From NCBI GenBank assembly GCA_963737905.1, contig CAVTUQ010000028.1, positions 1-64,000 on the forward strand: a stretch of 64,000 nt of DNA. Reading direction: 5' to 3'. Of the stretch, positions 1-64,000 are shown piece after piece. The notes under the pieces are model-generated. The model was given only the letters and a program-made list of their open reading frames with translations. It did no database searches and was not told where the DNA came from. Position 1 is the stretch's first letter. Each line of letters begins with the position of its first letter. Both the position numbers and the translations under genes were made by a program. The DNA is from an uncultured delta proteobacterium. GTDB lineage: Bacteria; Desulfobacterota; Binatia; UBA9968.

Positions 1-130
1 ACTACAGACCGACGGAAGAACGGCACGCTTAGCCTGCTCGGCACAAGCGGCTAACTCGCCGCTTTTAGAGGTCATAGGCACCGACATCCTATGACCGTAG
101 GTTCGGATTCTTGCACGCACTAGTTGTAGA
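1..130. other. Structured non-coding segment (nested hairpins); possibly the end of an IS element, truncated by the window edge
   Basis: Stems CGGC 21-24/GCCG 58-61, TTAGCC 29-34/GGCTAA 49-54, and perfect GGTCATAGG 70-78/CCTATGACC 88-96; lies just past the truncated pqqD. Confidence 0.4.
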
Positions 131-148
131 GGCCTGTACGTGGGCCAT

Positions 149-331
149 TTAAAAACGAGTCGAGGATTGTGTGGACAACGAATGTACCGGGGTTTGCATT
201 AGATTCCAAATAAGGGCCCCGCAGGGATTCAGGCTGTAGTAGACGCCGTCTTGGGTATTCAAGATCACTGCCTCTCCGGCCAAATCGCATGAGACTTGCT
301 CTTTTGAAACAGCAACGACAGAGGATTTCAC
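149..331 (-). pseudogene. PqqD/RRE-family protein, C-terminally truncated
   Basis: VSCDLAGEAVILNxxxGVYYSLNxxGALIWNLMQTP is the typical PqqD-family N-half; ORF stops at 60 aa without the final helices (family about 90 aa). Confidence 0.7.
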
Positions 332-447
332 AATTTGACAGTCCCTTTAATCCTTTCGAACGAAGTTCGCTCGTTTGATCTTCGTAAGTCGCTTCGATTA
401 CTCTCCGTCCTAATGACCCCAAGCTTTGGTGATTGACCGGTTCAGTA

Positions 448-1689
448 TCATGCGAGTGCGACACTCTTCATTTCGGGAGGAACCGAGCAATAATTTTTGT
501 GAACGACTTTCTCTAGAATCCTCTCCAGCTTTTCGCCCTGATCCTCCCACCGGTGATGTCGCTCAACATACGACCGCGCTTGTGCCGAAAAGCCATGCCA
601 CGAATCGGCATCGGCTCCAAGAAATGTCACCAAATGTTTCGCGAAAGAAGCCGGATCATCGGCAACGCGAATCCCGTCGGCTTCGGTCGCAGGAATACCT
701 TTGAAGGTCTCACTGGTACCAACGACCGGGACTCCCATCGCCATGGCTTCGAGGATCTTGTTCTGTACTCCGCGTGCTAATCGAAACGGTCCTACGGCAA
801 CAGTTGCCTGCGCCAAGTGCGGGCGCACATCATTGACCGTGCCCGTGACAAAGACACCGTCTTGATTAGCCAGGTTTTTCACGTGCCGCCCCGGATTCCT
901 TCCCACTATATTAAATCGAGCATTGGGTACGGCAGTGCGCACGAAGGGAAAAATACTCTCGCAAAAATAGCGGACCGCATCGATATTAGGAAAGTAGTCC
1001 ATTACACCAATAAACACGATGAGTGGCCGAACTTCTGATTCGGAATGGCTGGATTTGGGCTTAAAATATTCCAAATCAACACCATTGGAGACGACCGATA
1101 CCGGCCACTCATGCAAATGCCTTGTCAATAGCCGCGCCTCTGCTTCAGAAGTAACAATGGCATGATCAAATTCGCGCATGATTGTTTCCTCGTATCTCGC
1201 CAATAAATTCGCTTCACGTCGATAAACGATCGAGAATGGAAATGGATCGTGGTCCGCATACATACGCCATTTCTCCGAGTCCACGTCAATGAAGTCGATG
1301 ATCTTGGGAATAGCCACCCGAGCATCCACATACTGAACCATGGATGAGCATGAAACGATGATGCAATCGAATGACTCCGTCGCAATCTTCCGCCGAACGA
1401 GTTCGGCGAACGCCTTACGATAGAAAAGCTGAACCGACAAAGGTTTATTTCGAAGTATCGCCGCCGGGCCAAGAACTATCGTCGCAACGCTGTTTCGACG
1501 CACGACGTCTACAGACACACAATATTCCTTGAGATTGATTGTTTGCCTAACCTCACCTGGATCGTCCACGAAGCTGCAGAGATGTATAGTATGTTTACCT
1601 GCAAGTTGTCGGATCTGATTAAAAGTCCGAATCTTCTCTCCTTTGCTTGGAGGGTAAGGGAAACGATGAGCAAGATATAATATTTTCAC
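448..1689 (-). CDS. GT4 glycosyltransferase, PEP-CTERM/XrtA-system type (TIGR03087-like)
   Basis: ILYLAHRFPYPPSKGEKIR N-terminus, DFIDVDSEKW, FIGVMDYFPN, ARGVQNKILEAMAMG. Confidence 0.9.
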   Translation of the reverse strand: MKILYLAHRFPYPPSKGEKIRTFNQIRQLAGKHTIHLCSFVDDPGEVRQTINLKEYCVSVDVVRRNSVATIVLGPAAILRNKPLSVQLFYRKAFAELVRRKIATESFDCIIVSCSSMVQYVDARVAIPKIIDFIDVDSEKWRMYADHDPFPFSIVYRREANLLARYEETIMREFDHAIVTSEAEARLLTRHLHEWPVSVVSNGVDLEYFKPKSSHSESEVRPLIVFIGVMDYFPNIDAVRYFCESIFPFVRTAVPNARFNIVGRNPGRHVKNLANQDGVFVTGTVNDVRPHLAQATVAVGPFRLARGVQNKILEAMAMGVPVVGTSETFKGIPATEADGIRVADDPASFAKHLVTFLGADADSWHGFSAQARSYVERHHRWEDQGEKLERILEKVVHKNYCSVPPEMKSVALA

Positions 1690-1892
1690 AATTTCTCAGT
1701 TAGAACGGAGAAAATGGTTATAAGCCCCGATAACGTCTTTACTTTTATGGCACTCTTCGTGGTTTACTTCGTCTGCGATTACGAACTCCCACCAGTAAGA
1801 ACAATAAACCTATTGGAAAGATATAGTCGGATGAGCCGACTACCACAGCCAGGCCACGCTTGTGTGCGAAGAATGAACGCAAAGATTGTTAC

Positions 1893-3281
1893 CTATGAAA
1901 GGGCGGGAGCGCGTCGATTTAGGAGGGCATCGAACCTATCTGAGAGAATCTTTGTGACGTTTTTTACGTTAAACTTCTCCCCTGCAGTAGGGTTGACCTG
2001 ATGGGCAATCGGATCTTGCTGCCACGCCCTGTAAAGCTTGAGTATGGCTGCGGCTATATCCTGAACATCCGTCGCCTCGGCCGTGACACCAATTGATTCC
2101 TGAATCACCAGGTCGGATGTTGAACCACCACGGGGTGATATCACCAAGATCGGCTTTTCCATTCCTATATATTCAAATAGTTTTGAAGGAATTTGAGTCG
2201 TTGTTCCCGGCTGTAGTAATAAAAGGGCATTGGAATTCCGCAGGTATTCCAAACTCTTTTGATATGGAACATGCGGTACCACCTTGACGATATCGTCAAG
2301 TCGCCAGGATTTGAGACATTCGTTCAAATCATACGTGAGTTCCACAGATCCCACGAGCCAGACCTGAATCTTGTCACGCTCTATGCATCGCACGTTTACG
2401 AGTGATGCGAGCGCTTCCAAAAATAACATTGGGTCCCGTTTCCCATATAGAAATCCCGTATGTGTAAGAATAAACTTGGCGGGACACCTCAACTCCGTCG
2501 TCGTTCCTCCGTCATAATCACTAGGATCAAAACCGTTATTGAGAACCATGAATTTGGTAGTTGGATGGCTCGAAAACCTCTCCGCGAACTCCGCATTCAT
2601 GTTGGCAGTATTGCTTATTACTAGATTCGAACCTTCTATAACCATTCGTTCAAGGATAGCCTCGGCGCGATCTTTAATGAAGGAGGCATGGTCGCGAAAT
2701 GGATTTGTTAGCCACGGGTCTCTAAAATCGGTGATCAGTGGTTTCCCTGTCAACCGTTTAAGCGCTAGCCCAATCAGGTGGGCCGTCCAGGGTTTTCCGG
2801 TGGAGTAGATAACATCGATCATTTCCCTTCGGATTGCTTTCCTACCCGCAACAACTGCTGGTATTAGCCACCCTAACTCGCTGTCTGGAATGTCAAAGAG
2901 ATCGGTTAAGCTATCCTTCATTGCTTGGTAGTAGCGCCTTGCGCCTGTTTCATAATGGGTTGAATTGTCGACCTTCTGACTCGCTCTCGACAAATTTCCA
3001 CGATTACGGTTTTTCAGTTCCAGCAGCTTGTTCAGCCACCTAAAAACGGTGGTACGGATGACCTTGATTTCTGGTGGTAACCGTTCCAAAAGAGTTCTGT
3101 CCATTTCGAGATAAGGCTCATAGCAGGTTTCACGAACAGTGAGGATAATGGGCTCCCATTGAAACTGGGGAAGATACTTCACAAATTTCAGAATTCTTTG
3201 TGAGCCGGCTGCTCCGATTCCGCCCACCGGCGGAAAGAAATACGCAACCATAAGCACTTTTTTGCTGCTTTGTTTAGGCAT
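1893..3281 (-). CDS. GT4-family glycosyltransferase
   Basis: VLMVAYFFPP..G.QRILKFVKYL, DFRDPW, NGFDP, IPSKLFEY. Confidence 0.88.
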   Translation of the reverse strand: MPKQSSKKVLMVAYFFPPVGGIGAAGSQRILKFVKYLPQFQWEPIILTVRETCYEPYLEMDRTLLERLPPEIKVIRTTVFRWLNKLLELKNRNRGNLSRASQKVDNSTHYETGARRYYQAMKDSLTDLFDIPDSELGWLIPAVVAGRKAIRREMIDVIYSTGKPWTAHLIGLALKRLTGKPLITDFRDPWLTNPFRDHASFIKDRAEAILERMVIEGSNLVISNTANMNAEFAERFSSHPTTKFMVLNNGFDPSDYDGGTTTELRCPAKFILTHTGFLYGKRDPMLFLEALASLVNVRCIERDKIQVWLVGSVELTYDLNECLKSWRLDDIVKVVPHVPYQKSLEYLRNSNALLLLQPGTTTQIPSKLFEYIGMEKPILVISPRGGSTSDLVIQESIGVTAEATDVQDIAAAILKLYRAWQQDPIAHQVNPTAGEKFNVKNVTKILSDRFDALLNRRAPALS

Positions 3282-3539
3282 ATGAAACCCGTGACATAGC
3301 CTTCCCGGACCTACGTCCCCGCGTTACGGATACGACCGAGTAACGGAGGTTCTGCTCATTAAGGCAAAGAATCTAGGAAACGCGGCAGGCGACGGGACTG
3401 ATTGGTACAACTTGATCGGGGCAGGTAATGATATTAGAGAAAACCCGACAACAGGAGCATTTCGAGCGGATTCTGACACAACAGCACCAGAAGATCGCAG
3501 GTTTACTGGGGACGCAACAGTATTTAACTGCGTCGGAAG

Positions 3540-4961
3540 TTAAACGGGGCGCGGCCGGAAGACCGTCCATTTTTGTAGATCATATAGATGGTCGTCCGTA
3601 CGATTCACCAATTTCTTCAATAATCGTTTTGCTGTGATCAAAAGGGGCTTGGCCTTGGAACAACGAGGGACAGGCGGATTGTTTATTTGTCTCACCATAT
3701 CAATCAACTCCTGGTGAAGCCTCGACCCTATTCTGTTAGAGCTAGTGTATTCAAAGATGCCCCCAGAGCCGACAAAAAGTGTCTCATGACCGTATGCACT
3801 CGTGAGACTTCTCTTAAAATATTGCATGCGCGTCGTATAGATGAGGTCGTAGTTCTGGTTGGTATGCCGGTCCAACGCTACAGGGTTGACGGCTAACTCA
3901 TGGCTTCGCTTAATTATTTCTATTCCCGCCTTACTGTTTTTGAAACGGACGAGAAACTTGTAATCTTCCTCGAACATCTCGAAGTAATGTGTCGACTTTC
4001 TGATATTATCCCGAATCAAGTCAACGGCCTCCTGCAACGATCTACCGTCCACGGGCCGTTGGGTGTTCACTCGATTAATCGAGTCCTGGTAGAGAGTTCG
4101 TACGCTTTCACTACAAATCGGCCGTCTAATTTTGTTAACTAAAATCTTGCCCTTCTCAATAATGAATCCAGGCGCAATATCCGCTACGACGGTAGCACTC
4201 CCGGGATACAGTCGTTTGTAAACTTCAGTCGGCCGTTCACCGTTGTGAATCGCCTCGTTGGACCAAAATAAATCCTCTTCCAAAAGAACCACATCCGCTG
4301 CAAAGGGAAATGCAAATCTTGGAGCGAGCCTCTGGATCACCTCCGCCCAGGATTGGTTAAAATGACTCTGCCTCATTCGGGCCGTTTCGACCTTGTCCTT
4401 ACCTGGGATGACGTAACAGTTAGGGAAATGAGACGCAGTTCCGTATCCACAAAACACATAATCTAGACGGGAATATAAATTCCTTAAAAGACCAGTGAAC
4501 TTGCCTCGAACTACAGATGACGACGCATGGAGAGAGTCGTTAAGATTTAAACAAGTCTCAGTGCCATCGGAGATAGCCATTAGCGAATCACCACCGCCGG
4601 TTGGAACTATTCGACAAGTGATCGAGTGACTTAGATGATGTTCCTTCTCCCCATTAACTTCGATAACCTGGAACCCCAAAGCCCTGATTGGGGTTCGGAG
4701 ATCCGACTCCTCCGGGATTAGCACTCTTATATCTCGGCTAAATTGTTTCAAGGTAGTAGGATGGAAGTGGTCGTGATGCCCATGCGATATATAGATGTAA
4801 TCAATCTTTTGATTTTCTATCGCCGCTAAGTGAGGCTTAGGATACAACCACCATTGCGCACCATAACACGGCCCCTTCCACCAGGGATCGGAAAGGACGC
4901 TTACGCCGTTCGATTGAACTAATATGCTAGCGTGAGCTATGAAAGTAACTCTCATTTTCAT
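3540..4961 (-). CDS. MBL-fold metallo-hydrolase resembling the MBL domain of CMP-Neu5Ac hydroxylase
   Basis: HASILV..SDPWWKGPCYGAQWWLYP and YISHGHHDHFH (HxHxDH); no Rieske motif. Confidence 0.8.
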   Translation of the reverse strand: MKMRVTFIAHASILVQSNGVSVLSDPWWKGPCYGAQWWLYPKPHLAAIENQKIDYIYISHGHHDHFHPTTLKQFSRDIRVLIPEESDLRTPIRALGFQVIEVNGEKEHHLSHSITCRIVPTGGGDSLMAISDGTETCLNLNDSLHASSSVVRGKFTGLLRNLYSRLDYVFCGYGTASHFPNCYVIPGKDKVETARMRQSHFNQSWAEVIQRLAPRFAFPFAADVVLLEEDLFWSNEAIHNGERPTEVYKRLYPGSATVVADIAPGFIIEKGKILVNKIRRPICSESVRTLYQDSINRVNTQRPVDGRSLQEAVDLIRDNIRKSTHYFEMFEEDYKFLVRFKNSKAGIEIIKRSHELAVNPVALDRHTNQNYDLIYTTRMQYFKRSLTSAYGHETLFVGSGGIFEYTSSNRIGSRLHQELIDMVRQINNPPVPRCSKAKPLLITAKRLLKKLVNRTDDHLYDLQKWTVFRPRPV

Positions 4962-4977
4962 TCTGACTGTAATCTAC

Positions 4978-6110
4978 TTAGATGGAATTATCTGAGTGAA
5001 TGGGTTGGTGCGCTTCGTTACTCTGTCGGCTAAAAGCCGACCATTTCTTGCTTTCTTGCCGTGAGGGATGGCGCAACAAGAAATCACCAATCGCAAGATA
5101 ATCTATATTCCCTTGAAGGAAAGCTCGAATGGCATCCTTTGGTGAATTCACAATAGGCTCCTCATGCATGTTGAAACTGGTATTGATTAGCGATGGAATT
5201 CCGCTCAAGCGGTAATAATCACGCACAATACGGTAATAGCTTGGGTTAGCCTCCTCACGTATTAATTGTGGGCGCGCCGTTCCATCGACGTGCACCGCAG
5301 CTGGACAGGTGCGCTTCATATAATCGGTACAGTTGAGTGTGATTGTCATAAACTGGGCAGCCAATTCAGCTCCTTCGACGTTCTCGTAGCAACGTCGACG
5401 TTCTTCATAAAGCGTTACGGGAGCAAAAGGCATGAATTCAGTACGTCCCAACCGCTGATTGAGCCATTGGTTTACTTCCGGCTCTGTCGCACGATACAGG
5501 ATCGAACGATTACCAAGTGCTCGTGGGCCGTATTCCATACGACCATCGAAACGTGCCACTACGTTACCCTCGTGAATAAGCCTGGCGACAACAGGCTCAA
5601 CGGGAAGTATGCGCTCAAAAGTCAGCCCGGCTGCCTGGAGCTCAGCCGCGATAACACCGTTAGAATAATGCGGCCCAAAATAGACCGTTTGATACGGTTC
5701 CCGTTCGTTCAACATCTTAGCGCTGGCTAAAAAGGCGGCGCCTGTACCACAACCGCCATCTCCCATATTCGGGTAAACGAAGACTCGTCTTACCTCGGGG
5801 GATTTCCAGAATCCGTTGGTTCATCTTGACATTAGCAACTACGCCCTCTGCCAGCACCACAGTATCGATTCCTGTCTGCTGCACATAGTGGCGTATGTAA
5901 TTGGTCGCTCTGATTTCCAGTACCCGTTGGTAGGCCGCTGCTACATCAATTTTAGGAAATAGGATCGACAAGTAACGCGAAAAGTAAATATTGTTATTCT
6001 CAAGAATTCGGAAACTTCCAGGTTCTTCGCGAAAACGACCGAGCACAAGATGCAGCAGGATATTGGGGTTTCCATATGCCGGATTCAACACTTGGGCTAG
6101 ACTGCAACTA
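4978..6110 (-). pseudogene. NodU/CmcH-family O-carbamoyltransferase, N-terminally deleted and frameshifted
   Basis: C-half has GRMEYGPRALGNRSIL, FMPFAP, HVDGTARPQ, INTSFNMHEEPIV; upstream frame has DVAAAYQRVLE..VANVKMNQRI; removing one base from G5 at 5797-5801 joins them as EIPEVRRVFVYPNMGDGG; N-terminal part absent. Confidence 0.85.
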
Positions 6111-6287
6111 GTTGCTTTTGGACGCCAACTTAGGCCGAATGGAACCAAGGGTCCGGATATCAAATAGTCACTTAGGCAGCTTTCTTCGATTCGATGACGT
6201 GCAACTACCCCGTCGTCTCCCAGCATCCGTGCGATAAGCTCGTCGCGCAGGCCCAAGTTTAGGTCTGGGACTTACCCGCGGTTATAC

Positions 6288-7553
6288 TTAGAGACACCAA
6301 GTGATCCCGATTGATGAAAGGAGGGCCGCTTGATCGAAATGTCTCAAATAGTTCGCCCCCAAACGCTCGCAGAGGACTCGCACCAGCGTTTGGACTAAGT
6401 GCTTCCAATCGTATTGACGAGCAATTTCCTGCCGAGTGGTCACCGCCTTTGCGTCGACGGCCGTCGGCGCGAGCGCACATTCCAGGGCGCGAGACCACTC
6501 ATTCACGTCCGCTGCCAACGCAATCACTTTTGAGAAGTCCTGTAGAGAGCGAACGGGTGAACCCACTATCGGTCGGCCGCTGGCGAGATATTCGTGTAAC
6601 TTCAACGGGTAAATATTGTTTGTGTACCCGTTGATCCGGTAAGGCATCATACAAGCGTCGAAGTGCTGTGGATAGGCAGCCAAATCCTCTGGCGATTTCC
6701 GTCCCAAGAAGTAAACATTCGGCTGACGAGAGAGCTCCTGGATCATCGGTATAATCTCCACGTGTGAACTCTGCGGACCGACAAACACAAAGGACCAGCC
6801 GCGATGTCGTTTGACGAGATTGAGCATCAACTGCCAGTCAAGTTGTTTTTTGAGGACGCCGGTATACCCAATCCGCGGCCGAGGAATGATAGACAAATCA
6901 CGCGGTTCCGGAACCGGTCTCGCATATGCCTCGAAGTCCACACCGTTGGGAATCAATGCTGTGTTGGGATTGATTGTCCCTTTCCTTTCCAACAATCGAG
7001 GAGAATGAATGAAGACCTGATTTACTTTAGCGATGAGCCTTCTTTCTTCCGCATCGGGTGGTGTCTCGACGTCGGCAAATGAATACTCGTCATCGATATG
7101 ATAGCAACTCAAATCAAACGGAATGGAGTCCAGCGCGGCGGCAAACTCGGGTCGCCACAGATAAAGAATGATCCTATGGCATCCATGTTGGGTTAAAAGA
7201 CGACGAGCCAGTTTCAGCCGCGCATTAAATGTAAATCCCGCCAACCAACTTGGACGGTACAACTTTGGCCATCGAAATACAGGATCGTAAACATATAAAC
7301 CTGGCAAATTCAGTCTAGGCGCGACATGCATACGTCCATTCGGCTTGCAAAACATGCCACGCCAGTCGGGTGCAGGCGGTACCCAAAGGACCTGAAAATA
7401 ACGAGCCATGGTTGCGAGCACATAATGGCGCGGTTGCCAGAGATCGAACCATCCATCCGGAACGAGCGCCAATATACCTACTTCAGGTATTAATGGTCGA
7501 TTATTGTGAATGGTCGACATCTCTGTCTCTTCCGTCCGTGCCTTTTTGACCAT
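6288..7553 (-). CDS. GT4-like glycosyltransferase (TuaH-like)
   Basis: YHIDDEY, IPNGVDFE, PRPRIGYTG, YPLKLHEYLASGRPIV. Confidence 0.88.
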   Translation of the reverse strand: MVKKARTEETEMSTIHNNRPLIPEVGILALVPDGWFDLWQPRHYVLATMARYFQVLWVPPAPDWRGMFCKPNGRMHVAPRLNLPGLYVYDPVFRWPKLYRPSWLAGFTFNARLKLARRLLTQHGCHRIILYLWRPEFAAALDSIPFDLSCYHIDDEYSFADVETPPDAEERRLIAKVNQVFIHSPRLLERKGTINPNTALIPNGVDFEAYARPVPEPRDLSIIPRPRIGYTGVLKKQLDWQLMLNLVKRHRGWSFVFVGPQSSHVEIIPMIQELSRQPNVYFLGRKSPEDLAAYPQHFDACMMPYRINGYTNNIYPLKLHEYLASGRPIVGSPVRSLQDFSKVIALAADVNEWSRALECALAPTAVDAKAVTTRQEIARQYDWKHLVQTLVRVLCERLGANYLRHFDQAALLSSIGITWCL

Positions 7554-7666
7554 CCACCATGTGTCTCATGATTTGCCTTTGCTGTTGACTATCCGAATGC
7601 GCGAAAATTCCTCAGCCAGCCAAACCGGGAATTGCCGTAGTTATCAAATGATCCTTAAATCTGACG

Positions 7667-8635
7667 TTAAAAAAACATACCCGTGGCCTTTTCAGCGAAA
7701 GTCTTAACCGAGCTTTGTGGTTTTTGCAGCAAGGTGAGGATCTCTTCATTTAATCGACAGACAGCGCCGTTTAGGATCCCATAAAGACATCTCAGACTAT
7801 CTGAAACCAAGTTGCCGGCAAAACTCTGCGTCACCACCTGTTTAATCAACGTGACGATTTCCCAGTAGGCATATTTAAGCACCGCTCGATCGCCTCTGAC
7901 AATGTGCTTACAATAGAAGGCGCCTCTCCCTCGCGCATAATTTCGCCTCACGGCTTCACAGTCTGAACCCGCTCTTCTACCATGATTATGATACACAACA
8001 GCGTCCGGAGAATAGATAACTTTGAATTCCCTCTTGCAAGTTCGGTAGATCAAATCCACGTCTTCAGATATAAGCGCGTGCTTACTTCCCGGGCCGAGGT
8101 CCTGATCAAAGTATCCAATGGTGTCGAAGATCTCTTTCTTAACTACCATGTTGCAGCCAATGATAGAAGGAAATGACGCCTCGAATGGATTTCGGGAAAG
8201 CACCCTCCTTTCTCTTGAAATTCTCACTGTGAGCGGGTCATCCATCAAGTCGTAAAGTTCGACCCGCCCTCCCATCGCCGCCAGATCTCTGTCCGCCTCA
8301 AATTCTGCCAAAATTATTGCGATCCATGCGGAGTCGACGATGCAATCGTCGTCGGTCATCGCGATAATTTTACCAGTCGCTTTACGTATCCCAGCATTAA
8401 GAGCAAACGACTTTCCCTGTTGTGGCGCGAACACATAGCGAAAATTTAAGCCGTTGTCTTCAATGAAGGACTTTACAACCGACTGAGTCGAGTCCGTTGA
8501 ATTGTTATCAACGACAATAACTTCCCAATGCGTATGCTCCGGCAGCTGTGATTTTACCAGACTGTGCAATGTCGCTAATAGACAGTTGCGTCGGTTATAG
8601 GTGGCAACCACAACGCTAATTTCCACAATGTTCAC
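7667..8635 (-). CDS. GT2-family glycosyltransferase
   Basis: ISVVVATYNR, VVDNNSTD, GKSFALN, TDDD, EDVD; GTG start at 8635 overlaps the upstream TGA (GTGA). Confidence 0.9.
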   Translation of the reverse strand: MNIVEISVVVATYNRRNCLLATLHSLVKSQLPEHTHWEVIVVDNNSTDSTQSVVKSFIEDNGLNFRYVFAPQQGKSFALNAGIRKATGKIIAMTDDDCIVDSAWIAIILAEFEADRDLAAMGGRVELYDLMDDPLTVRISRERRVLSRNPFEASFPSIIGCNMVVKKEIFDTIGYFDQDLGPGSKHALISEDVDLIYRTCKREFKVIYSPDAVVYHNHGRRAGSDCEAVRRNYARGRGAFYCKHIVRGDRAVLKYAYWEIVTLIKQVVTQSFAGNLVSDSLRCLYGILNGAVCRLNEEILTLLQKPQSSVKTFAEKATGMFF

Positions 8636-9624
8636 TTTTCGCCGAGCGATGTGGCTCTGGTCTTGGCTGAAGGTGGCATGCAAGATAGCTCGCTCAAACG
8701 GCGTTGCCGACATTCGTCGACGACTGCATGGCAATAAGCTGTCTCAAGAAAAGCATCCAACCATTTTCGCCCCTTATAAGGGGCGTATACACAAGCCTTA
8801 ATTTTACACTCCAAATAACGTCTGATTACCCACCGTGGCAGCTTGCAGAGGTAATGACATGTATTGTCTTGAGAATCGGGTTCCTGCTGTAGTCGCGACC
8901 GACTTACTCCACGATGATGCTCCCAAATATAGTTTTTTGTTAATCGAGCTGCCGGAATATAATGATGCACACAGGCGGTCCCGACCCATATACCTTGATA
9001 ACCGGCCTTCCTGAATTGGTTGATAATATCTATTTCTTCACCGGCAAGCATTCCGCCGCCACTCCGGCCAAGGTTCGGATTAAATTGATAGTGCTTCAAA
9101 ACATCTGTACGAAAACCAATATTGGCGCCATAAGGATACTCTTTCACAGAAAAGGGACGAACGACGCCACCCAATCGCCGAATCGCATATGCGCCTTGCA
9201 ACCGATAGTCGTTTAAATGACGCCGAAGCCACAAGGGCGGCTCGACTTCGAACCATGGCTCCACGGTACCACCAAAATACGCAGCATCAGGATAAGCTTC
9301 CAAGGCATTCATATACTCTAGTAACCAGGAGTCTTCGACTAAAACGTCATCATCAATCCAAAAAATGTAATCTCCGGTGGCGGCGTTCAATGCGCAATTT
9401 CGTGCATTCGAAAGCCCTTGTATTGGCTCGACAAGGCTACGAATGGGCAATCTGTCTAAATAACTATCGATGACCTCGTCCGTCGCGTCGGTACAATTAT
9501 TATTAACTATGAGCAATTCCCATTGGACTCTCGAAGGGATGATGAGCTTCGTCAATCGGTCGAGTACTTGGCGAAGCGAGTTACAACGATTCCATGTGCA
9601 GATCGCTACAGACACAATATGCAT
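8632..9624 (-). CDS. GT2-family glycosyltransferase
   Basis: VSVAICTWNR, NNNCTD, GLSNARN, IDDD, YGANIGFR, GEE; start could be 9642. Confidence 0.9.
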   Translation of the reverse strand: MHIVSVAICTWNRCNSLRQVLDRLTKLIIPSRVQWELLIVNNNCTDATDEVIDSYLDRLPIRSLVEPIQGLSNARNCALNAATGDYIFWIDDDVLVEDSWLLEYMNALEAYPDAAYFGGTVEPWFEVEPPLWLRRHLNDYRLQGAYAIRRLGGVVRPFSVKEYPYGANIGFRTDVLKHYQFNPNLGRSGGGMLAGEEIDIINQFRKAGYQGIWVGTACVHHYIPAARLTKNYIWEHHRGVSRSRLQQEPDSQDNTCHYLCKLPRWVIRRYLECKIKACVYAPYKGRKWLDAFLETAYCHAVVDECRQRRLSELSCMPPSAKTRATSLGEK

Positions 9625-9663
9625 ACCAATCCAGTATCCCAAGCAATTTTTATAATCCGGTAT

Positions 9664-10845
9664 CTAAGTCAACGTTGCATTTATAACAGCCACCATTTTC
9701 TTACACATCGCATCCACGCTGAACACCTCATCGATTCTTCGCCGATTCTCTTCGCCAAGCCGTCTTCTTAGACTGGAATCTAGAGCTAATCTCACAATAG
9801 CATCGGCCAAGCCGTTGACGTCACCGGGAGGCGACAGAAATGGAAACCCATTTACGCCTAAGGCCTCGCGGATTCCAGGTATGTCCGTTCCTGCCACTGC
9901 GAGTCCAGCTGCCATACACTCTAACACTCCGTTTGGGCTGCCCTCAGACTTTGAGCTAAAGACGCCCAGATCCACACAGTCCAGTAAGCCAGCAATATCC
10001 TTAACGTATCCCAACAATCGGACGCGTTCGTGGATCTCCAAATCTCTCGCGAGTTGCTTCAGGCGGCTTTCGGTTGATGGTCCAGGCTGGCCCGCCAGAA
10101 GTAAGATTGCTTTACAACCCACCGCGGAAAGGCTTTCCACAACCGATTTCCAGGCCTTGATGAGTGTGTCATGATCTTTCCTAAAATGTAGGTTGGCAAT
10201 CATACACGCGACGAAGCAATCATCAGCGAGACCAAGGTTGTTTCTCCACTCTTTTTTAGTTGCTGCGGCAGGCCACAACTGGACACCATTGTGAACAATG
10301 CAAATGTTTCTCGGGTCGACACCAAGTTCCTCAACGAGAAACTTGGCGCCATGATCAGAATTTGAAACGAATTTCGGCAACTGGCGAACAGCCCATTCTT
10401 CGGCTCGTCGTTCTTTCCGGTTAATGTTTCCAGCTCGCTGGTTCCAGATACAGGCAGTGGCTCCTGTCCACCGCCAGATTAATCCACAAGCAACGTTTGG
10501 TAACATCGTGTAGGATAAAATAATGTCGGGTCGGCGGTTCCGTAACGCTACGGTGAGTTTCAATAGATTAGTCAGTTTTTTGGGTCTACTCTTTGGCCAA
10601 TCAAACGGAATTAGTTGCCAAGGCACACCTAGCTCATCACACAACGCAGCCCCCTCGCCCGGCTGCGAAAACGCAATCACCTCTACAGCCGCACCATATT
10701 TCCTCATTAGTTTGTGGGCCAGTAAAATAGATTGTCGCTCTGCTCCACCAAGCGTCAAAAACTCGAGCACGATTATTATGCGTTTACCGCCCAAAACAGG
10801 AGCACTAACATCAGCAGAGACAATTTGATCCTGCCGCTTTTCCAA
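9664..10845 (-). CDS. GT4-family glycosyltransferase
   Basis: LTLGGAERQ, VHNGV, KDHDTLI, EGSPNGVLECMAAG (EX7E). Confidence 0.92.
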   Translation of the reverse strand: MEKRQDQIVSADVSAPVLGGKRIIIVLEFLTLGGAERQSILLAHKLMRKYGAAVEVIAFSQPGEGAALCDELGVPWQLIPFDWPKSRPKKLTNLLKLTVALRNRRPDIILSYTMLPNVACGLIWRWTGATACIWNQRAGNINRKERRAEEWAVRQLPKFVSNSDHGAKFLVEELGVDPRNICIVHNGVQLWPAAATKKEWRNNLGLADDCFVACMIANLHFRKDHDTLIKAWKSVVESLSAVGCKAILLLAGQPGPSTESRLKQLARDLEIHERVRLLGYVKDIAGLLDCVDLGVFSSKSEGSPNGVLECMAAGLAVAGTDIPGIREALGVNGFPFLSPPGDVNGLADAIVRLALDSSLRRRLGEENRRRIDEVFSVDAMCKKMVAVINATLT

Positions 10846-10990
10846 CCAACACTATCCCAAATCAGTTTCTAATTAACGGTCATTATTTGCATCTAATTTT
10901 CAATGACAGAGGTCGCGAATCGTAAGAAACCAGGACAGGGTTTGACTCCTTCGGCCAAGGGTTGCTTTCACGCAACAGACGAATGGTCCA

Positions 10991-11923
10991 TTAACTTCCG
11001 TGATTAGGCCAAAACCATCCATCAACACAGGCCATTACAGTGCCGTTATCCAAGACATGGGGATCAATGTGGTGCATACCGTCAGCGTTCCATCCAGAAT
11101 TTGATCCACAAAGAATAGGGCTAGATAATACCTCTTCTTCAACATAATCTGACGTCGTCAAATGACTGATTTTGAAAGCTCTCACTCTCATGCCGTAATC
11201 AGGCACACAATCCTGAGCGTAACGGTAGATTTCTCCCCGATGCTGCACAATCCGCCCAGCCGGGCGCGCTCGCGACGGATCGGAAATTATAACCGGACTT
11301 TTAGGGTGATGAGCCCAAGAGCCCATAAGATCGGCAGAATAGTATAAATACAAACTATCTGCTGCATTCGGAGACTTGCCTCCGGCCGTCAACAACCACC
11401 AATAACCTTTACTAAAACAGATAGACGAATCTACGAATTGACAGTTACTCATGAGTTCACGTACCAACTGCCACTTCGTTGGAAATCGTGTTGCCTTATA
11501 CAAGCGAACACTATTCGCCTGACGACTCTCCGGAATCATGTAAACTTCGCCTCCGCATTCAAAGACATACGGATAGGAAAGATGAAACGGCTCGGTAAGT
11601 ACAATCCGACAGTTGCTCCACGAATAGCCGTTCTTACTCTCGGCAACGCCGATTTCTCCCCGACCGGTGTATCCGCTTACTACCTCCATGAACATGTACC
11701 AATTGGCGTCGCGCCTAACCATAAATGGGTCGGCGACAAGAGCTGCCTTTACACCCGCAAAAGATCGGCGCGTTACAACTGGATTGGCTATAGTTGGCGA
11801 CGACTCAAACGCCGTTGGCGTACTACCTAAATAAATAGCAATCGACCACTCTCTTTCCGCCTTCCACCTTACGGGCCGAGGGAACAAATGTCGAGCAACA
11901 GTTTTTACGGAAAGCGGGATCAC
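10991..11923 (-). CDS. Beta-propeller protein (GH43/32-like; similar to the N-terminal domain of glucosamine inositolphosphorylceramide transferase GINT1)
   Basis: ADPFM..WYMFMEV, GEIGVAES, FHLSYPYVF..YMIPES, RPAG, QDC..YG, MHHID. Confidence 0.75.
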   Translation of the reverse strand: MIPLSVKTVARHLFPRPVRWKAEREWSIAIYLGSTPTAFESSPTIANPVVTRRSFAGVKAALVADPFMVRRDANWYMFMEVVSGYTGRGEIGVAESKNGYSWSNCRIVLTEPFHLSYPYVFECGGEVYMIPESRQANSVRLYKATRFPTKWQLVRELMSNCQFVDSSICFSKGYWWLLTAGGKSPNAADSLYLYYSADLMGSWAHHPKSPVIISDPSRARPAGRIVQHRGEIYRYAQDCVPDYGMRVRAFKISHLTTSDYVEEEVLSSPILCGSNSGWNADGMHHIDPHVLDNGTVMACVDGWFWPNHGS

Positions 11924-11973
11924 TTTATCCGTTTATTTCTCTACGAGCCAAGGATTGCACAACGGCTGGACAA

Positions 11974-13701
11974 TTAGACTGCTTTAACGTCATACCTTGC
12001 ATTGGAAAAGTTACGCGCCAAGGCAGCTTCAAGCGCCTCCAAGGTAGTAGGATGATAAGTGCAGGTGCTTTCCGGATAGAACCGATGATGGTGATAACGA
12101 TACCACTCTCCCGGCTGTATTTTTAAAGCCCGTATCTGCTGCTCAAGGTGGACGCCTCGGTCTGCCGCTAAAACACTTAGGTTTAGCTCATCGCAAATGC
12201 GATAGGTTGCCTCGTTAGTCCGGTTGAATGGAGCGATAAAATATCTCACCAGCTTCCCCGGAAACAGTTTCCCGAGCATTTCGAGGCCAAGAACGATTTC
12301 CCATCTCTGTTCATCTTCTGTCATTTTGGAATAATCTGTGTGATACAAACCGTGCAGAGCGATTTCATCAGGAGAATTTGCAAGAAAGTTGACGAGATCC
12401 ACGCGTTCTGCAATCGGAAACGGCGTTGACAACTCTCGAATTTTTGCATTTGGAAGTAATGACAAATTTGGCAACCCGTCGTATTCAACTCCACCCGCAT
12501 TATACTTGAAGAAAGCGCAGGTCCGTCCAAAAAGGGTTACACCATGCACCTGTGTTAAATTGTACTTCCAGAATATCCGGCAGAATTCACCAAAGCGATC
12601 GAGCGGCACATCCCAGGACACATCATCGTTGCGAAACTTTGGGGCACGAGTCTTCGCCAACGTTTCAAGAATCGCAGTTTTGAAGTATCCGATGTTGTCT
12701 CCCCATCGTCGCTGATCTCGCATCTGTTGAGCATTCCCTTCCCCCGCCAAACGCACCTGTTCGATGTGTCGCTCGCACCACTCAAATGCTTGACGAAATG
12801 CCTTAGGTGTACGCTCGGGAACAATCAATCCATTTTCTCCTGATCGAACAAGCTCACGGACAATACCTACATCTGTGCAGACAGGGAAACATCCGGTAGC
12901 CATTCCCTCGATGAGAGTCAAAGGCTCTCCTTCGTGGTTTGAAGCCACGGCGATAATATCGACATCATTGTAAAAAGTATTCATCTTCCGATGCGGGAGA
13001 TCCCCCGGCGCCACCAAAAGTTTGAATCGTCCATCGCACGCCGGCTGTAAAACATCCCTCAAGCCCTTCACTAAGTCATTGGCATTGCCTGCCCAGCCAA
13101 TCCGCATCGGACCGGTGCGTTGTTTTTTTAACCAAAATCGCTTTGCATCAATACCATTTGGGGTGTGATACACCCTCGGATGTAAACCTTTAATCGAGTC
13201 TCGCAGTCGTAATGAAGTACACGTTATCGCCGCCGTGTCCCTGAGGTATTTGCGTACAAAAGCCTCGCTATCACACGGCCCGTAAGGACGATCATACTGC
13301 CAGCGATGGCTAGAGACCTCCTTGATTACGCGGTCAGGGCCAATACCGAGTTTCTTGTAGACTTTATCTCCCCAAAAAAACACATAGACTAAATCGTAGG
13401 CTCCACTCGGAAACTCTGGAGACTCTTCGGTATAAGCGATTTTGCATTTTAGCTCTCTACGAAGTAGTCGGGCCATTGTTCTCGCGGAATTGTCAAAAGC
13501 ACCTCCGCGATTATCGACCAGCAATAACAGACGTGGCTTCCGGCAGACCTTGATTACGCTCAGGGAGAACCTTATCTTCTTTAGAATTTTCGCTCTCTCT
13601 GACAACACGTCACACTGAATATAGCGAACCCGGTCGCGGAGACTTGGGGGTAATAGTCTTCGGATGGTCAAGAGTATTGACACCCGACCAACTTCGTCCA
13701 T
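11974..13701 (-). CDS. GT4 glycosyltransferase fused to a C-terminal polysaccharide deacetylase (NodB/CE4-like) domain
   Basis: PNGID, IGWAGN, EGEPLTLIEGMATG, then FRNDD, EIALHGLYH, YFIAPFN. Confidence 0.8.
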   Translation of the reverse strand: MDEVGRVSILLTIRRLLPPSLRDRVRYIQCDVLSERAKILKKIRFSLSVIKVCRKPRLLLLVDNRGGAFDNSARTMARLLRRELKCKIAYTEESPEFPSGAYDLVYVFFWGDKVYKKLGIGPDRVIKEVSSHRWQYDRPYGPCDSEAFVRKYLRDTAAITCTSLRLRDSIKGLHPRVYHTPNGIDAKRFWLKKQRTGPMRIGWAGNANDLVKGLRDVLQPACDGRFKLLVAPGDLPHRKMNTFYNDVDIIAVASNHEGEPLTLIEGMATGCFPVCTDVGIVRELVRSGENGLIVPERTPKAFRQAFEWCERHIEQVRLAGEGNAQQMRDQRRWGDNIGYFKTAILETLAKTRAPKFRNDDVSWDVPLDRFGEFCRIFWKYNLTQVHGVTLFGRTCAFFKYNAGGVEYDGLPNLSLLPNAKIRELSTPFPIAERVDLVNFLANSPDEIALHGLYHTDYSKMTEDEQRWEIVLGLEMLGKLFPGKLVRYFIAPFNRTNEATYRICDELNLSVLAADRGVHLEQQIRALKIQPGEWYRYHHHRFYPESTCTYHPTTLEALEAALARNFSNARYDVKAV

Positions 13702-13729
13702 GGAAATTTAGTAGAGTCCTGATCGCCGA

Positions 13730-14986
13730 TTACTGTAGACGGCAAGGCCTTGGATCGACCGCTAAGAAATCATCTTTCTTGAATGTTTGGATTAGCCGAT
13801 CAGTTGCTTTGCCCCAAGAAAACCATTCCTCGGCAAGGCGGATTGCGCCCCTGCCCAATCGTTCCCTTAGGTCAGCGTTTACCAACAATAATTCAATAGC
13901 AGTTGCCAAACGGGTGGAATTTCTGGGCGGACAAAAAAGGACGTTTTCTTGATCCAAAAGTGAATCGTCACCCTGCTCAGGCCTCGTGGTGATAATCGGA
14001 AGACCATGTATTGCCGCAACACCAATGGAGCCGTGAGCCAGATATGCCCCGTAATCAAAAGGCAACGCACAAATGTCCGCTGCGCGCAGATACAGCGAGG
14101 CTTCCTCGCTATCCCAGCGATATCCCCCAGTCCATCGAATCGAGTCCTCGACCCCCAATCGGATGCACATTTTCTGCAAATCCCGCCGATATTTCACTCC
14201 GTCACTCATTGGGTCGTCGACAGTCCCACCCACCAAAATCAGCGATAGCACATGCCCGCGCAACCTGAGAATCTGCAACGCCTGCAAAAGAACTTCTATC
14301 CCCTTGCTTGGACGAATATATCCAAAATAGGCGACCACAAATTCCTTTGAATTCAGCCTTAACATTTCGCGTCCACGTTTGCGCGCTAACCCATTTTCTG
14401 CCCGTGATAGAACCAAACTTGGTGGTGGTGGAATTAGAAAACACTTTTGTTCAAGTCGCGGGAAACGATTAATAAGAGCTACCTTGTCCCGAACGCTTCC
14501 GACCACGACGTGATCGCTGTCACGCAATAACGTGCCAAAATTATAGTCGACTTCGTGGGTGCCCGCCCATAACGTCACACCTTTTCTCAAGCCTCGTTCC
14601 GCAAATCCACAGCGTTGAGGTTCGGAGCCATCAGCGTCATGAAAAATAGTAACAACAATTCCATTCTGGAAAAGCACCTTAAAGAATGTCGGTCCAAAGG
14701 TAACCATTGGATGATAGTTGTAAATAAAGGACACGTAGTTGACTAGGATGACATCCGGAGCAAATCGCTTCAGACATTTTGAGAATCGCGGGAAGTCCCA
14801 CCACGACCAATCCCGCATTGTAGCATGGACCTTGAATGAAAAATTACCAGCCGATGAGCTTTCAATCGTGCTTAGAACTTCTGTCTCAATTCCTCGAGCG
14901 ACCAAATTGGTGCACAGATGCAGAGCATAGTCTGCTTCCGCAACTTTCCGTGGTGGAAATGCACCAGAAATTACAAGAATTTTCAC
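13730..14986 (-). CDS. GT4-family glycosyltransferase
   Basis: ILVISGAFPP, AYFGYIRPSKGIEVLL, LRAADICALPF; paralog of the next gene. Confidence 0.88.
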   Translation of the reverse strand: MKILVISGAFPPRKVAEADYALHLCTNLVARGIETEVLSTIESSSAGNFSFKVHATMRDWSWWDFPRFSKCLKRFAPDVILVNYVSFIYNYHPMVTFGPTFFKVLFQNGIVVTIFHDADGSEPQRCGFAERGLRKGVTLWAGTHEVDYNFGTLLRDSDHVVVGSVRDKVALINRFPRLEQKCFLIPPPPSLVLSRAENGLARKRGREMLRLNSKEFVVAYFGYIRPSKGIEVLLQALQILRLRGHVLSLILVGGTVDDPMSDGVKYRRDLQKMCIRLGVEDSIRWTGGYRWDSEEASLYLRAADICALPFDYGAYLAHGSIGVAAIHGLPIITTRPEQGDDSLLDQENVLFCPPRNSTRLATAIELLLVNADLRERLGRGAIRLAEEWFSWGKATDRLIQTFKKDDFLAVDPRPCRLQ

Positions 14987-15046
14987 TAGCAGATCAAATA
15001 TATTACTTTGCTTCTCGACTACACAAAGAATTCATCTTACTGATGT

Positions 15047-16291
15047 TTATGACGGTGCCGGATGACAGGATGCTTTCGATAACGCTCGCCACGTCTTATC
15101 GATAGCCTTATCCCAAGAGAACCATTCGTCGGCTAACGATGATGCTCCTTGGCTCAGGCGACGTTTCAATTCTGGATTGCTCGCTACCAAGTCAATTGCA
15201 GCGGCAAGGGATTTAGGATCTTTGGGAGGGCAGAGCAAAACGTTGTCGCCATCTTTAAACGCGGCCTCCAAGGTTTTCCCTCTCGTGGTAATTATGGGTA
15301 AATCATGAGCCGCAGCAGCAGCGACGGAGCTTCTAATTAATCCCACTCCGAAATCAAAGGGTAAAACGCAAATATCGGCTGCCCTTAGGAAAAGCGACCC
15401 TTCCTGGCTGTTCGACTCATAATCTCGCCAAATGACGTAACGCTCGATCCCAAGTTGCTTACAAAGATTGTCTAACATCTCCGAATAGGAGCCGGTTCCG
15501 TCTATTTGTGACTTATCGCGCCCGCCGATTACCACAAGACGGGCGTCATTTCGGTGGGCGGTGACAATATGAAAGGCACGTAAGAGCGTCTCGACCCCTT
15601 TGTCCGGGTACACAAAACCGAAGTAGGCGATCAACAAATTGCTCGATCCGGCATCGAGGAGTTCACGTCCGCGCCGCCGGGAAACACCATCGTCGGTGTC
15701 GGACATGAATAGTATGGGCGGCGGTGGAATTAGTAACGTTTTCTCCCTAACCGTGCCCAAACGTTCAATCATTTCGGATCGTTGAATCTCACTCAACAGG
15801 ATGACAGCATTACTGTCTCGCAGTAGTGTTCCAAAATTCCAATCCACGTTTTTCTTTCGAGCAAGATAAAACATTGCTTTCCGCACTATTCGACCTTTTA
15901 GGGACAACTCCTCGGGTCGAGGGCCCTCCCCAAGCCCAAACTGTGTAACGAAGGAACAGTCTGGCAGCAGTAATTTTGCTAACGTCGGTGCAAATGTAAT
16001 CATCGGGTGACGATTGTATAACCATCCTGTGTACTTCAAAAGAATTGCATTTGGAGAATACGTTCTTATGATGCTAATGAAACGGGGCAGGTCCGACCAA
16101 GACCAATCTCGCATACTGCAGTCGACGGTAAAACCTGAGCTCTTGATCGCTCCGTTACGTTGGCTCGTCAGAACGAGGACCTCTGCCCCACGTTCCCCCA
16201 AACGTTTCGAAAGATGAAACATGTGTTCCGCTTCTCCAGCCGGAAACGGTGGAAAGGCGGCGGAGATAATCAGTACTTTCATCGCAAACAT
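15047..16291 (-). CDS. GT4-family glycosyltransferase
   Basis: VLIISAAFPP, AYFGFVYPDKGVETLL, LRAADICVLPF. Confidence 0.88.
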   Translation of the reverse strand: MFAMKVLIISAAFPPFPAGEAEHMFHLSKRLGERGAEVLVLTSQRNGAIKSSGFTVDCSMRDWSWSDLPRFISIIRTYSPNAILLKYTGWLYNRHPMITFAPTLAKLLLPDCSFVTQFGLGEGPRPEELSLKGRIVRKAMFYLARKKNVDWNFGTLLRDSNAVILLSEIQRSEMIERLGTVREKTLLIPPPPILFMSDTDDGVSRRRGRELLDAGSSNLLIAYFGFVYPDKGVETLLRAFHIVTAHRNDARLVVIGGRDKSQIDGTGSYSEMLDNLCKQLGIERYVIWRDYESNSQEGSLFLRAADICVLPFDFGVGLIRSSVAAAAAHDLPIITTRGKTLEAAFKDGDNVLLCPPKDPKSLAAAIDLVASNPELKRRLSQGASSLADEWFSWDKAIDKTWRALSKASCHPAPS

Positions 16292-16325
16292 CGACCCGGC
16301 ACGCCGGGGTCAATTAAGCCATACG

Positions 16326-17354
16326 CTAGTGCTTTAATACTCGTGCAGCTGACGACTCACGGGCTGGCGTCTGTTTGGTAGCGAAACCTGTAAGTCTATT
16401 TTCATGATCACTGGCCCACCAAAGAAACATTTTTGGCCTTTCCTTTCCATGCTTTGCAGGATAGCGCGTAATAAAGGGCTCAATCCAGAGTGTAAAATGC
16501 GCACATATGACTCTGAGCCGGCTAGAAGGGATATGTTTAACGAGCCACCATAGTAGAGTGCCCGAAACTGTTGTAGAGAGGGGCCAACGCCAAAACTTAT
16601 AGGGCCAGCCTATGTCAATTATACTGTCACTCTTGTTCGGAACATAGAAATAATCCGCATACTCCTGCCGAAACTGTAATTGATCTCGATCATACTGATC
16701 GTCGCCGATCCGGCTTTGCCCCATTCTTTTCGTTAATTGGTCGACGTGAATTACCTTCGTTCCGCCAACTAGCACGACGCGAAAACCGCGGTTGCGAATA
16801 TTGATTAGAAGAATGGGATCGTAGTATCCACCCTTATATTTCTCGGTTACCCCTCCAATACTCTCCAACACGGATCGCTTGAACAAAATTAGATTGAGTA
16901 AAATAAAGGAAGGCTCACACGTCTGCTCCAATATCTTAAAAAACCGCCAATTTTGCAGTCGCCAATCACCTTCGCTGAGGTAAGGAAACACGCAGCCGAT
17001 GTCTGGTTCTTGGAGATAGGAAACCAATTTGGTCAAAGTGTCATAGTCGTAAGGTAAAATATCGTTCGCCATAAGACCAACAAAGGGTTCCGAAAGCGAC
17101 CGCCATCCTAAATTATAGGCCTCGGGTATAGAGAGTTCTTTTCCTGCGTGCAAATATTGTACGCCGAGTTTCGAACACGTGTTTATAATACCTTCATCTG
17201 TACAGGGGCTTCCATCCACTAGAACGACAGTTCCAACAGATGGATTTTGGGTGAGCATTACCAATCCAAGTTCTGTGGTTAGGGTAAGAGCATTGAGCCT
17301 GTCACTTGGTTGTGATTTCCTGAAATAGTTTACGACTATACCGACCTTTTCCAT
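16326..17354 (-). CDS. GT2-like glycosyltransferase
   Basis: VGIVVNYF, LVDGS, AYNLG, MAND, IGGVTEKY. Confidence 0.7.
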   Translation of the reverse strand: MEKVGIVVNYFRKSQPSDRLNALTLTTELGLVMLTQNPSVGTVVLVDGSPCTDEGIINTCSKLGVQYLHAGKELSIPEAYNLGWRSLSEPFVGLMANDILPYDYDTLTKLVSYLQEPDIGCVFPYLSEGDWRLQNWRFFKILEQTCEPSFILLNLILFKRSVLESIGGVTEKYKGGYYDPILLINIRNRGFRVVLVGGTKVIHVDQLTKRMGQSRIGDDQYDRDQLQFRQEYADYFYVPNKSDSIIDIGWPYKFWRWPLSTTVSGTLLWWLVKHIPSSRLRVICAHFTLWIEPFITRYPAKHGKERPKMFLWWASDHENRLTGFATKQTPARESSAARVLKH

Positions 17355-17437
17355 CTGGGCTCCTCAACCATAGGTAGCTACTATGAAATTCTATTGACGA
17401 ATCGCATGAGGATGATAAGAAGACCGATCGACTCTAA

Positions 17438-18442
17438 CTAGATGGCAATGCCACTGGATAGGCTTGAACTGGTCTCCAGACCCGACCTAAGCCGAACCTG
17501 TTGCTCTATCCAAGCATATGTGCGCCTCAGTCCTACTTCGAGTGAAATTTCAGGTTCCCAAGCAAGCACCTTTCTAAGGCGAGTGTTATCGGAATTACGA
17601 CCCCTTACTCCTTGGGGTCCCAATACATGTTTCTTCAATATACGAACACCGGCAATATCTGCGATTGTGTCTGCCAATTCATTGATGCTGATGAGACGGT
17701 CTTGCCCCAAATTGAGCGGATGTGAATAGTCAGATTGCATGAGCTTATATATCCCCTTCACGCAATCGTCTATGTAACAAAATGAACGTGTCTGTTCTCC
17801 ATCGCCCCATATCTCCACGTCGGGATTCCCCGTGAGTTTCGCACTAGCAATCTTGCGACAAAGCGCCGCAGGAACCTTCTCACGACCGCCACCCCAAGTG
17901 CCAAGTGGACCGAAAATGTTGTGAAATCTAACAATACGCGTTGGCATACCATAATCCTCTCGATAATGAAGACATAGCCGTTCACTTATCAGTTTCTCCC
18001 ATCCGTACGCATCTTGGGGCTCCGCCGGATAAGTATCTTCTTCCTTCAGCGGTGTAACGTCGGCATTCATTTGTTTACCCTCCGGATAGACACATGCTGA
18101 GGATGTATACAAGTAACGGGAAGCACCATTTATACGCGCTGCTTCTAACGTGTGAATGTTAATCAATGAGTTGTTATGTAGAATTTGACCGTGATTAGCA
18201 GAGATAAATCCCATCCCCCCCATATCCGCCGCTAGTGCATAGACGTCATCAACTTCCCGTGTGGCTTCGAGGCAAGCCTCCCAACGGCGGAGATCGAGAA
18301 GCACGAATTCATCCGCATCACTCGCGCAATACTCCGGATACTTTAAGTCGGCTCCACGTACCCAATATCCAGCCCTTTTAAGATACGACACCAAATGATG
18401 ACCGATAAAGCCACCGGCGCCTGTAACAAGAGTTTTTCTCAT
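17438..18442 (-). CDS. GDP-mannose 3',5'-epimerase-like NAD-dependent epimerase
   Basis: TGAGGFIG, LAADMGGMGFI, SSACVYP, PAEPQDAYGWEK, RFHNIFGP.GTW.GGREK.PAA.CRK are GME signatures; ATG 18442 with AGGAAAGGA RBS. Confidence 0.85.
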   Translation of the reverse strand: MRKTLVTGAGGFIGHHLVSYLKRAGYWVRGADLKYPEYCASDADEFVLLDLRRWEACLEATREVDDVYALAADMGGMGFISANHGQILHNNSLINIHTLEAARINGASRYLYTSSACVYPEGKQMNADVTPLKEEDTYPAEPQDAYGWEKLISERLCLHYREDYGMPTRIVRFHNIFGPLGTWGGGREKVPAALCRKIASAKLTGNPDVEIWGDGEQTRSFCYIDDCVKGIYKLMQSDYSHPLNLGQDRLISINELADTIADIAGVRILKKHVLGPQGVRGRNSDNTRLRKVLAWEPEISLEVGLRRTYAWIEQQVRLRSGLETSSSLSSGIAI

Positions 18443-18644
18443 AATGTCCTTTCCTATGAATGAGGTATTTCGGTTGCCTTGTGTCAAATGTAAATAGATC
18501 TAGATACGCGAATGGCCTAATTTCCACAACGCCGGGATGAGATTTCCGAGAACACCTTTTTTAGTAACGCTTAGACGTGCTTACCGATGTTATCCGAAAC
18601 ACCTCGACTCGAAGCACTGCCACTTAGGAGTTAGATTAAGAGAT

Positions 18645-19961
18645 CTACGCTGAAACAGATCTGACGTTGTGAGAATCTCCGCCAACCCCGCGAGATGTTT
18701 CCCACCTTATCAAAGGGCTAACTACACCCTTTCTACCGTCCGAAGCTAACGAACCTGACGCCAACACATCGAAGACGACCGCTTGCTCTATCAATTCATA
18801 AGTCTTCCTGTATGGCCAATGAGCTTCTAGGAAAAGAAAGTATCGTCCAGGAGCCAAAAGGTTATTGGGAATAGTGAACGTTGCCCGGTAACATCCTGGC
18901 CCTCTGGGCGGACCCGCAATCCCAGAGTAGTCGACATCGACGGTGCTGAAGATCGCCGCCCCAGAACTATCAGAAATGCAAGCACAGATTTCAAATGCCG
19001 GCAAGGAACGATAGACAGCATACCCCAAAGTCACTACGATAGAATCGTTTCCTTGAAAGACCGTACTAATTTGCCCATCAGCTCTAGTGACTCGAATATT
19101 CAAGAAACCAAATTCCTCAGAGTCTTTCATCGAGGGTGATCTATTCCACTCGGCGATAGTCGTGACATTGTGTGCTTGATAAGCACTCAAGGCGCCGCCA
19201 ACAGGACCGTCCAGCGCAATCTGACCACCGTCCATCCAAATTACTCGCTTGCACAGCTTACTTACCGCACCCACATTGTGGCTAACGAAAATTACTGTCC
19301 GACCTGTATTTGCAACCGATCCCATTTTACCCAAGCACTTCTTTTGGAATTCTGCATCCCCAACTGCAAGCACTTCATCAATAATCATTGTTTCTAAATC
19401 TAGGTGAGCTGCAACGGCGAATGCAAGACGAACGTACATACCACTTGAGTAACGTTTGACTGGGGTATCAAGAAACTTATCAATCTCAGAAAATGCCACG
19501 ATTTCATCAAATTTTCGTTGGATTTCATCCTTTCGCATTCCCAGGATAGTTCCATTGAGATAAATGTTCTCTCGCCCACTCAACTCGGGATGAAATCCCG
19601 TACCCACTTCCAGGAGTGAACCAATCCGTCCGAAAATTTCGACTCGGCCTTCCGTTGGTTTAGTGATACGCGATAGGATCTTTAAGAGCGTGCTCTTGCC
19701 AGCCCCATTTTTGCCGACTATTCCTACAACCTCCCCTGGTTTTACGATGAACGACACATCCTTGAGCGCCCATAGAGTCTCAGATGCTGAGGACTTTTGA
19801 GATACGAGACGATGTTCCTCAATAAGACAACGGCCATTTCGAGTAAATATCGCCTTGAGACTATCCGTGATTTGATCGCGCAACGTGTCGTGGGCATTCC
19901 GTAAAACACCGATTTTGTATCGTTTAGACAGATGGTCGACTCTTATCGCAATATCACTCAT
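18645..19961 (-). CDS. wzt: Polysaccharide ABC transporter ATP-binding protein with C-terminal Wzt_C domain
   Basis: WALKDVSF, GKNGAGKST, LEVGTGFHPELSGREN, YSSGMYVRLAF, DEVLAVGD, VSH; beta-rich C-terminal extension. Confidence 0.92.
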   Translation of the reverse strand: MSDIAIRVDHLSKRYKIGVLRNAHDTLRDQITDSLKAIFTRNGRCLIEEHRLVSQKSSASETLWALKDVSFIVKPGEVVGIVGKNGAGKSTLLKILSRITKPTEGRVEIFGRIGSLLEVGTGFHPELSGRENIYLNGTILGMRKDEIQRKFDEIVAFSEIDKFLDTPVKRYSSGMYVRLAFAVAAHLDLETMIIDEVLAVGDAEFQKKCLGKMGSVANTGRTVIFVSHNVGAVSKLCKRVIWMDGGQIALDGPVGGALSAYQAHNVTTIAEWNRSPSMKDSEEFGFLNIRVTRADGQISTVFQGNDSIVVTLGYAVYRSLPAFEICACISDSSGAAIFSTVDVDYSGIAGPPRGPGCYRATFTIPNNLLAPGRYFLFLEAHWPYRKTYELIEQAVVFDVLASGSLASDGRKGVVSPLIRWETSRGVGGDSHNVRSVSA

Positions 19962-20064
19962 AAGATTCGATGACCGGATTAGGATCTGAGGTCTCTAAAT
20001 TTTCCTGATTAACTTAACGCCGACTCTGGAGGCCGTACTCTCAACCGTCTGCCCTCATGCCGTC

Positions 20065-20904
20065 TTAGGCTATGTTGGATGAGCCTGCCTTATCGAGCCA
20101 AGTTTTCATACATTCCGCCAGGCTTCTTACGTGGGTCGTAATACATGTCATGTGGCCGCCGGGTACCGTCTGTATTTTCACTTGAGAGGCCACGCGCTTC
20201 CAGCCCAAAGTGAGGTCATTATTATCATCGTATCGATCTTCATCCGGTCGAAGGAGCGTGACGGCCCCCGAGTAACGCCTTGGGATATATTCATCCAGTG
20301 CTTCGCGATGAGCTACCTCAATGGGATTGGTAACATTGATCCGTTGACTGGATATTAGCTTTGGTTTCAAAAACGGCATTTCCGAGGGGCCGCCCGATTC
20401 AATCTTAGCGACGAGCCAGTCTAGTTGCTCCTTGAGTGGCAATTTCCAGATACATTTGGTACGGGTCAAATAATATCTCCAGATTTGGTCATACGTTGAA
20501 GCGACCGCACGCCAGCTCCGAAACAATTGTGTGCGCTGGCAGGGTTGTAATCCTTTGAGGTATGCTATTCCGTGAGTGATTTCTCTTAAATAACGAAACC
20601 GGCTGTTCAGACCGTCTGCATCGATCATGATCACGAGGTTTACTTTCTGGCCCTGCTTGTATAGTTGGCGCGCCATCTCGAAAGCTACAACCCCTCCCCT
20701 ACAATGCCCACCGAGAATATACGGACCCTCAGGCTCAACGGAGCGGATCGTTTCGATATAGGACGCGGCCATGCTTTCCACGGTTTTTGGAATGGGTTGG
20801 CCGTTTACTCCGTGGGGATTGAGCGCGTAAAATGGTCGACCTTCGCCCAATCCTTGAGCTAAATCTAAACAATAGAATCCACCGCCGTTGACGTCTCCGT
20901 GCAA
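20065..20904 (-). CDS. Type I thioesterase-like domain; probably the frameshifted C-terminus of the upstream A-T protein
   Basis: (FL)HG..GG, PEGPYILGGHCRGGVVAFEMARQL, VPGGHMT; no convincing own start, frame opens at the homopolymer 20906-20920. Confidence 0.8.
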   Translation of the reverse strand: MHGDVNGGGFYCLDLAQGLGEGRPFYALNPHGVNGQPIPKTVESMAASYIETIRSVEPEGPYILGGHCRGGVVAFEMARQLYKQGQKVNLVIMIDADGLNSRFRYLREITHGIAYLKGLQPCQRTQLFRSWRAVASTYDQIWRYYLTRTKCIWKLPLKEQLDWLVAKIESGGPSEMPFLKPKLISSQRINVTNPIEVAHREALDEYIPRRYSGAVTLLRPDEDRYDDNNDLTLGWKRVASQVKIQTVPGGHMTCITTHVRSLAECMKTWLDKAGSSNIA

Positions 20905-22856
20905 GAAAAAAAAGGGGGGGAAGCACCACCCGACTGAACCTTCACCAGCAATGACTGCGTCCCATTAAATCGTTGTGCAACGATTGCTTTTGCCAAACGG
21001 CCAATCGTTGGATTCTCTAGCAATAACGCGAGGGGAACTTTCATTCCAAACGACTCCTCAACGCGTAGCATCATTTGCATAGCTAACAGAGAGTCTCCGC
21101 CCAATTCAAAGAAATTTTGATCGACGCCGATCGGCTGCACTTGCAAGATGCCTTGCCAAATTTCAACCAACTGGTGCTCGACGGTTTCACGGGGGGCTAC
21201 GTAGATCGATGCCGATTTAGGCCTTCCGTTTTCGCAAGGAAGAAGGCCTAACTGGCAAGCCAATAGGCTCCGCTGCAACTTCCCAGTGGGTCCTTTAGGG
21301 ATCTCGTCCAAGATCAGCACTCGTTGGGGAACTTTGAATCTGGCCAAACGGGCTGCAATAAATTTGCGTATCCCCTCCTCGGCAACAGAAGCGTTTCGCT
21401 GCAAAACGACCGCAGCGACAATGTCCTCACCCAATGTTGGATGAGCAACGGGAAAAGCAACTGCCTGTTCAACCTCGGAAAGACTTAGAAGCACATTGTC
21501 CACTTCCGCTGGTGAGATTTTCTCGCCCCCTCGGTTGATGATCTCCTTAAGCCGACCAGTAACAAATAGATAACCTTCAGAGTCTAAATATCCCTGATCG
21601 CCTGTCCTAAACCAGCCGCTAGTAAATGCAACGGCGTTGGCCTCAGGATTGTTTTCGTACCCTTGGAAAACGTTGGGTCCGCGAATCGCAATTTCCCCGG
21701 CTTGACCTGCAGGCAGAAAGTTACCGGTATCGTCCAAAATAGTCACTTCGGGTCCTGCGGCTAAACCAACTGAGTAGTCTTTTTGTTCTCCAGACGCGAG
21801 CGGCTGGCTTGCCATTTGATGAGCTGCCTCTGTCATTCCGTATGCCTCGACAACAGAAGTATTAAACCCCCCTTCCAATTCCTCTCGTACCCGGATTGGT
21901 AAAGCCGACGACGATGAACGAACGAATCGTAGCCGCGCTCTCGTAACGAACGGCCTCTGTGAATCCATTGCTCGAAGGATAGCTTGATGGATAGTTGGAA
22001 CGGCTGAATACCAAGTTGGCGAGAATTCCTCTATCAGGCGAAAGAATTTCTCCGCCTCGAACGAGGTTGGATAGACAGTGCCGCCCGCAAATAAAGATGA
22101 AACCGTTACCATGAGACCATGGATATGAAACAAAGGCATTACGGTTAAGCAACGGTCCGTTGCTGTTAAACTCAGTGTCGTTTTCATGTTGGTCGCTGAC
22201 GACAACACATTCCCTTGAGTCAATGGGACAATTTTAGGCCTGCTGGTCGTTCCGGAGGTATGCAGCACCAGAGCAAAATCATCGATTGTAGCATAGCCGG
22301 TTTGGCTCGCGGTTCCAGCCGTCTCTCCTGACATCCTCAACCGACTAGCTTCCGTCGTGGCACTCGTTGACACCTCGATTAAAGCAATGCCGCGATCTCG
22401 TGCGATTTTTCTTGCCGCTGAATCAGAACCCGATAGCATAATTACTGCCTTCGCATTCAAATCGGAAAGAAAGAAATCACATTCCATCGAGGTGCAGGCC
22501 GGATTCAGTGGAGCTGCTGTTGCACAAGAAATTAGACCTAGCAAAGCGATCAGCATCGCGGGATCATTGGGTAAGACGATACCAACCCGGTCATTGCGAC
22601 CTATACCTAGATCGTTGAGCGTTTCGACACAGTATCGTAGATTCACAAGTAACTGTTCGTAGTTCCAACCACCAGCAGACGCAGCGACCGCCATTGCCGT
22701 AGGTGTACGCTCCGCGATGGATTGCAGATGGTCGAACACAGGTACATTTATATTCGGAGATTTCACCAACTCTGTACTATTGTGTGGAGATTTCGGCAGG
22801 CTGTTTGGGTTCGACAATAAACCGATCCGACGACTGGCGTAGTTTAGTCTACACAT
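20865..22856 (-). CDS. Adenylation (oxalyl-CoA synthetase/AAE3-like) domain plus carrier-protein domain (NRPS-like)
   Basis: LHTSGTTSRPK, PLFHIHGL, PTWYSAVPTIHQ, LRFVRSSS, EAYGMTEAAHQM, FRTGD, PKGPTGK; PCP motif FFELGGDSLLA. Confidence 0.88.
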   Translation of the reverse strand: MCRLNYASRRIGLLSNPNSLPKSPHNSTELVKSPNINVPVFDHLQSIAERTPTAMAVAASAGGWNYEQLLVNLRYCVETLNDLGIGRNDRVGIVLPNDPAMLIALLGLISCATAAPLNPACTSMECDFFLSDLNAKAVIMLSGSDSAARKIARDRGIALIEVSTSATTEASRLRMSGETAGTASQTGYATIDDFALVLHTSGTTSRPKIVPLTQGNVLSSATNMKTTLSLTATDRCLTVMPLFHIHGLMVTVSSLFAGGTVYPTSFEAEKFFRLIEEFSPTWYSAVPTIHQAILRAMDSQRPFVTRARLRFVRSSSSALPIRVREELEGGFNTSVVEAYGMTEAAHQMASQPLASGEQKDYSVGLAAGPEVTILDDTGNFLPAGQAGEIAIRGPNVFQGYENNPEANAVAFTSGWFRTGDQGYLDSEGYLFVTGRLKEIINRGGEKISPAEVDNVLLSLSEVEQAVAFPVAHPTLGEDIVAAVVLQRNASVAEEGIRKFIAARLARFKVPQRVLILDEIPKGPTGKLQRSLLACQLGLLPCENGRPKSASIYVAPRETVEHQLVEIWQGILQVQPIGVDQNFFELGGDSLLAMQMMLRVEESFGMKVPLALLLENPTIGRLAKAIVAQRFNGTQSLLVKVQSGGASPPFFSCTETSTAVDSIV
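20906..20920 (-). other. C7T8 slippery homopolymer tract at the carrier/thioesterase frameshift
   Basis: Plus strand A8 (20906-13) G7 (20914-20); one extra base gives ..ASPPFFFLHGDVNGGGFY.. Confidence 0.75.
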
Positions 22857-22902
22857 TCAGAATGGATCAGCACAGTGTCGTTCGTATGCTGAAGGCTCGT
22901 CA

Positions 22903-23766
22903 TCAGACAACATCGGCAAACGTCTGCTCCATGTTTCCAAAAAAAATAAGGCCGGCTGCCAAGATAATAAGAACCATAGCGAAACTCACTCCCATCACCC
23001 AAACGTCCAAACCAACCTCTCCCAAAAACGCCCAGCGGAATCCTTCAATCACGCCGACCATCGGGTTAAGGCTGTAAAGAAGTCGCCACTTTTCAGGGAT
23101 TAAGCTGACGGGATAAACCACAGGGGTCGCAAACATCCAAGCTTGAGTTACGAATGGTATCACATGGCCCACATCCCGGTACCTGACGTTGAGGGCTGAA
23201 AGCCACAGGCCGACAGCAAGCGCCGTCACTAGGGAGAGCAACAAAAAAATCGGCAAAGCTAACAGCTCCCACGTGGGAAGCATGTCATACCAAAGCATCA
23301 TCGCAAGAAGAAGAACCGAGGAAATCAAAAAATCAACAAGGCCTGAAAGGGTTCCAGCCAAAGGCAAGATCAACCGGGGAAAATAAATCTTCGAGATAAG
23401 GTGGGCGTCGCCAACGATACTTTGAACAGAACGATTAAACGCGCTGGCAAAATAGTTCCAGGGCAAAAGCCCCGAATAGACTAGCACGGGATACGGCAGG
23501 CCGCCCGAAGGAACGCGGGCAAAGTGCCCTAGAATTATCGTAAAAATCACCATGCTCACAAGCGGCTGAATGATGGCCCAACAGGCTCCGATAGCGGTTT
23601 GCTTGTAACGAACTTTGAGATCGCGCCAGACAAGAAAATAGAGCAGCTCACGATATTCCCAAAGGGACCTTACGTCTATATGGAATAGCCCCTTATGGGG
23701 CTCGATAACGATTGTAGGTTCCGCCCCTGCCCAGGTATTTCTGTGAAATGCATTATCGATCGACAT
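22903..23766 (-). CDS. wzm: Polysaccharide ABC transporter permease
   Basis: YRELLYFLVWRDLKVRYKQTAIG, KIYFPR, LNVRYRDV, TPVVYP, LNPMVGVIEGFR. Confidence 0.93.
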   Translation of the reverse strand: MSIDNAFHRNTWAGAEPTIVIEPHKGLFHIDVRSLWEYRELLYFLVWRDLKVRYKQTAIGACWAIIQPLVSMVIFTIILGHFARVPSGGLPYPVLVYSGLLPWNYFASAFNRSVQSIVGDAHLISKIYFPRLILPLAGTLSGLVDFLISSVLLLAMMLWYDMLPTWELLALPIFLLLSLVTALAVGLWLSALNVRYRDVGHVIPFVTQAWMFATPVVYPVSLIPEKWRLLYSLNPMVGVIEGFRWAFLGEVGLDVWVMGVSFAMVLIILAAGLIFFGNMEQTFADVV

Positions 23767-23837
23767 TTTCCTATACTCGTCCGGTCAGATAGACGTCGTT
23801 TCAATTGCCCAACTGCGTTCAACAGGAGTGCCCAATT

Positions 23838-25145
23838 CTATTGAATTCGCACCCCGACGCCGGTTTGGCCAGAATCTTTATTTGCAGATCGTTTAACCTG
23901 GTCTCCTGGCCTCTCCCAGTTACAGCGAAGGCACATGATGGCTCCGCTCTTGAGGCCGCGATTCAAACCAAAACGGCTCGACGGATGAACATCAAACATT
24001 GCGCAATGATCAACGATGTCGTAAAGAACCGAAGGGTGGCTGCTTAGAGCCAGTGAAACATAGTAACAGCCTGGTGCGAGATTTAAATCCGGTAGTTCGA
24101 CATCAATATATCCGGATTCCGGGCCAATGGAAGTAATGTCGAGTCCACTATTATAGGTATGAATTTGTGCTACGAGCGTGCCAAGATTAGTGTAGAGTGA
24201 CATTCCAAAAACAGGTTTCGCAATTCGACGCTTTGCGCTGTAATGCAAGCGGATCACTAGGCTATCCCCACTCGCAATCGCTCGCGTTTGCTCACGCTCG
24301 ATCGTAAGGAACTCGATCCGAGAAAACCGAGCCTCACCGCTCCCCCGGCGGGCGAGAATATGACCCAGATCTACCTCGCCAGCACGAGCATCCCCAAATG
24401 TGTTCATGTACGTTCTGATAATCACCTTAGGATGATCATCGGCTCGGAGTATGCCGTTGTCGAGCCATATCGCGCGGGAGCAGAGATTCTCTACGGCGGC
24501 CAGATTGTGTGAGACGAATAATACTGTACGCCCGATATCGCGTAGCTCCCCCATGGTCTCGAGACATTTTTTTTGGAATTCGCCGTCACCAACTGCGATC
24601 ACCTCATCAACGAGGAGAATATCGGACTCAAGATGTGCGGCGACAGAAAACCCGAGCCGCATCGTCATTCCACTCGAATAGTGCTTTACCGGAGTATCCA
24701 CGAACTGCTCGATACCAGCAAAAGCCACGATTTCATCGAATTTCGCTTCGATTCGTTTCCTCGACATTCCGAGGATAGTGCCGCTTAAATAAATGTTCTC
24801 TCGCCCCGTGAGCTCCTCATGGAATCCCGTGCCAACCTCCAGCATCGATGCCACTCGCCCCCTGACTCGTATTGTGCCGGAGGTTGGACGGGTAATCTTT
24901 GAGAGGATTTTCAAAAGCGTGCTCTTGCCGCTGCCATTGCGACCGATAATGCCGAGTATCTCGCCCGCAGGAACTTCGATGGAAATATCCTTCAACGCCC
25001 ACAAGAAATTATCTGCTGGTGACCGGCTTGTGAGTGGTCGGCGTAAGAAGTCGGCAAGGGCCTCACTTATCATCGTTGGACCGCCCCGCTCGCCTAACCT
25101 GTAGCGCTTCGCCAGGTGCTCGATAGTGATGCTTGAGTCCTGCAT
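23838..25145 (-). CDS. wzt: Polysaccharide ABC transporter ATP-binding protein with Wzt_C domain
   Basis: WALKDIS, GRNGSGKST, LEVGTGFHEELTGREN, YSSGMTMRLGF, DEVIAVGD; ATG 25145 with GAGG RBS. Confidence 0.92.
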   Translation of the reverse strand: MQDSSITIEHLAKRYRLGERGGPTMISEALADFLRRPLTSRSPADNFLWALKDISIEVPAGEILGIIGRNGSGKSTLLKILSKITRPTSGTIRVRGRVASMLEVGTGFHEELTGRENIYLSGTILGMSRKRIEAKFDEIVAFAGIEQFVDTPVKHYSSGMTMRLGFSVAAHLESDILLVDEVIAVGDGEFQKKCLETMGELRDIGRTVLFVSHNLAAVENLCSRAIWLDNGILRADDHPKVIIRTYMNTFGDARAGEVDLGHILARRGSGEARFSRIEFLTIEREQTRAIASGDSLVIRLHYSAKRRIAKPVFGMSLYTNLGTLVAQIHTYNSGLDITSIGPESGYIDVELPDLNLAPGCYYVSLALSSHPSVLYDIVDHCAMFDVHPSSRFGLNRGLKSGAIMCLRCNWERPGDQVKRSANKDSGQTGVGVRIQ

Positions 25146-25153
25146 TTCGCCCT

Positions 25154-25942
25154 CTAAATGATATCGCTGAGGGTCTCTTCGACCTTGCTGAAATAAGTGA
25201 TACTGACGACCATAAGAAGCATGATGACGAGTGAGGAAAAACAGAGAGAGCGCCAATCGATATCATAGTGAGGCACGCTCACGCTTCGAAATCCGCAGAC
25301 GATTCCAGTAAGAGGGTTCAGATACGCCAATGGCCGAAGATGCTCAGGGATGATATGAACAGGATACACGATCGGTGTTGCGAACAGCCACAGCTGGAGC
25401 AAGAAAGGCACTACATGTTTCACGTCGCGGTACCGAACATTCAACGCGGCCAAAACCATTCCCACTGTACAGGATAGGCAAATCAGCATTAGAACGAGTA
25501 CTGGCCATAGAAACAGTTTCCACGTCGGCGCAAGGTTATAGTACATCATCATTGCGACGAGAAAGATTGTGCCGATTCCGAAATCAATTATTCCGGCGAG
25601 GGTCGGTGCCACAGGTAAAGCAGACCGAGGAAAATAGACCTTGGTGAGCAACCGGGAGTTGCTGACGAGACTGAGACCGGATTGGGTAACAGTACTTGAA
25701 AAATAAATCCACGGTAGGAGAGCAGCATAGTAAAAAACCGGCTGTGGGACTCCATCGGTGGATATCCCAACGAAGCGACCAAAAACCACTGTAAAAAGAA
25801 CCATCGTTAAAAACGGCTGCAGGATCGCCCACAGGGCGCCGAGTACGGTCTGCTTGTAGCGGAGTTTTATATCTCGCCACGCGAGTAGATGATAAACGTC
25901 TCGATACGCCCAGGCCTCCTTTATCCAGTTCGACAATGTCAT
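25154..25942 (-). CDS. wzm: Polysaccharide ABC transporter permease
   Basis: LAWRDIKLRYKQTVLG, KVYFPR, LNVRYRDV, TPIVYP, LNPL. Confidence 0.92.
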   Translation of the reverse strand: MTLSNWIKEAWAYRDVYHLLAWRDIKLRYKQTVLGALWAILQPFLTMVLFTVVFGRFVGISTDGVPQPVFYYAALLPWIYFSSTVTQSGLSLVSNSRLLTKVYFPRSALPVAPTLAGIIDFGIGTIFLVAMMMYYNLAPTWKLFLWPVLVLMLICLSCTVGMVLAALNVRYRDVKHVVPFLLQLWLFATPIVYPVHIIPEHLRPLAYLNPLTGIVCGFRSVSVPHYDIDWRSLCFSSLVIMLLMVVSITYFSKVEETLSDII

Positions 25943-26001
25943 TATCTGTATCCTTGCGGAGAATTCATCACAAATATGAACCTAGCAGATGGTATACATT
26001 G

Positions 26002-27033
26002 CTAGTGCGTTGACCATCGTAGGTTCGGATCGAGCTGCGCCCTCGCGAGCAAATAGGTAAGGTGCTTGATTCTTGTGTATCGTGACCCTGTGAATTCTTC
26101 GAACGTTAACGAGTGATTTTTGAACGCGCTGTACAGCTGCTCAATCCCTTGGCGTACGGTCCATTGCGGTCGGAATTCCGGCAATATCCGAGCAATCCTG
26201 TCGCACTTGACGCGGTAACAGCGAAGATCAGGACCGCCTCCCTCCGCGTACTTAACGTGACTTCCGGGTACGATCTCCTTCACCATCGCGGCTATGTCCC
26301 GAATCTGGTAGTTCTCCTCGGTGCGACCGACATTGAACGCTTGGTTGTGAACCAACTCTCGCGGGGCCTCCAGAATCGTCAAGAACGCGCGGCAAATATC
26401 CTCCACGTGAATGAGGGGACGCCACGGGGTCCCATCGCTGGCGATCAGAACCTCGCCTGTGGTGTATGCGAAACCGACGAGATTATTGACTACTAAATCG
26501 GTACGAAGACGGGGAGAAACTCCGTACGCGGTGGAATTGCGCAGGTATGTGGGACTGAAATTCTCATCGGCAAAACGAGAGACATCCCGTTCTACTAGAA
26601 CTTTGGATTCTCCATAGGGGGTCACTGGATTGATTGGCGCATTTTCATCAAGAAAATCTGCTCCCCCGGCCAAACCATACAGACTGCAAGAAGACGAAAA
26701 AATGAATCTGCGTACGCCGGCAGTTTTGGCGAGCCCTGCTAGTCGAACCGAAGCTCGATGATTGATTTCATACGTGCACGCTGGATTAAGGTCACTCACA
26801 GGATCGTTTGAGAGAGCTGCCAAATGGATGACGGCATCGAACCCCTTCAAATCTGAAACAGCAACGTCACGCAGATCTTTGCGTATAGCAGGCACGGCCG
26901 CCGGACCTTTGTTAAAGTCGCAACCGGCAAAGAAGTCCGTGTCTAGCCCCGTAACCGCGTGCTTTGTCTTCAGCAACATTGGAATGAGCACGGCACCGAT
27001 GTATCCGGTGTGACCGGTAACTAAAACGTTCAT
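26002..27033 (-). CDS. NAD-dependent epimerase/dehydratase (extended SDR)
   Basis: VLVTGHTGYIG, HLAALSNDP, SSCSLYG, YGESK, DGTPWRP; ATG 27033 overlaps upstream TGA. Confidence 0.9.
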   Translation of the reverse strand: MNVLVTGHTGYIGAVLIPMLLKTKHAVTGLDTDFFAGCDFNKGPAAVPAIRKDLRDVAVSDLKGFDAVIHLAALSNDPVSDLNPACTYEINHRASVRLAGLAKTAGVRRFIFSSSCSLYGLAGGADFLDENAPINPVTPYGESKVLVERDVSRFADENFSPTYLRNSTAYGVSPRLRTDLVVNNLVGFAYTTGEVLIASDGTPWRPLIHVEDICRAFLTILEAPRELVHNQAFNVGRTEENYQIRDIAAMVKEIVPGSHVKYAEGGGPDLRCYRVKCDRIARILPEFRPQWTVRQGIEQLYSAFKNHSLTFEEFTGSRYTRIKHLTYLLARAQLDPNLRWSTH

Positions 27034-27692
27034 CGAATCTCCATTCCTAAGACGGCCTTCCGGCAGTAAAACGCTTCGGCGTAACCGCTGCACGCGTTCG
27101 ATTCCATTCCGCGCAACCGAAGGACCGACGAGAACAGGTCAGGGCAAAACCACTGTTTTTCACTCTGGCTGATGAAAGCATCGAGAATAGTGTCGATCTT
27201 TCGACGACAGATGGATTCATCGAGCGGGACAAAAAGGTTTGGCGATCCAAAGTCGCCGTCAAATTTTGGAATTTCATATTCCAGAATCAATTGATTACGA
27301 AAAGTGTTCCAGGTCAGTTCGGACACTAAACGATGATCCTGATGAAGATCCTGACGGTAATGGGTCAAAATTAAATCCGCCGAGACCTCGATTTTGAGTT
27401 GCTCAAAGCACTCTTTGAGCTCACCTCCGGCGTACGGGAAAAATCCGTCTCGTAATCCGTGAATAATGACGGTTCTATTAGAGACATTCCTCAGAAACGC
27501 CTCAGCGCTCTTTAACGCTTCCCGTTTTCGTCTTTCGTCCGAGCTGAACACAACCCAGTGAACTTCGATCTCGCGTTCCGTAGCCATCAGCTTCAGGATA
27601 GTTCCTCCGCAGCCGATCTCGATGTCATCGCAGTGAGCACCCAGGCAGAGTAAACGGAGCGGCCGTCCATCATTTAAAATTAAAGGAATCAT
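27030..27692 (-). CDS. PIG-L/LmbE-family deacetylase
   Basis: GAHCDDIEIGCGG, DLHQDH, YEIPK. Confidence 0.9.
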   Translation of the reverse strand: MIPLILNDGRPLRLLCLGAHCDDIEIGCGGTILKLMATEREIEVHWVVFSSDERRKREALKSAEAFLRNVSNRTVIIHGLRDGFFPYAGGELKECFEQLKIEVSADLILTHYRQDLHQDHRLVSELTWNTFRNQLILEYEIPKFDGDFGSPNLFVPLDESICRRKIDTILDAFISQSEKQWFCPDLFSSVLRLRGMESNACSGYAEAFYCRKAVLGMEIR

Positions 27693-27702
27693 GCGTTAGC
27701 TT

Positions 27703-28554
27703 TCACCGTCGGGTTAGGATATGTCCGCCAACTATCTGGACCTTTGGCTTAAGTCCTTGAGCCACGGGCACCCGGGCAGAATGGTTCCAAACCGCCCAAG
27801 GCGCGTCGCCACGGGTAAAAATGTCTTCAAGCGTTTGTTTGTCCTTGAAGGTATCCATGGCCGCCCAGAAACCATCGTATTGGTAGGCTAAGAGCTGCTC
27901 TTCTTCGAGTAACCTTTGGAATGGTTCGTAAAGTAATTCTTCGCCTTCTCTCATGTACTGAAAGATCTCTTTGCGGAACACAAAGTACCCCCCGTTGATT
28001 CGGATATCCGCACGAGTCACGTCTTTAATAGACTGGACCAGACCGTGGGAATTTAGCGTAATAAAATGAAAACTTAAATTGGGCCTGACACATAGAAAGC
28101 TTGCGACCTTTCGCTCAAGCCTAAAATGATCGATTTGGTCCGTCAGAGGCAAGTCCGTAAGCCCGTCACTGTAATTGGCGAGAAAGACTTCCTCACCGGC
28201 GAGATATTTCTCGACTGCCTTGAGGCGTTGTCCGATGTTAGAACTAATACCCGTATCGGCGAACGTGATGTTCCAATCGCCAATATCGCTGTTGAACAAT
28301 TCGAGCCTTTTCCCCCCACGCGATAGAATAAAATCATTGGAAATACATTCGTTATAGTTCAAAAAAAAGGTCTTTATAAAATCTGCGCCGTGCCCGAGGC
28401 AAAGAATGAAATCCTTATGGCCGTAATGAGAATAGTACTTCATCACATGCCAAATGACTGGACGATAACCGATTTTCACCATTGGCTTAGGAATCGCTTC
28501 AGAAACATCGCGCATTCTCAGCCCTTGGCCGCCGCAAAAAAGAACCACTTTCAT
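27703..28554 (-). CDS. rfbF: Glucose-1-phosphate cytidylyltransferase-like nucleotidyltransferase
   Basis: VVLFCGGQGLR..PKPMV, DTG, NYSDGLTD, INGGYF, GFWAAMDTFKD. Confidence 0.85.
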   Translation of the reverse strand: MKVVLFCGGQGLRMRDVSEAIPKPMVKIGYRPVIWHVMKYYSHYGHKDFILCLGHGADFIKTFFLNYNECISNDFILSRGGKRLELFNSDIGDWNITFADTGISSNIGQRLKAVEKYLAGEEVFLANYSDGLTDLPLTDQIDHFRLERKVASFLCVRPNLSFHFITLNSHGLVQSIKDVTRADIRINGGYFVFRKEIFQYMREGEELLYEPFQRLLEEEQLLAYQYDGFWAAMDTFKDKQTLEDIFTRGDAPWAVWNHSARVPVAQGLKPKVQIVGGHILTRR

Positions 28555-28683
28555 GCGACCTCCTTGTAGTTGAACCTCAGTGAGCAACCGCGGTCAACAT
28601 CGCGTGCGACTATTCCTCCGTCAGACGCCGGCGACCGAGCCCACTGGACCCACCGACGCCAGAACGATGTAGGCTATTGGGAG

Positions 28684-29616
28684 TTACCAACGAAGAGCAG
28701 ATATCAGGTGTTTGGGACCACGTAGAATTGTTTGCCGCAGGCCCGCCAGTACTTCATCTGCAAGTTTGCCACGAGTCCAGGCTGCCTTGCGCATCAAAAA
28801 CAAACCCAAGCGGAATTTCTCAGCGTCACTGATTGGCGCTCGAAAAATGGCGCGGCAGTGTGACAGGAGATGTTTCCATTGCGTAAACGGGATTCGCCCT
28901 TTGGACTCAGGATCGTAAAATTCCTGGAGCTGACCGATACTTTTAAGGCTACTTGAGGCTCCTGGGTGAAATCGGCGATAAAACAAGACCTCGGGAATCT
29001 CCCAAAACTTACCATAAAGCGTTAACTCGGCTAGCAGGGCCATGTCTGCGCCAATGAAATTTCCGATTAGCTCGGTTTTCGCCAAAATATCCGATCTAAT
29101 CAATCCGTAAATCGCGTTGACAAGCCCTAGTCGAAGAGAAAGTTGCACAAACCTCTCACTGGCACTAATAGACTGCAAGTGCAGACCATCGTCGTAATTG
29201 GAAATGGCTTGGCCCTGCTCGTCTATGAGCTTTGTCTTGGAATAGGCAAGGATACTTGATCGCTCGCGATCCAGCACTTCCACGCAGCGAGCGAGGGACA
29301 AAGGGCCGAATAGGTCATCGCAATTAGCCCATCGAAAGTACTCACCCGATGAAAGCTCGAAAGTGCACCTGTAGTTCTTGGCAGCTCCGAGATTTGTTGC
29401 ATTGCGCACATAGCAGATGCGTCGGTCCCGGTCAGCGTATGAACGGCATATCTGCTCCGTTTCGTCTTTAGAAGCATTGTCGCAAATGATGAGTTCAAAA
29501 TTATCGTACGTCTGCGCAAGAAGCGAATCCAACGTCTCGGCGATGTAACGTTCGCCGTTGTAAACAGGGAGTCCAATGCTAACCCGAGGCTGATGATTAT
29601 TCCTCGGCATTGTCAT
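28684..29616 (-). CDS. GT2-family glycosyltransferase
   Basis: VSIGLPVYNGE, ICDNASKD, NLGAAKN, WANCDD. Confidence 0.92.
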   Translation of the reverse strand: MTMPRNNHQPRVSIGLPVYNGERYIAETLDSLLAQTYDNFELIICDNASKDETEQICRSYADRDRRICYVRNATNLGAAKNYRCTFELSSGEYFRWANCDDLFGPLSLARCVEVLDRERSSILAYSKTKLIDEQGQAISNYDDGLHLQSISASERFVQLSLRLGLVNAIYGLIRSDILAKTELIGNFIGADMALLAELTLYGKFWEIPEVLFYRRFHPGASSSLKSIGQLQEFYDPESKGRIPFTQWKHLLSHCRAIFRAPISDAEKFRLGLFLMRKAAWTRGKLADEVLAGLRQTILRGPKHLISALRW

Positions 29617-29736
29617 CCATTCTTGTAACGCCCGTGTTTAATCGCCCTATTTTTACCTGGAAAGACCTTTTCGCGAACCCAACCGATCGAGAGGATATCG
29701 AGATCGCCATCGATGGCAGCGCAGTTTCCCGTTAGA

Positions 29737-31068
29737 TTAAACCAAACGAAGCACTTGATCGTATTGGTCACTAAGAGCACGTCTAAATGCCGACCTTCGA
29801 TGCTCGATTCCCTCCTCTACTTTCTTAGACCTGGCTTCGAGAGAAATAAATCGCCTTTTAAGAGAATCCGCGTCAAACGAATTGATATGGACCACATATT
29901 CCGACTGACCCATCTGTGTCATCAGGTCGACAGTTTTCCTTTGGTATGCGATACCCAAAACCGGTCTATTGAGAATATAGGGAATAATGATCCCGTGAAA
30001 TCTGGTAGCAACAACTATGTCTGTTATACAAATCGCTGATACCAGATCCTCGAAGCAGCAAATCGTTTTATCAACGATGTTCTGAGATAAATCCCGATCG
30101 GCTTTCTCTTTCATAAGATTTTTAATATCATTGATAACCGGCGGGTCGGCACGGAGTTGCGTGGGAAAAAACAACACCTGATATCCTCTCTGAATCACCC
30201 ACAATGCGAAATCAGCGAGTTCACGAACGTACCTCTCGTACTGACAAGCGTTTGCGCCTAGCCAGTAACGGCCATCCGAGAAGGGGACCGGATTGATCCC
30301 AACGATGGGTAACGATCTGTGAAAGCCACCAGCCGGTGGAGAGTCGATGAGTAAGCTGTAGACTAAGTCAGGAAAAACAGCATTCTCTCCGAAGACACCC
30401 AGGGCATTTACGAAAGCCCGAGAAGTCTCATCGCGATAGGAACGATAGCTCGCGAGCGCGAGACTGTTTCTGGCGAAAAATTTTCCCAGACGCGACTGAA
30501 TTGGGCCGGCCCCTACACTTACAAAAGCAACCCGTGTTTTCACAACCTTCGCGAGCAGGGCCCATTTAAACAGGGTGTAAGGAAACGCCCATGGCCCTCC
30601 TACATAATCGATCAATTGCTGCGAACCGGCAATGATAAGAAGATCCATGCCTTTCAAATTTCGATAGGCCTGAATCAAGAACTTGAATTCGCGAATTCCA
30701 CCTACGAGAACACGCCCGCTTCTTCTCATTGCGTTCAGGAACACAAAGGCGACCGGAACAGATCTCAGTTTAGCTTTTACTGCTTGAGCAAGTTTTGATG
30801 GTCTGTGAGAGTTCTCATTGCCTAGGATGCCACGCCTGCGATGCTCTAGTTTGTCGATCCATCGTATTGGAAAAGAATTTATTTTGTGTCTCTCTTTTGT
30901 GTCGTCTGGATCAATAGTAAATCCATAGATCTGAGCCTCCGGACACCGCAGTCTGATATTTTGGATGACGGCCGCAATAATCGCTTCATCGCCAAGGTTT
31001 TCATTACCTACGTGGCCAAAGACACCGATTTTCCTAATGGATTGACGATTGTTTATGTCAGTAGTCAT
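29737..31068 (-). CDS. Polysaccharide pyruvyl transferase family protein
   Basis: GNENLGDEAI, VGAGP, SYRD..S, PDLV, ATRFHG. Confidence 0.88.
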   Translation of the reverse strand: MTTDINNRQSIRKIGVFGHVGNENLGDEAIIAAVIQNIRLRCPEAQIYGFTIDPDDTKERHKINSFPIRWIDKLEHRRRGILGNENSHRPSKLAQAVKAKLRSVPVAFVFLNAMRRSGRVLVGGIREFKFLIQAYRNLKGMDLLIIAGSQQLIDYVGGPWAFPYTLFKWALLAKVVKTRVAFVSVGAGPIQSRLGKFFARNSLALASYRSYRDETSRAFVNALGVFGENAVFPDLVYSLLIDSPPAGGFHRSLPIVGINPVPFSDGRYWLGANACQYERYVRELADFALWVIQRGYQVLFFPTQLRADPPVINDIKNLMKEKADRDLSQNIVDKTICCFEDLVSAICITDIVVATRFHGIIIPYILNRPVLGIAYQRKTVDLMTQMGQSEYVVHINSFDADSLKRRFISLEARSKKVEEGIEHRRSAFRRALSDQYDQVLRLV

Positions 31069-31372
31069 CGGTCTTTATGATCTGCTTTGAGCAAGGGGAA
31101 ATGAGGTATAACCAACCCAGCAGATTGTGCCGAACACGACGACTTTAATTTGTGGCGCCCGAGACGCGACCACGACGATAACATCCGCTATCAAATCGAT
31201 ACCAGTCACGGAACGCAAACTGTGCCAATCGTTCGGCCAGTCACGAGTACTACGATCAAAATCAAGAATTCTCGCTTTGTGAAACGCAAGCGAACCAAGG
31301 GGCTCGCCATAACCGCTTAGCGCGCTCAAAGTCAGTAAATTAGGATTCAGCGGATCAAGTGTATCGTGTGCT

Positions 31373-32749
31373 CTATGTGTTCGTAAAAGGTGAGCTGAGC
31401 CACTGTATTTGTCTAGAGCCTGATATTTCTCTTCGGGGTTCGGGCCGGTGTTTATTTATCAATAAATCACACGCTAGCAATCTGTCTGCGGCTCTTTTCA
31501 CAGCGCTGAATGATATACCGGCTAATTCCGCAATATCCAGTAAAGTATGCTTGCCATCGGACATGTTCAGCACCCAGAGAAGCGCACGATCTTCAACATC
31601 CCCATCAGGATAACCTCGGTACAACCCTCGCTTACCGAGCTGTGGTTCACCTTTTGGGTTTTGGTTTACGTACGTTTCGTCATTTTCAAGGATAGAGATC
31701 ACTGATACACACTGTACCAGGGAATCTGCAAGATACGAGGGTCGCACAAAGGACAAATTGTCTGCGGAAGTGTGATATTCCGCATATCGGCCGTGCGGAG
31801 TTCTCATGAAACAACCGACGGGAAGATTAAAACCGGGCGAACAAAACTGGCGTTCATCATAACCATAAGGAGAGAAATCGAAGATTTCATAGTCCCGGCC
31901 GGAATGTTTTAAGGCATGCAAGACGGCCTTGTCGACTTCTGTATCGCCTCGTCGGCTTTTTTTGTAGGTCAATTTGCCTGAATCACCTACACACGCAACA
32001 ACCAAGCCGTGTTTGATATTCGACACGCTGCTCTCATTTAGGGAAAGCCAGGTAATGGAACCTATAGTGCTGGGTATAAATAGAAATCGGTACGAATAAC
32101 GGAGCGAAGCCCGGCTCAGGTATTTAGCAAGGATTGTCGCAACTGCAATTCCTGAAAGGTTGTCGTTCGCAAGAGAGGGATGGCAGACGTGACAGGAAAT
32201 CAACACCTCGTCCGAGATACCTCCCGGTAGCAAATACTCGCCGTACGTTAGAAAACCGGGCTCAAGTTTGCTGTCAATGTATACCTCGTACTCATCATCT
32301 GTCAGCTTCATAAGTTGGTTGTAACTGAGGCAGAACCCCCAGTTCTCTTTATAGTACGTTGCGCGAAAGGGAATCCAATCAGGATATTCAGGCAACGTAT
32401 AAAGATGTCTTTTCAGTTCTGCCAAAGGCATTCGCTTCTTAACGGGCACACTATAACCTACAACGTGCAGGTTCGAATTCGCAAAATCTATTACTTTCTC
32501 GCCTCTTGGATTTTTTATATATGCATCCTTAACATTCCATTCCTTTGGAATGGTCCAGTCAAGTACTCCCGTGCCGCTTGGAATTTCCTGAATCTCGAGC
32601 GGGATCTCCCTTCCGACGGTCCGCAATGTTTCACGCACTCCATCGCCAGTAATGCTTCGGCAAAAAGGGTAGAGCTCGCATACAAGGCCATAGATCTCAT
32701 CCCCAATCCCAACCGATTCCAAGAGAACACCCAGTTCCGTTACGTTCAA
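31373..32749 (-). CDS. DUF4910-type protein (M28 aminopeptidase-like fold with C-terminal winged helix)
   Basis: LYPFCRSITGDGVRETL, DWTIPKEW, HVCHPSLANDNLSG, DERQFCSPGFNLP, EYHTSADN, GEPQLGKRGLY. Confidence 0.85.
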   Translation of the reverse strand: MNVTELGVLLESVGIGDEIYGLVCELYPFCRSITGDGVRETLRTVGREIPLEIQEIPSGTGVLDWTIPKEWNVKDAYIKNPRGEKVIDFANSNLHVVGYSVPVKKRMPLAELKRHLYTLPEYPDWIPFRATYYKENWGFCLSYNQLMKLTDDEYEVYIDSKLEPGFLTYGEYLLPGGISDEVLISCHVCHPSLANDNLSGIAVATILAKYLSRASLRYSYRFLFIPSTIGSITWLSLNESSVSNIKHGLVVACVGDSGKLTYKKSRRGDTEVDKAVLHALKHSGRDYEIFDFSPYGYDERQFCSPGFNLPVGCFMRTPHGRYAEYHTSADNLSFVRPSYLADSLVQCVSVISILENDETYVNQNPKGEPQLGKRGLYRGYPDGDVEDRALLWVLNMSDGKHTLLDIAELAGISFSAVKRAADRLLACDLLINKHRPEPRREISGSRQIQWLSSPFTNT

Positions 32750-32840
32750 GATCTTATACCTTATACTCTAGGACTCTCGGTCTTGCGTTCTTAGGTCGCC
32801 GCTGGCTCATGTGAGTGAAGTTCCAAACAGACTCTTAACG

Positions 32841-34076
32841 TCAGGAATAGACCATTACTTCGGGGATGGGTACGACAAACTGCGCAGCCCACTCTCGTGT
32901 ATATGCGAGCTGCGTCATAATTTCGGTCCTGAGATTCCAGGGAAAAATTAAGATATAATCCGGCCTTGTTTCCTTGATCTTGCCGGGATCGTAGATAGGT
33001 ATGTGAGTGCCTGGTGTATACTTTCCATGCTTGTAAGGATTGCGGTCCACGGTGTAGTCAATGAAGTCACTTCTAATACCGCAGTAGTTAAGCAGTGTAT
33101 TACCCTTTCCCGGCGCTCCGTAGCCCACAATAGATTTCTCTTCCCGTTTGGCTTTGATCAGAAAGTTTAGGAGGTTCCGCTTTGTTACCTCTACTTTTTT
33201 CGTGAAGCACAGGTAAGGTTGCAGACACATGAACCCAGCAGCCTGTTCTCTACCCTTAAGATCGAGCACACGCCGGCTTACCGGCCTGTCGCTATCTTCA
33301 CTATGACACGCGTAGATTCTCAAAGAGCCACCGTGAGTGGGCAGTTCTTCCACATCAAAGAGAGTCAGTCCGTGTGCAGCAAATACTTTTTCAACTGTAG
33401 TGAAGGAAAAGTAAGAGAAGTGCTCATGGTAAATCGTGTCGAACTGGTTCTCTTCCATGAGCTTCATGAGATGCGGGAATTCCATCGTGATCAAACCCTT
33501 CGGCTTCAGCATTATTTTCATTCCCGCAACGAAGTCATTGAGGTCCGGCACATGTGCTAGTACATTATTGCCAAGCAGTAAATCCGCTTTGCTTAGCTCG
33601 GCAGAGAGTTCCTGGGCAGTCGTCGTTCCAAAAAATTTCATTATGGTCGGGATACCTTTTTTTATAGCTGTCTGAGCAACGTTGACTGCCGGCTCGATCC
33701 CAAGGACCCGGATCCCCCTCTCTAAGAAATATTGAAGCAAGTAACCGTCGTTACTTGCGATCTCCACTACTTGACTATTGGCGTCAACGTTGAAGCGCTC
33801 GACCATCAAATCAGTATAGGATTTAGCGTGATGCAGCCACGAGTCAGAGTAGGAAGAAAAGTAGGCGTATTCTGTAAATATAGTCGCAGGCTGGACGTAT
33901 TTCTGAAGTTGGACCAGAAAACAACGTTCACAGACATAAGCATGAAGCGGATAGAACGGCTCCATTTGATTAAGCTGCTCCGCCGTCAAAAAACTCTCGC
34001 AAAGCGGTGACATTCCCAAATCAACAAAAGTATGAGTTAGGTTGCAGCCGCAAAATCGGCAGAAAGACATTGTCAT
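32841..34076 (-). CDS. SAM-dependent NDP-sugar C-methyltransferase-like protein (Zn-binding)
   Basis: CRFCG..DLGMSPL, CERCFLVQL, EIASNDGYLL, NNVLAHVPD, FDTIYHEH, HGGSLR, GYGAPGKGNTLLN. Confidence 0.88.
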   Translation of the reverse strand: MTMSFCRFCGCNLTHTFVDLGMSPLCESFLTAEQLNQMEPFYPLHAYVCERCFLVQLQKYVQPATIFTEYAYFSSYSDSWLHHAKSYTDLMVERFNVDANSQVVEIASNDGYLLQYFLERGIRVLGIEPAVNVAQTAIKKGIPTIMKFFGTTTAQELSAELSKADLLLGNNVLAHVPDLNDFVAGMKIMLKPKGLITMEFPHLMKLMEENQFDTIYHEHFSYFSFTTVEKVFAAHGLTLFDVEELPTHGGSLRIYACHSEDSDRPVSRRVLDLKGREQAAGFMCLQPYLCFTKKVEVTKRNLLNFLIKAKREEKSIVGYGAPGKGNTLLNYCGIRSDFIDYTVDRNPYKHGKYTPGTHIPIYDPGKIKETRPDYILIFPWNLRTEIMTQLAYTREWAAQFVVPIPEVMVYS

Positions 34077-34626
34077 ATTGTTTCAATAGGCACGGCTACT
34101 CCGAATCGAGAAGCCCCAGGTAACGGAGCGCGCTTCCGCCATTCCTGCATCGAGCGGTTACAAAATACGGCATAAACTCGCTATTTTTACCCCCAAAAAA
34201 AGGGGTATTTTGCTGCTGGATAAAGGACTTTTTGGTAACCCAAAAAGCCTCTCTGGCAAAAATGGCGGCTATCAATTGGACTATAGTGAAGACGGACAAA
34301 CTTGCCCGAAGAACCCCATTGATGCCATCTGTTTTTCCCTGGAAGAGCAAAAGGTATTCCAGCTCTTTCTGGCACCGAGGCTAGCTATTATGAATCAGAC
34401 TCCGATTTGGGCAGAGACGAGGTGAGTAAACTGTGGTCATGCAGGACAGTTATAAAAGACGACTCCTAGGGAGCTAGGGAGAAATCAGCAAGGGTAGAAA
34501 TGTAAGTTAAAGCGCGGCTATTACAAAACAGTTTCAGCAGGAAACCTTAAGACATGTGACCTAGGAGTTGCGATTTGGCTCAGTTTGGCGACAAGGTCTC
34601 CGCCAATGGCTGAGATCTTCGCGGGA

Positions 34627-35247
34627 TCAATGCTGCTTTGGGAGCAGAACGCCTGGCTCACGAAAAAGGACAATCTCGACCAACTCGCACAATATATGTT
34701 CAACGGCCAAGTGAGTCTCCTGAATATATTGGGTATCGGCGCTCGGCACAGCGATTACTATTTCCGATATCGCGGCCAGGCGACCACCGTTTCCCGTGAG
34801 GGCAATCGTGTGCATATTTCTTTTCTTTGCTGCGGCGACAGCGCGGATAACGTTCGGTGAGTTTCCGCTCGTGCTGATGCCGATGAGGAGATCACCGGGG
34901 CGTCCTAAAGCCTCGATTTGCCGCTCGAAGACTCCTTCGAAACCGCAGTCATTACCAAAAGCGGTCAAGAAGGAGGTATCGGTCGTCAACGCGATCGCAG
35001 GCAGAGCGTGGCGCTCTAAATCCTTTGAAAAACGACTGACGAACTCCGCCGCCATATGCTGACAGTCGGCTGCGCTTCCACCGTTGCCGCATAGCAGGAG
35101 CTTTCCGCCAGACAAAAACGCCTTTGCTATCAGGTCAGCCGCACTGGCAATTGTTCCAGCACAACTCGTCGCCGTTTGTCGCTTGATCTCGGCGCTTTGA
35201 AGGAGATGGGCTTCTATTTTCCGAAAATTGTCAGCGGTTAATGGCAT
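34627..35247 (-). CDS. gmhA: D-sedoheptulose-7-phosphate isomerase
   Basis: CGNGGSAADCQHMAAE, TDTS..TA.GND, GISTSGNSPNV, IQETH; ATG 35247 with AAGGAG RBS. Confidence 0.92.
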   Translation of the reverse strand: MPLTADNFRKIEAHLLQSAEIKRQTATSCAGTIASAADLIAKAFLSGGKLLLCGNGGSAADCQHMAAEFVSRFSKDLERHALPAIALTTDTSFLTAFGNDCGFEGVFERQIEALGRPGDLLIGISTSGNSPNVIRAVAAAKKRNMHTIALTGNGGRLAAISEIVIAVPSADTQYIQETHLAVEHILCELVEIVLFREPGVLLPKQH

Positions 35248-35267
35248 CCGTGGTTCTCCTTTGGTCG

Positions 35268-36200
35268 CTACACTTCCACTTTCAGACGCTGACCGTACAT
35301 TTCGGAGTAGTATTTTCGATATTCGCCGTTCTTGATTCGCTCCCACCAGTCTCTCTGACTTCGATACCAATCAATCGTACTTGACAACCCTTGCTCAAGA
35401 GAGATAGACGCCTGCCATCCGAGGTCACGTATTTTGGAGACACTTAAAGAATACCGGCGATCATGCCCTGAACGATCCTCAACTTGGCGAATGAGGTGAC
35501 GAGGCTTACCGATTTTGTCAAGAATCCGCTCTCCCATAAACTGATTCGTCTGTTCTCCATGAGCGCTGACATTATAAACGTCTCCCGGCACTCCGTGCTC
35601 TAATACGTGAAGCACCGCTCGCGCATGATCTTCGACATGTATCCAATCCCTTATTTGCCGACCGTCGCCATATAAAGGCAAGGGTTGATCGTCGAGCGCA
35701 TTGGTAATGAATAAAGGCAAAAGCTTTTCGGGAAATTGATAAGGGCCGTAGTTGTTTCCACATCGTGTGATCAATGTCGGAAGACCGTAGCTACGATCAT
35801 ACGCCCGAACCAATAGATCGGCGCCAGCTTTGCTCGCCGCATAGGGACTATTTGGGAGTAACTTGCTCCCTTCGGCAAAAGATGCTTCGCCCGGCCCAAG
35901 TGAACCATAAACCTCGTCGGTTGAAACCTGCAGAAATTTTTTGATCCCGCATTGGACCGCCACTTCAAGAAGCACGCGCACACCCTCAATAACCAAAGCA
36001 AAATCCGCAGTGTCCCCTCGGACGAACCGATAATGGGAGTCAATTGCCGTCAAGTTCAAATCGGCTAGATTATCTAAATTTCCCGCGTACGTCAGCAGGT
36101 CAATGTTAACGATGCGCCACTGAGGCTTCTCACGTCGCAGTAAACGGATGAAGTGACTTCCAATAAATCCGCAGCCGCCGGTAATCAGCAGAGCTTTCAA
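35268..36200 (-). pseudogene. rfbB: dTDP-glucose 4,6-dehydratase with an in-frame internal deletion
   Basis: TGGCGFIGS, LTYAGN, VSTDEVYG, PNSPYAASK, NNYGPYQFPEK, GHDRRY present; the conserved HFAAESHVDRS..TN segment is missing at about 35990. Confidence 0.8.
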
Positions 36201-36293
36201 TTATTAATACCTTTCGCCTCTCTCAACTGTGTCGCAAGTCTGTTCATAGTTCGACAGGCTTGCACGAAAATGTCGTGACTCACTCGAAGTCCA

Positions 36294-37373
36294 TCAGACA
36301 AGAACCTCTGAATCGTCCCCAATCATCAACCGGTAAGCCTGATGATTTCCACGATTCTTGATAACGGACGAACCTTTACCAACCAGGCTGTCTTCCAAAC
36401 GATCAACGTGTTCGATCCGCGCGTTTTCCAAAAGGACACAATGCTCCACAACAGAAGAGAAAATGCGGCACCCATTGCCTATAGAGGTAAACGGCCCGAT
36501 GAAAGAATTCTCGATTTGAACGTTATCTCCGACGACCACTGGTCCTCGAATCGTGCTTCTCGTTACTCGACTGTTTTTTCCCAAGCGAACTCGCCCACTC
36601 ACTTGGCTTTCAGCGTCAACCTCTCCGACGAGTTGTCGCTTGACCCATTCGTCCAGCACAATGCTGTTGGCTGTTAAAAGGTCGTCCTTCTTACCAGTGT
36701 CAAGCCACCAACTATCCAGCTGGTGACTTAAAACACTGCATCCTTGCGCCAAAAGCTCCTGAATCGCATCTGTAATCTCCAGTTCTCCGCGCTCCGACGG
36801 CCGAATGCAATCGATTGCTTCATGAATTTTGGGTGAGAAAAAGTAAATCCCTACCAAAGCCAGGTCTGATCGAGGGTTTTTAGGCTTTTCGACGAGACGG
36901 CTTACTTGTCCTTCAGTGTTGACTTCGGCGATTCCAAAATTCGTCGGATTACCCACTTTTTTGAGCAAGATGCTCGCATCGGCATTGGATCTCTCGAAAG
37001 TTTCACGAAATCCGGCGACCCCCGACCCGATCAGATTATCGCCGAGATACATGATGAATGGATCCAGCCCCAAAAATGGCCGCGCAACTTTGACCGCATG
37101 GGCCAATCCGAGTGGCTCGTCCTGCAAGATATACTCGATCTTCATGCCCCAGGTATTGCCGTCGCCGACTGCTTCCTGAATCGCTCTACCGGTTTCGGGA
37201 GAGATGATGATTCCCACATCACGGATCCTAGCCTCAAGCAGGTTATCCAATACGTAGTACAAGATTGGCCGGTTGGCGATTGGCACGAGTTGCTTTGCTG
37301 CCGTATGAGTAAGAGGTCTAAGTCGACTTCCCTTTCCGCCGGATAGTACCAACCCTTTCAGCGCCCGGCTCAT
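36294..37373 (-). CDS. rfbA: Glucose-1-phosphate thymidylyltransferase (long form)
   Basis: GLVLSGGKGSRLRPLT..KQLVP, QDEPLGLAHA, YLGDN, VEKP, RGELEITD, WLDTG; C-terminal beta-helix. Confidence 0.92.
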   Translation of the reverse strand: MSRALKGLVLSGGKGSRLRPLTHTAAKQLVPIANRPILYYVLDNLLEARIRDVGIIISPETGRAIQEAVGDGNTWGMKIEYILQDEPLGLAHAVKVARPFLGLDPFIMYLGDNLIGSGVAGFRETFERSNADASILLKKVGNPTNFGIAEVNTEGQVSRLVEKPKNPRSDLALVGIYFFSPKIHEAIDCIRPSERGELEITDAIQELLAQGCSVLSHQLDSWWLDTGKKDDLLTANSIVLDEWVKRQLVGEVDAESQVSGRVRLGKNSRVTRSTIRGPVVVGDNVQIENSFIGPFTSIGNGCRIFSSVVEHCVLLENARIEHVDRLEDSLVGKGSSVIKNRGNHQAYRLMIGDDSEVLV

Positions 37374-38888
37374 TGTTACCTTAATAGCACATTATTGGCG
37401 AAGTTTGTCCTCCAAACAAATTGATAGTGAAAGAAAATCTGGATCAAAACCGCGCTTCGCGCAAAGGCACAAAGCATGTCCTGAGCACCAAAGTCCAAGG
37501 TGCCTCCCAAGTTGGAAGAAGAAAGATTTTTCCTCGCCCTTCTTCGCGTCTTGGCAGCGATAGCGCTTTTGGCCACGAATCGCCAACGTATAATGTTTTA
37601 TCCCCAAAACCCGGGAGCAATCAAGTTCGGGCCAGCCTCCGGAGTAGCGACCGGGGGGCTCCAAACGGGTTAAACCTCGACCGCGCACGTAACTCTTAGC
37701 TTAACTAGCACGAGGAACGCATAGAGTGCTTCCACTGGTCAGCAAGCGATAGGAATACAAGTAGAGATGGAGTACGATTTCGAGGTTTTCTCTGTGATTT
37801 GACGCGGTTCAGGGGTTTTGTAGCAACTAATTTCTATAAGTACCCACACGAAAAGCGCGGCCCGCGGGTTTAGGGATGCCACGCGAAGCATGAAGCGGCG
37901 GATGAATACGTAGGTTTCAAAGGCAATGATCTTTTTTCGATCTCTATCTCTTCGATTTCTGTAGCTCAACTCGATCCAGCCGTTTAGAAGCTAAGGATAC
38001 GGTCGTTGGGCCACACCACCGATGTAGCGGCCGAGGTGATCGAGAACAGTTTGTGGGGAACGAAAAGGCTTTTGGGTATAGACCACCCAATTCTTTTTAA
38101 AGTAGTTCATTTAAGTTGTTGTGTTTGCTTAAAGTTTCGATTTTTCTTAGGTCGTAAGGCTGCTTTAACAGATCAAGACCCTTTGCACGAAAGACCCGGC
38201 TCAGGGCTTTGACTGGAAACAGAAAGTTTCGCCGTGCTCCAATCCAACGGCTGTGATCGAAGATAAGACAGTTAAATTACTGCGGTAAGGAGAAGACCAA
38301 AAAGAAGTAGCTTACCGGCAAAAGCTCAGAGCTAGTTTGTTTGTTAAGCCACGGTGCTTTGGCCAACGACTGGCACCTCGGGCCAACAATATCGCGTAGC
38401 CGTCTTGCTTTGTCTTGCCCCACCTTAACCATCATGCGTTCACTGTCGATGGCCCTGAGTTTAATCGCACCGGTTCGCTTATCCAAGTCCCGTCCTATGA
38501 GCAAGCCGCGATCTCTTAGTTTGGTTGTACCAAACGCAAGCGTTCCGCTTCCTCTGCCCTAACACTTTCCGCCAATAACCAACTCCTTTTCGTCGGAGGA
38601 ATAAACAACTTTTGTTCATTCCAGCGCAGATCTGATAGGAAAAACTGAAGCCCGCGATCGCCGCGTTGCGCGAACTCGTTGGTAATCCTCGTTCCTCAAA
38701 CGATTCCTGTCCGACTTTAGCTGCTCCGGGGATCGACGATAGTGTTTAACCGTCCAATAACGGCTTGAGGTCCTTATTAAAAGTAAATGGCCGACTCAAG
38801 ATTCGACTCGAGTTTTACCTGGTCGAGGCTTCTGATGAAAAACAATGCTCGCAGGCTGGTAGCCCTATCCAGCGGCAACCAGCGATCG

Positions 38889-40088
38889 CTAGAGAGAAAA
38901 ATCATCGACCAAGACTTTAATGACTCGTTTCGCGGCATTGCCATCCCAGTAACGGGGAGACCGATCTAACTTCTGTTCGCCAAGAGATTGGCGGTTAAAT
39001 TCTCTGACAATCTTTTCCGGATCCGAGCCCACCAAGACGTTAGTGCCCTGCTCAACCGTGACCGGCCTCTCTGTGTTGTCCCGCAGGGTGATACACGGGA
39101 CCCCGAGGATTGTCGTTTCTTCTTGGATTCCACCCGAGTCGGTGAGAACGACCCTCGCTTTGGACATCAGACATAGAAAATCAAGATAGCCCAGAGGTGG
39201 AACCAATCGAATTCGCACCCGCGAATCCCACGGCTCCGGACCCTGAACAAAATGGTCAACGAAATAATCACCCAAATTCTCATCCTGAACTCGTTTTAAC
39301 GTCCGTGGATGCGCCGGAAAAATAACCGGCATATGCTTTGAAATATCGAGAAAAGCGTCCAACATGTGGCAGAAAACCCTCTGGTCATCAACATTAGCCG
39401 GCCTGTGGAGGGTTAGGATCGCATAGGCTTTCACTTGGGGTCCTTCTGCCAACTGCAAGTCCTGCAGGATTGTCGACTCCTGGGCTTTCGAGCGATGGCG
39501 AAGCAACGTATCGATCATTACGTTTCCGACGAAAAAAATGCGGTGCTTTGGAATACCTTCGCTGAGCAGATTCTGATTGGCGCTGTCCTCAGTAGTGAAG
39601 AGATAATCGGAAATAGAATCTGTGACGATGCGATTGATCTCCTCAGGCATAGTGCGGTCGAAGCTCCTTAATCCCGCTTCAACATGCGCAAGCTTAGGAA
39701 CAAAATCCTTTGCACCCCGGTCTCCCCGGCACCATGTCTTCTTGGCCACGAGCGCACACGCAGCCGTGGAGTTTACATCACCGACGACAAGCACCAGGTG
39801 AGGTCGCTCGTTCAGAACCACACTTTCAAACCGCTCCATGATTCGAGCGGTCTGAACCGAATGGGACGCCGAGCCCACGCCCAAACAAAGATCTGGCTTA
39901 GGAAGCTCTAAGTCGTTAAAAAACGAATCCGACATGTTACTATCGTAATGCTGCCCGGTATGAACCAGAACATGGTGGATTTGTTCTTCGGTCGCTTGGG
40001 TGTTAATCCCCTTTATCGCCTCGCAAATGGCCGCGATTTTCATGAAATTGGGCCTTGCACCAACCACCGATAAGATTTTCAGTACCAT
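38889..40088 (-). CDS. wecB: UDP-N-acetylglucosamine 2-epimerase (non-hydrolysing)
   Basis: VGARPNFMK, HTGQHYD, GDVNST, HVEAGLRS, PEEINR, TDSGGIQEE, TERP. Confidence 0.95.
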   Translation of the reverse strand: MVLKILSVVGARPNFMKIAAICEAIKGINTQATEEQIHHVLVHTGQHYDSNMSDSFFNDLELPKPDLCLGVGSASHSVQTARIMERFESVVLNERPHLVLVVGDVNSTAACALVAKKTWCRGDRGAKDFVPKLAHVEAGLRSFDRTMPEEINRIVTDSISDYLFTTEDSANQNLLSEGIPKHRIFFVGNVMIDTLLRHRSKAQESTILQDLQLAEGPQVKAYAILTLHRPANVDDQRVFCHMLDAFLDISKHMPVIFPAHPRTLKRVQDENLGDYFVDHFVQGPEPWDSRVRIRLVPPLGYLDFLCLMSKARVVLTDSGGIQEETTILGVPCITLRDNTERPVTVEQGTNVLVGSDPEKIVREFNRQSLGEQKLDRSPRYWDGNAAKRVIKVLVDDFSL

Positions 40089-40101
40089 GATAGAGTTTTA
40101 A

Positions 40102-40962
40102 TTAGTAAGTACTAAGCGAGCTCTCGCCCAACACTTCTTCCATCGGTGCCCACGAAAAGTCATCCAGCAATTTGAGACATTTTTTTTCTGTTGAATCTAA
40201 GTTGTTGTAGTGCCGAAAGCGCGATAACCAGGAGGCGGAAATGCGCGGTTGGTCCGGATCTAGCTCCCACGGATGCAAGTAAACCATCGCCGGTTGCCGT
40301 TCATTCTTATTGAGATGATCTATAGCCCACGCCGTTACTCTGTAAGGGAAAAACCGCAGGTAGCCGCCGCCTGCAACCGGCATATTATTTCCGAAGATCC
40401 GAAGCGTCGACGGGGGAAACTCCCTAATCTGTCGCCCACATTTCAGCCGCTTAATGTAGGGAAAACGTGGCGCATCAGGGATGCCGTAATTGTCATGGAT
40501 GACAGGAAATATACTAGAGTCATATTCAAATCCTTCCTCACCGAGGATTTCAAAAGCCCAGGGGGTCTCGGCAGTAATCGAATAGCTTGGCGCACGGAAG
40601 CTGGTTACCCCTATTCCCGTGAGATCCTCTATGATTTGCCTCGCACGCCGCACGTCGTTACGAAAGTCCATTTCGTCGCCTTCGTAAATTAGCCGATGGG
40701 AGTATCCATGGCACCCGATGCGGTGCCCCGCCTTGCGGATCGCCTTAATCAGTCCTGGGGACCTTTCTGCTACCCATCCCAAGACAAAAAACGTCGCTCG
40801 AACCTGCCGGCCCGCAAGAATTTCCAGCATTCGAAGCGTATTTCGCTCGACTCGACTCGGATAGCGCTCCCAATCATTACGACTGATTACTCTAGCGAAC
40901 GCTTGGACGTGAAAATAATCTTCAACGTCAACGGTCAGCGCATTCAAAAAGTCCGCAGCCAC
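40102..40962 (-). CDS. XrtA-system polysaccharide deacetylase (TIGR03006/DUF3473-like)
   Basis: NALTVDVEDYFHV, ATFFVLGWVAE, HGYSH, FRAPSYSI, GGGYLR, YLHPWELDP. Confidence 0.92.
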   Translation of the reverse strand: MAADFLNALTVDVEDYFHVQAFARVISRNDWERYPSRVERNTLRMLEILAGRQVRATFFVLGWVAERSPGLIKAIRKAGHRIGCHGYSHRLIYEGDEMDFRNDVRRARQIIEDLTGIGVTSFRAPSYSITAETPWAFEILGEEGFEYDSSIFPVIHDNYGIPDAPRFPYIKRLKCGRQIREFPPSTLRIFGNNMPVAGGGYLRFFPYRVTAWAIDHLNKNERQPAMVYLHPWELDPDQPRISASWLSRFRHYNNLDSTEKKCLKLLDDFSWAPMEEVLGESSLSTY

Positions 40963-40964
40963 GC

Positions 40965-42362
40965 TTACCGGGCCCCTTTACCCAATAAAACAACTTTCAA
41001 GCTTTCAAATATGATCTGCAAATCGAACAGTAACGACATATTTTTCATGTAGTAGAGATCGTACTGCAGTTTCTCTATCGCATCCTCCTCACTGTCCCCG
41101 TACGAATAACAAATCTGAGCCCAGCCGGTGATTCCAGGCTTAATTGAATGGCGTAGAGAATAGTAAGGAATCTTCTTGGTCAACGTCTGGACGAAAAATG
41201 CCCTCTCAGGTCTGGGTCCGACCAAACTCATTTGGCCCTTTAAGACGTTGATCATCTGTGGAATCTCATCGATTCGCAGTTTTCGGATGAGTTTTCCGAC
41301 TCGGGTTACCCTCGGATCATCCTCTGCGGCCCAGACCGGGCCAAGGTTAGCTTCCGCGCTTTCAAACATTGAGCGAAATTTATAGATTGTAAACGTTTCA
41401 TCGTTCTGTCCCACTCTTTCCTGCCGATAGAATATGGGGCCCGGACTATCTAATTTAATCGCCAGCGAGGTTAGTAAGGTGATTGGGGCGCTCAACAACA
41501 ATCCAACCGCCGATACCCCTATATCGACTGCCCTTTTTGTGAACATGATCAACCGATCACGCCGAAACCCCTTACATCGGACAATCCACTCCGGAGAAAG
41601 GTCAGCAATCGCAATCTTGCTCACCAATCTCTCGTAAAAAGAGTGGCAGTCTTCCATCGCAACTCCGCGGGTACGTAATGTGACGAGTTCCTGACTGAGG
41701 ACATCACTGCAATCCTCCACCCCAGCAAGCAGAATGCGGTTAACGTTTTTTTTGTTGAACAAATCCATCAACGACGAGGGTTGATAGACCGGCAAGGATA
41801 CCCGGACGGGATTTCCGTAGGAAAGGGTCAGTTGGCCGGTAGACTGGCCAACAAACCCAACGACTTCCATACCCAGCTTCTTTTGCCTAAGTAGCTCTTC
41901 CGCGACCAACTTACCAATGGCCTGCAGCCCAACCACCAACACCCTACCGTGTATCCGCGCCCTTTCGATGACTCGCATCAACCCGACTCGCCAAGCGCAA
42001 AGGCTTATCACCATCAGGGTCATTTGACTGGCATAAAGCGTTTTACCGAATCGCGGTATTGGATAGCTGACGATAGCGATTAGAATACAGGCGATTCCGG
42101 CCCCACTCATCAAACGGAGAAATAGCTCCCGAACGGATAGGGTTTGGTCTATGGCATAAAGATCAGAATAATAGAACGACACGACCACAATAATAGTTAC
42201 CGCTACGGCTTGAGAAAACCAAAAACCCCATTCAGGATTGGGCGAAATTTCGAGCAAAGAAATTCCCGCACGAACAGCCACCGTCGCCAAAAAAATCACG
42301 ACGACGTCACCCAGGAGGAGAATGAGATCGTAAACGGAAAAGTACCGATTGAATACACGCAT
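40965..42362 (-). CDS. Priming sugar-phosphate transferase, PEP-CTERM/XrtA type (TIGR03013-like)
   Basis: N-terminal TM helices; KRAVDI, QERVG, KFRSM, DDPRVTRVG, RIDEIPQ, GPRPER, KPGITGWAQ. Confidence 0.93.
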   Translation of the reverse strand: MRVFNRYFSVYDLILLLGDVVVIFLATVAVRAGISLLEISPNPEWGFWFSQAVAVTIIVVVSFYYSDLYAIDQTLSVRELFLRLMSGAGIACILIAIVSYPIPRFGKTLYASQMTLMVISLCAWRVGLMRVIERARIHGRVLVVGLQAIGKLVAEELLRQKKLGMEVVGFVGQSTGQLTLSYGNPVRVSLPVYQPSSLMDLFNKKNVNRILLAGVEDCSDVLSQELVTLRTRGVAMEDCHSFYERLVSKIAIADLSPEWIVRCKGFRRDRLIMFTKRAVDIGVSAVGLLLSAPITLLTSLAIKLDSPGPIFYRQERVGQNDETFTIYKFRSMFESAEANLGPVWAAEDDPRVTRVGKLIRKLRIDEIPQMINVLKGQMSLVGPRPERAFFVQTLTKKIPYYSLRHSIKPGITGWAQICYSYGDSEEDAIEKLQYDLYYMKNMSLLFDLQIIFESLKVVLLGKGAR

Positions 42363-42368
42363 CGGTGA

Positions 42369-43319
42369 TTAGGAGTCGTTGGTCGAGTAATAGTAATACT
42401 TTGAAGAGATGCCGAGGTCCGCTCCGTTCAACACGACGCCCATAACTTTGTTGGAATTTAGAGACTGCAGCGCTTTCGTCAAATAATCACGGGGCGTTTT
42501 GCCCGCTCGCATCACCAACAAAACCCCATCGACATAACGGGCGATCACCAACGGGTCAGGCGTCGATAGTATCGGAGGGCTATCGATAATGATGTGATAG
42601 CCAGGGAACTCGGCCTGAGCTTCTTCCATGACCTGCCTCATTCTTTCTTTAGCTAAAAGTTCGGACGCGAGGCGCGATGGTTTCCCTGAAGGCAAAATGC
42701 TTAACCCCGGGACAAAGGTCTCCTGTACCATATCCTTGAGCTTCATTTTCGAGTTGGCGGCAAGATAATCGGCGAGTCCCGGTGATGCGAGCACATTAAA
42801 ATATCGATGGATACTCGGAGCCCGAAGGTCACCATCGATAAGAAGAACCTTCTCCTCATAATCCAAGGATAGGGCGGCTGCCAAATTGACGGCGACGGTT
42901 GTCTTGCCATCTCTCTTAATTGGGCTGCTTACGGAAAAACTCCTAATCCCGGATTCGGCACGCAATCGTTTGACTTGCTCGCGCAGCATTTTATATTGTT
43001 CCGACGCTGGAGATTCCGTTTCTAAAGCGACGATCGGATAACTGCTATAGCGTTGCAGGTTCCATCCAAGAAGCCACTGTTCAATTCTCTCGTGCCACGA
43101 TTTGTCAGTGTTCGTGACCGCCGGATATAATTCATGAGTGTCACGGAAGGCACCGTTGGTCTTACTGATCGTACCGTTTGAGTATGGTTCGCGGGTTGAT
43201 CCTTTTTCTTCGATGAGCATCTCCCCAGTGACATTGCTTTCGACCTTTTCCATCGGCCGTTGGACCTGCCCGTGCTTTTCTTCACCCGCTCTTGCCAATG
43301 CTTCGAACACTCTACTCAT
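42369..43319 (-). CDS. CpsD/CapB-type tyrosine autokinase (cytoplasmic half of Wzc)
   Basis: EQYKMLR, DGKTT, LLIDGDLR, IIIDSPP, C-terminal Tyr cluster KYYYYS. Confidence 0.92.
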   Translation of the reverse strand: MSRVFEALARAGEEKHGQVQRPMEKVESNVTGEMLIEEKGSTREPYSNGTISKTNGAFRDTHELYPAVTNTDKSWHERIEQWLLGWNLQRYSSYPIVALETESPASEQYKMLREQVKRLRAESGIRSFSVSSPIKRDGKTTVAVNLAAALSLDYEEKVLLIDGDLRAPSIHRYFNVLASPGLADYLAANSKMKLKDMVQETFVPGLSILPSGKPSRLASELLAKERMRQVMEEAQAEFPGYHIIIDSPPILSTPDPLVIARYVDGVLLVMRAGKTPRDYLTKALQSLNSNKVMGVVLNGADLGISSKYYYYSTNDS

Positions 43320-43358
43320 GCTTTAATCACTCCTAAAAAAGGCGCTGAAACTTTGTTT

Positions 43359-43448
43359 GTCTGCTTAAAAAGATCTCAGAGGCGAGGCGCATCAAAACTC
43401 GATGAACGGAGGCGTGCTTAACCGATACGTTGTAGCGAGGCGATTGAG
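43359..43448. repeat. Left part of a palindromic REP-like repeat interrupted by the IS110 element
   Basis: CTGCTTAAAAAGATCTCA is an imperfect inverted repeat of TGAGTCTCTTTCAGCA on the far side of the IS; the rejoined site matches 52902-52920 at 18/19. Confidence 0.7.
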
Positions 43449-43529
43449 ACTTGTATGATGGATGTCGGTCCTCACGCGAGTGCTCTGGTACAATGGTTCA
43501 AATAATAGCGTTGTCGAAGAGGCACTTAG

Positions 43530-44676
43530 ATGAGAGACAAGACGTTTATAAGGATTATGGTGTGTTTGCGGATTGGATGTAGATAAGAAGAGTATCGCGG
43601 AACGTTTACAGTCAGCAAGGATTCATCGGTGTTGCAAATGCGTATGGAGTGGATCATTTGCTGAATCATGTGCGCAAGCACTTTGCGGATCAGAAGATTG
43701 CTTTGTCTATGAGGCTGGACCCACGGGGTACGGGTTGTATGATGGGCTTGCGGCTGAAGGTTATAGGTGCTTGATCGCCGCTCCATCGATGATTCCAGAG
43801 CTCCAGGACAGAGAGTGAAAACCAATCGACTCGACAGTCGAGCGTTGTCGGAGAGTTTGCGTGGGGGACAGCTCAAAAGCATTCATGTTCCCTCCCAATT
43901 TATCGCGAGCTTCGCCACCTCACTCAACTGCGCGACACGACGGTACGCCAGGCGGCCGCTCACAAGCAGCGCATCAAAGCCCTGTTGTTGCTCGAAGGCA
44001 TCGACTTTCCCCCAGCTCCTGCTGGCAGACAGTGGACATTGAGGGTGAAGGCTCAGTTGAGAAAGCTTCAGTGTTCTCATACGTGCGTTTTAAGCTCGAT
44101 CAGTTGCTCGACAATTTGGAATTTTGTGAAAAGCAGGTGGTGAGCAGTACGAAAGAGATTCGCCGCTTTTGTAAAGAGGATGCGGAACTGTTGCAGTCCA
44201 TTGAGTACCTGATGAGCATCTCGGGTATCGGCTGGATTGTGGCGAGCCAGCTTCTGGCGCGCATTGGAGACTGGCGGCAAATCGACAATGTCCGACAACT
44301 GGGTAGCTTTCTGGGTTTGGTGCCTACCGAGAACTCCACGGGTGATACGGTCGATCGAGGATCGATTACCCGTGTGGGAGACGGCCGGCTTCGAAGCAAG
44401 ATGATTCAGGCGGCATGGTCGGCGATCCGCCAAGACGCAGAGCTTAGAGAGTTTTATCGTTCGGTTTGCCAGAGAAACCCACGCGGCAAAGGCCCGCGGA
44501 TCGCGATCGTGGCGGTGGCGCGAAAACTGAGTACACGGGTTTATGCGGTATTGAAACATCAAAGACCGTACATCGTTCGAGAACAGGTTCATTCGGCTCC
44601 TTTGACCCAAGAGGAGACATCGCCCCAGGGAACGACTCGACGTTGCGCAGAACCGGGAGAGATTAACAACTCCTGA
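43530..44676 (+). pseudogene. IS110-family DEDD transposase/recombinase, multiply frameshifted
   Basis: Fragments in different frames: LDVDKKSI, YEAGPTGYGL, RVKTNRLDS, SISGIG..A, LGLVPTENSTG, AIVAVARKL. Confidence 0.9.
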
Positions 44677-44798
44677 AGGTTCGCGATTTGAGACAGAGAA
44701 CCCGGGGCCTTGTGCCTTAGAGAGGGCGTATTGCAAAAAAGTGTGACGGCCTGGGTGCTGTGCCACGTATAGCAGCAAGTGTCTCTTTGGTCGGGGAG
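44597..44798 (+). ncRNA. Putative bridge/seek RNA of the IS110/IS1111 element
   Basis: Closing stem 44597-620/44779-798, GCCCCAGGG/CCCGGGGC stem, and an internal loop with CGTTGCGC (reverse complement of right target flank) and GCGATT (same as left target flank). Confidence 0.65.
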
Positions 44799-44852
44799 TA
44801 AAAGAGTATAAGAAAAAGAGGACTCGTATGTTTGCGACTTGACATCCACATA

Positions 44853-44894
44853 AGCGCAACGAAGCATATGAGTCTCTTTCAGCATCCTGTTAGT
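44853..44894. repeat. Right part of the interrupted palindromic repeat
   Basis: AGCGCAACGAAGCATATGAGTCTCTTTCAGCATCCTGTTAG continues the left part across the AG core. Confidence 0.7.
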
Positions 44895-46133
44895 TTAGGA
44901 GGCTTGCAGTGTCCTGATTTCTTCAAGCATCTGGTGCCGGAAATACGCACGCATTCCTTCGTCTAAGATCTCGCGGCTTACCGATTCAAGAAGCATATCG
45001 ACCTTTGCGTGCGGGAACCGCTCAAAGGATTCGCCCAGGGTTTTGATTTGATCGCGCAGCACGATCTTGGCCATCGGACCCATAGCGTCTGTGAGAGCTA
45101 CAGCCAAAGCATTTAAGAAACTGGCTGGTACAAACACTGTGGAAGGAATAGTCCTGGGAACCGGTTTCGCGTTGGGCGGTTTTGGCTCTAACCGCGCTAT
45201 CCCTGGTCGGGCTTCTGCTGCTGATGCCACGCTAGATCCCTGCACCGCGCCAACACCTTTCGGGTTGTTAATGACTTGGCGAATCGGCCTCAGGCGCATC
45301 TCGACGTTGCTTGTTATATTCAGATCCTCTGCCACTTCCCGTATGATCCCGGTGTCAATTTCCTTCTTCCCTAACGCATAACCCGTCAGCAATGCGTTGT
45401 CGCACAGCACGTTCACGATGCGGGGGATTCCATTGGAATAGGAGTGAATACTTTCTAAGGCGTTGGGCGTAAAAATAGGTCGGTCTCCACCAGCAACCTT
45501 TAGGCGACTGGACACGTACTCACAGCACTCCGGTAGCGATAAAGTCCGTAAATGATGACGCAACATCACTCGTTGTTTGAGTTGGCGCAATTCAGGCGAG
45601 TTAAGACGTACCGCTAACTCAGGCTGCCCAACCAATAGTATTTGCAACAGCTTATCCTTGGAAGTCTCAAAGTTAGATAATAGCCGGATACTTTCTAAAA
45701 CCTCGGCCGAAAGGTTCTGTGACTCATCGATAATGAGCGCGCAATTCTCCCCTTTTCGATAACTTTCAAGAAGAAATTCATTTAAAGAAACTAGGTAATC
45801 ATGGATCTCTAAAGGAGGGCGTTTCGGTTCTATGAGGCCGAACTCTTCACAGACGGACCGAAGCAGGTCCGCAGGGCTAACGATGGTGCTAAAGAGAAGC
45901 GCTGTTTGAGCGCTTCCGTTAAGATCGTTCAACAACGCGTGAATCAGCGTGGTTTTCCCTGTTCCCACTTCTCCAGTCAGAACCACAAAACCCTTCCTGG
46001 CTCTAATTCCGTACGAAAGCTGCGCTAACCCCTCGCGGTGACTCGCGCTAAGGTACAGAAAGCTCGGATCAGGCGTGATATTAAAAGGGGCCTGAGTGAG
46101 CCCAAAATGCGTTTGATATAATAGATGATCCAT
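44895..46133 (-). CDS. ExeA-like AAA ATPase, PEP-CTERM/XrtA-system associated (TIGR03015-like)
   Basis: HFGL..PF.ITPDP.FLY, TGEVGTGKTT, IIDESQNL, LLVGQPEL, LRQLKQR, GIPRIVN.LCD. Confidence 0.9.
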   Translation of the reverse strand: MDHLLYQTHFGLTQAPFNITPDPSFLYLSASHREGLAQLSYGIRARKGFVVLTGEVGTGKTTLIHALLNDLNGSAQTALLFSTIVSPADLLRSVCEEFGLIEPKRPPLEIHDYLVSLNEFLLESYRKGENCALIIDESQNLSAEVLESIRLLSNFETSKDKLLQILLVGQPELAVRLNSPELRQLKQRVMLRHHLRTLSLPECCEYVSSRLKVAGGDRPIFTPNALESIHSYSNGIPRIVNVLCDNALLTGYALGKKEIDTGIIREVAEDLNITSNVEMRLRPIRQVINNPKGVGAVQGSSVASAAEARPGIARLEPKPPNAKPVPRTIPSTVFVPASFLNALAVALTDAMGPMAKIVLRDQIKTLGESFERFPHAKVDMLLESVSREILDEGMRAYFRHQMLEEIRTLQAS

Positions 46134-46150
46134 TGGTTTTGCTATCTTTC

Positions 46151-47677
46151 TTAAAAAGAAATGGGACCCAAAATTCGGATACAAATGACTCCGACAGCCA
46201 GTGTTGCGATGGAAGCCAGCACAAGGAGACCATGAGCCCGCCGTTGTTCCAAGACACTGCCCCGCGTTACTAGCGCAGGAATCGTCGCGAGCAAGGGCAC
46301 ATCGACATAGGTATTGATTTCCTCACTCCTTCGAAAAGACGAGTCCATGCTATCCCACAAAATAGCCGACCCAATCCCTCCAGCCAAACCTGCTATAAAT
46401 CCCATCAAAACAATCAAAAGGCGGTTCGGTCGAGTGGGGTTAACTGGGAAATTTGCGGGATCGAGAATCTGGAACTGCTCACCTTTTTGTTTCTTTTCCA
46501 TATTCTCCGCCAGCTCAGATTCAAGACCTTTAGCTAATAAATCCTGATATTTTTTTAGCGTTATGTCGTAGCCGCGGCTAATTTTGGAAAGTTCTAAGGC
46601 ACGAACAGGAGTACTATCAACACGAGCCTGTAGCAGGCTGATCTGACTCCGAATCCCCTCGCTCTGGGCATGAAGAGCTTTGATCTCGGAATCAATGTCT
46701 GTGATTTGCGTCTGCAAAACCCGCTTGACAGGATTAATCTGAGAGACTTTTGACGGATTGGGTTGACTCGAGATTGTATCGTAGCTGTCATTTTCTAGTG
46801 CTTGGATTTCCTTCTTCGCTCTAATCACATCCGGATGCTTGTTGCTATATCTTTGCAGCAGGGACTCTAGTTCCTTTTTCTTCATTTCAAGCTGAACACT
46901 TTGGGGCACGGTATTTACAGCAATGGAGAGCGGACCACCGGTCGAATCTAACTTCACAATGTCGGCTTCTACGTTTTGTTTTTGCAGGACAGCTCGACGT
47001 TCCTGAAGGGCCGATAGCCGCTGGCTATTGCCCTCCAGCGCACGTCGAAGTTGCTCCAAACTCCGCAGGTTTGTATCAAGTTGATCCGGTAACTCGTAAC
47101 CATGAGCGGCCTTGTATCTTGTTACCACCGCCTCTTGCGCTTCCAATTCCTTTCGCAGCCTCTCAGTCTCCGCATTGATGAAAGACTTGGTTCCCTGTGC
47201 CTGCTGTTCCCTGGCGTTTAGATTTTGTTCGATAAATAACGATCCGAGCCGACTTGTCACCTGCTTCGCCTTTTCAGGGTCTTCAGATTCGAACGATAAC
47301 TGAAATACATTGTTTCGGCGGGACTCGATCCGGATGGATTTGCGCAGGAGATTGATTCGAGCTTCTAAAGTAACTACCTTTTGATAGAGATTAAACTCTT
47401 GAATGATTTTTTCCAGTTGAGTTCTGCTCATTATCTCCTGAGTAATGGACTGCATGCGTTCGCGAAGATCAATGGTTACTGTGGAAGCGACAAAAGAGGT
47501 GGGCACGCGCTGCGGGGTAACAAGGATAAGTGCACTTGACTGATAGACGTTCGGCAGGACGCTTGCCAGATATCCGGCTAACGATGATACTACAACGAAG
47601 ACGGATATGATCAATCCTTTCCTTCGATTAAGGGTATTTAGTATTTTGGAAATATCAAAATCCGCAACTACGTTCAT
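46151..47677 (-). CDS. Polysaccharide chain-length determinant/co-polymerase (GumC/Wzz, TIGR03007-like)
   Basis: N-terminal TM, YQSSALILV, long coiled coil, Y..KHPDVI, FQILDPA..P..P..PNR, C-terminal TM. Confidence 0.9.
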   Translation of the reverse strand: MNVVADFDISKILNTLNRRKGLIISVFVVVSSLAGYLASVLPNVYQSSALILVTPQRVPTSFVASTVTIDLRERMQSITQEIMSRTQLEKIIQEFNLYQKVVTLEARINLLRKSIRIESRRNNVFQLSFESEDPEKAKQVTSRLGSLFIEQNLNAREQQAQGTKSFINAETERLRKELEAQEAVVTRYKAAHGYELPDQLDTNLRSLEQLRRALEGNSQRLSALQERRAVLQKQNVEADIVKLDSTGGPLSIAVNTVPQSVQLEMKKKELESLLQRYSNKHPDVIRAKKEIQALENDSYDTISSQPNPSKVSQINPVKRVLQTQITDIDSEIKALHAQSEGIRSQISLLQARVDSTPVRALELSKISRGYDITLKKYQDLLAKGLESELAENMEKKQKGEQFQILDPANFPVNPTRPNRLLIVLMGFIAGLAGGIGSAILWDSMDSSFRRSEEINTYVDVPLLATIPALVTRGSVLEQRRAHGLLVLASIATLAVGVICIRILGPISF

Positions 47678-47728
47678 ACAGATCCTCTAATTTCAGTCGT
47701 ATCTTAAATAAAGAAAAACACTCGACAT

Positions 47729-48337
47729 CTACGGCACAATAATTCGATCCCCTGGTCTTAGCAAAATGTCTTGCTTCAAATCGCCTTTGATAATTCCGTC
47801 ATAGTCGGCGATATACTCGGTCACCTTGTCCCCTTCACGGCGCACGACGCGGATGTTACTGCGGTCGGCGAAAATGGTTAACCCGCCCGCGCGGGTCAAA
47901 ATCTGAAGTAACGTCTCGTTTCCGTTGAGTGGAAAGGCTGCGGGGCGATTCACCTGGCCAACCAAAAACACCTCACTCGAAGCAATCGCCTCGAGTCGAA
48001 CCGTCACGAATGGATCAACGGTGAATTCCCTATACTTAGTTTCGAGCAGTTTTCTCAGCTGCGTGGTGGTCATACCTACGACCTGAATGTCATTGACTAG
48101 TGGCACCGTTACAAATCCGTCGGGACGCACCTTAACTGTGCCCGAGAGACTCGGCTCCTTCCAAACATTGATACTGAGCACGTCCCCTGCACCTATAACA
48201 TAAAACTCTTCGGGAGGTTTCCCCGGATCCGGAGTACCCGCTGCCACGCGGAATTCTTGGACTCGCAGTTCTTTTGTAGCACACGATTCAGCGCCAATTA
48301 TCAACAAAAACAACAACGGAACTATTTGTTTTCTCAT
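47729..48337 (-). CDS. wza: Polysaccharide export outer-membrane lipoprotein (Wza/GfcE family)
   Basis: Signal peptide ending in Cys, YVIGAGDVLSINVW, VRPDG.V.VPLV, VGQVNRP, LRPGDRIIVP. Confidence 0.9.
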   Translation of the reverse strand: MRKQIVPLLFLLIIGAESCATKELRVQEFRVAAGTPDPGKPPEEFYVIGAGDVLSINVWKEPSLSGTVKVRPDGFVTVPLVNDIQVVGMTTTQLRKLLETKYREFTVDPFVTVRLEAIASSEVFLVGQVNRPAAFPLNGNETLLQILTRAGGLTIFADRSNIRVVRREGDKVTEYIADYDGIIKGDLKQDILLRPGDRIIVP

Positions 48338-48423
48338 ATATCTGCCTGCGATCGATTGTCTATTACTTTGGCTAAATCTGCCCCGTCCTTGTATCAGCAT
48401 CCCAGAAACAAGTGGCGGTAAAC

Positions 48424-48438
48424 GCAACTATCATACCA
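48424..48438 (-). promoter_or_regulatory. Putative sigma54 (-24/-12) promoter for the wza operon
   Basis: TGGTATGATAGTTGC: GG-N10-GC with TTGC, about 85 nt upstream of ATG 48337. Confidence 0.6.
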
Positions 48439-48627
48439 AGTGTGCTCAAGAGCCATGCGCCCAAAGGAAACCCAGAACGACGACCAAAAGCGATTACTGA
48501 CAAGCTTCGCAATTCATTTAGAAATTGCCCTAATCAAATAACCCCTGAATATAGAAGGCAGGTTTGACCGGAATCGAGTCTAGGATAGGTCAATCCCTTT
48601 GTCAAAACAACGAATCTAGAGTTTGGC

Positions 48628-50016
48628 CTAAGGAGCTGATTTTGTTGTGGGGGCAGCTTGTGGGAAGGGGGTTGTTACTAAAGGCGTTGGCGCGGTCATG
48701 CTTCTGCTCAAACCGATATTGGGCCAAAGGTCGAAATTAGCTGTTAGTGACAAGTATGCAGCGTTAGCGCGAACCAGTCCCGGCTGGAGGAGATCGGACC
48801 GGGCTGCTGAGTTACTACTATCCGTCCATCGGTAGGCATAGAAAAAGTTAGAGGCCAGCCAGGGAGTGAACTGGTATCGCGCCCCGGCGGAGGCCTGAAA
48901 GGTTTGGAAATTGCCATCATCCGTGTCGTAGAAGGAAAAATTCACCCCAGCTATTGTCGATAATTTTTCCGTTACTTGGTAATTGAATTGACCATTCACA
49001 CTGGTTGTATTCGAAATTCCACCAACACCATAGCTCGACGTGAGGCCGTGCTGAACTCCACCACTGAGAGTTGCCGTTTCCCATATTTTTGTAACGGTTA
49101 TATTGGTGTTGTTGGCTACAGGCGGGCCGTCGTTACCGGCGTTCAAGGATATGCCGGTGCTCGCTGTCAGGGTCAAGGTAGGCGACAAGTTGATCTGGTA
49201 CCTGCTAAAATAATCATCGCCCAAATCAAAATTAAACACGACATTATTGTTATTTCGGTTGTTGGCGTTGCTTCTGTTTCGATCGTTGAATACGTTAATG
49301 TAGAATCCCGCATGGAGGTTGTGCTCTTGCCGCCAGTTATAGACACCCCGAAAGTAGATGCTGTGGGATATGTCCGACCCACCCTGGTCAATATTATTAA
49401 TGTAATTGTTTGAATAGCCGCCTGTAAAGCTGACATCCGGTCTATAAAGATATGTTCCCTGAAGGCTGAAATTATTCCAAAACTGCGAAAAGGTTCCTGA
49501 AGTGAAATTGGAAAGGTTTTGATCACCTTGTCCCGGGAGAGTCCCGCCAACGGGCGGCGGAGAAGTCGGCGCACTAGGCAACTGAAAGGCACCCTGAGTT
49601 ACCGGGCCAAGGCGATATTCACCCTGACGTCCAAGAACGTCTGAGACGTGAAAATTCAACAGCGGAGAATACTGGTAAGTATATGCACCGTTTGCTGCCC
49701 AGTTATCACCAAAGTTGGTTAATTCACTGTGGCGCGCAAAGATCAACCCACTCGGGCTGATACTAAGATTTAAGATGGGTACGGTTTGGCCCTCGGGCGC
49801 ATATAAGATCGACAGCGTCGGGGTTATGCTGGTCACAAAATCGGCTTCTTTGTTCCTGGTATAAAATATGTTGTCCGTGTAAAGCTCTCCGAGCGTGGGG
49901 GCCAAGCTAATTGCGAACCTGGCCTCGGCAAGGTTGGCGGAAAACAAATAAACAACACCACCGACCAGCAATAACCAACTACCCAAAATCCTTGAATGAT
50001 TCCTTATGCAGACCAT
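48628..50016 (-). CDS. EPS-associated outer-membrane beta-barrel protein (TIGR03016-like)
   Basis: Signal peptide (..AEA), YTDNI, amphipathic beta strands rich in Y/F/N/S; next to wza. Confidence 0.75.
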   Translation of the reverse strand: MVCIRNHSRILGSWLLLVGGVVYLFSANLAEARFAISLAPTLGELYTDNIFYTRNKEADFVTSITPTLSILYAPEGQTVPILNLSISPSGLIFARHSELTNFGDNWAANGAYTYQYSPLLNFHVSDVLGRQGEYRLGPVTQGAFQLPSAPTSPPPVGGTLPGQGDQNLSNFTSGTFSQFWNNFSLQGTYLYRPDVSFTGGYSNNYINNIDQGGSDISHSIYFRGVYNWRQEHNLHAGFYINVFNDRNRSNANNRNNNNVVFNFDLGDDYFSRYQINLSPTLTLTASTGISLNAGNDGPPVANNTNITVTKIWETATLSGGVQHGLTSSYGVGGISNTTSVNGQFNYQVTEKLSTIAGVNFSFYDTDDGNFQTFQASAGARYQFTPWLASNFFYAYRWTDSSNSAARSDLLQPGLVRANAAYLSLTANFDLWPNIGLSRSMTAPTPLVTTPFPQAAPTTKSAP

Positions 50017-51361
50017 GCCGCCTCATTTTTCTGTAGAGCGTTTTGTTGTCTACCTTGGCCTCTTTTGCGGTCAACGAGATGCTACCCTTGTATTTAATCA
50101 ACAGACTTCGCATATAGTCTTTTTCGCTATTTGACAGCCATTGTTTCAGGGAGATCTCTCTATCACCGTTCCCCGCGTACCATAGGTCGATAATACGCTG
50201 TGGGGGAGTCGGCAAATCGACATTTTCGATGAGGTCACCGCGGGACTTAACTATCGCTCGCTCCAGAATATTCTCCAATTCTCGTATGTTTCCAGGCCAA
50301 TGATAGGCCAACATTTGATCCAAAACTTTCGGCGCCACCTCTCGAATTTTTCTTTCTATTGCCACTGGATGGCGGCTCAAAATGTGATCCAGGAGCAATG
50401 GTAAATCTTCCAGTCGCTCACGCAGCGGTGGGAGCTGGATGGGAATCACATTGACGCGATAGTAAAAGTCTTCACGCAGAGTTCCACGGGCTAGGCACAG
50501 GGAGAGGTCTACATTCGTTGCCGCGATAACACGCATATCGATTTTAACTTTGCGATTACCTCCCAGACGTTCTACTTCCCGCTCCTGAAGAACTCGTAGC
50601 AGCTTGACTTGCATCGGTGCGGCCATGGCTTCGATCTCGTCCAAAAAAAGCGTTCCGCCGTCTGCAAGTTCGATCTTCCCCCCCCGGCTCTGTACTGCGC
50701 CCGTGAAAGCGCCCTTCTCATATCCAAAAAGCTCGCTCTCGAGGAGTGTATCCGGAAAAGCGCCACAGTTGATCGCAACGAATTGTCTACTTCTCCTCCG
50801 ACTCAAATTATGTATGGCACGGGCGACTAACTCCTTTCCGGTCCCCGTCTCGCCGGTAATCATGACTCCAGAATCTGTTTCGGCAAGAGATCGAATCAAA
50901 TCAAAGACTTTTAGCATCTTGGGGCTTTTGCTCAGAATGTTTTCGAGATTGTGCTCCTCTTGAACTCTTTGCCTTAATTCCCTGACTTCTTCCAGAAGAC
51001 GCCTTCTTTCGATGAGTTTCTCGCTTACGAGACGAATGGCCTCTGGTTGAAACGGTTTAGTGATATAATCGCTTGCTCCGAGTTTCATCGCTTCAACTGC
51101 TTGTTTGATGTTGCCAAACGCAGTGATCAGGATTATATCGGTGTCAGGATATTTCTCCCTCACATGGCGGGCTAGCTGAAACCCATCAATCCCCGGCATC
51201 TTCACGTCCGAGACTACGATCGCAAACTTTTCGTGTGAAAGTTTTTCAATTCCCTCCTCGCCACAGTTAGCCGTCGTAACTTTGAAGCCCTCCTGTTCGT
51301 AGAACTGGCCTAGTTGTTCCCTAAGGCGATCGTGGTCTTCGACAATGAGTACGCTATACAT
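49979..51361 (-). CDS. Sigma54-dependent response regulator (NtrC family)
   Basis: REC (IVEDH, SDVKMPG, KPF), GETGTGKE, ESELFG, GAFTGA, FLDEI, WPGNIRELEN, C-terminal HTH. Confidence 0.95.
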   Translation of the reverse strand: MYSVLIVEDHDRLREQLGQFYEQEGFKVTTANCGEEGIEKLSHEKFAIVVSDVKMPGIDGFQLARHVREKYPDTDIILITAFGNIKQAVEAMKLGASDYITKPFQPEAIRLVSEKLIERRRLLEEVRELRQRVQEEHNLENILSKSPKMLKVFDLIRSLAETDSGVMITGETGTGKELVARAIHNLSRRRSRQFVAINCGAFPDTLLESELFGYEKGAFTGAVQSRGGKIELADGGTLFLDEIEAMAAPMQVKLLRVLQEREVERLGGNRKVKIDMRVIAATNVDLSLCLARGTLREDFYYRVNVIPIQLPPLRERLEDLPLLLDHILSRHPVAIERKIREVAPKVLDQMLAYHWPGNIRELENILERAIVKSRGDLIENVDLPTPPQRIIDLWYAGNGDREISLKQWLSNSEKDYMRSLLIKYKGSISLTAKEAKVDNKTLYRKMRRHGLHKESFKDFG

Positions 51362-51412
51362 GCTGGTTTTACCGAGCTGGCACTTCTTGGTTTCAGGCTA
51401 GAGAAAATGTGT

Positions 51413-52615
51413 TTAGAAGAGGGACGATTGCTGCTCGCTTTCCATGGGGAGCGTTATTTCCACCTCGGTACCTTTTCCCTGCACGCTTGCAATCCGTAAA
51501 ATACCGCCATGTATCTCGATGAATCGAGATGCCATGCTCAACCCTAAACCGTCATGGTTCTTCTTGGAACTAAAGAATGGAACAACTACGTTTGTCAGAG
51601 CAGTTGCATCAATCCCGCATCCGGAATCTATCACCCCTATGGTTGCTACAGAAACGCCATCGTCATAACACTTTACTTTTGCTTTAAGCGTTACTTGGCC
51701 GCCCGCTTCTGTAGCTTCCAGAGCGTTTTGAAGAACATGTTCGATCGCTAACTCCAACAAATACGGATCAGCTTGAATGACGGCGCCGTCTACCGACGCA
51801 TGGATTTGACTGCAGAAAGCAATTCCTTTTTTATCGAATAAGGATCGCCGCGTCATGGCGGCGCCCTGGAGTATTTCCATTAACTCAACCCGAGACAAAC
51901 AGGTGGGAATCTGATTGAAGTCCGAAAACCCACGGGTGAGATCGATGGCCTTTTCCAATGCTTCTTGCAGCATTAGAGTTTCTCTGGATTCCGGAATTGT
52001 TCTTTTGAGGGAATTGACAACTAGGTTTAGTAACTGAAAATGGTTACCAATCTTGTGCACAAACCGCGAAATAACAGCGTGTTCCGCACCATTCAGCCGA
52101 CTGTTGCCATCCATTGGGACGATACAGCCTCGAACCACAGTCGTATCGTTTGAACGGGTTTTCCAAAGACTATGTGCAACCCAGACTGGTAAACCGCGTC
52201 CATCCTGTATGCGATGTATCAGCGAAGTCCTCCGATTGAGATGCTCCAGCTCGGCCAATCTCTTGGATAGCAAAAGAAGGTCTTCAGCAGGAATTCTTTG
52301 GTTTGAAAGCAGCCGGTTGCCGATAAGCTCTTTCGACTCTAGACCAAGCAGCTCAGAAATACTTTCCGAGACATAACTAAACTCAAGAGCGGCATTGCAT
52401 TCGTACAGCACACAGGGCAAAGATTCACCAAAAGCCTGTGAATGTTCGCACACGGATTGGCTAGATTGGATCATGGAATCTGATGCGGTGAACAACGGAT
52501 TCGCAGTCTCCGATAGTGACGACCGCTGGGACGTTAACTTAGCTTGTGGTCCAGGCACAGGAATAACTTTTCGATTTCCGTAAGCATTCGTATTTGGGTT
52601 AAGGCAAGGTGCCAC
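51413..52615 (-). CDS. Cytoplasmic sensor histidine kinase (PAS-like plus HATPase)
   Basis: H-box FVHKIGN, N-box QNALEA, DSGCGI, PFFSSK, GLGL; no TM helix; start uncertain. Confidence 0.85.
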   Translation of the reverse strand: MAPCLNPNTNAYGNRKVIPVPGPQAKLTSQRSSLSETANPLFTASDSMIQSSQSVCEHSQAFGESLPCVLYECNAALEFSYVSESISELLGLESKELIGNRLLSNQRIPAEDLLLLSKRLAELEHLNRRTSLIHRIQDGRGLPVWVAHSLWKTRSNDTTVVRGCIVPMDGNSRLNGAEHAVISRFVHKIGNHFQLLNLVVNSLKRTIPESRETLMLQEALEKAIDLTRGFSDFNQIPTCLSRVELMEILQGAAMTRRSLFDKKGIAFCSQIHASVDGAVIQADPYLLELAIEHVLQNALEATEAGGQVTLKAKVKCYDDGVSVATIGVIDSGCGIDATALTNVVVPFFSSKKNHDGLGLSMASRFIEIHGGILRIASVQGKGTEVEITLPMESEQQSSLF

Positions 52616-52901
52616 AACACCAATGGTCAGTCAAGGAAAAATGTTATGAAACTTTACAGTTAGACTAGTGTCAGCAAACCATGGCGCGTTGTCCACTAAT
52701 TTATAATTAGCAGTCTTTCCGCTGGAGTTCCCAGGGACTCTTCTTAGTGCTTTAAATATCTCCAAAAGGCAGTTCCAATCAGCTTTCCACTCGTTTTGTA
52801 CTTTAGAACAGCATCCTTTCAACCCCGGGTATAGAGACGCAAATGGTCGGCCTTATCCGCACAGAAGCGCTAGCCGGCAGCTAAAAATCCGACGCTCTGC
52901 C

Positions 52902-52920
52902 GCGCTCGATCGCCTCGCTA
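52902..52920 (-). repeat. Degenerate empty copy of the repeat targeted by the IS110
   Basis: GCGCTCGATCGCCTCGCTA vs reverse complement of the rejoined target, GCGCTCAATCGCCTCGCTA (18/19). Confidence 0.6.
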
Positions 52921-53626
52921 TGACTTGTCGCCGCACGATATACGTATATTGTTCGAGAGATGATCCGTGAAGCCAAATGGCGAATTAAGTTTTGCCGAAG
53001 TTTTCCCAAGCCGGAAGGCGAGTGAATTCAAATGAACATCAATACAATATAGAATTGACGGAGCTGTTCCTTGGTCACTTGTCTACGCACCGGACTGAAG
53101 TTGACATCGACAATACGAAATATCTGAGCGGACCAAAAGCAACTCGAGATCGGTCTTGGGAAGAATCATCGACTTCGATCACAGTTTTGCCTTTTACTCA
53201 AAACCGACAATATGATTCGGGAGGCCATGCCCGGCAAGATAACTCTTGAATAACGGCTAACTTGCATGGTTTCCCCAGGGACAGAAAGCGAAGTTTGTTG
53301 CAAAGTTGATCTGATTGTTGGTCCGACCTAACCAACGGGTCTGTACCCGTGGCACCGAGCATAGAACTCAAGGAAAACGGTGTAACCGAACAGATTTGCA
53401 AAATGACTGAAATAGGCTCAGTAACCCAAAGCGTTTTAGACGAGTTTTCTAGAGTGAAAAATGGAGTTACCTGGGTCCTTTGGGCATTCCTCAAACTCCT
53501 ACCATAAAGGTAGGACTTTGAGGAACCCCATTTACTCTCGGAAAATGGATCAATCATAGACGTGATTCAAGAACCATCTTGTAACCGTTCCATTACTTTA
53601 GCTTCCATGGTGGAAACTGATGACAG

Positions 53627-53642
53627 TGGCATTGTATTTGCT
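53627..53642 (+). promoter_or_regulatory. Putative sigma54 (-24/-12) promoter
   Basis: TGGCATTGTATTTGCT matches TGGCAY-N5-TTGCW upstream of the prsR-like gene. Confidence 0.7.
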
Positions 53643-53801
53643 CCCGGCTCTGGGACTTAATCCGAGGGTTTTAGAAAAATTGTCTCACTTTCGGTCGGAA
53701 AACACATTGGAAAACGATGGAAGGTTTCGACTGGAAGTAAAGTGCGGAATGAATATTTCACTACTCAAGCTCACGGAAACCAAGGAAAGGAACTGACATC
53801 G

Positions 53802-55202
53802 GTGAAAGCAAAAGTTCTGCTGGTGGATGACGAGGAGAGCATTCTTTGGCAAATGCGCTCGGCCCTTGAAGCCGAGTATGACGTTTTTATCGCGTCCAAC
53901 GAGAGCGAAGCACTAACAACATTTGAGCGTGAACGGACCGCGGTGGTCACATTGGATCTCTCTCTGAATCCAGGAAATCCGGAAGATTTAGGTGGCCTCG
54001 GGTTACTGGAACGCATCTTAGTTAAGGAACCATCTACCAGGGTGATCGTCGTCACGGGTAACCATGATCAGACCACCGCCTTGCGGGCGGTTCGTTTGGG
54101 AGCTTTCGACTACTATTCCAAACCAGTACGTTTGGAAGATCTGAAAGTCATGATCCAGCGGGCCTGCCACATATACCGAATCTACCAACGGCTAGACTAC
54201 AATTACACGGGCTCCAAGAATGAGTTTCATGGGATTATCGGCAGTTCGAAGGGCATGCAAGACATCTTCCGTTTTATTGAGCGAGTTGCCCTTTCCGATA
54301 TCTCGGTGCTGATAGGAGGCGAGAGCGGCACCGGCAAAGAACTCGTCGCCCATGCTATCCATCGACAAAGCCAGCGGAAGAATAACCCGTTCGTTGTTGT
54401 CAATTGCGGCGCCATTCCAGAGAATCTGCTTGAGAGCGAACTCTTTGGACACGAGAAAGGCGCTTTCACCGGTGCTTACACACAAAAAAAAGGCAAATTT
54501 GAGCTAGCGCACACAGGCACCTTGTTCTTGGACGAAATTGGGGAATTGGTTCCTACTCTCCAAGTTAAGCTTCTGCGCTTTTTACAGGACCGCAAGATAG
54601 AAAGAGTCGGTGGCAATCAACCTGTTGAGGTCGATGTCAGAATTATCGCCGCCACCAACCGAGACCTCAAGCAAGACATTGAGAATCGGCTGTTTCGTGA
54701 AGATCTGTACTATCGGCTCAAAGTCGTGCCGTTGGAAATCCCAGCGCTCCGTGAAAGGAGGGATGACATCGTTTCATTGACACAGTATTTCTTGAGAAAA
54801 TATTGTCGGGAAAATCATAAACCGCTTATCAGCTTGTCATCGGAAGCGGAAGCAGCACTCCTGGTGCATCCCTGGCCGGGCAACGTTCGAGAGCTCGAGA
54901 ATGTGATCAACCGGGCGGTTGTCCTCAGCTCTTATCCGGTCTTGAAGCCCGGAGATCTAGGACTCCAATTGGAGCGGGGGCCATCAGACGTTAATCTGAA
55001 GTTTGCAAAAACGGCGATGGAAATAGATTATATCAAGAGAGCGCTTTCGCGAAACAAAGGTGTGGTGAGTCGGGCAGCAAAAGACCTCGGCATTAGTCGA
55101 GTGAATCTCTACGAACTCATCGACAAATACAAAATACATATTCAAGAATTCAAACCGACGCGCCCAGCCCGGCAACAAAACATGACTCGGGAGGTCTCCT
55201 AG
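53802..55202 (+). CDS. prsR: PEP-CTERM-box response regulator-like sigma54 activator
   Basis: VVTLDLSL..P, VIVVTGN, GAFDYYSKP, GESGTGKE, GAFTGA, WPGNVRELEN, HTH; GTG 53802 with AGGA RBS (alternative start 53742). Confidence 0.8.
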   Translation: MKAKVLLVDDEESILWQMRSALEAEYDVFIASNESEALTTFERERTAVVTLDLSLNPGNPEDLGGLGLLERILVKEPSTRVIVVTGNHDQTTALRAVRLGAFDYYSKPVRLEDLKVMIQRACHIYRIYQRLDYNYTGSKNEFHGIIGSSKGMQDIFRFIERVALSDISVLIGGESGTGKELVAHAIHRQSQRKNNPFVVVNCGAIPENLLESELFGHEKGAFTGAYTQKKGKFELAHTGTLFLDEIGELVPTLQVKLLRFLQDRKIERVGGNQPVEVDVRIIAATNRDLKQDIENRLFREDLYYRLKVVPLEIPALRERRDDIVSLTQYFLRKYCRENHKPLISLSSEAEAALLVHPWPGNVRELENVINRAVVLSSYPVLKPGDLGLQLERGPSDVNLKFAKTAMEIDYIKRALSRNKGVVSRAAKDLGISRVNLYELIDKYKIHIQEFKPTRPARQQNMTREVS

Positions 55203-55203
55203 T

Positions 55204-56610
55204 TTGGAAACTCTAAGAGCGAAGTTACAAGAGCGCAACGCCACCGCCGCGGTGATCGGCTTAGGTTATGTGGGCCTGCCTTTGGCTCTAGAGATCGCTT
55301 CAGCCGGCTTCAAGGTCGTGGGTATCGATCTCGATCAGAATAAGATTGCGGCGCTGAACGCAGGGAAATCTTATATTGGGGACGCGTCCGATAAAGCCGT
55401 CATCGCAGCAGTCGAAAGCGGGCGGTTCTTGCCTACCTTGGATTTTGCAGCGTTGGGTGATGTCGATACGGTCAGCATCTGCGTTCCCACGCCATTGAGC
55501 AAAAGCCGCGATCCGGACATTTCTTTCATACTGGCCGCAACCGAACAGATTCGGAAGACCTTGCACACGGGCCAGCTCATTGTGTTGGAAAGCACGACCT
55601 ATCCTGGCACAACAGACGAACTGATACTTCCGGAGCTCGAAAGCTCCGGATTGCGAGTCGGAAAAGACTTCTTTCTTGCCTTTTCACCGGAGAGAATCGA
55701 CCCTGGTAATGATTTGTTCAATACCCGCAACACTCCAAAGATCGTCGGCGGCATCACGGAAGCGTGCACGGAAATTGCGCGCATTTTCTATTCTCAATTC
55801 ATTGAGCGGGTCATTGCGGTCTCGAGCACCAAGTGCGCCGAGATGGTCAAACTTCTCGAAAACACGTTCCGCAGTGTCAACATTGGGATGGTCAACGAGC
55901 TGGCGCTGATGTGCGATGTTCTGGGGGTGGATGTCTACGAGGTCATCGATGCGGCGGCAACGAAACCCTTCGGTTTCATTCCCTTTTATCCAGGCCCGGG
56001 ACTGGGAGGACACTGCATCCCCATCGATCCTCACTACCTGGCCTGGAAGCTCAAGGCGCTGAATTTTCAGGCGCGATTTATCGGTTTGGCAGCCGAAATC
56101 AACGGCATGATGCCCTCGGTGGTCACGACCCTGGTGGGTGAGGGACTCAACCGGTTTTCCAAGAGTATTCGGGGCTCGAAGGTCTTGGTTCTTGGCGTTG
56201 CCTACAAGAAAAACGTCAGCGACTGCCGGGAATCTCCGGCCCTCGACGTGATGCGGATGCTAAGCGAAAAGGGCGCTATCCTGTCATATAACGATCCGTT
56301 CGTTGCCAGTTTAAGAATGAATGGTAACACTTTGAAGTCGGTGGAATTAACCTCGGCCAATATCGCAAGCCAGGATTGCATCATCATTCTCACGGATCAT
56401 GGTGCCTATGATTTTCGGAGCATCATAGCCGGAGCCAAGTTGGTGGTCGACACCAGAAACGCCACGAAGGATCTGCAACAATTCAAAGATAAGATAATCA
56501 AGCTGGGAGCAGGGAATAATGTGGCGTCGGCTCCTAACTACGAAGACGAACACGAGAGCGTAGCGGCAAATCTGGCAACGCACCAAAGCGAAACACCATT
56601 CAATTCTTGA
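55204..56610 (+). CDS. UDP-N-acetylhexosamine 6-dehydrogenase (WbpA/WecC family)
   Basis: GLGYVGLP, ICVPTP, ESTTYPGTT, SPERIDPG, KLLENTFRSVNI, GGHCIPIDP, AYKKNVSDCRESP. Confidence 0.93.
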   Translation: METLRAKLQERNATAAVIGLGYVGLPLALEIASAGFKVVGIDLDQNKIAALNAGKSYIGDASDKAVIAAVESGRFLPTLDFAALGDVDTVSICVPTPLSKSRDPDISFILAATEQIRKTLHTGQLIVLESTTYPGTTDELILPELESSGLRVGKDFFLAFSPERIDPGNDLFNTRNTPKIVGGITEACTEIARIFYSQFIERVIAVSSTKCAEMVKLLENTFRSVNIGMVNELALMCDVLGVDVYEVIDAAATKPFGFIPFYPGPGLGGHCIPIDPHYLAWKLKALNFQARFIGLAAEINGMMPSVVTTLVGEGLNRFSKSIRGSKVLVLGVAYKKNVSDCRESPALDVMRMLSEKGAILSYNDPFVASLRMNGNTLKSVELTSANIASQDCIIILTDHGAYDFRSIIAGAKLVVDTRNATKDLQQFKDKIIKLGAGNNVASAPNYEDEHESVAANLATHQSETPFNS

Positions 56611-56668
56611 CGCCTGGGAAGGCTATCGTAGCCATCGCCAGTTGCGATAGGCTGTCAGGGCGGGGCGT

Positions 56669-59600
56669 TCACTTACCGCAGCACCGCTTAAATTTCTTGC
56701 CACTGCCGCACGGGCAAGGATCGTTTCTTCCTACTTTCTCGCCTTGCCGTCTCGCCTGCGAAACGGGAGCCGATTGGACGCCCTCGGTACCGCGACTTAG
56801 TACCACACGTTGCGGACGTGGCTGCTGCATCTCCACCTGTTGGGCGACACTCTCCCTGGCGATTTCTACGGTAAAGAGTTTCTGCACGACGTCTTCCTGG
56901 ACACGGTGAATCATCTCCTCGAACATCTCGAAGCCTTCTTTCTGGTATTCCTGGAGGGGGTTCTTTTGCCCGTAGCCACGCAACCCAATTCCTTCCTTGA
57001 GATGGTCCATATTAAGAAGATGATCCTTCCACAAGCTATCGATGGTCTGGAGCATGATGATTTTCTCCAGTTGCCGCAACATAGGCGTACCGAATCGTCT
57101 CTCTTTGTCCTCATAAGCTTCGGTGACTGTTTGGCTTGCCAATTCCGTCAGGCCGTCCACTGTTAAGTTATCCAATTCATCTGCTTTGAAGTCGACCCGC
57201 AGGTTAAACTGGTGGTGCAGCCCTTCACGCAAGCCAGGCAAATCCCAATCCGCGGGGTGAAGCTCTTTGTCGCCGTATCGCTCCAGGACCTCATCGGCAA
57301 GGTCATGAGCCATGGTTAGCACGTCTTGTTTCAAGTCCTCGCCCTTCAGCACCTCTCTCCTCTGGTTGTAAATCACCTCTCGCTGTTTATTCATGACATC
57401 ATCATACTCCAAGAGGTGTTTACGAATATCGAAATTGTGGGCTTCTACCTTTTTCTGCGCGTTTTCAATCGCCCGGGTCACAAGACCGTGCTCGATGGGA
57501 ACACCTTCTTCCATCCCCAACCGACTCATGATGCCCTGAATTCGATCGGCGCCGAAGATGCGCATCAAATCGTCTTCCAGCGACAAATAAAAACGCGACG
57601 ACCCGGGATCCCCTTGCCGTCCCGCCCTTCCGCGCAACTGATTGTCGATGCGCCGGCTCTCGTGACGTTCCGTACCTAGAATATGGAGTCCCCCCGCGGC
57701 GATGACCCGTTCCCGTTCATCGGCGCAGACTAGGTTGTACCCGGCTAACACTTCATCGAAGCGGTGGCGATATTCGTCGGGCGCTTTGTCCAACTGCTCG
57801 CGAATTTCCTCGACCACCCGCAGATATTCCTGGCGCTTGGTTTCATAATTGCGCTGTGCCTCTTGAATAGCCTGTTCGTAAGGCTGCCGGATCTCTTCGC
57901 ATTGGGCCTCCGCTGCCTCGTAGGCCTGGTAAACCCTATCATACTCGGCCACCAGCGAGGCATGATCTCCCCGTCCCAGCACCAAAAGGGCCCGATCGAA
58001 CTCGAAATCATTGGCCCGTTGCTCGTAGTTTCGCCGTTTTTCATCTAACGGCTCGAGTAACTCTTGCCGCTCGCCGTTTTTTTGTTGCCAGCGATTGATG
58101 CAATCGCTGAAATCCTGTCGTGCCTCTTCAAAAACTTCGTTCGTATTCCCATCGTCTCCATCCCGGGCTTGCAGAAGCGAAGCCTCGAGATCTTGCTTCG
58201 CTTGGAGGTAGCTTTCCGGAATCGGTCTCATGCCGTGCAGCGCTTCTATGAGCTCCGTAGCGGACAGATCTTCGTATCGTTCCCGCTTATCACGGAAAGG
58301 CGAAAGCTCTCTGATTTGCCGTTGAATTTCAGTGGAACGTTTCAGGGCGTCGCTCCGCTGCTGCTGGTACAGCTCGCCGTCTTTTACATAACGCTTTTCG
58401 GCCTTTTGGACCTCTTCGTCGTATTTCTCACGCAGCTCTCTCAACGCATCTTCGTAACGTCCCGCCCCTCCAACCGGCAGCTTAGCCGCCCGGCTGATCC
58501 ATTCGTTTTCCATATCCGAGCGGGCCAAGAAGTCCGGGTTGCCGCCGAGCAAAATGTCAGTGCCGCGCCCCGCCATGTTGGTCGCAATTGTGACCGCGCC
58601 TAATCGGCCGGCCTGGGCAATGATCGTCGCCTCCGCCTCGTGGTTGACGGCATTGAGAACATTGTGTTTGATGTTCCTTTTCTTGAGCATCCGGGAGAGA
58701 CGCTCAGACTTCGCAACGGAAGTCGTGCCCACCAAGATGGGTTGTCCCTGCTTGTGACGTTCTTCAATCTCTTGAACCACTGCATCGAATTTCTCATTTT
58801 CCGTTCGATAAACTACATCTGGATTATCGATGCGAATCATGTTGCGATGGGTCGGAATCACGACCACATCGAGTTTATAAATCTTTGTGAATTCCGTCGC
58901 TTCCGTATCGGCGGTGCCCGTCATACCCGCAAGTTTCTTATACATGCGAAAGTAGTTCTGGATCGTGATCGTCGCAAGTGTTTGGTTCTCTTCGCGAATG
59001 TGTACCCGTTCCTTAGCTTCCACCGCTTGGTGAAGCCCGTCGGACCAGCGTCGACCTGGCATCAATCGACCGGTGAATTCGTCAACGATGATCACTTCAC
59101 CATCTTTCACGACGTAATCAACGTCACGCTTAAAAATGGCGTGGGCTTTCAGCGCCTGTTGCACGTGGTGCAACGTGTCGATCTGCCGCGGATCGTAGAG
59201 ATTGTGCACGCCCAACAAACGTTCCACTTTGGCAACACCGGTTTCCGTCAAGGTCACCGAGCGGCTCTTTTCATCCACCGTGTAGTCGCCCTTGGCTTCA
59301 ATTGCGGCGCGATCCTCTTGCGATGGATCGCCTTGAATCACGGCACCTCGCTGCAGCTTGGGAATGATTCGGTCGATGATATAGTACTTGTCCGTGGACT
59401 CTTCCGCCGGGCCGGAGATGATCAGTGGAGTTCTGGCCTCGTCGATCAAAATATTATCCACTTCATCGACTACAACAAAGTTAAGCTCTCTTTGGACATA
59501 CTCCTCCAGAGAGAATTTCATGTTGTCCCGCAAGTAATCGAACCCGAACTCGTTATTCGTTCCGTAGGTGATATCTGCGCGGTAAGCTTCTTGGCGTGTG

Positions 59601-60268
59601 ATCGCCCGCAGGTTGAGGTAGCGGTAATCCTTGGTCAAATAGCTAGGATCGAACAGATAGCTGGCTTCGTGAACGATGGAGGCCACCGACAGGCCAAGCT
59701 TGTGATAAATCGGTCCCATCCATTGGACGTCGCGACGCGCCAAGTAATCATTGACCGTAATGAGGTGAGCCCCTCGGCCGGTGAGTGCGTTTAGGTACAA
59801 CGGCAACGTCGCAACTAGCGTCTTTCCCTCGCCGGTCTTCATCTCGGCGATCTTACCTTCGTGCAGGACCACTCCACCGATCAGTTGAACGTCAAAATGC
59901 CTGAGCCCGATGGTACGCCGGGAGGCTTCACGAACCGCCGCGAAGGCTTCAGGGATGAGCTCTTCAAGAACCTCAGCTTCCGCCTGGCGCAATTCTTTGT
60001 CTGATTCCTCCACCCTGCCTTTTAATTCCTCGCGCTCCTCAGTATTGGCAGTGAGCGCCTCCTTCTGGACCTCTTCGAGAGCGCTCCGCAACAGATCAGT
60101 TGCCTCATGGACCCGCTTCTTAAACTGTTCTGTCTTATCGCGCAGCTCGGCGTCGGTAAGGTTTTGAAATTCGGCTTCTAGTTCGTTGATTTCCCTTACG
60201 TACGGACGAATGCGCTTGACCTCGCGGTCATTCTTGGTTCCGACAATCTTTTTAATCAGACTCAACAT
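56669..60268 (-). CDS. secA: Preprotein translocase subunit SecA with large insertions
   Basis: [63 protein letters not shown] motif [19 protein letters not shown]; 1199 aa. Confidence 0.97.
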
Positions 60269-60340
60269 TACAAAAGCCTGACACTCAAAGTATTCCTAAC
60301 CTCGTTTCGCACAAGCAAGCCGCTAAAAACCTTCGGTCAT

Positions 60341-60416
60341 CCCTTCGACAGGCAGCCCAGGGCGAACGGGGGGAGGGCTTCAAAACATTCAACAATTGCG
60401 GTTCCAGCTGAGCTCG
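60341..60416. repeat. Degenerate REP-like repeat (CCCTTCGACAGG..CAGGGCGAACGG type)
   Basis: Intergenic murI-secA; a related TTCGACAGGCT motif also occurs near 36250. Confidence 0.35.
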
Positions 60417-60497
60417 GCATCTTGCTAGGGCTATCGATAAAATACACGATTGTTACCGCCGGTTACAACCCGTTGTTAAATACGGCATTGAAACCGT

Positions 60498-61298
60498 TCA
60501 GCGTTCGATGCGCACTGCTGATTCCACTTTCTCACCCAGGAAACGGCGGCCGACCTTAATGAATCGATCCGGGGCGTCGGTGACAAAGAAACTGTGGACG
60601 GCCTTGCTCTTTTTTCTGGTTAACGCGCCCTTCTTAAGCACCGATTCCACCTCCTTCGCCGTCTCTTCAGCGGAATCTACCAACCGAACGCCGCTTCCCA
60701 TGAATTTGTGAATTGCTTTTTTGAGCAACGGATAGTGTGTGCAACCCAAAATCAACGTGTCGATGCCGCTTTGCTTGAGACTGCCCAGATAAGCCTTGAC
60801 CGTCATCTCTACCACTTCGTTATCGGTCCATCCCTCCTCGACCAAGGGCACCAAGAGAGGACAGGCTCGACTGTAGACCTCAACCCTTCTATCGGTTTCT
60901 TTCAACGCACGCGTGTAGGCGCCGCTTTGGATAGTCGCCTCGGTGCCGATCACGCCAACCTTATTATTCCTTGTACTCTTGATCGCCCTCCGCACGCCGG
61001 GCTCGATAACTCCGACTACGGGGATCGAAAGGCTATCTCTCAGCGGCGTCAGGGCTATCGCAGTCGATGTATTGCACGCCACGACAACTGCTTTGACTCC
61101 TTTTTGAACCAGAAATTCAGTATTCTCAAATGAATATCGAAGTACCGTCTCGACCGACTTGGTCCCGTAAGGGGCACGCGCGGTGTCGCCTAGATAAACA
61201 GTATTTTCTTTCGGCAATGTCTCAATAATCTTCTGAAGAACTGTGAGTCCCCCTATACCAGAGTCGAATACTCCGACCGCACTTTCTTTATTTGGCAT
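60498..61298 (-). CDS. murI: Glutamate racemase
   Basis: GVFDSGIGGLTV, DTARAPYG, VACNTST, LGCTHYP; ATG 61298. Confidence 0.96.
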   Translation of the reverse strand: MPNKESAVGVFDSGIGGLTVLQKIIETLPKENTVYLGDTARAPYGTKSVETVLRYSFENTEFLVQKGVKAVVVACNTSTAIALTPLRDSLSIPVVGVIEPGVRRAIKSTRNNKVGVIGTEATIQSGAYTRALKETDRRVEVYSRACPLLVPLVEEGWTDNEVVEMTVKAYLGSLKQSGIDTLILGCTHYPLLKKAIHKFMGSGVRLVDSAEETAKEVESVLKKGALTRKKSKAVHSFFVTDAPDRFIKVGRRFLGEKVESAVRIER

Positions 61299-61305
61299 CA
61301 GATGA

Positions 61306-62400
61306 TTAAAGGGAAGGCGCCAGTTGATTGCCAAGCTCCCTTTCGCAGGTTGGCGCGAAGCCGAAGACCTGCTGCCATACTTCTTTGGATTCCATGCAGA
61401 GATAGACTTTGACCGTGGGTGCGGCTCGGCGGATCCAGCGAAGCATCTTGCGGTAGATGTCAACGCGCATGGGTTGAAAATAACGCAGCTTCCCATCCGG
61501 GCAAAGCACTTGCTCGCCCGTCAGAAGCCGCGTCCCGGGAAAGCGATCCCTGATTATCCGTTTCAAGTTCGGTGTACTCCGCAGGACGCCCATACTCAAC
61601 CAAGCAATTTTGCGCCAATCGACACTGCTAAAAGTCTGGTTGAGCGTCTCTTCATAATCCCTCTCCCAATTCGGGTATTCGACTATCGGATCAAAGTGAA
61701 AACCCAATCGATAACCGGCATTCTGGCAGCGACGAGCGGCCAGTAAACGCTCGCTCAGAGAGGCGGTTCCATGTTCATCCCGATCGATGACCCGCTGTGG
61801 ATTCATCGACCATGACACCACCACCCGATCCTTGGGATCTAAAACGAGTAACCCTTCGACGCAGTCGCTTTTTGTCTTGAGTTCGAGGATCACGTTGGGC
61901 TGCTCGGCGAAGAAGGGAACGACTTCACGGGCAAAACCAATGTAGGGATCCAGTGCGAGACTATCCGTGATCTCCCCCGTGCCGATCCGGAAAAAAAATC
62001 GCCGATGCTTGCTCAAGAGTTCATCGGCCTCAGTCACGAGGTCGCCGACATTGCTAAAAACCTTGAGCGCAGGATTTTGGGCGAGGTATTCCTGCAAATA
62101 ACAGTAGCTGCAGTCCATGGGGCAATTGCTAGCGAAGTTGATAACGAAATAATTGCAGCAAACCTGCCCGTCGCTGCCGGGACATTTCTTGAGGAATTCT
62201 CCTTTGTGTCGCGTCAGAAAAAGTGTCTTTTTAGCCGCACCAAAAGTAAGCGCAGAGGAATCTGTCCTCCCGTTTTCAGTTGACACCGCATCCGCGATTC
62301 TAAAAGGAATATGCGGCAACGCGTTGCGCAAGTTCCGGTAGATCGGACTCGCTTCGGAGCCCCGCTCGACGATGACCTCTTGAGGTTGAAAGAGTTGCAT
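61306..62400 (-). CDS. Spore photoproduct lyase-like radical SAM protein
   Basis: CPMDCSYCYLQ (CxxxCxxC), RIGTGEITDSL, ELKTKS, SWSMNP, GFHFDPI, YLCME. Confidence 0.85.
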   Translation of the reverse strand: MQLFQPQEVIVERGSEASPIYRNLRNALPHIPFRIADAVSTENGRTDSSALTFGAAKKTLFLTRHKGEFLKKCPGSDGQVCCNYFVINFASNCPMDCSYCYLQEYLAQNPALKVFSNVGDLVTEADELLSKHRRFFFRIGTGEITDSLALDPYIGFAREVVPFFAEQPNVILELKTKSDCVEGLLVLDPKDRVVVSWSMNPQRVIDRDEHGTASLSERLLAARRCQNAGYRLGFHFDPIVEYPNWERDYEETLNQTFSSVDWRKIAWLSMGVLRSTPNLKRIIRDRFPGTRLLTGEQVLCPDGKLRYFQPMRVDIYRKMLRWIRRAAPTVKVYLCMESKEVWQQVFGFAPTCERELGNQLAPSL

Positions 62401-62421
62401 CTCGGCTACTGGAAACCTGAT

Positions 62422-62976
62422 CTACCCTTGTGGTCGACTCTCCCCTGCCTCGCCCGTCAGGAGGGCAAAGATCTCCCGCACGCTGTATTTATCCAAGGCT
62501 TCGGCAAGTTTGACGGCCAACCCTTTAAGTTCCTCGGCGCTCGAGGCGCTCAATTCTACCGAGAGCTTTCCTCCTTCCAACCCTGGAGGCACGGTAAGGC
62601 GGATCTGAGGGTGAAGTTTCAGTTCTTGAATTCGCAGCCGGATGGAATCCTCAGTCTGAGCCAGTCGAGGGAAGCGCAGCCTTCTTAACTCTTCCTTTAC
62701 TCGTTTAAGCTTGTCGGCTCGCCCCAATCGGGGATCGGATTCGATGTCGGTGATCGACCTCCGTGCTAGGATTTCCCCGATCGTTAATTGATCGCGCAGT
62801 GCGATCTCCTCGAGCCAGTCCATGAGATCGCGTAGATGGTTCTCTCCGACCTTGAGACCCACGGCGAGTCGTAGTAAGGCGTCTCTAGCCGGCTGATCCC
62901 AACCCAACCACCGCTGCAGCGTTTGCGGATGGAATCCCTTGCCCTTCGCATATTGGTGAATCTCGGTCTCCGACAT
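62422..62976 (-). CDS. Hypothetical helical protein
   Basis: 184-aa ORF with AGGAG RBS, in operon before the SPL-like gene. Confidence 0.75.
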   Translation of the reverse strand: MSETEIHQYAKGKGFHPQTLQRWLGWDQPARDALLRLAVGLKVGENHLRDLMDWLEEIALRDQLTIGEILARRSITDIESDPRLGRADKLKRVKEELRRLRFPRLAQTEDSIRLRIQELKLHPQIRLTVPPGLEGGKLSVELSASSAEELKGLAVKLAEALDKYSVREIFALLTGEAGESRPQG

Positions 62977-63808
62977 TTAGCCGCTCCTGGAGTAAGTCCG
63001 ACAGAATCGCCTCGTAGCTATTGGCTTCATGCTCTTTTCCTCTTTTTCTCGCGCCTTGGCACAGAACGAAAATTTTACGCTTCAATACCTCCAGCACCCA
63101 CTGTCGTTTTTCGCCGCTAAGTCCATTGGCCAAAAGGTTCCGCAAAGATTGTACCCGATAGCGATCCATTCCCCAGATGGAATGGGACAACTGGTCACTG
63201 TGGCCTCCTCGCTTGACAACCAGGGGCAGAGGGATCAATGGGACCAAGTGGTCGATCCCGATTCGCAGCCAGAGATCGTAGTCTTCACACACCGGGAAAT
63301 TTTCGTCGAACCCACCCAGTCGACTCAACAGTTCCTTCGTCATCATGACTGCGGACGGACTCACCAAGCAGAGATCGAGACTCCGCCGGAAAATATCGCC
63401 GGAAGGCTTCGCGTGTTTGCTCTTGGGATTCACCCTCACCCCGCGGCGAACCCAGATCTCCTCGGTCTGGCAGACTTGAACTTCATTGTGTTGCTCCATG
63501 AACCCCGTCTGGATTTCAAGTTTTTTGGCCAGCCAAAGGTCGTCCGAGTCCAAAAACGCTACATACCGTCCCGTTGCCATACCGAAACCATTATTGCGCG
63601 CGGCCGCCACGCCGCTTCTTTGCTGTACGACAAGTCGGATACTGGAACCGTACTGCGCCAAATGCTCAGCGGTCCCGTCGTTCGAGCCGTCATCGACGAC
63701 AATAAGCTCCCAAGCGTTATAGCTCTGCGCCAGCACCGATTCGATGGCCTGTCCGACCATGGGCCAGCGATTATAGGTGGGAATAATGACGCTTACGACC
63801 GGGAACAC
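62885..63808 (-). CDS. GT2-family glycosyltransferase
   Basis: VSVIIPTYNR, VVDDGSND, GVAAARN, FLDSDD, CEDYDLWLR. Confidence 0.93.
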   Translation of the reverse strand: MFPVVSVIIPTYNRWPMVGQAIESVLAQSYNAWELIVVDDGSNDGTAEHLAQYGSSIRLVVQQRSGVAAARNNGFGMATGRYVAFLDSDDLWLAKKLEIQTGFMEQHNEVQVCQTEEIWVRRGVRVNPKSKHAKPSGDIFRRSLDLCLVSPSAVMMTKELLSRLGGFDENFPVCEDYDLWLRIGIDHLVPLIPLPLVVKRGGHSDQLSHSIWGMDRYRVQSLRNLLANGLSGEKRQWVLEVLKRKIFVLCQGARKRGKEHEANSYEAILSDLLQERLNVGDRDSPICEGQGIPSANAAAVVGLGSAG

Positions 63809-63844
63809 GACGCTTCTCGAAGTAGTATCGTTTTGGCGAGCTTG

Positions 63845-64000
63845 TTAAATGAAACTTTCTATCTTCTTGAAAAACTGATCCAGCATCATCCTAGCTACGC
63901 CGTTCAGCATTCGCTGCCCGATACTGGCTATCAATCCCCCTACCTTCGCATCCGTGCTGTATTTGAGCACCGTCTGCCCGTCATTCTCCTCCAGGTCTAT
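63845..64000 (-). CDS. CoxG/SRPBCC-family protein, partial (C-terminus only)
   Basis: Manual translation IDLEENDGQTVLKYSTDAKVGGLIASIGQRMLNGVARMMLDQFFKKIESFI*. Confidence 0.75.
   Translation of the reverse strand: MDLEENDGQTVLKYSTDAKVGGLIASIGQRMLNGVARMMLDQFFKKIESFI

What the first reader, a model, noticed from the sequence alone, without database searches (positions are those of the whole stretch)
44597..44798. Readable RNA guide: bridge/seek-RNA-like structure whose loop matches both flanks of the element's own target
Seen: the 3' ~200 nt of the IS110 folds into nested stems (44597-620 with 44779-798; GCCCCAGGG 44622-30 with CCCGGGGC 44701-08). Inside is an internal loop: CTCGA [CGTTGCGCA] GAACC-GGAG..CTCC-GGTTC [GCGAT] TTGAG. 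CGTTGCGC (44641-48) is the exact reverse complement of the right target flank GCGCAACG (44854-61), and GCGATT (44683-88) equals the left flank (43440-45). A second loop (44731-78) carries AAGT, complementary to the IS left end ACTT, a weaker donor-guide candidate. The RNA overlaps the last ~25 codons of the transposase. Known: IS110/IS1111 recombinases use bridge/seek RNAs, encoded downstream in IS1111-type elements. Inference: a programmable recombinase/guide pair aimed at a genomic repeat family, with the right-flank guide placed before the left-flank guide.
Basis: partly seen in the sequence, partly recalled or inferred. Interest (0 to 1): 0.85.

Follow-up and report, generated by a model that had tools for sequence, protein, structure and literature searches.

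The report
Fossil IS1111 element with guide RNA
This is a decayed insertion sequence of a known RNA-guided kind (IS1111 group of the IS110 family), and its 3' end still encodes a guide RNA whose loop spells out both sides of the site it inserted into; the reading is right, but the mechanism is already published.

Summary
Window 43449-44852 is a single-copy IS110-family element of the IS1111 type, inserted at an AG core dinucleotide in a REP-like repeat. Empty copies of that repeat recur in the same genome.

CGTTGCGC (44641-48) is complementary to core-G plus the right flank. GCGAT-T-TGAG (44683-92) equals the left flank plus core, with one extra T.

Relatives settle the question. Across 86 related copies counted (6 genome loci, 80 soil or sediment metagenome loci), the RNA scaffold is nearly invariant while the loop segments change with the flanks:
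- 5' guide, 31 distinct guides: 216 of 248 positions match the cognate flank, against 138 ± 6.5 when permuted (0 of 20,000).
- 3' guide, 24 distinct guides: 158 of 216, against 119 ± 5.4 (0 of 20,000).

"Right-flank guide first" is the published IS1111 seekRNA order (Siddiquee 2024), so this is a new member of a known kind.

The window copy is dead. Its transposase has nine out-of-frame deletions and its right end lacks 2 nt.

Extras: a handshake-like base beside the donor guide tracks the target, the 5' guide lies inside the transposase reading frame, and the family has Asn at the third DEDD position.

The parts
43380..43448 (+). Left half of the REP-like target repeat, ending in left target GCGATTG (43440-46) and core AG (43447-48)
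   Evidence: The flank recurs next to the right flank at empty sites in the same genome. The 16-mer empty site is found 5 times exactly.
43449..44852 (+). IS1111-type insertion sequence (IS110 family), single copy in this genome assembly, decayed
   Evidence: Boundaries come from empty sites with a 2-nt overlap. They agree with the ends of relatives.
43449..43458 (+). Left terminal extension ACTTGTATGA (the donor sequence right of the core in the circle junction). It contains TATGAT (43454-59), the -10-like half of the predicted junction promoter.
   Evidence: It is the commonest LE form among the relatives where the left end was found.
43459..43466 (+). Left subterminal inverted repeat TGGATGTC
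   Evidence: 8-bp inverted match to 44841-48.
43530..44676 (+). Transposase pseudogene (DEDD/RuvC-like domain plus Tnp domain)
   Evidence: Split over several frames. Only the C-terminal piece hits Pfam: PF02371 at 3.8e-23. It has 9 deletions of 4, 1, 2, 2, 1, 1, 1, 1 and 1 nt compared with intact relatives.
44597..44798 (+). seekRNA / bridge-RNA gene (predicted extent). Its first ~80 nt overlap the last ~26 codons of the transposase frame.
   Evidence: Folds. The scaffold is nearly invariant in 58 non-redundant relatives.
44607..44618 (+). Outer stem P1, 5' strand; it pairs with 44781-44790
   Evidence: One pair is broken in the window copy (G-G).
44622..44630 (+). Stem P2, 5' strand GCCCCAGGG; it pairs with CCCGGGGC at 44701-08
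44641..44648 (+). 5' target guide CGTTGCGC, complementary to the + strand of core-G plus right flank (44854-61)
   Evidence: Covaries with the right flank over 31 distinct guides.
44650..44682 (+). Hairpin closing the target loop (GAACC/GGTTC stem and GGGAG/CUCC apical stem). The stop codon TGA lies at 44674-76.
44683..44694 (+). 3' target guide GCGAT-T-TGAG (same sequence as left flank plus core, so it would pair with the - strand), followed by AC, the first 2 nt of the IS left end (handshake-like)
   Evidence: two changes mirrored in L026. Family statistics.
44733..44743 (+). Candidate donor guide for the left end (GCAAAAAAGTG; AAGT is complementary to ACTT). Unresolved.
   Evidence: Relatives read CAAGTC in 16 of 76 loci and CAAGT in 25 of 76. 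An AAGT at the hairpin edge occurs in 43 of 76.
44741..44766 (+). Predicted hairpin between the two donor-guide segments
   Evidence: Read from the sequence and alignment A2. The tools give alternative pairings here, so this is an inference.
44769..44777 (+). Donor guide ATAGCAG (equals consensus right end ATAGC plus core AG), followed by 2 nt (CA) whose first base tracks the first base of the right flank
   Evidence: ATAGCAG occurs in 59 of 74 loci and RE ...CACATAGC in 73 of 74. The next two bases covary with the flank.
44839..44848 (+). TTGACA (-35-like half of the junction promoter, 44839-44) overlapping the right subterminal inverted repeat GACATCCA (44841-48)
44853..44895 (+). Right half of the target repeat: core AG (44853-54), right target CGCAACG (44855-61), and the remainder of the repeat

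Best explanation
Window 43449-44852 is a dead copy of an IS1111-group insertion sequence of the IS110 family.

How active relatives are inferred to work:
- The element excises as a circle. Joining the ends creates a promoter (TTGACA, 17 nt, TATGAT).
- The DEDD/Ser-type recombinase binds a ~200-nt RNA made from the 3' end of the element.
- One internal loop of that RNA reads the target on both strands. Its 5' segment pairs with the + strand of core-G plus 7-8 nt of right flank. Its 3' segment pairs with the - strand of left flank plus core.
- A second, multi-branched region reads the joined IS ends. ATAGCAG matches the right end plus core, and an AAGT/CAAGTC segment is the candidate for the left end.
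- Recombination at the shared AG dinucleotide (CT on the other strand) inserts the element without a target duplication.
- Each bottom-strand guide runs on by 1-2 nt into the sequence it will adjoin after exchange, like the handshake guides of IS621.

What is shown and what is inferred:
- Shown here: the anatomy, the exact insertion point, the loop/flank matches, and their covariation across relatives.
- Inferred from published work on ISEc11, ISPa11, ISKpn4 and IS621: that the guide acts as RNA bound to the transposase.

In this genome the copy is a relic. The guides are still perfect, but the recombinase is frameshifted and the right end is 2 nt short.
For: Transposase family:
- The window's C-terminal fragment hits PF02371 at 3.8e-23.
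- Intact relatives hit PF01548 and PF02371, and NCBIfam NF033542 'IS110 family RNA-guided transposase' at 226 bits against a cut-off of 140.

Boundaries and target:
- In the own genome, 24 DNA matches were found: 1 full-length (the element itself) and 23 flank-only. Left and right flanks abut with a 2-nt overlap at several loci.
- The empty-site 16-mer occurs 5 times exactly. Of the 8 one-mismatch hits, 6 are in repeat context.

IS1111 features:
- An 8-bp subterminal inverted repeat.
- The RNA lies downstream of the transposase gene.
- A predicted junction promoter, TTGACA-17 nt-TATGAT, in the consensus.

Natural retargeting:
- L026 has left flank GCGGTCGAG and loop GCGGT-T-CGAG. The window has GCGATTGAG and GCGAT-T-TGAG.
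- 5' guide against right flank in 73 loci: 37 match 8 of 8, 20 match 7 of 8, 10 match 6, 3 match 5, 2 match 4, and 1 matches 3. With one representative for each of 31 distinct guides: 216 of 248, against 138.0 ± 6.5 permuted (0 of 20,000).
- 3' guide against left flank in 57 loci, 24 distinct guides: 158 of 216, against 119.0 ± 5.4 (0 of 20,000). Over the variable 5 nt alone: 64 of 120, against 37.7 ± 5.0.
- The two bases after ATAGCAG against the first two bases of the right flank, in 49 unique combinations: 62 of 98, against 41.3 ± 3.3 (0 of 20,000).

Published mechanism and order of guides: PMC11187229 (abstract; sections 6, 9, 12, 13), PMC11208160 (section 12), PMC11208158 (handshake passages).
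Against: - No direct evidence that this RNA is made, processed or bound.
- Rfam has no family for it: the only hit in 43000-45300 is an unrelated, weak one.
- The fold is only modestly better than shuffles (z = -1.86).
- The stems are almost invariant in relatives, so they neither support nor contradict the structure: 4 of 42 pairs show a compensatory change.
- No sigma-70-like promoter was found in front of the RNA.
- Some copies do not match their own site. L038 matches 4 of 8 at the right flank, and L104 also matches 4 of 8. L028's 3' guide matches its left flank at 5 of 9 positions, which is the constant TGAG plus one of the five variable bases, and that flank is itself unusual.
- The 3' guide matches less well than the 5' guide. 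Per-position agreement is 0.19-0.69 at positions -9 to -5.
- The left-end donor guide is not resolved.
- The family has Asn where IS621-type enzymes have the third catalytic Asp.
Confidence: 0.9

Rival explanations
1. The guide acts as DNA, not RNA. In this reading the conserved 3' segment of the element, single-stranded in the excised circle or during replication, pairs with the target, or it is a protein-binding site that mimics the target.
For: Sequence covariation cannot distinguish an RNA guide from a DNA guide of the same sequence. No promoter was found just upstream of the segment.
Against: For four IS1111-type elements and one IS110-type element, the equivalent region was shown to give an RNA that co-purifies with the transposase and works in trans (PMC11187229 abstract and section 12). 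The segment folds into the same loop-and-hairpin layout as those RNAs. Contigs from RNA libraries cover the region in relatives, though this is weak evidence.
Confidence: 0.04
2. The matches in this window are chance, or they are left-over target sequence captured by the element, with no guiding role.
For: From this copy alone, 34 of 5000 shuffles reproduce both matches, and the fold z-score is weak.
Against: Relatives with 31 different 5' loop segments sit in matching flanks (0 of 20,000 permutations). One segment is in reverse-complement orientation and the other in direct orientation, split around a conserved hairpin. A captured target would not look like that.
Confidence: 0.02
3. The structured 3' region is mainly a regulatory element of the transposase message (a 3' stabiliser, an attenuator, or a separate selfish small-RNA module like Ssr9 of ISPpu9), and target choice is made by the protein.
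For: ISPpu9, a REP-targeting IS110-family element, carries a downstream small-RNA gene that was not required for transposition (PMC12288879, abstract only). The RNA here overlaps the end of the reading frame.
Against: A regulatory element has no reason to change its loop bases in step with both flanks. The RNA is not a separable module here, because it overlaps the transposase frame and lies inside the inverted repeats.
Confidence: 0.03

Closest known systems
IS1111-group seekRNA elements: ISEc11, ISPa11, ISKpn4, ISPst6 (Siddiquee et al. 2024, PMC11187229)
   Same: DEDD transposase with a GL-P----(S/T)G motif. Subterminal inverted repeats with short terminal extensions. Guide RNA encoded downstream of the transposase gene. 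The segment complementary to the top strand lies 5' of the segment complementary to the bottom strand, and the two overlap at the crossover. No target duplication. Targets are repeated sequences.
   Different: - The intact transposase is about 386 aa, against the 330-350 aa quoted for the family (section 6).
- The RNA starts inside the reading frame, so the 5' guide is also coding sequence.
- The third DEDD residue is Asn.
- Protein similarity to named elements was not measured here, because no ISfinder copy was at hand.
IS621 bridge RNA (Durrant et al. 2024, PMC11208160; Hiraizumi et al. 2024, PMC11208158)
   Same: Two-part RNA with a target-reading and a donor-reading region. Each part reads both DNA strands around a 2-nt core (CT, which is AG on the strand used here). 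1-2 nt extensions match the partner DNA after exchange (handshake guides). A circular intermediate with a junction promoter. Read on the CT strand, the order within the target loop (guide for the bottom strand of the left side, hairpin, guide for core plus right side plus handshake) is the same as in IS621.
   Different: - The RNA lies at the 3' end instead of the 5' end of the element, and is transcribed in the opposite sense relative to the CT strand.
- The donor-reading part sits in a multi-branched region, as Durrant noted for many IS1111 elements (section 12).
- The proteins are only distantly related. phmmer matched the C-terminal domain only: E = 7.4e-13 to IS621 (8wt6) and 8.5e-15 to ISCro4 (9t56).
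ISPpu9 / ISPpu10 of Pseudomonas putida (PMC12288879, abstract only)
   Same: IS110-family elements inserted in repetitive extragenic palindromes, with a small-RNA gene downstream of the transposase gene.
   Different: In ISPpu9 the downstream small RNA was dispensable and moves as its own module. Here the RNA overlaps the transposase frame and its loops track the target.

Membership tests
IS110 family (RNA-guided DEDD transposases) | N-terminal DEDD/RuvC-like domain (PF01548) plus C-terminal Tnp domain (PF02371) | tested here: met
   The window copy hits only PF02371 (3.8e-23), because the N-terminal part is frameshifted. Intact relatives L025 and L026 hit both domains. L025 scores 226 bits on NF033542, cut-off 140.
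IS110 family (RNA-guided DEDD transposases) | Catalytic D-E-D-D tetrad | tested here: inconclusive
   GLDVDK and (A/V)YEAG are present. The third position reads N (KTNRLDSR) where ISCro4 has KTDAVDAR (alignment). It is N in all 42 loci where the motif was found, out of 86 scanned. That these are the catalytic positions is taken from IS621 (D11, E60, D102, D105; PMC11208158) and from one weak local alignment.
IS110 family (RNA-guided DEDD transposases) | Conserved G--P----(S/T)G nucleophile motif | tested here: met
   GLVPTENSTG is in the window frame. GL.P....(S/T)G variants occur in relatives. The motif definition is from PMC11187229 section 6.
IS1111 group | Subterminal inverted repeats of 7-17 bp with short terminal extensions | tested here: met
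   TGGATGTC at 43459-66 and GACATCCA at 44841-48 (8 bp). The extensions are 10 nt on the left and 4 nt on the right; the right extension is 6 nt in relatives. The length range is from PMC11208160 section 12.
IS1111 group | Longer non-coding end and guide RNA downstream of the transposase gene | tested here: met
   There are 81 nt from the left end to the ATG (43449-43529) and 176 nt after the stop (44677-44852). The structured RNA lies at 44597-44798.
IS1111 group | Site-specific insertion without target duplication, at a dinucleotide shared by the target and the IS ends | tested here: met
   Empty sites show a 2-nt (AG) overlap of the two flanks. The same AG is at both junctions in relatives.
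IS1111 group | Circle junction creates a promoter | tested here: inconclusive
   From sequence only. The consensus junction gives TTGACA-17 nt-TATGAT. The window copy would give 15 nt because of the missing GC. No circle was observed.
seekRNA / bridge RNA | [quoted passage not shown] | tested here: met
   Segments at 44641-48 and 44683-92 against 44854-61 and 43440-48. Both include the core G.
seekRNA / bridge RNA | Guide segments change with the target in relatives (programmability) | tested here: met
   0 of 20,000 permutations reach the observed match, for either guide.
seekRNA / bridge RNA | Donor-reading segments matching both IS ends | tested here: inconclusive
   Right-end guide: ATAGCAG in 59 of 74 loci, and its next base tracks the target. 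Left-end guide: only partial and shifting matches. The donor ends hardly vary, so covariation cannot be tested.
seekRNA / bridge RNA | The RNA is produced and binds the transposase | not testable with these tools
   Contigs from RNA libraries of separate studies cover parts of relatives, including the RNA region (X15 record 5, X17 record 21, X18 record 25). Contigs show no start, end or strand, and DNA carry-over is possible.
seekRNA / bridge RNA | Match to a curated RNA family | tested here: not met
   No Rfam 15 family matched the region at E <= 1. I do not know whether Rfam holds an IS1111 bridge-RNA model, so this says little.

The most novel reading that the evidence does not exclude
This abundant soil IS1111-type family extends the bridge-RNA rules in ways I did not find described for the group.
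1. Handshake-like bases: the target 3' guide runs on into AC of the IS left end, and the base after the donor guide ATAGCAG tracks the first base of the right target. This points to IS621-style assisted strand exchange in IS1111 elements.
2. The 5' target guide lies inside the transposase reading frame, so retargeting rewrites the C-terminal tail.
3. The recombinase works with Asn in place of the third Asp of DEDD.
4. One nearly invariant scaffold has been retargeted at least 31 times in nature, mostly between variants of REP-like hairpin repeats. That gives a ready-made specificity data set.
Probability: 0.35. Interest if true: 0.5.

Novelty: new member of a known kind. Interest (0 to 1): 0.35.

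Why it matters
For this genome it matters little: it is a dead insertion sequence in an intergenic repeat.

For the field, the family around it is a clean natural experiment. One conserved RNA scaffold carries dozens of different guide loops, each sitting in a matching site, and this can be read from sequence alone. It independently supports the published seekRNA/bridge-RNA model for the IS1111 group.

It also shows some tolerated features: a register shift of one base, a one-base bulge in the 3' guide, and partial left-side matches. And it points to testable details, namely the handshake-like bases and Asn in the catalytic tetrad. Intact relatives in soil metagenomes could be tried as compact programmable recombinases.

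Tried and rejected
Searches that led nowhere:
- Rfam scan of 43000-45300 at E <= 1. The only hit was an unrelated weak one (Ysr283, E 0.68) outside the element.
- Sigma-70 promoter and terminator scan of 43400-44900. Nothing was found in front of or behind the RNA. The 2 promoter-like and 2 terminator-like sites are at chance level and lie elsewhere.
- 'handshake' in PMC11208160: 0 occurrences.
- IS1111 in PMC13626964: mentioned only in the reference list.

Structure and donor guides:
- Stem covariation in 58 relatives is uninformative because the stems barely vary: 4 of 42 pairs show a compensatory change.
- I looked for covariation between left-end variants (ACCTG, ACTCG, ACTTA) and the candidate left-end donor guide, or the bases after ATAGCAG. 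I saw no consistent complementarity (tables). I did not test this formally, and the association of 'CC' with ACCTG looks like shared ancestry.

Targets considered:
- attC sites, which are targets of some IS1111 elements. I rejected this by eye: the hairpin repeats lack the core motifs I recall for attC. This rests on recall and was not tested.

Sequencing runs:
- 20 of the 24 listed runs hold part of the stretch, and 6 of those are RNA libraries with small shares.
- I laid four RNA runs at 85% likeness. The contigs cover parts of relatives and of empty repeats. They show no starts, ends or strand, and parts without cover prove nothing. I draw no habitat or expression level from them.

Rows dropped before counts:
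- L029 and L030 (unpublished genomes G012 and G006) were left out of all counts.
- L027 was dropped as identical to L026 over the element.
- L032 was left out of alignment A2 because its RNA is truncated.
- Loci whose contig ends before a flank drop out of the respective count. This is why n is 73, 57 and 72 loci out of 86.
The sample is therefore neither complete nor random.
- The pattern used for that scan fixes the scaffold, so relatives with a different scaffold were not sampled.

Supplementary files of the papers were not opened. The supplementary logos and folds of PMC11187229 may bear on the Asn position and on donor matches.
Full report
**What is at the coordinates.**
Between 43530 and 44676 lies a transposase gene broken over several frames. 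Only its C-terminal piece is recognisable to Pfam: PF02371, 3.8e-23.

Two close relatives were found in public genomes: L025, at 94% amino-acid identity over the matched part, and L026, at 84%. Their frames are open or nearly so. They hit both PF01548 (DEDD_Tnp_IS110) and PF02371. L025 also hits NCBIfam NF033542, 'IS110 family RNA-guided transposase', at 226 bits against a cut-off of 140.

Aligned to these relatives, the window copy has nine deletions of 4, 1, 2, 2, 1, 1, 1, 1 and 1 nt inside the gene. It is therefore a pseudogene. The neighbouring genes are intact P-loop ATPases, which argues against general sequencing error.

**Boundaries and target.**
A DNA search of the window's own genome assembly (6.7 Mb, 46 contigs, 87% complete) gave 24 matches: the element itself and 23 matches to the flanks alone. 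At several loci the left and right flanks abut with a 2-nt overlap.

The element is therefore 43449-44852, and the target is GCGATTG-AG-CGCAACG. The AG is present at both junctions, and there is no duplication. That 16-mer occurs five times exactly in the genome, always within a repeat of about 100 bp. Six of the eight one-mismatch hits are in the same repeat.

The ends carry an 8-bp subterminal inverted repeat: TGGATGTC at 43459-66 and GACATCCA at 44841-48. The terminal extensions are short. Joining the consensus ends gives TTGACA-17 nt-TATGAT, a junction promoter of the kind described for this family (reference lists seen).

The window copy lacks the GC that precedes the core in 73 of the 74 loci where the right end was found. 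Its spacer would therefore be 15 nt, and its right end no longer matches the RNA's ATAGCAG.

**The RNA.**
The energy is only modestly below that of shuffles (z = -1.86; 8 of 200 shuffles fold as well).

The consensus fold of 58 non-redundant relatives gives the same layout:
- an outer stem (44607-18 with 44781-90);
- GCCCCAGGG paired with CCCGGGGC;
- a short CUC/GAG stem;
- an internal loop;
- a GAACC/GGTTC stem with an apical hairpin.

The stems hardly vary, so covariation neither supports nor contradicts them: 4 of 42 pairs show a compensatory change.

The 5' side of the loop is CGTTGCGC, complementary to core-G plus CGCAACG. The 3' side is GCGAT-T-TGAG, which is the left flank plus core with one extra T, followed by AC, the first two bases of the element.

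From this copy alone chance is not negligible: 34 of 5000 shuffles give both an 8-mer and a 6-mer match.

**Relatives decide it.**
L026 sits in a variant of the same repeat. Its left flank is GCGGTCGAG where the window has GCGATTGAG. Its loop reads GCGGT-T-CGAG where the window has GCGAT-T-TGAG. Both changes are mirrored.

A search of 61 related genomes found further copies at 75-92% identity. In these the scaffold is conserved, but the loops and flanks differ. A scan of public metagenome contigs used the scaffold with the loop left free.

For every locus I extracted the loop segments, the IS ends and the flanks. The two loci from unpublished genomes were left out of all counts.

- **5' guide against right flank, 73 loci.** 37 match at 8 of 8 positions, 20 at 7, 10 at 6, 3 at 5, 2 at 4, and 1 at 3. 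With one representative for each of 31 distinct guides, 216 of 248 positions match, against 138.0 ± 6.5 when flanks are permuted. None of 20,000 permutations reached the observed value.
- **Register.** Guides ending in ..GA pair one base further from the core than guides ending in ..CA, so the register is slightly flexible (one search compares both registers).
- **3' guide against left flank, 57 loci, 24 distinct guides.** 158 of 216 positions match, against 119.0 ± 5.4 (0 of 20,000). Over the five variable positions alone, 64 of 120 match, against 37.7 ± 5.0.
- **Left side is looser.** Agreement is 0.19, 0.45, 0.69, 0.57 and 0.69 at positions -9 to -5, and 0.98-1.0 at the last four.
- **Exceptions.** L038 and L104 match their right flank at only 4 of 8 positions. 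L028's 3' guide matches its left flank at 5 of 9, which is the constant TGAG plus one of the five variable bases. That flank consists of partial left-end-like repeats.

**Donor side.**
The RNA contains ATAGCAG (44769-75). This equals the last five bases of the consensus right end plus the core, and it occurs in 59 of 74 loci.

The two bases that follow vary, and they track the first two bases of the right flank: 62 of 98 matches in 49 unique combinations, against 41.3 ± 3.3 (0 of 20,000). Almost all of this signal is in the first base.

The target 3' guide likewise ends in AC. Together these look like the handshake guides described for IS621. There, bases next to the core-pairing part of a guide pair with the partner DNA after strand exchange (PMC11208158, passages read).

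The guide for the left end is not resolved. Relatives read CAAGTC, the complement of core-G plus ACTTG, in 16 of 76 loci. CAAGT occurs in 25 of 76, and an AAGT at the hairpin edge in 43 of 76. The donor ends barely vary, so covariation cannot be used here.

**Comparison with what is known.**
Siddiquee et al. (PMC11187229) report the following, which I read in the abstract and in sections 6, 9, 12 and 13:
- IS1111-type elements carry the longer non-coding region downstream of the transposase gene.
- That region gives a seekRNA that co-purifies with the transposase and is needed for transposition.
- In IS1111-type elements the top-strand match lies 5' of the bottom-strand match, the reverse of IS110-type elements.

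A 2026 review tabulates the same order (PMC13604230). Durrant et al. (PMC11208160, section 12) place the predicted bridge RNA of IS1111 elements in the right end, and note that the donor-binding bases often lie in a multi-loop.

The layout here fits all of this. Read on the strand where the core is CT, the target loop has the same order as in IS621.

The protein is only distantly related to the solved recombinases. phmmer matched the C-terminal domain only: ISCro4 (9t56) at 8.5e-15 and IS621 (8wt6) at 7.4e-13.

**What may be new.**
I searched the paper library for 'handshake' together with 'IS1111' and found 4 papers. The passages I read describe handshake guides for IS621 and IS110 orthologues, not for IS1111-type elements. 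I did not read the four papers in full, and supplements were closed.

The RNA begins inside the reading frame, so the 5' guide is also three to four codons of the C-terminal tail. The tail varies with the guide, and the apical loop varies in length by amounts that are not always multiples of three. The tail is therefore probably not under protein-level constraint.

The family reads KTNRLDSR where ISCro4 reads KTDAVDAR. That is Asn at the third DEDD position. It holds in all 42 loci where the motif was found, out of 86 scanned. Other IS110-family genes in related genomes keep Asp at this position, in the 3 of 8 loci where my pattern matched. The family has clearly been mobile, so Asn seems to be tolerated. 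This rests on one weak local alignment.

**Expression.**
Six RNA libraries hold small parts of the stretch. In the four that I laid, contigs cover parts of related elements, including the RNA region (X15 record 5, X17 record 21, X18 record 25), as well as empty repeats. Contigs cannot show ends or strand, and DNA may be present in such libraries. This is a weak hint only.

**Verdict.**
The element is a new, unnamed member of a known kind, and the copy in this window is a relic. Two loci from unpublished genomes (L029 from G012, L030 from G006) were read and agree in layout. No count or claim here rests on them.

Noticed in passing
window 43380-43448 and 44853-44895; also G000 C13, C26, C38, C4, C9, C19, C21, C3, C34, C45: The target is a ~100-bp REP-like interspersed repeat ending in ...GAGTCTTTTTCAGCAGCCTGCTAG. 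It has at least two different upstream halves. There are 5 exact empty 16-mer sites and 6 one-mismatch sites in repeat context. Most of the one-mismatch sites carry the T>C variant that the loops of L026 and L106 match.
   Followed up: partly
window 43804-43833 (frame of RVKTNRLDSR); L025, L026 and metagenome loci: The third residue of the DEDD tetrad is Asn throughout this IS family (KTN..D where others have KTD..D), although the family has evidently been mobile.
   Followed up: partly
L064, L059, L123, L082 and others: Guides ending in ..GA pair with 8 nt that start after the core, instead of core-G plus 7 nt. This is a one-base register shift within a loop of constant length. It goes with target repeats that have one extra base before ..TCGAAG.
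   Followed up: partly
L028:1310-1370: The left flank of this copy consists of two tandem partial copies of a left-end-like sequence (GAGACAGTGTAT twice). Its 3' guide matches that flank only at the constant TGAG plus one variable base.
   Followed up: no
L073 and L109, right junctions: Extra AGC units lie between the right end and the expected target (AGCAGCAGCGCAAC...), as if the junction had slipped or recombined repeatedly at the GC-AG-C motif.
   Followed up: no
L072 (alignment A2 columns 137-190); L032:2630 onward: L072 carries a ~54-nt insertion in the linker between the target and donor parts of the RNA. The RNA of L032 is cut off just after the 3' guide by unrelated sequence.
   Followed up: no
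window 43300-45000, runs X15-X18: Contigs from metatranscriptome libraries of four separate studies include pieces of related elements, and also uninterrupted copies of the target repeat (joints 43415 or 43446 to 44853).
   Followed up: partly
L038 and L028 (both from genome G021): Two copies in one genome have different 5' guides but the same 3' guide. The guide of L038 fits its own right flank poorly (4 of 8). Mobilisation in trans by another copy's RNA is possible.
   Followed up: no
window 42369-43319 (-) and 44895-46184 (-): The element sits in the intergenic repeat between two intact P-loop ATPase genes: one AAA_31/ParA-like, the other AAA_22.
   Followed up: no
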